Assembly (NCBI GenBank): GCA_035546615.1 | Contig: DASZWM010000004.1 | Coordinates: forward strand, 1-11,143 | Source of the DNA: Minisyncoccota bacterium | GTDB lineage: Bacteria > Patescibacteriota > Minisyncoccia > Phycocordibacterales > SBAW01 | Direction: 5' to 3' | DNA: 11,143 nucleotides | In this document: one piece after another, positions 1-11,143 of the stretch | Position numbering within the stretch: the stretch's first letter is position 1 | How the letters are laid out: every line of letters begins with the position of its first letter | Notes under the pieces: generated by a model | Told to the model about the DNA's origin: nothing | The model's database searches: none | The model's input: only the letters and a program-made list of their open reading frames with translations | Made by a program: the position numbers and the translations under genes

Positions 1-188
<188 letters not shown>

Positions 189-405
189 CCTTTACAGAGG
201 GAGAGAATCCTTGGGAATCGCAATAATCTGTTGTTCTTTCTTTACCTGGCAGCGCGCTTCGTTGTCGAACTGCGCTTCAAAACGCTCGCCGTACTCAAGT
301 ACGTCTCGCGCCCTGAAGCTTGTTCTCCTAGAATCGCATCTGCCATGAAAAGAAATCTTGTTTTACCTGCGTTTGTGAGTTTCGTTGAGGAGGAGAAAGA
401 AAAAA

Positions 406-648
406 ATGGCAAAATTTGTCATCAGGTACGTTGTGTTCTTCAAATCGCTCTCGAACCGTGGCAGGACCAACCTGCGTCCGGGGAAATCTGTCCGTCCTGT
501 TGCCGCTACTTTTGATGCTTCGGATCTCGAAGCCGGAAAGATTGAAGCGGCTCGGCGATGGGGGGAGTTGAAACAAAAATGGGGAGACGAAATTGAGTTT
601 CGAAACCTCGAACAAGTAGCCCTGGTGGACTGGCGTCCTCAAGGATAA
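406..648 (+). CDS. Hypothetical small protein (80 aa) encoded inside the 23S-5S intergenic spacer
   Basis: ATG at 406 is preceded by a strong SD (GAGGAGGAG, 9-17 nt upstream). The open frame runs to TAA 646-648 (MAKFVIRYVVFFKSLSNRGRTNLRPGK...). A longer version from ATG 385 is possible. No recognisable family. The location is unusual, so confidence in real coding is only moderate. Confidence 0.4.
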   Translation: MAKFVIRYVVFFKSLSNRGRTNLRPGKSVRPVAATFDASDLEAGKIEAARRWGELKQKWGDEIEFRNLEQVALVDWRPQG

Positions 649-652
649 GACA

Positions 653-695
653 AGTCAAGCACGATTGAGAAGTTGGGCACACTTCTCGCTTGACT
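653..695 (+). other. Nested RNA stem-loop in the 23S-5S spacer (candidate processing stem)
   Basis: The outer 8-bp helix AGTCAAGC (653-660) pairs with GCTTGACT (688-695). The inner 7-bp helix GAGAAGT (667-673) pairs with ACTTCTC (681-687) around a 7-nt loop. There is no downstream T-run, so it is not a classical terminator. Confidence 0.35.
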
Positions 696-730
696 CCTCA
701 ATGAAGCTCGCAAATCGATTAAGTTTTTTG

Positions 731-847
731 TCTTGGTGGCTCAACGGTGGGGTCACACCCGTTCTCATTCCGAACACGGAAGTTAAGCCTACTAGTGGCG
801 ATGGTAGTCAGGGTCACACCTGGCGAGAGTAGCTAGCCGCCGGGACA
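731..847 (+). rRNA. rrf: 5S rRNA
   Basis: The ~117-nt element contains the 5S loop motifs CCGTTCTCATTCCGAACACGGAAGTTAAGC, GCGATGGTAGT and GGCGAGAGTAG. Terminal helix I is formed by CTTGGTGGC pairing with GCCGCCGGG. Confidence 0.85.
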
Positions 848-873
848 AAGAACTGAATCTACACAGCATAGCC

Positions 874-894
874 CGCGCCGTGTGCGCGTTTTTT
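874..894 (+). terminator. Rho-independent terminator candidate after 5S
   Basis: A GC-only 5-bp stem, CGCGC (874-878) pairing with GCGCG (884-888), encloses a 5-nt loop and is followed by TTTTTT (889-894). Confidence 0.45.
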
Positions 895-915
895 CGTATG
901 CGATACAATATATAG

Positions 916-1668
916 ATGGCACTCTCCTGGAGCGATCGCAGAAAGACTCTTTACTACGCGGTCGCGGGCGTTATCGCCCTCCTTGTATTAGGAACCGTGT
1001 GGCGTGTCTTTTTCGTCCATACGCCGACCTGTTTTGATGGCGTGCGGAACGGGCTCGAGCTCGGCATCGACTGCGGCGGCGCGTGCAGCCTTATTTGCAC
1101 CGACCAGGCAAAGGCGCCTACGGTCTTGTGGGCACGCAGCTTCGAGATAGCGTCAAGCACCTACACCGCAGCCGCATACATACAAAACCCCAACAGCGGC
1201 GCCGGCGCGCGGGCGGCGCGATACTCCTTCCAGCTTTTTGATGACAAGAACATCCTCGTCGTCGCGAAGGACGGCGTGGTGGATCTCCCGCCGGTGCGTA
1301 CTATCCCTATCATTGAGGCAGGCATCGACGTGGGCCACCGCACGGTGGCACGCACACTCTTTTCTTTCTCCGCGCTTCCAGCCTGGGATACGGTCACTGC
1401 CCCCATTCCCGTACTTCATCTGACCCAGCAGAACCTGAGCCAGGACGCCTCGCGGCTTTCGGCGAACGTGGTCAACGACTCCGCGCAGGATGCAGAGCGT
1501 GTCGTAATCGCGGTGGTGCTGTTTGACGGGTCGGGCGTCGCACGCGCGGCGTCCAAGACCACTATTGCCTCGCTTCCGCGCAAGGCGTCCAAACCCATCG
1601 TCTTTACCTGGCCCGGCGGAGTACCGGGCATCGTACGCGCCGAGATGACGATATTGCCCGCATTCTAA
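916..1668 (+). CDS. Hypothetical membrane-anchored protein (250 aa) with one N-terminal TM helix, then a CX13CX3CX3C cluster and an extracytoplasmic domain
   Basis: Long ORF with GC-rich codon usage matching its neighbours. A hydrophobic segment spans residues 13-34. It ends 9 nt before the SEDS gene. No family was recognised by eye, and no SXXK motif is present, so it is not a bPBP. Confidence 0.6.
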   Translation: MALSWSDRRKTLYYAVAGVIALLVLGTVWRVFFVHTPTCFDGVRNGLELGIDCGGACSLICTDQAKAPTVLWARSFEIASSTYTAAAYIQNPNSGAGARAARYSFQLFDDKNILVVAKDGVVDLPPVRTIPIIEAGIDVGHRTVARTLFSFSALPAWDTVTAPIPVLHLTQQNLSQDASRLSANVVNDSAQDAERVVIAVVLFDGSGVARAASKTTIASLPRKASKPIVFTWPGGVPGIVRAEMTILPAF

Positions 1669-1677
1669 GCTCCCGCC

Positions 1678-2817
1678 ATGGCTGAAAAGATAATCAAGGG
1701 CGCGATAGACTGGCCTTCCTTCGGCGCGGCGCTCGCGCTGTCGCTCTTGGGACTCGTCACGATGAGCTCGTTCACCGGAGACGACCCGTTCTTCGTAAAG
1801 CAGGCGATATTGATTTGCGTCGGTGTCGCGGCATTCTTTGTGGCGAGCCTGGTGGATTGGCGCATACTCCGGCGCAGCGGGGTGGCGGCCGGCATCTACG
1901 GCGCCGTGCTCGTGCCGCTCATCATTCTTATAGTCTTAGGCCATGCTACGCAGGGCGCCAAGAGCTGGTTTGACCTCGGACCCTTCGCGTTCCAGCCGGT
2001 GGAGTTCGTGAAGCTCGCGCTCATCATCACGCTCGCCAAATACTTCTCCCGCCGGCATACCGAGATCCGCCAGATACGCCATATCCTTATTTCCGGCGCA
2101 TACGCGGCGATCGTCTTCGTGCTCGTGGCGCTCCAGCCGGACTTCGGCTCCGCCATTATCATCTTTGCCATCTGGCTGAGCCTGGTGCTTCTTTCGGGCA
2201 TCTCAAAATGGCATCTCATCGGCGTGTTCCTGATAGGGCTCACCGCGTTCGGCGGCCTATGGCTTTTCGGCTTCCAGCCGTACCAGAAAGAGCGCATTCT
2301 CACGTTTCTCCACCCGCTTGCCGACATCCACGGCGCCGGCTACAACGCGTACCAGTCGACTGTCGCGGTCGGCTCGGGCGAGTTCTTGGGCAAGGGGATA
2401 GGGTACGGCACGCAGAGCAAGCTCCGATTCCTGCCGGAGTATCAGACCGACTTTATCTTCGCCGCATTCGCCGAGGAGTGGGGGTTCGTCGGCATCATTA
2501 TAGTCTTCTCGCTCTACGGCGTGCTGTTCTGGCGCATCGCATCCATAGCTGCCCGCGGCGCCACCAACTTCGAGACGCTCTTCGCGTTCGGCGTACTGTT
2601 CTACTTCCTCGCGCATTTCACCATACATGTCGGCATCAATATCGGATTGCTTCCCGTGACCGGCACGACGATTCCCTTTATGAGCTACGGCGGCTCGCAT
2701 CTCATCGTGGAGTTCGGCGCGCTCGGCATGCTCTCGGCCATGAAAAAGTATTCGCGCGCGGCGCCGCGGGAGGCGTTCGATCGCGAATTCAGCGGCGGCT
2801 ACGACGCGTTGCGCTAG
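1678..2817 (+). CDS. SEDS-family peptidoglycan glycosyltransferase (FtsW/RodA), 379 aa
   Basis: About 10 TM segments. SEDS hallmark blocks are present: ...QSTVAVGSGEFLGKGIGYGTQSKLRFLPEYQTDFIFAAFAEEWGF... and ...PVTGTTIPFMSYGGSHL... The sequence alone does not distinguish FtsW from RodA. Confidence 0.85.
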   Translation: MAEKIIKGAIDWPSFGAALALSLLGLVTMSSFTGDDPFFVKQAILICVGVAAFFVASLVDWRILRRSGVAAGIYGAVLVPLIILIVLGHATQGAKSWFDLGPFAFQPVEFVKLALIITLAKYFSRRHTEIRQIRHILISGAYAAIVFVLVALQPDFGSAIIIFAIWLSLVLLSGISKWHLIGVFLIGLTAFGGLWLFGFQPYQKERILTFLHPLADIHGAGYNAYQSTVAVGSGEFLGKGIGYGTQSKLRFLPEYQTDFIFAAFAEEWGFVGIIIVFSLYGVLFWRIASIAARGATNFETLFAFGVLFYFLAHFTIHVGINIGLLPVTGTTIPFMSYGGSHLIVEFGALGMLSAMKKYSRAAPREAFDREFSGGYDALR

Positions 2818-2822
2818 GCCGG

Positions 2823-3800
2823 CTATATACGGTACAGGGCAACGGTTTTTTCGAGCATCTGATCAAACGAGAACGTTTCCGGATCTTTGCTGTCGAGTAT
2901 TTCCCCGATGCCGCCCACGCGGTTGGCAACGATAGGAAGGCCGGCCGCTTTCGCTTCCAGCAGTACGTAGGGCAGGCCTTCCTTTATGGAAGGCAGAGCG
3001 AACGTGTCGAATCCGCGCAGTACTTCGCTTGCCGGCATGAAGCCGAACAGTTTTACCCGCTCCTCCAGCTTTGATTTCCGTATTTTCTCCTCAAGTTCTC
3101 CGCGCAGCTCGCCTTCGCCGACTATCGCTACGTACATATCAGTATGCTTTGCCGCCCGCTCGATAAGCGCGATCTGGTTTTTGTTTTTCGTCAGCTCGCC
3201 TATGGTGCCGGTGATCTTGGCGCCGGCAGGGAATGCCGTGCGGATCTTTTCTCCGGAACCCAGGTCTATCGGCTTGATGCCGTTGTAGATACGAACGACC
3301 TTGTGGCCGACGAGCGGCATCTTTCGCGCTACGCGCAGGTCGTAGTCGGATATGACGATGACATGGTGGGCCAACAGCGCGGTCGCCCAGGAAGCGAACC
3401 ATATCGCTGCGCGAGCAGCCCTGCTGCGCTTCTCCCAGAACGGCCAGCCATGCGCAGTGAAGATAATATTCGGCACGCCCGCCACTCGCGCGGCGAGGCT
3501 GCCGAGTCCGCCAACTTTCGAGCTGTTGAGATGCACGACATCCGGCTTCAACGTTTTGAACAGTCGGACTAATCCGCGAAAACTTCTGAAGTCCGCGCCG
3601 AAAGATACGTCGCGCTGGAGCGAGGAAATGTCGTGCGTTTTGACATCCGCCTTTTCGAGCATCTCGGCAAGCCTTCCTCGAGCGCCGAACGCGACTGTGA
3701 CATCAAATTCTTCCTTGGGTAGCGAGGTTGCAAGGTCGTACACATACCGCTGCGCTCCTCCAAAGTTGGCCTTAGTTATGACAAAAAGGATTTTCTTCAT
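2823..3800 (-). CDS. Glycosyltransferase family 4 (GT-B fold), 325 aa
   Basis: The N-terminal MKKILFVITKANFGGAQRYVYDLA is typical of the GT4 N-domain. The C-terminal EGLPYVLLEAKAAGLPIVA is the E-X7-E / nucleotide-sugar binding motif of retaining GT4 enzymes. The gene is convergent with the SEDS gene, 5 bp apart. Confidence 0.8.
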   Translation of the reverse strand: MKKILFVITKANFGGAQRYVYDLATSLPKEEFDVTVAFGARGRLAEMLEKADVKTHDISSLQRDVSFGADFRSFRGLVRLFKTLKPDVVHLNSSKVGGLGSLAARVAGVPNIIFTAHGWPFWEKRSRAARAAIWFASWATALLAHHVIVISDYDLRVARKMPLVGHKVVRIYNGIKPIDLGSGEKIRTAFPAGAKITGTIGELTKNKNQIALIERAAKHTDMYVAIVGEGELRGELEEKIRKSKLEERVKLFGFMPASEVLRGFDTFALPSIKEGLPYVLLEAKAAGLPIVANRVGGIGEILDSKDPETFSFDQMLEKTVALYRI

Positions 3801-3815
3801 GCAAATAGATGTAAC

Positions 3816-3848
3816 TTGAATATCTCAATACTTGTTGTACTATAGTAT
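3816..3848. promoter_or_regulatory. Divergent promoter region: perfect 10-bp palindrome TACTATAGTA (3838-3847) gives a TATAGT -10 hexamer on both strands; candidate -35 TTGAAT (3816-3821) for the + strand
   Basis: TATAGT at 3841-3846 lies 10 nt upstream of ATG 3857. The same hexamer reads on the - strand (complement of 3839-3844) toward the GT4 start at 3800. The -35 spacing is 19 nt, which is suboptimal. Confidence 0.3.
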
Positions 3849-3856
3849 CACCGTAT

Positions 3857-5212
3857 ATGGCAACCGCCTTTCGCCCCCGGACGCTCGTACTTTTCCTGGG
3901 GGACATACTCTTCTTCGCTTTCGCCCTTTGGCTTTCGCTCTATCTGCGCGCCTTCAGCGTCCCGGACCGCGACCTCTTCCTGTCCCACTTGCAGCCCTTC
4001 CTGCTTCTCTTTGCGGCGTGGGCAATCGTCTTCTTCATAGCGGGACTCTATGAGAGCCGCTCCATAATCCTCGCGCGCCGCGCGCTTTCGATGACGCTCC
4101 TGGTGGCGCAGACGTTCAATATAATCCTCGCGGCGCTCTTCTTTTTTGTCCTGCCGCTTTCTATTTTCGGCATTGCCCCCAAGGTCCTGCTTGCCATTTA
4201 TCTCCCGGTTTCTTTTGCGCTGGTGCTGGTGTGGCGCGTTGCTTTGTATCCCTGGCTTGGCTTCCAGAAGCCCGAGCAGGCGATAGCGGTTGGTTCGCGC
4301 CCGGAAGTGGCCGAGCTGGTGCATGCGCTCGACAATGCGCCGAATGCGCCAACCCGCGTGGCGGTGCATCTGGATCCTGCGAGCCCATCCGTCGTCGAGG
4401 ATATCAAGGTCGCTATTGCGCAATACAGGGCGAAGTTCGTCATCGCCGACTTCAACGACCCGCGCGTGGCTGCCGCATTCCCCGATATGTATAACTTCCT
4501 TTCGGTAGGCATCCGTTTCTTCGACGCGATGATGCTGTACGAGGAGGTGTTCGGCCGCATTCCGCTTTCCATCATCGACGAGCGCTGGCTTGCGCGGAAT
4601 GTCTCGCGCTACTCCAAGACCTGGTACGACCCGCTCAAGCGGTTTATGGATATACTCATCGGAGTGGCGGGAGGGATCATCTCGCTAGTGTTCTATCCTT
4701 TTATCATCCTCGCCATTAAGCTTGATGACGGAGGACCTCTATTTGTCTCTTTGCCGCGTATCGGTCAGGGCGGCAAAGTTATTCATATCCACAAATTTCG
4801 CAGCATGACCGGCAATGACGCGGGCGATTATGGAGCGGGTGGAACTACTAAGCTGGCCGTTACGCAGGTAGGCAAGATTCTTCGAAAAACCAGTCTCGAT
4901 GAGATACCGCAATTTTTAAATGTCCTTTTCGGGGAGCTTTCCCTTATCGGGCCTCGTCCGGAATCGCCTTCGCTCGTGGAGTTGTACGGCAAAGAGATAC
5001 CCTATTATCAAGCCCGTCATTTAATAAAGCCGGGCATTTCCGGATGGGCGCAGATCTATCAAGCCAACGATCCGCACCACGGCGCGGAAGTAGAAGCGAC
5101 GCGCGAGAAGCTTTCGTACGACCTCTACTACCTCAAGCACCGCTCGCTCATGCTGGATCTGGTTATCGCGCTCAAGACGGTAAAGAAACTTCTTATACGT
5201 AGCGGGATATAA
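3857..5212 (+). CDS. Polyprenyl-phosphate sugar phosphotransferase (WbaP/CpsE/WcaJ 'bacterial sugar transferase' family), 451 aa
   Basis: An N-terminal multi-TM region is followed by a C-terminal catalytic domain. That domain carries the family hallmarks KRFMDILIG..., [27 protein letters not shown] and [10 protein letters not shown]. Confidence 0.85.
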
Positions 5213-5220
5213 TCAGTCGC

Positions 5221-5943
5221 ATGATAGTAGATGGGAAAAAAATAGCCGAGGAGATTTTGGCTGATATCGGCGATTCTTTGCGCGGGCGTAAGCTCGGCAT
5301 TGTTATGGGCTCTTCCGACCCTGCGACGGAGTCTTTCATACGTATCAAATCGAAAGTGGCCGCGCGCCTTGGCGTGAAAGTCGTACACGGCGAATTTTCG
5401 AAACTCCTTACATCCTGCGACGGCATTATCGTGCAGCTGCCAATAGCAAACTCCGACGAATTGCTCGCTCAGCTTCCGGCTGACAAAGATGTCGACGCGC
5501 TCGGGCACGCGCCGAGCGTATTGCCCCCCGTGGCCGGAGCCGTTGCCGAAGTGCTCATGCGCCAGGGCGTGGACGTTGTGGGTAAAAAGATCGTCGTAGT
5601 GGGCGCCGGCAGGCTGGTCGGAAGACCGGCAGCTGAAATGCTCAAAGAAATGGGCGGGGAAGTCACAGTCGTTACGACAAACAGCGGCTCGCTTGAAGAA
5701 CTTAAGACTGCCGATGTTGTAGTGCTTGGGGCGGGGGATCCGGGCTTTATAAAGCCGGAGATGCTCAAGCAGGGAGTCGTTCTTATAGATGCAGGCACCA
5801 GCGAGTCGTCCGGCAAGCTCGCGGGCGATGCTGATCCTGCATGCGCTGATATCGCTTCTATATTTACACCTGTCCCAGGCGGTATAGGACCCATCGCCGT
5901 CGCGATGATATTCAAAAATCTGCTTGCCTTAGTGCAGAAGTAG
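5221..5943 (+). CDS. folD: Bifunctional 5,10-methylene-tetrahydrofolate dehydrogenase/cyclohydrolase FolD (compact 240-aa form)
   Basis: MIVDGKKIAEEI matches the FolD N-terminus. The SFIRIKSKV block carries the conserved catalytic Lys. QLP...DKDVDA, the VVGAGRLVGRP Rossmann segment and the C-terminal TPVPGGIGPIAVAMIF are also present. Confidence 0.8.
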   Translation: MIVDGKKIAEEILADIGDSLRGRKLGIVMGSSDPATESFIRIKSKVAARLGVKVVHGEFSKLLTSCDGIIVQLPIANSDELLAQLPADKDVDALGHAPSVLPPVAGAVAEVLMRQGVDVVGKKIVVVGAGRLVGRPAAEMLKEMGGEVTVVTTNSGSLEELKTADVVVLGAGDPGFIKPEMLKQGVVLIDAGTSESSGKLAGDADPACADIASIFTPVPGGIGPIAVAMIFKNLLALVQK

Positions 5944-5950
5944 AAGGTTA

Positions 5951-5980
5951 AATTCTGGACTTCGTAAGTCCAGAATTTTT
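5951..5980 (+). terminator. Rho-independent terminator after folD
   Basis: Perfect 12-bp stem, AATTCTGGACTT (5951-5962) pairing with AAGTCCAGAATT (5966-5977), with a 3-nt loop and running into TTTTT (5976-5980). The stop codon is at 5941-5943. Confidence 0.7.
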
Positions 5981-6026
5981 CCCGTGAAGCGTTGTTAAAA
6001 GGGCTTTTCTCTGCTATTCTCACCGC

Positions 6027-6092
6027 TATAATCTAGCGAAGCGAGCCAAATGAGAGTCCCTTTCATTTGGTCGCGAGCGACGATTATATAAT
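6027..6092 (+). promoter_or_regulatory. secDF upstream region: two consensus TATAAT hexamers (6027-6032 and 6087-6092) flanking a bulged 12-bp hairpin (6041-6074)
   Basis: TATAAT 6087-6092 lies 10 nt before ATG 6103 with no SD between, consistent with a leaderless or short-leader mRNA. TATAAT 6027-6032 would start a transcript roughly at the base of the hairpin: GCGA(G)CCAAATGA, a 9-nt loop, then TCATTTGGTCGC. No convincing -35 for either. Confidence 0.3.
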
Positions 6093-6102
6093 CTTAAATT
6101 CT

Positions 6103-7449
6103 ATGTTTGCTTTGCGCTATAGCGCCGTGGTCATCCTTATTATCGCGGGGGCATTGGGCTACTTCGTGTGGCACACCACCGGCGGGGGCGGCCGGTTCGA
6201 CTTCAAGCTGGGGCTCGACCTCTCCGGGGGTACCCACCTGGTCTACTCTGCCGACACCAGCACTATTGCGGCCGCGGATATTCCTGATGCTCTCATTGCG
6301 CTTCGCGAGGTTGTTGAGCGCCGCGTTAACGCCTTTGGCGTCGGCGAACCGGTCGTCCAGACCGAGCAGGGAGGCGCACTCGGAAGCGGCGAACACCGCC
6401 TGGTGGTGGAGCTCCCTGGCATAACTGATGTCGATGCCGCAGTGAAGATGATAGGCGCCACGCCGCTTCTTGAATTCAAGCTCGTGAAGGACGGATTTGC
6501 GGACAACCTCACGATTACTTCGACTACGTCGCCGGAGCAGACCATACCGAACCCTGCCGCGTTTACCGACACCGGCCTGACGGGCAAGTACCTTTCGCGC
6601 GCAACGCTCGAGTTCAACAAAGGAACCGGCAGCGTGGGGCTGACCCAGCCGGTCGTGCGCGTGGACTTTAACTCCGAGGGCACGAAGCTCTTCGGCGATA
6701 TCACGAGCGCCAATGTCGGCAAGCAGATAGCGATATTCCTCGACGGCACGATGGTGTCGGCGCCTACGGTTCAGGAAAAGATAACCGACGGCACAGCGAT
6801 AATTTCCGGCAACTTCTCCGCCGACTCCGCCAAGGAGCTCGTGCGCAACCTTAACTTGGGCGCCCTTCCGGTACCCATTACGCTTGCAAGTACGCAGTCT
6901 ATCGGCGCTATCCTCGGCGACGAGGCCGTACATGCGGGAATTCTCGCGGGCGTAGTCGGTTTCGTGGCGCTGTCGCTCTTCATGCTCTTCTGGTACCGCG
7001 TGCCGGGATTCGTTGCGGTCGTCTCGCTAACCATTTACGTCATCCTGATGCTGGTGCTCTTTAAGCTCATTCCGGTCGTGCTGACCGCCGCCGGCATCGC
7101 GGGCTTCATACTGTCCGTCGGCCTTGCCGTGGACGCCAACGTGCTTATTGCCGAGCGCATCAAGGAGGAGCTTGCCGCGGGCAAGAAGCTCGACCACGCC
7201 ATCCGCGAGGGCTTCGCGCGCGCCTGGCTCGCCATCCGCGACTCCAACATCGCGCACATCATCGCAGGCGTCATCCTGTTCTGGTTCGGCACGGCGCTCA
7301 TCAAGGGCTTCGCGCTGGTGTTCGGGCTCGGCGTCGTCGTGTCCATGTTCTCGGCTATCACCATCTCCCGCACGTTCCTGCTGGCGCTCGGCATCAATAC
7401 CGACAAGAAACTCGGCCACTTCCTGATGCGCTCCGGCCTTCGCAAGTAA
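6103..7449 (+). CDS. secD: Protein translocase subunit SecD (448 aa)
   Basis: N-terminal TM anchor, then GLDLSGGTHLVY. The large periplasmic domain is followed by a C-terminal 6-TM bundle (...IAERIKEELAAGKKLDHAIREGFARAWLAIRDSNIAHIIAGVILFWFG...). The start was chosen at ATG 6103; an in-frame TTG at 6067 would add 12 aa. Confidence 0.9.
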   Translation: MFALRYSAVVILIIAGALGYFVWHTTGGGGRFDFKLGLDLSGGTHLVYSADTSTIAAADIPDALIALREVVERRVNAFGVGEPVVQTEQGGALGSGEHRLVVELPGITDVDAAVKMIGATPLLEFKLVKDGFADNLTITSTTSPEQTIPNPAAFTDTGLTGKYLSRATLEFNKGTGSVGLTQPVVRVDFNSEGTKLFGDITSANVGKQIAIFLDGTMVSAPTVQEKITDGTAIISGNFSADSAKELVRNLNLGALPVPITLASTQSIGAILGDEAVHAGILAGVVGFVALSLFMLFWYRVPGFVAVVSLTIYVILMLVLFKLIPVVLTAAGIAGFILSVGLAVDANVLIAERIKEELAAGKKLDHAIREGFARAWLAIRDSNIAHIIAGVILFWFGTALIKGFALVFGLGVVVSMFSAITISRTFLLALGINTDKKLGHFLMRSGLRK

Positions 7450-7465
7450 CTTGAGATCTGATTTT

Positions 7466-8365
7466 ATGAACATCGCAAAATACGAAAAATATTTCTTCAT
7501 CCTTCCGGCAGTTCTGTCGCTTCTGGCCGTTATCGCGCTCGGCATGTGGGGGCTCAAGCCCGGCATTGATTTGGCCGGCGGCTCGCTGCTTCAGGTGACC
7601 TACGCGGCAGAGCGCCCTACGAGCGAAGCCGTGCACGCGGCGGTAGACGGCTTGGGCATTGGAGAAGTGCACGTACAGCCTACGGGCACCAATGGCTACA
7701 TCCTCCGCCAGCGCGACTTGACCCAAGACGAGAAGAATACGCTTGAGAACGCGCTCAAGAACCTCGGCGCCAACAAGGAAGACCAGTTCACCTCTATAGG
7801 CCCGTCGCTGGGCTCCGAGCTGGTACGCAAGGCATGGATAGCGATCACGCTTGTGGTGCTGTGCATCATCGCGTTCATCGCGTTCGCGTTCCGCGGCGTC
7901 TCCAAGCCCGTCGCGTCCTGGAAGTACGGCATCGTGGCGATCATTACGCTGCTTCACGACATCCTTATTCCGTTGGGCCTCTTTGCGGCTCTCGGTCACT
8001 TTATGGGGGCGGAGGTGGACGCGCTCTTTATCGTGGCGCTCCTGACCATCTTGGGTATTTCCATCAACGACACTATCGTGGTCTTTGACCGCATCCGCGA
8101 GAACCTGCGCCTTAACGAAGAGCGCCACAAGCGCGAGGCGTTCGACGAGGTCGTGGGCCGCTCTATCATGCAGACCCTAGCGCGCTCCATTAACACTAGC
8201 CTCACCGTCGTCATTACGCTCGCGGCACTGTACTTCCTCGGCCCGGCGTCGACGAAAATGTTCGCACTCACCCTTATCGTCGGTATGATAGCGGGAACCT
8301 ACTCTTCGATATTCCTCGCGTCCCCGCTGTTGGTAGTCTGGGAGCGTTTTCAGAAAAAGGGTTAA
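7466..8365 (+). CDS. secF: Protein translocase subunit SecF (299 aa)
   Basis: Sits immediately downstream of secD. Signature blocks GIDLAGGSLLQV, ...INDTIVVFDRIRENL... and a C-terminal TM bundle. The start was chosen at ATG 7466; a TTG at 7451 is an alternative. Confidence 0.9.
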   Translation: MNIAKYEKYFFILPAVLSLLAVIALGMWGLKPGIDLAGGSLLQVTYAAERPTSEAVHAAVDGLGIGEVHVQPTGTNGYILRQRDLTQDEKNTLENALKNLGANKEDQFTSIGPSLGSELVRKAWIAITLVVLCIIAFIAFAFRGVSKPVASWKYGIVAIITLLHDILIPLGLFAALGHFMGAEVDALFIVALLTILGISINDTIVVFDRIRENLRLNEERHKREAFDEVVGRSIMQTLARSINTSLTVVITLAALYFLGPASTKMFALTLIVGMIAGTYSSIFLASPLLVVWERFQKKG

Positions 8366-8374
8366 TATAAAGGC

Positions 8375-8785
8375 ATGAAGACCGTCCTTATCGCTATCGC
8401 TGTTGTCGTAGTAGGGGGCGCGGCATGGTGGTTCCTGGCCAAGGAAACCGCTTCCGCACCGACGGTTGCTCGCGCGCCCGAAGTCTCTTGGCAGTATGCT
8501 GATAAGGGCGGAGATGAAACCGGCACGCCGCAGACCGAAGTGAGCGTTACGATCTCGGGCAAGACGAGCCTGGTCGGCACCTACCAGGGCAGATGTGCCA
8601 GTGTTTCGACCTTGGCCGATGGGGAAGTCTCAGGCACCTTGTGCTGGTGGGCGGGCGGCGGCAAGGAACTCGGCGTATTTAACGAGAACGGAAAGTGGGT
8701 GGTCAAAGAAGGCGACCAGGACGAGGGAAGCGGCGATGAGCCCGGCTTCCGCGGCAATTTCAAAACGCTTTTTGAGATCAAATAA
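8375..8785 (+). CDS. Hypothetical small protein (136 aa) with an N-terminal signal-anchor TM helix and a Gly/acidic-rich soluble domain holding 2 Cys
   Basis: ORF starting 10 nt after the secF stop, with a weak AAAGG upstream. Its stop overlaps the start of the next gene (TAATG), indicating translational coupling. No family recognised. Confidence 0.55.
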   Translation: MKTVLIAIAVVVVGGAAWWFLAKETASAPTVARAPEVSWQYADKGGDETGTPQTEVSVTISGKTSLVGTYQGRCASVSTLADGEVSGTLCWWAGGGKELGVFNENGKWVVKEGDQDEGSGDEPGFRGNFKTLFEIK

Positions 8786-9333
8786 TGATAATCGGGATTA
8801 CGGGTTCTTTTGGGGCGGGGAAGGGAGTTGTTGTTGACTATCTCAGCAAGACCAGGGGATTTAAGCACTACTCCGCAAGCGGTTTTATAAAAGAAGAGAT
8901 CGTACGTCGCGGTCTGCCTGTGGATCGCGACTCCATGATACTTATTGGTAATGCCATACGTGCGGAATATGGCCCAGCCTACATCATTGAGACGTTATAC
9001 AAGCGCGCAGAAGAAGCTGGCGGAGACGCGGTCATTGAGGCGTTGCGCGCGGTTGCGGAAGCAAAAAAGATCAAAGAGCTTGGTGGACTGGTTATCGGAG
9101 TAGATGCGGATTCCAAATTGCGCTATGAACGCGCTTTCGCGCGCAAAAGCGAAAAAGATAATGTTCCGTATGACAAGTGGCTTGAGCAGGAAAGAATAGA
9201 AAATAATGCCACTGACCCGACGAGGCAGAATATCTCCGGTGCCTTGAAAGAATCCGACGTAATCGTAACCAACAACGGCACGCCGGAGGAGCTTTTTGCC
9301 CAGGTAGAGGAGGCTTTGCAGAAAATCAAATAA
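8785..9333 (+). CDS. P-loop nucleotide/nucleoside kinase, NMP-kinase / dephospho-CoA-kinase-like fold (182 aa)
   Basis: N-terminal Walker A GITGSFGAGKG. An H-Y-S-A-S-G segment resembles the adenylate/cytidylate kinase HxS(T)GD block. RYERAFAR is lid-like. The C-terminal DVIVTNNGTPEELFAQVEE closely resembles the CoaE C-terminus (DDVIDNNG...). The exact substrate cannot be assigned. Confidence 0.6.
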   Translation: MIIGITGSFGAGKGVVVDYLSKTRGFKHYSASGFIKEEIVRRGLPVDRDSMILIGNAIRAEYGPAYIIETLYKRAEEAGGDAVIEALRAVAEAKKIKELGGLVIGVDADSKLRYERAFARKSEKDNVPYDKWLEQERIENNATDPTRQNISGALKESDVIVTNNGTPEELFAQVEEALQKIK

Positions 9334-9930
9334 ATGGACTGGCATCAGGTTACAGCTTTGATAACGGGCGTTTTGACCCTTGCTGCGGTGGTGCCATACG
9401 TGCGCGATATGCTTCGCGGAACGACGCGGCCCAACCTGGTTACCTGGGGGCTTTGGCTTATTATCCAGACTATTTTTATTTTGGCGCAGTTTAGCGCCGG
9501 CGCCTCGTGGTCGGTACTGCTGCCGCTTATGGAAATGCTCACGGTCGGAATCGTGTTCGTCCTCGGCTTGTTCGGCTATGGGTATAAAAAGTATCGCAAG
9601 CTCGATATTACATGCCTTGGCATCGCGCTTGCGGCCATCGCCCTTTGGCAGCTTACAAGCGAACCACTCGTGGCGCTTTTCATGGCCCTGGGGGCGGACC
9701 TAGTTGCCGGAATCCCTACTCTCAAAAAGGCATATCTCGACCCGATGTCCGAAACGCCGTCAGCTTATTTTCTGGTGTTTATTTCGGCTATTTTCGGAGG
9801 GCTTTCCAGCGCGATTATCGACCTTCCTAACCTCATGTGGCCGGTCTATATCTGCGCTTTCAACGGAGGGGTTTTGGCCCTTATTTTGCTTGGCCGGAGG
9901 GCTCAAAAAGGCCATATTTCCAGGGCTTGA
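9334..9930 (+). CDS. Polytopic membrane protein (198 aa, ~7 TM) with an internal 3+1+3 repeat; PQ-loop / SWEET / Pnu-like topology (hypothetical transporter)
   Basis: ATG lies 1 nt after the kinase stop. Seven hydrophobic segments. The two halves align: AAVVPYVRDMLRGTTRPNLVTWGLWLII with VAGIPTLKKAYLDPMSETPSAYFLVFIS, giving a repeated P-x-x-[RK]-x-x-L-x-x-x-[ST] after the first helix of each repeat. The family assignment is inference. Confidence 0.55.
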   Translation: MDWHQVTALITGVLTLAAVVPYVRDMLRGTTRPNLVTWGLWLIIQTIFILAQFSAGASWSVLLPLMEMLTVGIVFVLGLFGYGYKKYRKLDITCLGIALAAIALWQLTSEPLVALFMALGADLVAGIPTLKKAYLDPMSETPSAYFLVFISAIFGGLSSAIIDLPNLMWPVYICAFNGGVLALILLGRRAQKGHISRA

Positions 9931-9954
9931 CTCCCTAGGGCAGGGGTATATACT
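9927..9954 (+). promoter_or_regulatory. Sigma70-type promoter candidate for the 16S rRNA gene (TTGACT-N16-TATACT)
   Basis: -35 TTGACT 9927-9932 overlaps the TGA stop of the upstream CDS. -10 TATACT is at 9949-9954 with a 16-nt spacer. The predicted start is ~330 nt upstream of the mature 16S 5' end, a normal rRNA leader length. Confidence 0.5.
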
Positions 9955-10051
9955 CTCTATATCACTGCCTTTCGGCGGTTTTTCTTTCGCCTAAACAGCA
10001 ACAAGGAAAGCCCCTCGAGCTATGGGCAGGGGATCCTTGAAAATTGAATAA

Positions 10052-10063
10052 CTCTTCTAACGA
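10052..10063 (+). promoter_or_regulatory. boxA-like antitermination motif in the 16S leader (CTCTTCTAACGA)
   Basis: Resembles E. coli rrn boxA (GCTCTTTAACAA) with one inserted C. It sits within a 7-bp hairpin, TCTAACG pairing with CGTTAGA (10056-10079), in the leader. Confidence 0.25.
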
Positions 10064-10290
10064 GTAATTGAACGTTAGAGGAGGATCACACCGATCTTCT
10101 GCATCTGAGTACAAGGATGCAGGAGGTCAGCAAGCAAAAGAAGTCCTTCCAATATAATTCCACTGGGAGGCAAACAAGGGAGAAGCCCTGTCCTTATTTA
10201 ATTGAAAAATTGAACTGGATAGAAATATTTTTTCTCTTGTTCCGTTCATCGAGTCAAAGGAACGAATGTAAAAGTTCGTCTCTTATAATT

Positions 10291-11143
<853 letters not shown>

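Follow-up and report, generated by a model that had tools for sequence, protein, structure and literature searches.

The spacer between the 23S and 5S rRNA genes of this bacterium holds an open reading frame, and the question is whether this frame is a protein translated from the pre-rRNA, the remnant of an inserted element, or a fortuitous frame in a structured non-coding spacer, the three readings put forward in an earlier note on the same DNA. The window, by which we mean the whole stretch of 11,143 nt that was analysed, is a complete contig of a Candidatus Paceibacterota (CPR) metagenome-assembled genome. On its plus strand, the 3' end of a 23S rRNA gene cut by the contig start was located at 1-191 (positions 2721-2925 of the Rfam LSU model), and the 5S rRNA at 732-845 with an extended flanking stem (717-741/835-859), the whole spanning 717-859 according to Rfam and the repeat search. 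With these Rfam bounds the 23S-5S spacer runs from 192 to 731 and has a length of 540 nt, as the earlier note had estimated, compared to 94 nt in one E. coli record. No Rfam family was recognised in the spacer, the only hit being a chance match to a snoRNA with an E value of 0.14. The 80-codon ORF described in the note is present at 406-648 on the plus strand, where NCBI annotates it as hypothetical protein VHD55_02075, and codes for a basic protein of 80 aa with a pI of 10.1.

The rRNA genes of the contig are unlinked and in an odd order: 23S-5S (1-845) is followed by about 9.4 kb of protein genes, including those for FtsW, glycosyltransferases, FolD and SecDF, and then by the 5' part of a 16S rRNA gene (10284-11143, same strand as 23S-5S, identified with Rfam). 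The contigs of many relatives are also about 10-12 kb long, which fits a conserved synteny together with assembly breaks at the rRNA genes. In the 16S leader (10078-10170), a cluster of three GGAGG motifs is found, one of them inside GAGGAGGAT.

The properties of the ORF within the window were equivocal. An ATG ORF of at least 80 codons occurred in 22% of dinucleotide-preserving shuffles of the spacer, which ruled out its length as evidence for a gene, and two other ORFs of at least 87 aa overlap the spacer in other frames. Its GC content of 0.51 is like that of the rRNA, compared to about 0.6 for the genes of the window, its GC3 (0.51) lies below that of the host genes (0.53-0.82), and its codon-usage score of -0.07 is lower than that of every real gene (+0.18 to +0.55) and higher than those of its own off-frames. 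The string GAGGAGGAG at 387-395, designated in the earlier note as the strongest Shine-Dalgarno (SD) of the window, exists there as a single exact copy; the GGAGG motif itself occurs at chance frequency, with 22 copies observed for 22.9 expected. Because length, GGAGG frequency, GC content and codon usage were all ambiguous, the sequence of the window alone cannot settle whether the ORF is a gene. The remark that almost all bona fide genes here lack an SD was confirmed, as no SD-like motif was found within 25 nt of the start in any of the ten real genes of the window. The genes starting at 916, 3857 and 5221 exhibit, without an SD, TATAAT-like boxes just upstream (891-915, 3832-3856 and 5196-5220), which read GATACAATATATAG-ATG, TACTATAGTATCACCGTAT-ATG and GGGATATAATCAGTCGC-ATG and stand a few bases before the start; such boxes at gene starts suggest that leaderless mRNAs are common in this organism.

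An unremarkable length, overlapping ORFs in other frames and a region that folds strongly (z = -4.2) are what would be seen if the ORF were fortuitous and the spacer a structured, non-coding region for rRNA processing. A word-indexed search of 5.8 billion proteins was in keeping with this reading, since the query itself was the sole match. However, an exhaustive HMMER search (phmmer) of 1.84 billion cluster representatives, a type of search that the earlier note had proposed, retrieved four proteins of 81-88 aa (E = 5e-10 to 2e-5) that are 37-46% identical end to end. Their sources are JGI and ENA samples that belong to separate projects, and not one contaminated assembly. A profile search with the family gave no further members, and P0125, a repeat protein of 1826 aa with an E value of 6.5e-6 over six stretches, was taken as a compositional match and set aside.

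The alignment of the five proteins (pairwise identity 37-54%) contains 16 invariant columns, all present in the window protein by construction, as it is part of the alignment. The family shares an N-terminus of the form M-x-K-[YF]-V-x-[RH]-Y-V-x-F from the first residue and a C-terminus of the form E-F-R-x-L-…-W-x-P, and by this alignment the start codon is the ATG at 406 and not the TTG at 385. In the codon alignment of the five copies, identity at codon positions 1, 2 and 3 was 0.55, 0.60 and 0.35, respectively. The comparison of synonymous and non-synonymous changes, also proposed earlier, gave pN values of 0.32-0.46 against pS values of 0.64-0.94 (saturated), with pN lower than pS in all ten pairs, a signal carried by a tiny family of five clusters and so by few, saturated comparisons. 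Randomised third positions beside conserved first and second positions are not produced by RNA structure and therefore indicate selection on a protein. With a conserved frame, start and stop and with substitutions concentrated at third positions, the ORF family is, on its substitution pattern, a protein-coding gene under purifying selection. AlphaFold2, supplied with the five-sequence alignment, yielded a compact and confident model (pLDDT 85) of the beta-beta-alpha-beta type (E2-13, E27-38, H41-62, E63-71), in which the loop of the beta-hairpin is disordered, basic and Arg/Lys-rich. Full-length homologues with the same start, stop and SD and a three-base periodicity of substitutions, together with this model, make a fortuitous ORF in a non-coding spacer highly improbable.

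We also investigated the RNA context of the gene. Folding and repeat searches revealed a helix of 22 bp, overlooked in the earlier note, that brackets the ORF and is formed by the arms GTTTGTGAGTTTCGTTGAGGAG (371-392, plus strand) and CTCCTCAATGAAGCTCGCAAAT (693-715, plus strand), so that the ORF is enclosed, as in an IVS, by complementary termini in a long stable stem. The stem-loop reported after the ORF is real: it occupies 653-693 on the plus strand, begins 4 nt past the stop codon and is composed of GTCAAGC…GCTTGAC and an inner 7-bp stem (7 + 7 bp with a 6-nt bulge), the whole stacked directly on the 3' arm, with a base that is conserved and covarying. The same layout is common to the five family copies, with an outer stem of about 21 bp, a short single strand carrying the SD, the ORF, and a hairpin abutting the 3' arm. 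The inner part of the outer stem, 5'-UUGAGGA / UCCUCAA-3', is invariant, its UUGAGGA being unchanged in all 14 distinct copies of the scaffold that we collected, and the outer part is variable; the abutting hairpin follows the consensus GYCAARY…RYUUGRC (base GYCAA…UUGRC). In effect, stem and hairpin make up a single uninterrupted helix of about 28 bp, and the cargo leaves it at a fixed point.

Every copy folds with the 21-bp stem closed. In a 60-column scaffold alignment of the 14 distinct copies, standard pairs were formed in 99.5% of the cells, compared to 33-42% when the partners were slid. The covariation analysis suggested in the earlier note showed double-sided changes in 14 of the 28 pairs, and the observed score was reached by none of 500 shuffles, with the caveat that the copies were partly picked by their 3' motif and arm pairing. 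The evidence least affected by this choice comes from the ten outermost base pairs, every one of which covaries. The compensatory changes indicate that selection acts on the hairpin, as RNA or as single-stranded DNA, and not on DNA termini bound by protein.

The position of the outer stem modifies the previous description of the SD. The GAGGAG half of the string (387-392) is the invariant scaffold arm, paired with CUCCUC, and is found as well in copies without the ORF or with a tRNA cargo; pairing in the stem thus locks up the first half of this string. In the other four members of the family, a separate (A)GGAGAG motif stands 5-8 nt before the ATG, and its counterpart in the window is GGAGA at 392-396 (plus strand), 9 nt before the ATG and overlapping the end of the stem arm. 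A purine-rich SD, (A)GGAGA(G), therefore precedes the ATG by 5-9 nt in all five copies; the string highlighted in the note is unique in the window, and the true SD is only its last part and the base that follows.

All four homologues are located inside 23S rRNA genes of other CPR bacteria of the Paceibacteria type, two at the helix-45 tip and two within the insertion at site 2593, and the five-cluster family is exclusively tied to rRNA-gene insertions. P0123 and P0124 occupy the tip of a hairpin that CCGAAGCUGCGG and GGUAGGAGAGCG flank; it corresponds to E. coli 23S positions 1165-1186 and to helix 45, whose tip is the classical IVS site. P0122 and P0126 belong to an insertion situated after …ACCGU and before CGUGAGACAG, which we take to be position 2593 in E. 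coli numbering. There, the cassette stem extends a GGG/CCC stem directly before the …GUAGAGACUGA… core sequence and, judging from these sequences, may constitute a P6-like peripheral stem of a group I intron; in both copies at this site (L013 and L006), the cassette is a passenger in an intron-like insertion with weak gpI matches. In the window, no Intron_gpI match was obtained between 185 and 735 even at E ≤ 1. Position 2593 is among those carrying insertions that mostly encode LAGLIDADG_1, and falls within the range of sites assigned to group I introns (PMC11270868). The same 23S gene of L013 also exhibits a second insertion of 817 nt (about 806-1622) in the sarcin-ricin-loop region, with an ORF for a LAGLIDADG endonuclease at 967-1449; L009 carries a GIY-YIG ORF, and L007 a group I intron and a LAGLIDADG ORF downstream of the cassette.

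How the gene came to lie between 23S and 5S was addressed by comparison with relatives, using as synteny anchor the 250-aa gene directly downstream of the 5S. Five relatives share the gene order 5S, 250-aa gene, FtsW, GT4 glycosyltransferase and sugar transferase, and their 23S-5S spacers measure 72 nt (L004), 73 nt (L220), 80 nt (L218), 106 nt (L219) and 190 nt (L002). The segment 371-715 (plus strand, 345 nt), which is the whole cassette, has no counterpart in L002 and L004, both flanks aligning to their short spacers, and is an insertion into the 23S-5S spacer. None of the five syntenic relatives has the cassette in its spacer, a sporadic presence among close relatives that is typical of IVSs, and the cassette arms were not found anywhere in the sampled DNA of these relatives. 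In the three of them whose DNA covers helix 45, this helix is a plain hairpin of about 28 nt. The window copy, lying between 191 and 732, is away from the tips of 23S helices 25 and 45 where IVSs are positioned. At its junctions (…acctgc on the left and cgattaag… on the right), no target-site duplication was visible, and no target sequence is shared among the sites. Outside the cassette, at 237-355 on the plus strand, a hairpin domain of about 120 nt (arms 237-252/340-355, inner arms 274-295/298-319) is preserved almost base for base in L002 and missing from L004; it is a separate, older and independent expansion of the spacer. The inserted element of the second reading is supported, as an intact cassette and not as a remnant, and the first and second readings are both essentially right in that they describe one thing.

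A recent insertion could also mean that the gene is silent here, its expression having not begun or having ceased: the cassette would be real and its gene would once have worked, and in this genome it would be transcribed with the rRNA, clipped out and degraded, the ORF being still intact because the insertion is recent, a fate proposed for the Coxiella IVS with its S23p ORF. The codon usage and GC3 of the ORF, atypical for the host, and the burial of part of the SD in the stem are compatible with such a passenger, as is the absence of the cassette from all five relatives, which makes the insertion young. The IVS RNA of Coxiella is labile and its ORF is apparently untranslated (PMC4990558). 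However, the frame of the window copy is uninterrupted and its GGAGA is properly spaced from the ATG, and purifying selection across the family means that the protein is expressed in at least some hosts. We therefore regard a silent passenger as unlikely, and a working cassette gene as the better description of the locus.

The scaffold was then sought with the motif GYTTGRCTCCTCAAYRAAR in genomes, metagenomes and viral contigs. Most matches were due to chance, as expected of a 19-mer with five degenerate positions, and a filter on arm pairing retained the true copies, in which 20-21 of 21 arm positions are paired, compared to at most 18 in chance matches. At least eleven distinct copies were added in this way, from Paceibacterota, Yonathbacteria and Liptonbacteria MAGs and from metagenome contigs. 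Among the matches listed, helix 45 is the site of most added copies, the helix-45 copies (between CCGAAGCUGCGG and GGUAGGAGAGCG) being L017, L007, L019, L038, L044, L112, L127, L130, L183, L193 and L100, and the interiors of the added copies range from 134 to 349 nt.

The cargo varies from copy to copy. No ORF is present in L130, L038, L044 and L183; L193 carries an SD and a hydrophobic peptide of about 30 aa; L127 carries a truncated relative of the 80-aa family, of 67 aa (hhalign 85%, E = 6e-6; hmmsearch E = 1e-5); L112 and L100 carry unrelated ORFs; and tRNA-like genes are found in L019 (tRNA-Pro(UGG), in a helix-45 cassette) and L018 (outside rRNA). The 88-aa ORF of L100 was considered as a family member and rejected, the relation not being significant. 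According to the earlier note, hairpins kept around a broken ORF would have spoken for a structured spacer and no gene. The scaffolds, which allow this to be tested in spirit, gave no such picture: no trace of the 80-aa protein was found in any frame of the ORF-less cargos, the sole trace elsewhere being the truncated homologue of L127, and these are therefore different cargos and not decayed copies of the gene.

Three of these copies deserve a description of their own. L193 (675-852) is a minimal helix-45 cassette of 178 nt with AAAGGAGG and an ORF of about 30 codons for the hydrophobic peptide MSDRVKVAIIVLFVGGLIVTPTILRYFGV, which is reminiscent of small membrane or toxin peptides. In L019 (728-1081, Ca. 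Paceibacterota MAG JBBDJW010000013.1), the helix-45 scaffold encloses tRNA-Pro(UGG) at 818-894, detected by both ARAGORN and Rfam (59.6 bits), and another tRNA-like segment with a terminal CCA comes after it; it would be unusual for a 23S rRNA helix to harbour a tRNA gene. In L018 (about 169-548, plus strand, Liptonbacteria MHLB01000061.1; also L093 and L116), the scaffold lies outside any detected rRNA gene, on a part of the contig where tRNA genes are also located, and encloses a tRNA-like sequence with an odd anticodon loop (445-521, minus strand). This copy shows that the cassette scaffold is not restricted to rRNA genes.

The distribution of the scaffold also bears on a further explanation, in which it would be a lineage-specific rRNA expansion kept in mature ribosomes, the protein a ribosome-associated or assembly factor whose dosage is tied to rRNA synthesis, and the spacer copy a displaced duplicate. 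Against it, the scaffold also sits in places that are not retained in mature rRNA (an intron stem, a tRNA locus and a spacer), its cargo ranges from none to tRNAs, helix 45 is plain and short in close relatives, and the fold comparison of the protein gave only weak matches at noise level. We consider this explanation quite improbable, and retain that of an inserted cassette.

As for the protein, the pI is about 10 in four of the five members, and the N-terminal half contains 7-9 Lys/Arg residues against 2 Asp/Glu. No conserved cysteine or histidine is present in the family and E64 is its single invariant acidic residue. The window protein matched no Pfam family at E ≤ 10 and the five members none that was relevant, and no match was obtained in NCBIfam, PHROGs, PADLOC or a sequence-profile search of the PDB. 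S23p, a four-helix bundle, is encoded by the ORF-bearing 23S IVSs of Coxiella, Leptospira, Brucella and Xanthomonas (Pfam 23S_rRNA_IVP). The present family has no sequence match to it (PF05635), and the AlphaFold2 model is not a four-helix bundle. Domains of homing endonucleases (LAGLIDADG, GIY-YIG, HNH and others) and conserved catalytic residues were likewise absent. Since conserved Cys/His are lacking and only one acidic residue is invariant, the protein is probably not a nuclease. Our best guess, from the model and the basic composition, is that it may bind nucleic acid, either the invariant stem core of its own cassette or rRNA; to name the stem core as candidate ligand is speculation.

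The closest known kind of element is the ORF-bearing 23S IVS. Like the S23p-encoding IVSs, the cassette is an element of a few hundred nt with complementary termini and a stem of about 20-28 bp around an ORF, lies within an rRNA transcription unit, is sporadic among relatives and has homologous copies at helix 45. In Coxiella, RNase III cleaves the 28-bp terminal stem of the helix-45 IVS in its middle, and the internal ORF of this IVS (S23p) has a poor SD, is decaying and is apparently untranslated (PMC4990558). The cassette differs from the Coxiella IVS by a strong, conserved SD and an ORF under purifying selection, and from the ORF-bearing IVSs as a whole by a protein unrelated to S23p in sequence and fold (beta-beta-alpha-beta in the AlphaFold2 model), by the place of the window copy in the 23S-5S spacer, outside the 23S and thus off the strict IVS position, and by an invariant sequence core, a fixed cargo position and alternative cargos.

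Resemblances to other elements are more partial. IVS-type insertions are suspected in CPR, whose 23S genes have short, non-intron insertions at 23IS2 and 23IS4 (PMC11270868). With these and with the ORF-less IVSs of helices 25 and 45 in Salmonella and other Enterobacteriaceae, the cassette shares stem-loops at the tip of helix 45 and a presumed removal by RNase III, and the minimal copies L130 and L193 (176-178 nt) resemble such IVSs; in contrast to the short, non-coding elements described, the cassette contains a conserved gene. As in the homing-endonuclease genes of group I introns in CPR rRNA genes, an ORF module sits in a peripheral stem of a structured RNA, and L013 and L006, in the P6-like stem at 2593, adjoin LAGLIDADG-bearing insertions; unlike them, the cassette shows no endonuclease domain or catalytic motif, has its own hairpin scaffold and exists outside introns too. 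An analogy, and only that, can be drawn with MITE-like or hairpin-ended mobile cassettes, which are also small, with terminal inverted repeats, no transposase inside and several unrelated sites; the difference here is that neither a target-site duplication nor a shared target sequence is seen. What is new with respect to ORF-bearing IVSs is the selected cargo gene, the modular conserved scaffold and the spacer location. Searches of the literature gave no earlier example of a bacterial 23S-5S spacer that contains a conserved gene. The survey of CPR rRNA insertions annotated insertion ORFs through Pfam domains only, and the word 'spacer' is absent from its main text; an 80-aa protein without a Pfam domain would be missed by such an annotation (PMC11270868).

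No sigma-70-like promoter was detected in 1-1000 and the ORF has none of its own, and the only well-placed terminator-like site, a GC hairpin with a T-run at 874-895 (hairpin 874-888, plus strand), comes just after the 5S; the ORF therefore lies inside the 23S-5S transcription unit. Taken with the evidence above, we think it probable that 371-715 is an intact, laterally acquired hairpin cassette of the IVS type with a real 80-codon gene that, by analogy with classical IVSs, would be transcribed with the pre-rRNA, cut by RNase III and translated. Transcription would start at the rRNA promoter and include the cassette in the pre-rRNA, and RNase III would cut the long perfect 22-bp stem, as in classical IVSs. 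Such a cut in the spacer should be harmless, because the precursor is cleaved there anyway, and may aid the separation of the 23S from the 5S precursor. Translation of the excised RNA, about 300 nt long, would then rely on its own SD. The first reading of the earlier note, a protein made from the pre-rRNA spacer, is in this sense essentially right: a conserved gene is present in the 23S-5S unit, and its translation is what the conserved SD and selected frame suggest.

A broader proposal can be made only tentatively, and we hold it to be possible rather than likely. The cassettes might form an undescribed modular system of Paceibacteria-type CPR, defined by the UUGAGGA^GYCAA…UUGRC-UCCUCAA helix of about 28 bp with a fixed port for cargo, the latter comprising at least two to three unrelated ORF types, a hydrophobic peptide of about 30 aa and tRNA genes. 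Such a system would move between 23S helix 45, the P6-like stem of introns, tRNA loci and rRNA spacers and would be expressed via rRNA-operon transcription and RNase III, with the 80-aa protein as a sequence-specific binding or mobility factor or as a new ribosome-associated protein.

Although IVS elements came to light more than 30 years ago, the one well-studied ORF among them, S23p of Coxiella, looks dead. The gene embedded here is under selection and has retained a strong ribosome-binding site, a feature missing from the genes of its hosts. A single scaffold at several unrelated sites with interchangeable cargo offers a testable system for the movement of such elements, for protein expression from pre-rRNA and for recognition of the stem core. 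The finding adds a family that, having no Pfam domain, would escape surveys of CPR rRNA insertions based on domains, and indicates that, besides rRNA genes, rRNA spacers are colonised too.

Follow-up and report, generated by a model that had tools for sequence, protein, structure and literature searches.

The evidence presented below makes it highly probable that, in a lineage of Paceibacteria, the 16S rRNA has lost its anti-Shine-Dalgarno (anti-SD) tail and leaderless mRNAs are made from −10 boxes abutting the ATG. The stretch of DNA analyzed (the window, 11,143 nucleotides) is the whole contig of a Candidatus Paceibacterota MAG, and its source is an Adlerbacteria-like member of Paceibacteria (Candidate Phyla Radiation, CPR) with a tiny genome. 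The initial annotation had proposed that initiation in this organism is largely leaderless or Shine-Dalgarno (SD)-independent. This was supported by an enrichment of −10 hexamers at −12/−13 and by the 16S rRNAs of relatives, which lack CCUCC.

In the proposed mechanism many transcription units would carry an extended −10 box, TGnTA(T/C)A(A/C)T, with a −35 element that is usually weak or absent, and the hexamer would span −12 to −7 or −13 to −8, counted from the A of the start codon. RNA polymerase normally initiates 7–8 nt beyond the 3' end of the hexamer, and the transcript would therefore begin at the AUG or one nucleotide before it. Transcription start sites (TSS) named below are predictions from promoter geometry. 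We infer from Actinobacteria, Deinococcus, and E. coli that the ribosome and initiator tRNA would bind directly to the 5'-terminal AUG of such leaderless mRNAs and decode them from there. A minority of genes would be leadered without an SD, i.e., the GT4 glycosyltransferase gene (~32 nt), the sugar-transferase gene (~7 nt), and possibly secD.

Hexamers upstream of ATG in the window and in the lineage

Read directly from the window sequence, all five −10-like hexamers listed by the initial annotation were found, at 904, 3841, 5208, 6087, and 8363. Offsets are given for the first base of the hexamer relative to the A of the ATG.

904..909, + strand: TACAAT, −10 box, −12 from ATG 916; transcription predicted to start with the A of the ATG
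1666..1671, + strand: TAAGCT, −12 from the SEDS (FtsW/RodA) start 1678, on the upstream stop codon
3841..3846, + strand: TATAGT, −16, earlier assigned to the sugar-transferase gene; overlaps TACTAT and is unconserved
5208..5213, + strand: TATAAT, −13 from folD ATG 5221, overlapping the upstream TAA (5210–5212); G at −14
6087..6092, + strand: TATAAT, −16, earlier assigned to secD; made by the 3' arm of an insertion
8363..8368, + strand: TAATAT, −12 from ATG 8375, on the secF stop codon TAA (8363–8365); G at −14

The hexamer at 1666 is a sixth case, missed by the initial annotation. All cases precede an ATG. The spacing of the original five had been described as fixed and was found to be short yet variable (−12, −16, −13, −16, and −12). 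Near-leaderless geometry had been claimed for all of them; only 904, 5208, and 8363 lie at enriched offsets, and 3841 and 6087 lie at −16, an offset that is background in the lineage-wide profile. The full TG motif was found in none of the five, and 904, 5208, and 8363 have only the G at −14. The GC content of the window was computed to be 0.56 and not the ~60% assumed before.

As a control we used all 300 ATG triplets of the window on both strands, of which 2.7% had TANNNT at −12/−13 and 5.3% had it at −16 to −12. Four of the 10 real starts had TANNNT at −12/−13, counting TAAGCT at the SEDS start. The test was made for at least 3/10 (P ~0.002), and the true tail probability for the actual count of 4/10 is therefore below this figure. 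For −16 to −12 the count was 5/10 (P ~9e-5).

The lineage-wide scan covered 80 related loci with 872 genes (~1.07 Mb of related Paceibacteria DNA), all of them SecD neighborhoods rather than whole genomes. The closest subset comprised 23 loci, and one locus (L082) is from the same genus as the window organism. Gene starts were set by a crude first-ATG rule. In L002 this rule overshoots a conserved start that comes after TACAAT.

The scan for hexamers before start codons, suggested in the initial annotation, revealed a sharp, position-specific enrichment at −12/−13 accompanied by the extended −10 TG. TANNNT was found at −12 in 13.2% and at −13 in 8.4% of the 872 first-ATG starts, with a background of ~3%; among the 23 closest loci it was found at −12 in 17% vs. 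1.8% background. The more stringent TA[CT]NNT was 5.0-fold enriched at −12 (P = 2e-26). TGnTAnnnT was enriched 17.8-fold at −12 and 10.2-fold at −13, was not found at all at −11 and nearer to the ATG, and had returned to background by −16. The enrichment of these two motifs shows that the signal is not an in-frame-stop artifact. It persisted when a single gene was kept for each of 384 families (12.2% vs. 3.1% at −12, P = 3e-15), and it is therefore not an artifact of synteny. The signal was specific for ATG at the 5' ends of ORFs, being present at −12/−13 for 21.8% of first ATG candidates compared to 7% of first GTG, 3.3% of first TTG, and 3–5% of internal codons.

The surroundings of the hexamer are those of a promoter. 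Hexamers at −12/−13 were preceded by T at −15 (0.51–0.57) and G at −14 (0.53–0.55), and by TG in 40–50% of cases, compared to 10% for hexamers elsewhere. The lineage consensus, TA(T/C)A(A/C)T, matches the −10 box of the promoter preceding the 16S rRNA gene.

9927..9954, + strand: canonical sigma-70 promoter TTGACT/16/TATACT upstream of 16S rRNA, 10/12 matches, conserved in L082

The presence of this promoter indicates that RNA polymerase here reads ordinary −35/−10 boxes. With its TG bias and rRNA-promoter-like consensus, the hexamer evidently acts in the DNA, as a promoter.

The hexamers could also have arisen by chance, from AT-rich intergenic DNA in a GC-rich genome and from stop codons starting with TA. 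Those at 1666 and 8363 lie on stop codons and the one at 5208 overlaps one; hexamers anchored on a stop were only marginally enriched (10/14 vs. 43%, P = 0.03), and those at −16 were at background. Chance does not account for an enrichment limited to one or two offsets, which outlasted both the exclusion of TAA/TAG-type hexamers and the reduction to one gene per family, nor for hexamers conserved across orthologs while their flanks drift, nor for a within-window binomial P of 0.002 or lower. As a general explanation chance is most improbable; it is largely refuted for the −12/−13 class and possible for the single sites 1666 and 5208.

A hexamer at −12/−13 was present in 24% of the genes whose upstream gap was 40 nt or more and in 14% of those with a gap below 10 nt. 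For the latter the −12 peak persisted (10% vs. 1–3%) while the TG signature was weak (15% at −12), and their hexamers may therefore not be promoters. A terminator, hexamer, and ATG packed together were found for 23/102 hexamer genes and 22/313 others (odds ratio 3.85, P = 6e-5). With the hexamer directly behind a terminator, such compact units have no room for a leader.

These data bear on whether the hexamer acts in the RNA instead, as a non-SD ribosome-binding or enhancer element (e.g., a U/A-rich bS1 site) located 6–7 nt ahead of the AUG on mRNAs that are leadered or polycistronic, resembling the non-SD motif of Bacteroidota ("group B"). The persistence of the −12 peak with weak TG in genes with short gaps fits such an element, and one promoter per cistron seems extravagant. 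Moreover, without an anti-SD, leadered genes such as the GT4 gene would need another recruitment signal; yet the motif is absent from exactly such conserved leadered genes, GT4 and secF. A TG two bases upstream of the −10 box typically marks contact between sigma region 3 and DNA, the offset fits the distance from −10 box to TSS exactly, with no occurrence at −11, and the consensus equals the −10 of the rRNA promoter. Given the upstream terminators, the hexamer would moreover often not be transcribed at all. We consider a role in the RNA improbable and prefer the promoter reading.

Individual start sites

The best-supported site is 904, where the gene following the 23S-5S unit starts.

874..894, + strand: intrinsic terminator downstream of 5S rRNA, with hairpin CGCGC-cgtgt-GCGCG and then TTTTTT, from the terminator scan
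916..1668, + strand: first gene after the 23S-5S unit, a membrane-anchored hypothetical protein of 250 aa (hyp916)

No Pfam match was found for the protein. The layout of terminator and hexamer from 874 to 909 was repeated in orthologous loci, and TAC(A/G)AT behind a terminator was conserved in ~12 relatives and in L082. The spacer from this box to the ATG was variable in sequence and mostly 6 nt long (7–9 nt in L041, L009, and L026). In the hyp916 family 22/29 members had a hexamer at −14 to −12, compared to only 3/29 for the GT4 family. The case for leaderless expression of gene 916, as predicted from these sequences, is strong. TAAGCT at the SEDS start was not conserved in L002 or L041; it is a weak candidate for an internal promoter, possibly giving a leaderless mRNA from 1678.

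The TATAAT preceding folD was not conserved among relatives, many of which have a TAATG stop/start overlap. In L082, folD lies behind a separate terminator, and its GTG start comes 6 nt after a TGcTATAGT. It is plausible that the TATAAT at 5208 is an internal promoter from which folD would be expressed without a leader or with a leader of 1 nt. Altogether, SD-independent, leaderless expression is supported for the lineage and for sites 904 and 8363, and less surely for 5208.

For secD the hexamer at 6087 has a different origin.

5951..5980, + strand: terminator-like hairpin after folD, AATTCTGGACTT-cgta-AAGTCCAGAATT followed by a T-run; read from the sequence
5992..6020, + strand: ancestral secD promoter, intact: TTGTTA (5992–5997), 17-nt spacer, TGc TATTCT (6012–6020)
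6030..6100, + strand: palindromic (MITE-like), window-specific insertion with a direct repeat CTAT at 6026–6029 and 6101–6104

The hairpin after folD is absent from the list of the simple terminator scan; with this hairpin, secD would head a transcription unit. TGcTATTCT, which has the TG of an extended −10, aligns with a TGnTAnnnT located 6–7 nt before the ATG in L082, L002, L041, L067, and ~15 more relatives. As for hyp916, the secD footprint shows a conserved hexamer at a conserved distance from the ATG, with a freely varying spacer of 6–7 nt in between. Alignment with four relatives gave a 75-nt gap in all four, located at AT|G of secD. The insertion folds into a hairpin (free energy −27.9 kcal/mol, z = −4.5), and its only other copy was L001, the same sequence in a Logan read-run assembly. 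Judged by these alignments, the insertion has split the intact ancestral promoter from ATG 6103. The TATAAT named in the initial annotation does lie at 6087–6092, at −16; it is located inside the insertion downstream of the ancestral promoter, has no TG, and has no counterpart in relatives. It is possible that it serves as a new promoter giving a leader of 4–6 nt. Expressed from the ancestral promoter, secD may now have a leader of ~75 nt.

The start codons themselves could have been mis-called, so that the promoters are real and the true starts lie further downstream on mRNAs with ordinary leaders. The first-ATG rule was used, and CPR genomes are poorly annotated. On the other hand, the SecD start at ATG 6103 is supported by 35 aligned homologs, which all begin with a nearly invariant MF(A/R)LRY, and the first residue is already included in the tblastn alignments of hyp916, folD, and secD. 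Wrong starts would not be expected to show a link to the ATG at exactly 12–13 nt, and we give this explanation very little weight.

Downstream of secF, TAAAAT or TAATAT was found at −12/−13 after the secF stop codon in L002, L004, L005, L010, and L082. The gene following secF differs among those relatives, being either the kinase gene or the gene found at 8375 in the window. There is good reason to regard TAATAT at 8363 as a candidate stop-embedded internal promoter for a leaderless mRNA from 8375. The kinase gene (8785), the 7-TM gene (9334), and secF in relatives have stop/start overlaps or gaps of 0–5 nt and are most likely translated by termination-reinitiation.

The sugar-transferase and GT4 genes are divergently transcribed.

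3816..3821, + strand: TTGAAT, conserved −35 for the sugar-transferase gene, separated from TACTAT by 16 nt
3838..3843, + strand: TACTAT, conserved −10 of the sugar-transferase gene (ATG 3857), footprint in relatives
3839..3844, − strand: TATAGT, conserved −10 for the GT4 glycosyltransferase gene, which runs divergently from start 3800

The initial annotation had placed the sugar-transferase −10 at TATAGT 3841–3846. This candidate was rejected in favor of TACTAT at 3838–3843 with its −35, i.e., a conserved TTGAAT/16/TACTAT (3816–3843) with a leader of ~7 nt from a predicted TSS near 3850. The footprint in at least 10 relatives reads TTGTTGTAnTAT followed by 11–14 variable nucleotides and the ATG, and aaCTTGA(g/a)(a/t)AT around the −35 was conserved in relatives and L082. 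The three bases after TAnTAT differ among relatives (gtt, agt, ata, att, tgt, and ggg). Upstream of GT4 orthologs TA(T/C)A(G/C/A)T followed by ACAACAA was conserved. For the GT4 gene we predict a TSS near 3832 and a leader of ~32 nt without an SD.

Shine-Dalgarno motifs and the 16S rRNA tail

The lack of SD motifs, reported in the initial annotation for most starts, was confirmed and held for all 10 protein-coding starts of the window, none of which had an SD-like motif at a usable distance. Among the 872 genes SD-like 4-mers were found upstream of 10% of starts vs. 7% in the control (90 vs. 61 occurrences), and no SD k-mer was enriched among the closest loci.

10284..11143, + strand: 16S rRNA, 5' 860 nt only; the contig ends before the 3' tail with the anti-SD position

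The 16S 3' end, which the initial annotation had suggested checking, was inspected in relatives. In all relatives with a complete 16S (L082, L002, L067, and eight other Paceibacteria) the tails lack CCUCC, reading GGAAUGAUUCAAAUUG in the closest relatives and AAUUCCAAU in others. The Rfam alignment places AUUCA of the relatives' tails opposite CCUCC. K-mers that could pair with the new tail were not enriched before starts either. The 16S rRNA of the lineage has evidently lost the CCUCC anti-SD tail, the case of the window being judged from its relatives. CCUCCU was previously found in only 48% of Parcubacteria 16S genes, from which it was deduced that the subgroup with anti-SD loss makes no SD helices (Tsurumaki et al., 2022, RNA 28:1041; PMC9297842). 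The strong SD pointed out for the spacer ORF (406) could not work as one if the 16S of this organism lacks the anti-SD as those of the relatives do. This ORF is an orphan with no relative among 5.8 billion proteins.

Implications and comparison with known systems

The leaderless mechanism is known from other bacteria, and what would be new is its occurrence in this lineage. The CPR ribosome literature has left open how Parcubacteria with an anti-SD-less 16S choose their mRNAs, and the mechanism offers a candidate, testable answer. Gene finders that seek SD motifs will mis-call starts in these MAGs, and a model with the −10 box at −12/−13 would place starts more accurately throughout this very large clade of uncultured bacteria. 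A more far-reaching reading, which we regard as doubtful, is that in Paceibacteria with anti-SD loss SD initiation has been replaced entirely by leaderless mRNAs from minimal extended −10 promoters together with termination-reinitiation at very tight gene junctions, much of the genome being monocistronic and leaderless. Many operon-internal genes may also have gained a mini-promoter made from the preceding stop codon, such as those at 1666 and 8363, where a TAAnnT lies precisely 12 nt ahead of the following ATG. If this were true, the secD insertion would be a natural experiment in which a leaderless gene was suddenly given a structured leader.

In GeneMarkS-2 "group C" (Actinobacteria, e.g., Mycobacterium tuberculosis and Streptomyces, and Deinococcus-Thermus), a Pribnow box is located 6–8 nt upstream of operon-first starts, and the start codon is the mRNA 5' end for ~25–50% of operons (PMC6028130). 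The lineage studied here resembles this group in having the −10 box 6–8 nt before the start, here in 24% of genes with at least 40 nt upstream. Group C keeps the anti-SD and uses SD motifs for leadered and internal genes, whereas here the anti-SD is absent (judged from relatives), SD motifs are unused, and promoters are predominantly of the extended −10 (TGn) type. Heavy reliance on leaderless mRNAs would thereby extend beyond Actinobacteria and Deinococcus-Thermus, with the SD pathway apparently absent and not merely supplemented.

The subgroup described by Tsurumaki et al. (2022; PMC9297842) belongs to the same broad clade and has the same anti-SD loss, of which GGAAUGAUUCAAAUUG and AAUUCCAAU are concrete examples. 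A further mark of that subgroup is that its anti-SD loss overlaps with loss of the ribosomal protein uL1. That paper is silent on alternative mRNA recruitment and does not mention "leaderless"; our candidate answer is −10 boxes at −12/−13 together with tight stop-start coupling. Our literature search found no paper describing Paceibacteria as leaderless. Bacteroidota (group B) likewise miss SD motifs upstream of starts genome-wide; they retain the anti-SD, and their upstream motif, being on leadered mRNAs, cannot be a promoter (PMC6028130). In the lineage studied here, by contrast, the anti-SD is lost and the motif has the TG, the −10 consensus, and the adjacency to terminators.

In the pattern by which they have lost ribosomal proteins, CPR have been compared to mitoribosomes (PMC9297842). 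If the full replacement of SD initiation were true, a bacterium would have a mitochondrion- or archaeon-like translation regime, co-evolved with ribosome reduction. Mammalian mitochondria have a small-subunit rRNA without a functional anti-SD and initiate at a 5'-terminal AUG, and many archaea ("group D") rely strongly on leaderless mRNAs. The promoter types differ: archaea have a TATA box near −26, and mitochondria process their transcripts from polycistrons. The likeness of the lineage to mitochondria and archaea is a functional analogy only and no evolutionary relationship.

Gene content and hexamers at the start codons

Ten protein genes are located between the rRNA genes of the window. 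The SecD homologues were annotated as Candidatus Paceibacterota, Adlerbacteria or Parcubacteria. By an exact protein match, the window corresponds to an entire NCBI contig (11,143 nt) from a 'Candidatus Paceibacterota bacterium' MAG, and a look-up aimed at lengthening this contig yielded just a Logan contig of 4.8 kb.

Features of the window (rRNA genes by Rfam)
1-191, plus strand, 23S rRNA, 3' end
732-845, plus strand, 5S rRNA
916-1668, hypothetical protein, membrane-anchored
1678-2817, SEDS FtsW/RodA protein
3800-2823, minus strand, GT4 glycosyltransferase
3857-5212, Bac_transf sugar transferase
5221-5943, FolD, short
6103-7449, SecD
7466-8365, SecF
8375-8785, small hypothetical protein
8785-9333, P-loop kinase
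9334-9930, 7-TM protein
10284-11143, plus strand, 16S rRNA, first 860 nt

The rRNA order is unusual, with unlinked genes on one strand: 23S-5S, approximately 9.4 kb carrying the ten protein genes, and 16S. Locus L082, from the same genus, has the order 23S-5S, protein genes, 16S and tRNA-Ile(GAT) (1-3556, 3923-4036, 13832-15321, and 15944-16017). In more than 30 related Paceibacteria loci secDF was followed by 16S downstream, and many of the contigs end within 16S. The 23S gene of L082 covers model positions 150-2925 with 3556 nt, i.e., approximately 780 nt of insertions, and its region 1188-1299 matched the sRNA family Atu_C6/EcpR1 (RF02500, 97.8 bits). Split genes are numerous in L082 and are probably assembly frameshift errors.

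The initial annotation had placed a TATAAT-like hexamer at a fixed short distance from five start codons. All five hexamers were found at the given coordinates in the window sequence. They do lie close to their start codons, but the spacing varies: counted from the hexamer's first base to the A of ATG, it is -12 (904), -16 (3841), -13 (5208), -16 (6087), and -12 (8363). An additional hexamer, TAAGCT (1666-1671), is located at -12 from the SEDS start. The accompanying claim that Shine-Dalgarno (SD) sequences are missing held, as no SD-like motif was present at a usable distance before any of the ten protein-gene starts. The pattern TANNNT at -12/-13 was found for 2.7% of the window's 300 ATG triplets, which gives a binomial P of about 0.002 for at least three of the ten real starts; four of the ten carry one when TAAGCT is included, and the true tail probability is below this figure. 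None of the five hexamers was recovered in a simple -35/-10 consensus scan of the window, because they have no -35. The same scan identified a canonical promoter upstream of the 16S gene (TTGACT and TATACT, 16-nt spacer).

The -10 hexamer in related loci

The comparison set consisted of 80 SecD-centred loci from GTDB species representatives (approximately 1.07 Mb; all SecD neighbourhoods). For an independent neighbourhood, a metagenome scan with the L067 Mur ligase gave six loci. ORFs were called crudely, longest first and non-overlapping with the first ATG as start, which gave 872 genes. The scan for -10 hexamers proposed with the initial annotation gave a sharp peak at -12/-13. TANNNT was present at -12 in 13.2% and at -13 in 8.4% of the genes, compared to approximately 3% at -45 to -21, and in the 23 closest loci the frequency at -12 was 17% versus 1.8%. 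The in-frame stop codon preceding every ORF could raise the frequency of TA at in-frame offsets. The scan was therefore repeated with TA[CT]NNT, which can never be a stop codon. This motif was enriched 5.0-fold at -12 (P = 2e-26) and 3.4-fold at -13, which rules out a stop-codon artefact as the source of the peak. Synteny was ruled out by using one gene per family (384 families; 12.2% versus 3.1%, P = 3e-15). The longer motif TGnTAnnnT was enriched 17.8-fold at -12 and 10.2-fold at -13, decayed at -14/-15, and was at background from -16 outward, with none at -11 or nearer.

Four observations point to the hexamers being promoters acting at the DNA level. First, when a hexamer was present at -12/-13, the bases at -15 and -14 were T (0.51-0.57) and G (0.53-0.55), and TG was found in 40-50% of these hexamers compared to 10% of hexamers elsewhere. 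TG at this position defines an extended -10 motif, with which sigma region 3 makes contact. Second, the hexamers share their consensus, TA(T/C)A(A/C)T, with the -10 of the rRNA promoter. Third, the hexamer was associated with 21.8% of ATG codons at ORF 5' ends but only with 3-7% of GTG, TTG or internal ATG codons; such ATG specificity is a prediction of the 5'-AUG requirement in leaderless translation. Fourth, a hairpin with a T-run ending at most 40 nt from the ATG was found for 23 of 102 hexamer genes and 22 of 313 others (3.9-fold, P = 6e-5), and in these compact terminator units the sole space for a promoter is between terminator and ATG. Hexamers within operons may not act as promoters.

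For a hexamer at -12 to -7, the canonical transcription start 7 nt past its last base would be the A of the ATG. A pyrimidine at -1 was rejected as a signature of such starts, since T or C at -1 was as common at starts with no hexamer. Across all loci a pyrimidine occupied -1 in 74-84% of starts, and T in 48-63% compared to 32% at internal ATGs. This bias was independent of the hexamer and strongest in short-gap genes.

The 16S rRNA tail and possible translational coupling

A check of the 16S 3' end for the anti-SD (CCUCC) had also been proposed. The 16S gene of the window is cut off after 860 nt by the contig end. Complete genes were found in 11 related loci: L082, whose DNA is 84-92% identical to that of the window, the closest GTDB representatives L002 and L067, and eight further loci. 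The anti-SD was absent from all 11, with tails such as GGAAUGAUUCAAAUUG or GGAUUAAUUCCAAU where GGAUCACCUCCUUA is expected. In the Rfam alignment of the L002 16S, AUUCA is positioned opposite CCUCC with posterior probability '*' throughout. SD-like motifs upstream of starts were at background (90 versus 61 control occurrences in the 872 genes), and canonical SD k-mers were not enriched in the close set, with any occurrence confined to a few distant loci (e.g., L065). An alternative SD matching the new tail was rejected, as complementary 4-, 5- and 6-mers (reverse complement of the tail, TCAATTTGAATCATTCC) had no positional enrichment upstream of starts. With both kinds of k-mer unenriched, nothing indicates that a new SD has taken over. 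A subgroup of Parcubacteria has already been described as lacking the anti-SD motif through loss; neither its replacement nor leaderless mRNAs are discussed there (PMC9297842).

The ORF in the 23S-5S spacer (385-648, ATG 406) had been singled out for a strong SD. A GAGGAGGAG tract is indeed present upstream, but it would not function as an SD if the window 16S lacks the anti-SD as its relatives do. The GC3 of this ORF is 0.51, lower than that of most window genes. Its only match among 5.8 billion proteins was itself, and no counterpart was found in the 23S-5S spacer of L082 or in other loci. The ORF is probably a spurious call or of very recent origin.

At the kinase gene, start and previous stop codon overlap (TAATG), and the 7-TM gene begins immediately after the stop codon of the gene before it (TAAATG). 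In the whole data set gaps between same-strand genes peaked at -8, -4, -1, and 0-5 nt. From what is generally known of translational coupling, such tight gaps are consistent with termination-reinitiation.

Individual start sites and comparison with known systems

Between the 5S terminator (874-894) and ATG 916 the window has TACAAT (904-909) and a 6-nt spacer. The order of terminator, TAC(A/G)AT, an unconserved spacer, in most cases six bases long, and ATG was found in approximately 12 relatives and L082, with TGn also preceding the hexamer in several relatives. Within this gene family a hexamer at -14 to -12 is present in 22 of 29 members. The site is a predicted textbook leaderless unit.

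The hexamer at 8363-8368 incorporates the secF stop codon and precedes ATG 8375. TAAAAT or TAATAT was found at -12/-13 past the secF stop in five related loci (L002, L004, L005, L010, and L082), where the next gene is mostly the kinase, and G at -14 is conserved. This hexamer may well serve as an internal promoter of the gene at 8375. As a class, promoters embedded in stop codons have marginal support: stop-anchored hexamers were found for 10 of 14 starts at gap 9 compared to 43% elsewhere (P = 0.03).

The folD hexamer (5208-5213) is located at -13 with G at -14, and orthologue footprints revealed no conservation of it. In many relatives stop and start overlap at folD as TAATG, suggesting that translation is coupled. 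The folD gene of L082 has its own terminator followed by TGcTATAGT, six bases and GTG, which if real would be a leaderless GUG start; approximately 390 nt (8500-8880, possibly with a small ORF) and a terminator separate the sugar transferase from folD there. A promoter for a leaderless folD transcript at 5208-5213 is plausible.

The TATAGT (3841-3846) originally assigned to the sugar transferase was not the conserved element. Orthologue footprints identified TACTAT (3838-3843) instead, 16 nt after a conserved -35 (TTGAAT/TTGAGA, 3816-3821) and followed by 11-14 nt of variable sequence before the ATG; the predicted leader is approximately 7 nt. The palindrome TACTATAGTA (3838-3847) also supplies the GT4 -10 on the minus strand (3844-3839), with a conserved ACAACAA after it. 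The two -10 boxes overlap nearly base for base, and this divergent arrangement and ACAACAA are kept in many relatives. The GT4 leader would be approximately 32 nt and has no SD, so not all genes are expected to be leaderless. The conserved TCAAGTT upstream of GT4, considered as a pairing site for the 16S tail, is better read as the -35 (TTGAga, other strand) of the sugar-transferase promoter.

For secD, TGnTAnnnT was found at -12/-13 in approximately 20 relatives, and the window keeps their promoter intact (TTGTTA 5992-5997, 17-nt spacer, TGcTATTCT 6012-6020). Alignment with four relatives revealed a 75-nt insertion precisely at the position of the relatives' ATG, absent from L082, L002, L041, and L067. 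TATAAT (6087-6092), proposed previously as the near-start promoter of secD, is the 3' arm of this insertion. The insertion consists of an imperfect palindrome of 71 nt at 6030-6100, with a hairpin energy of -27.9 kcal/mol (z = -4.5), and a flanking 4-bp direct repeat CTAT (span 6026-6104). It looks like a MITE-like element that parted a leaderless gene from its promoter, the ATG apparently being regenerated by target duplication. No further copies were found in the fetched loci save a 17-nt match in L005 (4389-4405). The secD transcript may come from the ancestral promoter, in which case its leader would be structured and approximately 75 nt long, or from the TATAAT of the element, with a leader of 4-6 nt. 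The motif (T)GTCAAC(C/T)CCT, located approximately 27 nt ahead of the -10 of secD (motif region approximately 27-45 nt), is conserved in nine loci (L004, L005, L010, L011, L012, L016, L017, L067, and L079) and not evident in the window or L082. It is too distant for a -35 and may be a regulator site or an upstream-element remnant.

A Pribnow box close to the start is shared with 'group C' of GeneMarkS-2, where the box is found 6-8 nt ahead of the start codon and leaderless operons make up 25-50% of the total; this group is known chiefly from Actinobacteria and Deinococcus-Thermus (PMC6028130). Group C organisms retain the anti-SD and SD sites for other genes, whereas the SD pathway seems absent here. 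The closest earlier observation is the published anti-SD loss in the Parcubacteria subgroup, and no paper relevantly linking 'leaderless' with Parcubacteria, Patescibacteria or CPR was found in the searchable literature.

Follow-up and report, generated by a model that had tools for sequence, protein, structure and literature searches.

A tightly packed three-gene tail between secF and an unlinked 16S rRNA gene in a Minisyncoccota bacterium, encoding a nucleotide-kinase-like enzyme and a PQ-loop-like membrane protein

Gene order and junctions at the locus

The window, i.e., the whole stretch of 11,143 nucleotides analyzed here, contains a co-directional gene string encoding a sugar transferase, FolD, SecD, SecF, a small anchored protein, a P-loop kinase, and a membrane protein with seven transmembrane helices (7-TM protein). 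The last three genes are the tail of this longer string and not a free-standing unit (Table 1). Within the string, the sugar transferase gene is followed after 8 nt by folD, after up to 123 nt by secD, after 1 nt by secF, and after 9 nt by the small ORF. The TAA stop codon of the small ORF (8783-8785) overlaps the ATG of the kinase gene (8785-8787), and the TAA of the kinase gene (9331-9333) directly abuts the ATG of the 7-TM gene (9334-9336). This confirms the first-pass annotation, in which three co-directional ORFs with overlapping or abutting ends had been described. Both junctions end in the 9-mer ATCAAATAA, which has no further copy in the window (expected 0.06). L044, a sister genome and the closest relative with the trio, also carries it with junctions of this style.

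In a word-indexed search, 7 homologues of the small protein, 891 of the kinase, and 225 of the 7-TM protein were found. As each ORF has homologues that match in N-terminus and length, all three are real genes. Judging from their arrangement, they are probably co-transcribed, and translational coupling is suggested on the same grounds. Unrelated genes of the same string lie 1-9 nt apart and are as tightly packed as the trio. Thus, spacing alone is uninformative about a shared function in this genome, and gene function cannot be read reliably from tight packing in these genomes.

Table 1. Features of the window; ORF coordinates are from the ORF list and the raw sequence
Feature	Position	Strand	Basis
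secD-secF, conserved upstream frame of the variable slot	6067..8365	+	Pfam
Small membrane-anchored protein, 136 aa	8375..8785	+	ORF call, composition, hydropathy
Small-ORF/kinase junction, TAATG stop/start overlap	8783..8787	+	Read directly; same junction in L044
Cytoplasmic P-loop phosphotransferase, 182 aa, UPF0200/SSO1041 (AdkA-like) and phage dNMP-kinase lineage	8785..9333	+	
Kinase core, mosaic in comparison with L044 (replaced by another paralogue)	8831..9250	+	DNA identity to L044
Kinase/7-TM junction, TAA then ATG, abutting	9331..9336	+	Read directly
7-TM (3+1+3) membrane protein, 198 aa, predicted N-out/C-in, predicted PQ-loop/SWEET/KDEL-receptor fold	9334..9930	+	
Promoter-like site overlapping the terminator-like element upstream, possibly for the 16S gene	9927-9954		Pattern match only
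Hairpin and T-run, terminator-like, closing the gene string	9964..9989	+	Consensus scan, pattern match only
Unlinked 16S rRNA gene, 5' part, conserved downstream frame of the slot	10284..11143	+	Rfam

Families and folds of the three gene products

Residues 3-21 of the first gene product form a hydrophobic N-terminal anchor (mean Kyte-Doolittle value 2.3), and its other 111 residues include 18 Gly, 16 Asp and Glu, and 2 Cys. Hydropathy and composition agree with its earlier description as an anchored, Gly- and acidic-rich protein. No family was matched in Pfam, NCBIfam, PHROG, or PADLOC, and its 7 homologues are the only ones among 5.8 billion proteins. The copy at the same position in L044 is 83% identical. 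Another homologue with 42% identity is encoded between tatD and rpsF and is unlinked to a kinase or 7-TM gene. From its sequence, the protein is classified as a lineage-restricted, anchored extracytoplasmic protein.

The second gene product has a P-loop NMP-kinase fold and is probably a (d)NMP kinase. Its P-loop, GSFGAGKG, is invariant in the family together with H28-Y-S30-A-S32-G, R88, R113, and R120. The HxSxG element presumably resembles the NMP-binding motif of adenylate kinase. The detected relatives are nucleoside-monophosphate kinases, namely SSO1041, phage dNMP kinases, and the kinase domain of dCTP deaminase. Similarity to the UPF0200/SSO1041 family (NCBIfam PRK08356) extends over the full length in both sequence and structure. 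With 59.9 bits against an equivalog cutoff of 189, the protein is best placed as a relative and not an equivalog of PRK08356. SSO1041 (UPF0200; PDB 3H0K/3LW7, 'adenylate kinase related protein, AdkA-like') was solved with AMP and has a GSGKS P-loop in contrast to the GAGKG of the window kinase family; the UPF0200 family itself is of uncharacterized function. The phage dNMP kinase family PHROG_139 is matched over the full length (3.5e-17), and phage dNMP kinases (PHROG_139; T4 Dnk, PDB 1DEK) are about 26% identical to the window kinase. The Pfam model DNMK (PF21448) scores 15.3 against a cutoff of 27.1 and covers only the C-terminal 18 residues. Neither the adenylate kinase nor the UMP/CMP kinase models come close to their cutoffs, and the nucleoside kinase profiles (dNK PF01712; NadR RNK/AAA_28) gave no match. 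A literature search returned nothing relevant on UPF0200, SSO1041, or dNMP kinase in Patescibacteria.

The kinase had been described earlier as NMP/CoaE-like, of which the NMP-kinase part is borne out by the fold and the CoaE part is not. An identity as the dephospho-CoA kinase of the lineage, simply lying beside unrelated genes, would fit the N-terminal P-loop, which is similar to that of CoaE, and the label 'dephospho-CoA kinase' that JGI gives to many of the homologues. The CoaE profiles are matched only in this N-terminal P-loop part and far under their cutoffs (PF01121, 15.4 against 27, residues 1-22; TIGR00152, 19.1 against 65.55, residues 2-38). In addition, the P-loop is of the adenylate-kinase type, GKG followed by the HxSxG motif, and up to two tandem kinase paralogues occur per genome, which is unusual for CoaE. 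This identity is extremely improbable and was rejected. In Paceibacterota, where 'AAA family ATPase' and 'dephospho-CoA kinase' are widespread labels for this kinase, UPF0200/dNMP-kinase-like is the better description; enzymes of this type are often encoded as tandem paralogues after secDF in this group. A role in a defense system was also rejected, as dCTPase is matched by the kinase domain alone (positions 155-330 of 630 in PADLOC and 108-207 of 437 in NCBIfam) and the other two proteins match nothing. The 182-aa kinase has no deaminase part and, unlike the phage dNMP kinases and the anti-phage dCTP deaminase, is encoded in a chromosomal housekeeping context.

For the third gene product, a confident AlphaFold model has seven helices arranged as two triple-helix bundles that are joined by a linker helix, as in the PQ-loop/SWEET superfamily. 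The first-pass annotation had described a 3+1+3 transporter-like protein and listed PQ-loop and SemiSWEET proteins for testing; a transporter-type PQ-loop/SWEET fold was indeed found, and the structure search did not place the protein in a non-transporter family. In the structure search, it was matched best by cystinosin, a PQ-loop protein that carries amino acids. The protein is probably a carrier of small solutes. All 13 Lys and Arg residues lie in the end of TM1 and loop 1, loop 3 and the start of TM4, the end of TM5, and the C-terminus, with none in the N-terminus or in loops 2, 4, and 6. By the positive-inside rule, the N-terminus would be outside and the C-terminus and the motif loops would be cytoplasmic. 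The prolines of TM1 and TM5 are conserved (P21 in at least 90% of alignment A1, P128 invariant in alignment A2). These motifs read P-Y and P-T in the 7-TM family and P-Q in PQ-loop proteins. The two halves align in register, PYVRD with PTLK, but with an E-value of 0.31 and a probability of 0.2% (hhalign, N-half against C-half).

With the single sequence and a 50-sequence profile, nothing was found for the 7-TM protein in Pfam, NCBIfam, PHROGs, PADLOC, or PDB sequences. The models PF04193 (PQ-loop) and PF03083 (MtN3_slv) do not match the window protein, and both are absent from the 25 Pfam families most matched by 50 family members (E<=1). The 7-TM family is prokaryotic and full-length, unlike the 3-TM SemiSWEETs, which make up most bacterial relatives in the PQ-loop/SWEET superfamily (PMC5742349). 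It is a large, unnamed family to which a PQ-loop/SWEET carrier fold is assigned through the predicted structure. Its thousands of members are annotated as 'hypothetical protein', and it deserves a name and a substrate screen.

The variable slot in related genomes

Loci related to the window were searched for the 7-TM family with a 25-sequence alignment as query. The order FolD-SecD-SecF-kinase is found in L001, L007-L010, L019, L021, and L041-L043, whereas the sequences of L039 and L040 break off inside secF. In L048, L050, L051, L054, and L061, the order is SecD-SecF-kinase, and FolD is missing or would lie past the end of the contig. Downstream of this block, a stand-alone 16S rRNA gene followed by a tRNA gene is present in L001, L003, L007, L039, L042, L043, L044, and L048. 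The genes in between differ. SecF is followed by the 7-TM gene and 16S in L003, by a kinase, a saccharopine-dehydrogenase-family gene (SacDH), and 16S in L039, and by two kinases, pyrH on the opposite strand, a 376-aa gene of no family, and 16S in L042. In L001, the order is kinase, SacDH on the opposite strand, 7-TM, and 16S, and in L008 and L048 it is kinase, SacDH, kinase, and 7-TM. The window and L044 have the order small ORF, kinase, and 7-TM after SecF. Turnover of the secF-16S interval is thus rapid.

Orthologues of the window kinase (paralogue group 5, 60-84% identity) follow secF in L039-L043, and no 7-TM gene is found near them in the 3-10.5 kb available per locus. Among 58 non-redundant 7-TM loci with at least 700 nt of upstream sequence, a kinase of the same family accompanies the 7-TM gene in 12 and is lacking in about 80%. 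These 12 kinases are located in the SecDF block wherever the flank reaches far enough, and a kinase-family HMM detected no kinase next to 7-TM loci outside this block. Even between the two sister genomes, the kinase differs. DNA identity of the window and L044 is 77-97% over secF, the small ORF, the 7-TM gene, and the downstream region and falls to 47-65% in the kinase core, where a group 5 paralogue in the window corresponds to a group 7 paralogue in L044 with 46% amino acid identity. Conservation of the gene trio across related genomes, the check proposed earlier, is not observed: the kinase goes with secF, the 7-TM gene is mostly kinase-free, and the paralogue is swapped in L044.

Possible functions and comparison with known systems

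In the first-pass annotation, the trio had been interpreted as a candidate salvage module for uptake and phosphorylation, with no obvious role for the small protein. In a model of this kind, the 7-TM protein would import a precursor such as a nucleoside or vitamin in a Pnu-like manner, the adjacent kinase would trap it by phosphorylation, and the small protein would be an accessory. The co-directional genes with overlapping junctions, an arrangement that recurs in L044, and the carrier-type fold, which is related to PnuC at the superfamily level, point to such a module. Paceibacterota are metabolically reduced, so that scavenging is plausible. Furthermore, the 12 loci mentioned above have a kinase of the same family at position -1 or -2 relative to the 7-TM gene, and in four further loci a 7-TM homologue has a small P-loop kinase from one of three other families beside it, i.e., in L073 (position -1), L091/L090 (+2), L047 (+1, shikimate-kinase family), and L028 (+1, dTMP kinase). 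Small ORFs with an N-terminal Walker-A motif occur at positions -3 to +2 but at none of the 116 lineage-positions further out (+/-4 to 6). On the other hand, the detectable relatives of the kinase act on or bind nucleoside monophosphates and not nucleosides. Imported nucleosides are not trapped by NMP kinases, and a kinase of this type would not fit the trapping model. The same-family adjacencies all lie in one inherited SecDF block and therefore represent approximately one evolutionary event; when this clade is collapsed, the kinase enrichment is marginal, with about 4-5 events against 1 by the authors' estimate. The own orthologues of the window kinase have no 7-TM neighbor, most 7-TM loci are kinase-free, and the kinase in the slot is swapped between sister genomes. 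The other adjacent kinases include the housekeeping enzyme Tmk and an AroK-like protein with unrelated substrates. With a kinase of the NMP type and a linkage that is not conserved, the salvage idea is only weakly alive, and a Pnu-like module of this kind is quite unlikely. Such a module, if real, would indicate the way in which ultra-small Paceibacterota obtain a nutrient that they are unable to synthesize.

A different proposal sees the 7-TM protein as a carrier of cationic amines or amino acids for polyamine and SAM metabolism, with a function unrelated to the neighboring kinase. Agmatine, putrescine, arginine or lysine, or a SAM-related cation would be candidate substrates, and the protein would resemble PQLC2/Ypq and cystinosin, the latter being its best structural match. 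The conserved acidic residues D91, D122, and E140 fit this proposal, as do several gene neighborhoods. In one 7-TM lineage (L031, L034-L037), an agmatinase gene (TIGR01230, above cutoff) lies in the slot that separates the 7-TM gene from metK, with metK following the agmatinase gene in L031 and L037, and the slot in L027 holds non-homologous genes for agmatine deiminase and N-carbamoylputrescine amidase. A SAM decarboxylase gene adjoins the 7-TM gene in L005 and L006, and in the 2-Mb genome of L045, AdoMet_dc, 7-TM, and methyltransferase genes have overlapping junctions. In the clade of the window, SacDH adjoins the 7-TM gene (L001, L008, L010, L048-L054, L089); its family includes carboxy(nor)spermidine dehydrogenase, which the L001 copy matches weakly (9.3e-12), but the polyamine role is putative. 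The window itself has no polyamine gene, none were found among 77 neighbors of metagenome 7-TM loci or in the 7-TM contexts of Burkholderia, Paraburkholderia, and Rhizobium, and the 3-4 independent events in about 32 lineages compare with about 1 by chance (the authors' rough estimate). The agmatinase-linked homologues are 29-38% identical to the window protein, so that the substrate may differ. For the window, the amine-carrier proposal is unlikely. No common theme was apparent in the neighbors of distant 7-TM homologues on proteobacterial replicons (SRPBCC, AraC, TetR and FAD proteins, Gfo/Idh/MocA oxidoreductase); a Pfam census of 154 neighbor ORFs gave mostly unrelated housekeeping functions such as EF-G, DnaJ, HhH-GPD, HAD, and NUDIX, and a literature search found nothing relevant linking the PQ-loop to agmatine or polyamines. 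The family has two weak context signals, polyamine/SAM genes and unrelated small P-loop kinases. An adenosyl compound (SAM/MTA) as a substrate uniting both was considered and not adopted. According to a broader reading, this branch of 7-TM proteins in Patescibacteria, Actinomycetota, and Pseudomonadota would consist of importers that feed the enzymes encoded alongside, i.e., agmatine-to-putrescine and SAM enzymes in some lineages and small P-loop kinases in others, and the window would represent a kinase-coupled scavenging route; this is very doubtful.

A reading of the trio as the current occupants of a rapidly changing secF-16S slot, and not as a dedicated uptake and phosphorylation system, is rather likely. 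The three ORFs are the last genes of the housekeeping string, which would end at the hairpin ahead of the 16S gene. The kinase, a soluble phosphotransferase, would most likely use ATP to phosphorylate a (deoxy)nucleoside monophosphate, and the 7-TM protein would most likely be a small-solute carrier rocking about two conserved proline hinges. Their adjacency would reflect slot occupancy, with relatives holding kinase paralogues, SacDH, pyrH, a 7-TM gene, or a small gene in the same place. As counter-points to slot occupancy, the overlapping and abutting junctions are kept in L044, with ATCAAATAA at both junctions in the window, and throughout a clade whose 7-TM proteins are 43-73% identical, some kinase of the same family directly precedes the 7-TM gene. 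Since a kinase is found there despite the change of paralogue, the pairing itself could be under selection. Overall, there is nothing unusual about the trio as the tail of an operon, and its one point of interest is an unnamed transporter-like family.

Among the closest known systems are the pair of PnuC and NadR and other Pnu pairs of transporter and kinase, but the earlier proposal of a Pnu-like transporter with a cognate salvage kinase of the NadR/dNK type is not supported for either protein. For the membrane protein, NMN_transporter (PF04973) is matched neither by the window protein (E<=0.1) nor by 50 family members (E<=1), and PnuC (4QTN) is a poor structural match with a TM-score of 0.33 and an E-value of 0.92. 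The kinase is of the NMP-kinase type, unlike the ribosylnicotinamide, thiamine, and deoxynucleoside kinases of Pnu pairs, and has NMP kinases as relatives. Unlike in Pnu pairs, the pairing of kinase and 7-TM genes is not kept outside one syntenic block. What the window shares with PnuC and NadR is a P-loop kinase gene beside the gene of a small, carrier-type 7-TM protein whose fold falls in the same broad class, and the metabolic-trapping logic of that pair would suit a reduced genome.

Genomic setting of the three genes

The window is an 11,143-bp contig from a Candidatus Paceibacterota MAG. The genes for the small anchored protein, the P-loop kinase and the 7-TM membrane protein form the tail of a longer co-directional gene string. 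Its members are separated by 8 nt (transferase and FolD), at most 123 nt (FolD and SecD), 1 nt (SecD and SecF) and 9 nt (SecF and the small ORF). As genes unrelated to each other lie this close together, tight spacing is normal for this genome. All three ORFs are real genes because the homologues of each match in length and N-terminus. Their description in the first-pass annotation as overlapping or abutting ORFs is borne out by the coordinates and by the junctions read directly from the sequence, which are TAATG between small ORF and kinase gene (8783-8787) and TAA followed by ATG without a gap between kinase and 7-TM gene (9331-9336).

Features of the window
Feature	Position	Strand	Remark
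23S gene, 3' end	1-191		contig start
5S gene	732-845		
250-aa ORF	916-1668		N-terminal hydrophobic segment; directly after 5S gene, 9 nt before ftsW/rodA; no Pfam family
Bac_transf sugar transferase	3857-5212	+	Pfam
FolD	5221-5943	+	Pfam
SecD	6067-7449	+	Pfam
SecF	7451-8365	+	Pfam
Small protein ORF	8375-8785	+	136 aa
Kinase ORF	8785-9333	+	182 aa
7-TM protein ORF	9334-9930	+	198 aa
Sigma-70-like site (TTGACT, 16 nt, TATACT)	9927-9954		10/12 match, best in region
Terminator-like hairpin and T-run	9964-9989		after 7-TM gene
16S rRNA gene, 5' part	10284-11143		contig end

Exactly two copies of the 9-mer ATCAAATAA are present in the window (8777-8785 and 9325-9333), each ending in the stop codon of one of these junctions, against an expected count of 0.06; two matches were found in 0 of 200 shuffles. 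L044, a sister genome with the same three genes, keeps the 9-mer at the second junction only. The 9-mer could provide a context for re-initiation, or two C-termini ending in IK could simply coincide.

Ten protein genes separate the 5S from the 16S gene; the rRNA genes are thus not linked, and their order is 23S-5S ... 16S. Eight related loci likewise have a 16S gene alone, followed by a tRNA gene and no 23S gene. About 330 nt before the 16S gene, and overlapping the 7-TM stop codon, the sigma-70-like site could be the 16S promoter; this signal conflicts with the terminator-like hairpin just downstream of it. In the related locus L043 (6545-8935), the match to 16S rRNA consists of two pieces with about 800 nt between them, suggesting an insertion within the gene. 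Insertions inside 16S genes have been reported for candidate phyla radiation bacteria.

Kinase, small protein and the variable slot downstream of secF

In Pfam, the kinase matches only the generic families AAA_17 and AAA_18. Informative full-length matches were obtained with NCBIfam PRK08356 (2.7e-16, below the equivalog cutoff), with PHROG_139 'deoxynucleoside monophosphate kinase' (3.5e-17), with the kinase domain in PADLOC's dCTPase model (2.4e-10) and with SSO1041, an archaeal protein of UPF0200 (1.3e-5 for the sequence alone, 8.8e-10 for the family profile). A nucleoside or vitamin kinase was rejected on these grounds. The same applies to CoaE, for which the Pfam model reached 15.4 bits (cutoff 27) over the first 22 residues only, and TIGR00152 reached 19.1 (cutoff 65.55). 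The P-loop GSFGAGKG, which is of the adenylate-kinase style GKG and not GKS/T, is invariant in 40 orthologues, as are H28, S30, S32, R48, D49, R59, E85, R88, R113, R120, K124 and D125. From these similarities we conclude that the protein is an NMP-kinase-like phosphotransferase of the UPF0200/dNMP-kinase-like type, probably active, with (d)NMPs as its most likely, putative substrates.

The small protein is anchored by its N-terminus, and its Gly/acidic-rich remainder contains two Cys. It has no family match and only seven homologues among 5.8 billion proteins. L044 carries an 83%-identical copy at the same position, and a 42%-identical homologue is found between tatD and rpsF. Its gene is a lineage-specific insertion.

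The comparison covered 110 loci gathered around homologues. The slot has a conserved frame: FolD-SecD-SecF precede it, and a 16S gene standing alone (8/8 loci checked) follows with a tRNA gene. The gene content between SecF and 16S varies.

Gene orders in the slot between secF and the 16S gene (SacDH, saccharopine-dehydrogenase-family gene)
Loci	Order
Window, L044	SecF, small protein, kinase, 7-TM
L003	SecF, 7-TM, 16S; without kinase
L039/L040	SecF, kinase, SacDH, 16S; without 7-TM gene
L041-L043	SecF, one or two kinases, convergent archaeal-type pyrH
L001, L050, L051, L054	SecF, kinase, SacDH(-), 7-TM
L008/L048	SecF, kinase, SacDH, kinase, 7-TM
L019, L021, L061	two kinases, 7-TM

The adjacency of SecF and kinase is the conserved feature, without an obvious functional rationale. 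The UPF0200-like kinases fall into at least 11 groups at 55% identity, with P-loops of GAGKG or GAGKT. In several Paceibacteria (L008/L048, L019, L021, L042, L061) two paralogues follow secF, in tandem or, in L008/L048, one gene apart. SacDH occurs in the slot (L039:1290-2765, L008:3884-5374, L001:3812-4966 on the minus strand) as a long plus-strand form of 491-496 aa, with no NCBIfam family match, and as a short minus-strand form of 384 aa, which is divergent from the 7-TM gene at a distance of about 35 nt and weakly matches carboxynorspermidine synthase.

Association of the kinase with the membrane protein

The first-pass annotation had proposed a Pnu-like salvage module, in which the 7-TM protein takes up a substrate that the adjoining kinase phosphorylates. 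Conservation of the three genes across related loci, the check that it had suggested itself, came out against such a unit. The window kinase belongs to group 5 (GSFGAGKG), with hundreds of orthologues that are 60-84% identical. This kinase follows secF in all four other sampled loci (L039, L041, L042, L043), in which no 7-TM gene was found nearby, within 3-10.5 kb per locus. Where a kinase does adjoin the 7-TM gene in a related genome, it shares only 31-54% identity with that of the window. In 12 of 58 non-redundant 7-TM loci whose upstream flank spans 700 nt or more, a same-family kinase lies within two genes of the 7-TM gene; these 12 pairings are in the SecDF block wherever the flank is long enough, and a kinase-family HMM found no such kinase by 7-TM loci outside it. 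Over the genes for SecF, the small protein and the 7-TM protein, and over the spacer, the DNA of L044 is 77-97% identical to the window. In the kinase gene core (8831-9250, counterpart about 6455-6880) the figure is 47-65%; ~45 nt at the start of this gene and ~80 nt at its end belong to the conserved flanks. The L044 kinase is of another paralogue group (46% amino acid identity). This mosaic indicates that the slot kinase was swapped for another paralogue through recombination while its neighbours were retained. A slot of fast turnover fits better than a co-adapted pair.

Small P-loop kinases from other families next to 7-TM homologues leave some room for salvage. An AAA_18 kinase with a GKST loop lies 8 nt upstream in L073, and one of the same family two genes downstream in L091/L090. 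A shikimate-kinase-family protein follows after 4 nt in L047, before pyrF and a phosphoribosyltransferase gene, and a bona fide dTMP kinase after 6 nt in L028. A scan of 32 lineages found small ORFs that bear a Walker A motif near the N-terminus at positions -1 (5/28), -2 (4/28), -3 (2/26), +1 (1/30) and +2 (1/24), and at none of 116 lineage-positions four to six genes away on either side. However, this signal is marginal, because four of the lineages belong to a single SecDF block and two of the other adjoining kinases are ordinary housekeeping enzymes. The Pnu-like module is not supported, and the most likely reading, held with some reservation, is that three functionally separate genes would share one operon tail.

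The membrane protein family

Neither the single sequence of the 7-TM protein nor a 50-homologue profile matched Pfam, NCBIfam or PDB sequences. Its family is very large, with 5,570 representatives of 50%-identity clusters at E<=1e-3 in an exhaustive HMMER search and 3,700 at E<=1e-10. Homologues occur in many Patescibacteria lineages, in Gaiella (Actinomycetota) and on replicons of Burkholderia, Paraburkholderia and Rhizobium; their annotation is 'hypothetical protein' throughout. C-terminal fusions were seen in five of them (P0275, P0316, P0377, P0386, P0390), with a glyoxalase/VOC domain in two and bacterial SH3 in three. The confident AlphaFold model (pLDDT 90.9, pTM 0.86) has seven helices, and Foldseek aligned it with the KDEL receptor (TM-score 0.60) and cystinosin (0.47). 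The supposed likeness to PnuC proved weak, with PnuC in 12th place (TM-score 0.33, E 0.92).

The cystinosin-like fold, together with polyamine and SAM genes nearby, suggests a cationic amine or amino acid as substrate. Agmatinase (TIGR01230, above cutoff) adjoins the 7-TM gene in one lineage (L031, L034-L037), followed by metK in L031 and L037, and agmatine deiminase and N-carbamoylputrescine amidase lie between 7-TM gene and metK in L027. The 7-TM-metK slot (L027:1449-4525; L031:2721-5174; L037) thereby holds two non-homologous agmatine-to-putrescine routes. The neighbour of the 7-TM gene is SAM decarboxylase in L005/L006; in the clade of the window itself SacDH, whose family includes carboxyspermidine dehydrogenase, is found beside it. 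In L045, a 2-Mb genome probably of Actinomycetota, the order at 3777-6451 is methyltransferase, 48-aa ORF, AdoMet_dc-like protein (82 aa), 7-TM homologue and TRM5/PrmA-like methyltransferase; the last four are joined by overlapping start and stop codons, and the set looks like an operon around SAM or decarboxylated SAM. Yet such genes were absent from 77 further neighbours in metagenome loci and from four proteobacterial contexts, and this signal is as weak as the kinase one.

At the level of folds, the first guesses of an NMP-kinase-like enzyme and a transporter-type membrane protein were good ones. The main value of the locus, a modest one, lies in the mosaic kinase slot and the large unannotated carrier family. 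The 7-TM protein is a PQ-loop/SWEET-fold protein from a family without a name, and most likely a carrier. With all its Lys and Arg residues on a single side of the membrane in the predicted topology, the protein is placed N-out/C-in. TM1 is followed by the conserved motif PYVRDxLxGTTRPN and TM5 by PTxxKxYxDPxSET; both are predicted to be cytoplasmic, like the PQ loops of PQ-loop proteins. The N- and C-terminal halves align in register, at a non-significant E of 0.31. By its model, the protein is a full-length 3+1+3 member of this fold class, recognisable by structure only; the bacterial relatives described to date are mostly 3-TM SemiSWEETs, with few 6-7-TM forms (PMC5742349).

Follow-up and report, generated by a model that had tools for sequence, protein, structure and literature searches.

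The known systems nearest to the protein analysed here belong to, or resemble, the MtN3/PQ-loop clan. The PQ-loop or LCT family (PF04193; TC 2.A.43), with cystinosin, PQLC2/LAAT-1 and the yeast proteins Ypq1-3, has a 3+1+3 order of transmembrane helices with the N-terminus outside and the C-terminus in the cytoplasm, and TCDB lists it in both bacteria and eukaryotes (PMC7176098). Family members move amino acids, either cystine or basic ones, by H+-coupled transport or as uniporters. PQLC2 and Ypq are PQ-loop carriers of basic amino acids (PMC4649669), and cystinosin relies on a lysine in TM5, an aspartate in TM6 and the proline of its second PQ motif (PMC9385667). Among the sugar-related SWEET and SemiSWEET proteins (PF03083, MtN3_slv; TC 2.A.123), 7-TM members in bacteria are a minority beside the 3-TM SemiSWEETs (PMC5742349, PMC5972207). 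PnuC (PF04973; TC 4.B.1), a bacterial carrier paired with the kinase NadR, also has a 3+1+3 architecture (PMC7176098), and the KDEL receptor (PF00810) is a eukaryotic ER-Golgi trafficking receptor and no carrier, similar to the present protein in fold only.

Here we describe a 198-aa bacterial membrane protein that is predicted to share this architecture. We propose that it is a small secondary transporter with an MtN3/PQ-loop-clan fold and a cationic, polyamine-linked cargo, an explanation to which, taken as a whole, we assign a probability of about 0.5.

The ORF lies at the end of a tightly packed gene array

The window, by which we mean the whole stretch of DNA that was analysed, is one entire contig of 11,143 bp. 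The 198-aa ORF is the final gene in a tightly packed same-strand array:

5221-5943, forward strand: FolD
6067-7449, forward strand: SecD
7451-8365, forward strand: SecF
8375-8785, forward strand: 136-aa orphan
8785..9333, forward strand: P-loop kinase-like gene, 182 aa, of a UPF0200/AdkA-like family (weak NCBIfam match to PRK08356, below cutoff)
9334..9930, forward strand: complete ORF of 198 aa encoding a 7-TM membrane protein from an unannotated family (ORF calls with homologue and profile searches)

The position and length given for this ORF in a preliminary description of the sequence were exact, as were the peptides quoted from it. The ATG of the ORF abuts the TAA of the upstream kinase gene with a spacer of 0 nt, and the two genes are translationally coupled in the window; the kinase is a possible functional partner of the 198-aa protein. 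A search with the kinase returned 890 matches, of which the 120th still showed ~64% identity. Because its family is far more widespread and conserved than that of the transporter, the window kinase looks like a housekeeping gene within the SecDF array. Downstream, a 16S rRNA gene starts ~350 nt from the ORF. The window also holds the envelope genes RodA/FtsW, GT4 and Bac_transf, all more than 4 kb from the ORF. No polyamine gene is found in the window, where the immediate neighbour of the ORF is the P-loop kinase.

The protein founds a large, unnamed bacterial family

A word-indexed search recovered 225 homologues of 190-207 aa, all labelled "hypothetical" and none of the 225 with a precomputed Pfam domain. 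With a profile built from 61 members and searched against representatives of 50%-identity clusters, 5,623 representatives were matched at E≤1e-3 and 909 at E≤1e-30. Neither the single protein nor the 61-sequence profile gave a relevant match in Pfam, NCBIfam or the sequences of the PDB; the sole match of the annotation searches was to YfhO, at E 4.9. In the 61-member alignment, Y22, T31, G56, G83 and K132 are invariant and ~20 further columns are conserved at ≥90%. The same level of conservation (≥90% of the 61 homologues) holds for P21, P33, P137, S139 and E140. D122 is kept in 58/61 sequences, next to K132 in 61/61, and W41, Q52, W105 and Y172 are each kept in at least 57/61.

Named sources of family members are Paceibacterota, Adler-, Wolfe- and Liptonbacteria, Saccharibacteria-labelled MAGs and the cyanobacterium Chamaesiphon. 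Several high-GC contigs that carry a family member have actinobacterial-looking neighbours (SARP/BTAD, TadE, LuxR), from which we infer that these contigs belong to actinobacteria. The family thus ranges over Patescibacteria/CPR, high-GC actinobacteria-like genomes and some cyanobacteria. Longer homologues carry fusion partners, a glyoxalase/VOC domain twice and SH3b twice, which point to no clear function and could stem from errors in gene calling.

The ORF is a genuine gene, and the protein founds a large, unnamed and unannotated bacterial family. That the ORF is spurious, a hydrophobic reading frame with no gene behind it, is suggested only by the missing annotation and the missing Pfam and NCBIfam matches. 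Against this stand thousands of equally long homologues that share invariant residues, the confident AlphaFold2 (AF2) model described below and the tight, operon-like packing; conservation already refutes this reading, to which we give a negligible chance, and we dropped it. The preliminary description had argued for a genuine small transporter-fold protein rather than a spurious ORF, and the large conserved family, the confident model and the clan fold matches all agree with it.

Seven predicted helices with the N-terminus outside

AF2 run on the 61-sequence alignment returned a model with seven helices, at pLDDT 90.9 and pTM 0.85. The features of the protein, all on the forward strand, are as follows:

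9340..9417, forward strand: TM1, residues 3-28, first helix of repeat 1, with P21-Y22 seven residues before the helix end (AF2)
9394..9435, forward strand: loop motif 1, PYVRDMLRGTTRPN, residues 21-34, on the predicted cytoplasmic side; aligns on LPQ...T of SemiSWEET (conservation, profile alignment)
9436..9495, forward strand: TM2, residues 35-54, with W41 and Q52 near-invariant (AF2, conservation in 61 members)
9499..9513, forward strand: GASWS motif, residues 56-60, in the short outer TM2-TM3 loop, with G56 invariant (conservation)
9508..9579, forward strand: TM3, residues 59-82, last helix of repeat 1 (AF2)
9598..9654, forward strand: TM4, residues 89-107, single linker helix joining the bundles, with D91 and W105 conserved (AF2, conservation)
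9664..9738, forward strand: TM5, residues 111-135, first helix of repeat 2, with D122, P128 and the invariant K132 inside (AF2, conservation)
9697-9699, forward strand: membrane-embedded D122 (58/61) within TM5 (AF2, conservation)
9715..9756, forward strand: loop motif 2, PTLKKAYLDPMSET, residues 128-141, on the predicted cytoplasmic side, with K132 invariant (conservation)
9757..9804, forward strand: TM6, residues 142-157 (AF2)
9823..9924, forward strand: TM7 and basic C-terminal tail, residues 164-197, with P170, Y172 and N177 conserved (AF2, conservation)

In the model P128 sits seven residues before the end of helix 5, just as P21 does in helix 1, and the loops after helices 1 and 5 are 6 residues long each. 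Mean K+R counts per segment over the 61 sequences were 0.02, 2.75, 0.02, 1.82, 0.26, 2.20, 0.28 and 4.30. Since these counts alternate from segment to segment, the family fits a 7-TM topology with N-out/C-in orientation under the positive-inside rule. The 7-TM, 3+1+3 layout put forward in the preliminary description is therefore borne out by the seven AF2 helices together with the alternating counts, and the one linker helix that it placed between the repeats appears in the AF2 model as the single middle helix LDITCLGIALAAIALWQLT.

The predicted fold is that of the MtN3/PQ-loop clan

The five best PDB matches of the AF2 model are all 3+1+3 members of the MtN3/PQ-loop clan. In Foldseek, the KDEL receptor and cystinosin rank first, with a TM-score of ~0.6, and PnuC scores poorly (TM 0.25-0.27). 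As in clan CL0141 and 3+1+3 proteins of the TOG type, the seven modelled helices form two triple-helix bundles and one linker, and the positive-inside rule places the N-terminus outside and the C-terminus in the cytoplasm. The C-half (residues 106-198), modelled alone, gave three helices at pLDDT 89.9 and matched SWEET13, SemiSWEETs and the mitochondrial pyruvate carrier; as modelled, the lone C-half is a SemiSWEET-like triple-helix bundle.

Profile comparison was made with a SemiSWEET reference alignment of 26 sequences, each carrying PF04193 and PF03083. The N-half profile scored 19.2 in hhalign (P 0.0055) over TM1 and loop 1, against a shuffled null with mean 10.8 and sd 1.9 in which 0/60 shuffles reached 19.2, and the alignment sets V-P-Y on L-P-Q and TTR on T.QTR. 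The hhalign probability of the SemiSWEET comparisons is just 7-9% (P 0.004-0.006). The C-half comparison with SemiSWEET, at 13.7, is not significant, with 7/60 shuffles reaching that score, and its alignment sets P128 on the PQ proline. The placing of PY in the N-half on the SemiSWEET PQ, above the shuffled null, agrees with the earlier proposal that the loop motifs occupy the position where PQ-loop and MtN3 proteins carry theirs. Taken together, weak sequence similarity and the full-length fit for the N-half, and its own model and the full-length fit for the C-half, suggest that both halves are SemiSWEET-like bundles, the N-half weakly so by sequence.

Membership of the named families was a separate matter. 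PF04193, PF03083, PF00810 and PF04973 gave no match to the window protein at E≤10, nor do they appear in the 25 most-matched families of the 61 members, and the 61-member profile had no PDB sequence match. Two Pro-Gln dipeptides, one after TM1 and one after TM5, are absent across the 61 members: in repeat 1 the residue after the proline is Tyr in 61/61 sequences, and repeat 2 has Thr in 43 and Met in 18 at this place. The second proline is displaced by three residues in the high-GC clade. Regarding the Trp (TM2/TM6) and Asn (TM3/TM7) pair that lines the sugar site in each bundle of SWEETs, W41 in TM2 and N177 in TM7 are conserved and a conserved TM3 Asn or TM6 Trp was not found in the sequence comparison; N177 falls on the sugar-binding Asn of SemiSWEET in a relaxed hhalign alignment. 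A PnuC-like identity was rejected on the poor Foldseek scores and the lack of a PF04973 match. The KDEL receptor was also rejected as an identity: there is no PF00810 or PDB sequence match, and the fold alone is similar.

We are highly confident that the protein has the SWEET/PQ-loop 7-TM 3+1+3 fold of the MtN3/PQ-loop clan that the model predicts. It is placed in the fold and clan and not in the PQ-loop or SWEET families, because no HMM of these families matches and the PQ glutamine is replaced. It is a new sequence family on an already known fold.

The likeness to the PQ-loop/LCT carriers extends to prolines placed close to the cytoplasmic ends of TM1 and TM5, each with a conserved loop behind it, and, for cystinosin, to a Lys and an Asp conserved in the second repeat. 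The differences are the lack of a PF04193 match among the listed families, the change of the PQ glutamine to Tyr in one repeat and Thr/Met in the other, and the fact that the present protein is bacterial, only 198 aa long and without a luminal domain. SWEET and SemiSWEET proteins resemble it in the alignment of the N-half profile with SemiSWEET TM1 and loop, and in size, 198 aa being close to the SWEET family average of ~209 aa (PMC7176098). They differ in that the 198-aa protein carries Asp122 in a buried position and Lys132 as an invariant residue, has no sugar-metabolism neighbours, lacks a PF03083 match and shows no significant sequence similarity in its C-half.

The duplication is seen in predicted structure

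The preliminary description had held that TM1-3 and TM5-7 align residue by residue, and had argued from this repeat for a transporter fold. Smith-Waterman alignment of N-half against C-half gave a mean z of 0.85 over the 61 members, and in the window protein the best local alignment lies out of the proposed register. With hhalign, the half profiles do find the proposed register, at a score of 10.7 (P 0.24), which 18/40 shuffles reach in a column-shuffled null of mean 10.55 and sd 2.2. A residue-by-residue alignment is thus no better than the shuffled null by either method. With pairwise and profile comparison both at chance level, we rejected a sequence-level repeat: no significant self-similarity of TM1-3 and TM5-7 is detectable by profile, and the argument built on it fails. 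The motif said to be common to both loops held up in part. Both motifs exist and are strongly conserved, but most of their conserved positions differ (PYVRD.L.GTTRPN in loop 1 versus PT..K.YrDP.SET in loop 2). At an offset of 107, the loops coincide only in the Pro, in aliphatic character at +2, in L/Y at +6 and in basic character at +7, and the Pro itself is present in 58/61 sequences in repeat 1 versus 43/61 in repeat 2.

Because the sequence repeat is not above chance, the evidence for a duplication comes mainly from predicted structure and not from sequence, which lends weak support to the N-half only. The conclusion of a transporter fold rests on structure prediction for the same reason, that the sequence-repeat argument fails.

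Gene neighbourhoods of relatives

Neighbourhoods were compared at 37 loci (L001-L037), several of which are redundant copies of one locus. Locus scans with narrow alignments gave just 9 and 11 loci, so the neighbour statistics are thin. In the clade of the window itself (43-73% identity), the order SecD-SecF-kinase-X-gene-16S is conserved and slot X varies. The slot is empty in the window and L006, is filled by a second kinase paralogue in L010 and L026 and by a NUDIX gene in L008, and holds a reverse-strand 384-aa gene like saccharopine and carboxyspermidine dehydrogenases in L001/2, L009, L021, L022, L023, L025 and L028. In L020 the 384-aa dehydrogenase-like gene lies just upstream of the kinase instead. 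This enzyme scores 45 bits against the carboxynorspermidine synthase model, for which the cutoff is 800. In L007 and L019, which are identical in sequence, slot X is occupied by a true homospermidine synthase, which matches solved HSS structures at E 6e-139.

Homologues of AdoMet_dc directly adjoin the gene in L003/4, from a different CPR genome, overlap its start in L005, on a 2-Mb high-GC contig, and are 3.6 kb from it in L026. In the high-GC clade, the gene immediately upstream encodes a class I SAM methyltransferase, with a 4-nt overlap in L030-32 and within 22 nt in L034; L005 also has a class I SAM methyltransferase, along with a second methyltransferase-fold gene. In L018 the gene overlaps the end of an ArnC/PgfS-like GT2, and two PMT_2 (GT-C) genes flank it. 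L016, a distant homologue at 38% identity, is followed 4 nt later by a shikimate/homoserine-kinase-like P-loop kinase and then by PyrF and a phosphoribosyltransferase. This kinase has no detectable homology to the window kinase, and therefore the two do not make up a conserved partner. The kinase gene is absent from L015. The Chamaesiphon locus (L013) holds a tandemly duplicated pair with a 327-aa protein; neither this partner nor the 275-aa partner in L003 has Pfam, NCBIfam or PDB relatives. MurC and peptidases are further, unrelated neighbours, and no informative neighbours were found in L011, L012, L014, L015, L017, L035 and L037.

Proposed mechanism and cargo

That the 198-aa protein is a transporter is very probable in our view. 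On the model of SemiSWEET, SWEET and cystinosin, the bundles TM1-3 and TM5-7, joined by TM4 as inversion linker, would enclose a central cavity and rock about P21 in TM1 and P128 in TM5, exposing the cavity to either side of the membrane in turn (alternating access). The inner gate would be formed by the cytoplasmic loops that follow TM1 and TM5, which are very conserved, and the buried Asp122, together with the side chains of conserved Trp, Tyr, Gln and Asn, is a putative binding or proton-coupling site.

From the neighbours we tentatively suggest, at odds clearly below even, a cargo connected with polyamine synthesis, either a cationic amine or a basic amino acid. The likeliest candidates would be ornithine or arginine, or putrescine, feeding polyamine synthesis. 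In CPR and many phyla, SpeD homologues are often pyruvoyl ornithine or arginine decarboxylases, and they cluster with hss or casdh/casdc in genomes without canonical ADC and ODC (Li et al., PMC10407285). A cationic pathway precursor is the best available guess because three polyamine-pathway enzymes adjoin the gene in separate lineages. It also fits the cargo of PQLC2/Ypq, whose class, basic amino acids or amines, would be that of the present family as judged from its neighbours, as well as the buried Asp122, Lys132, the conserved aromatics and the use of Lys, Asp and Pro by cystinosin. Most of the adjacencies to polyamine genes may, however, reflect inherited synteny and not function, because most stem from a single Adlerbacteria-like clade in which gene order is conserved. 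The guess is weak for this reason, and because the window holds no polyamine gene, the 384-aa enzyme is far below cutoff and other partners occur elsewhere.

One such partner is the P-loop kinase. Coupled to it in the window, the gene recalls PnuC and NadR, and PnuC is likewise 3+1+3 (PMC7176098); the protein could be an importer of a nucleoside, vitamin or cofactor precursor that the adjacent kinase traps by phosphorylation. Consistent with this, the stop codon of the kinase gene touches or overlaps the start of the transporter gene in the window, L006, L010 and L026, kinase paralogues stand in tandem in L007, L010 and L026, the L016 homologue lies directly before its own, unrelated P-loop kinase, PyrF and phosphoribosyltransferase, and NUDIX genes are near the gene in L008, L001 and L035. 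We nevertheless think such an importer unlikely: the kinase family far exceeds the transporter in spread and conservation, in many loci the two are parted by a reverse-strand dehydrogenase gene, L015 has no kinase and the L016 kinase is not detectably homologous to that of the window. Trapping in the manner of PnuC/NadR is treated as a rival and not as the lead because the window kinase looks housekeeping. A sugar uniporter equal to a fused SemiSWEET seems less plausible still. Bacterial 7-TM SWEETs are known (PMC5742349, PMC5972207), and W41 in TM2 together with N177 in TM7 is reminiscent of the sugar site made of Trp and Asn, but the pair is present at just one position per repeat. PF03083 does not match the window protein at E≤10 and is not among the 25 families most often matched by the 61 members, neither the conserved buried Asp nor the invariant Lys is a feature of SWEETs, and at least 20 contexts hold no sugar-metabolism neighbour.

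The methyltransferases raise a different candidate, a carrier of S-adenosylmethionine or a related sulfonium or adenosyl metabolite (SAM, dcSAM, MTA, SAH). Besides the class I SAM methyltransferases directly upstream in L030-32 and L034 and present in L005, it can draw on the AdoMet_dc gene and second methyltransferase-fold gene of L005 and on the AdoMet_dc neighbours in CPR. The methyltransferases are generic, however, with no equivalog, the link is missing in the clade of the window itself, and CPR homologues of AdoMet_dc are often amino-acid decarboxylases and not SAM decarboxylases (PMC10407285), which leaves this carrier improbable. Least probable among the cargo readings is a flippase for a polyprenyl-phosphate-linked sugar, in a role like that of GtrA/ArnEF. 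Lipid-linked sugar translocases are reportedly among the members of the TOG superfamily (PMC7176098), L018 places the gene at the overlapping end of a PgfS/ArnC-like polyprenyl-phosphate glycosyltransferase and between two PMT_2 genes, and the window has RodA/FtsW, GT4 and Bac_transf. Yet this context occurs at one locus only, the envelope genes of the window are distant, and the conserved polar and charged cavity-type residues and cytoplasmic loops are more like those of a solute carrier.

Implications

Genome-reduced CPR/Patescibacteria make few metabolites of their own, and many membrane proteins in these bacteria are unannotated. A SWEET/PQ-loop fold for at least 5,600 sequence clusters leads to a concrete proposal of mechanism, an alternating-access carrier with a two-proline hinge, and would make bacterial 7-TM members of the clan far commoner than the handful of "fused SemiSWEETs" described to date. 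If the polyamine link is false, a clean fold assignment for an orphan family still stands. It is possible, though rather doubtful, that this family of PQ-loop/SWEET-fold carriers supplies ornithine, arginine or putrescine to the SpeD-type decarboxylase and HSS/CASDH routes of CPR. If the polyamine link is true, the source of these compounds for the SpeD-type decarboxylase, HSS or CASDH pathways would be explained and polyamine biology would gain a new transporter class: the first polyamine-linked transporter with a SWEET/PQ-loop fold, and a functional equivalent, in prokaryotes, of lysosomal PQLC2.

The P-loop kinase-like gene and the slot downstream of it

The P-loop protein encoded directly upstream of the predicted seven-helix transporter (window 8785-9333, + strand) was assigned to the UPF0200/AdkA-like group, with a weak match to PRK08356 that fell below the NCBIfam cutoff. 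Database labels for this protein are "AAA family ATPase" at NCBI and "dephospho-CoA kinase" at JGI. The kinase-like protein is highly conserved across Paceibacteria, where 890 hits were obtained, and some relatives carry two paralogues (loci L007, L010 and L026). Comparison of loci that hold transporter homologues in other genomes showed that the content of the slot between kinase and transporter varies by genome (L001/2, L007/L019, L008-L010, L020-L023, L025, L026 and L028): it is occupied by a carboxyspermidine-dehydrogenase-like gene, a true homospermidine synthase, a NUDIX gene or a second kinase, or is empty. The dehydrogenase of L009 is broken into two ORFs (4803-5342 and 5358-5993), suggesting a pseudogene or an assembly error.

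Transporter homologues in other genomes

In a Chamaesiphon sp. MAG, a cassette of two genes, the first for a 327-aa protein and the second for a transporter homologue, is duplicated in tandem (L013, 4921-8925). The two copies of the 327-aa protein are 77% identical to each other, and no relatives of it were found in Pfam, NCBIfam or PDB. Among the distant homologues of the transporter family, four longer proteins (P0148, P0185, P0249 and P0254) have an additional domain at the C-terminus: glyoxalase/VOC in two of them and bacterial SH3 in the other two. The extra domains could reflect either genuine fusions or errors of gene calling.

Other open reading frames

Further protein-coding features noted in the window
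916-1668, 250-aa ORF directly after the 5S gene, with a membrane anchor at its N-terminus
5221-5943, short FolD homologue of 240 aa
8375-8785, 136-aa ORF with a hydrophobic segment at its N-terminus

Neither the 250-aa nor the 136-aa ORF matched Pfam or NCBIfam. The stop of the 136-aa ORF and the start of the kinase gene overlap by 1 nt, and a counterpart of this ORF was absent from all related loci examined. The FolD homologue has a full NAD(P)-binding domain, and its match to the catalytic THF_DHG_CYH domain covers just about half of the profile (positions 2-65 of 115); FolD versions in related loci are likewise short, at 238-265 aa.

Ribosomal RNA genes and a putative promoter

rRNA genes of the window and elements upstream of 16S
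1-191, + strand, 3' end of 23S rRNA
732-845, + strand, 5S rRNA gene
9927-9954, strong sigma-70-like site (TTGACT-16-TATACT, 10/12)
9964-9979, short GC hairpin and T-run
10284-11143, + strand, 5' part of 16S rRNA

The sigma-70-like site, with the hairpin and T-run downstream of it, overlaps the transporter stop codon and lies upstream of the 16S gene; it may be the rRNA promoter region. A 16S gene also follows the transporter in related loci L001, L006, L007 and L010, judging by a conserved antisense ORF within 16S. Since the 23S-5S genes lie upstream of 16S in the window, separated from it by ~9.4 kb of protein genes, either the rRNA genes of this bacterium are unlinked or it has more than one rRNA locus.
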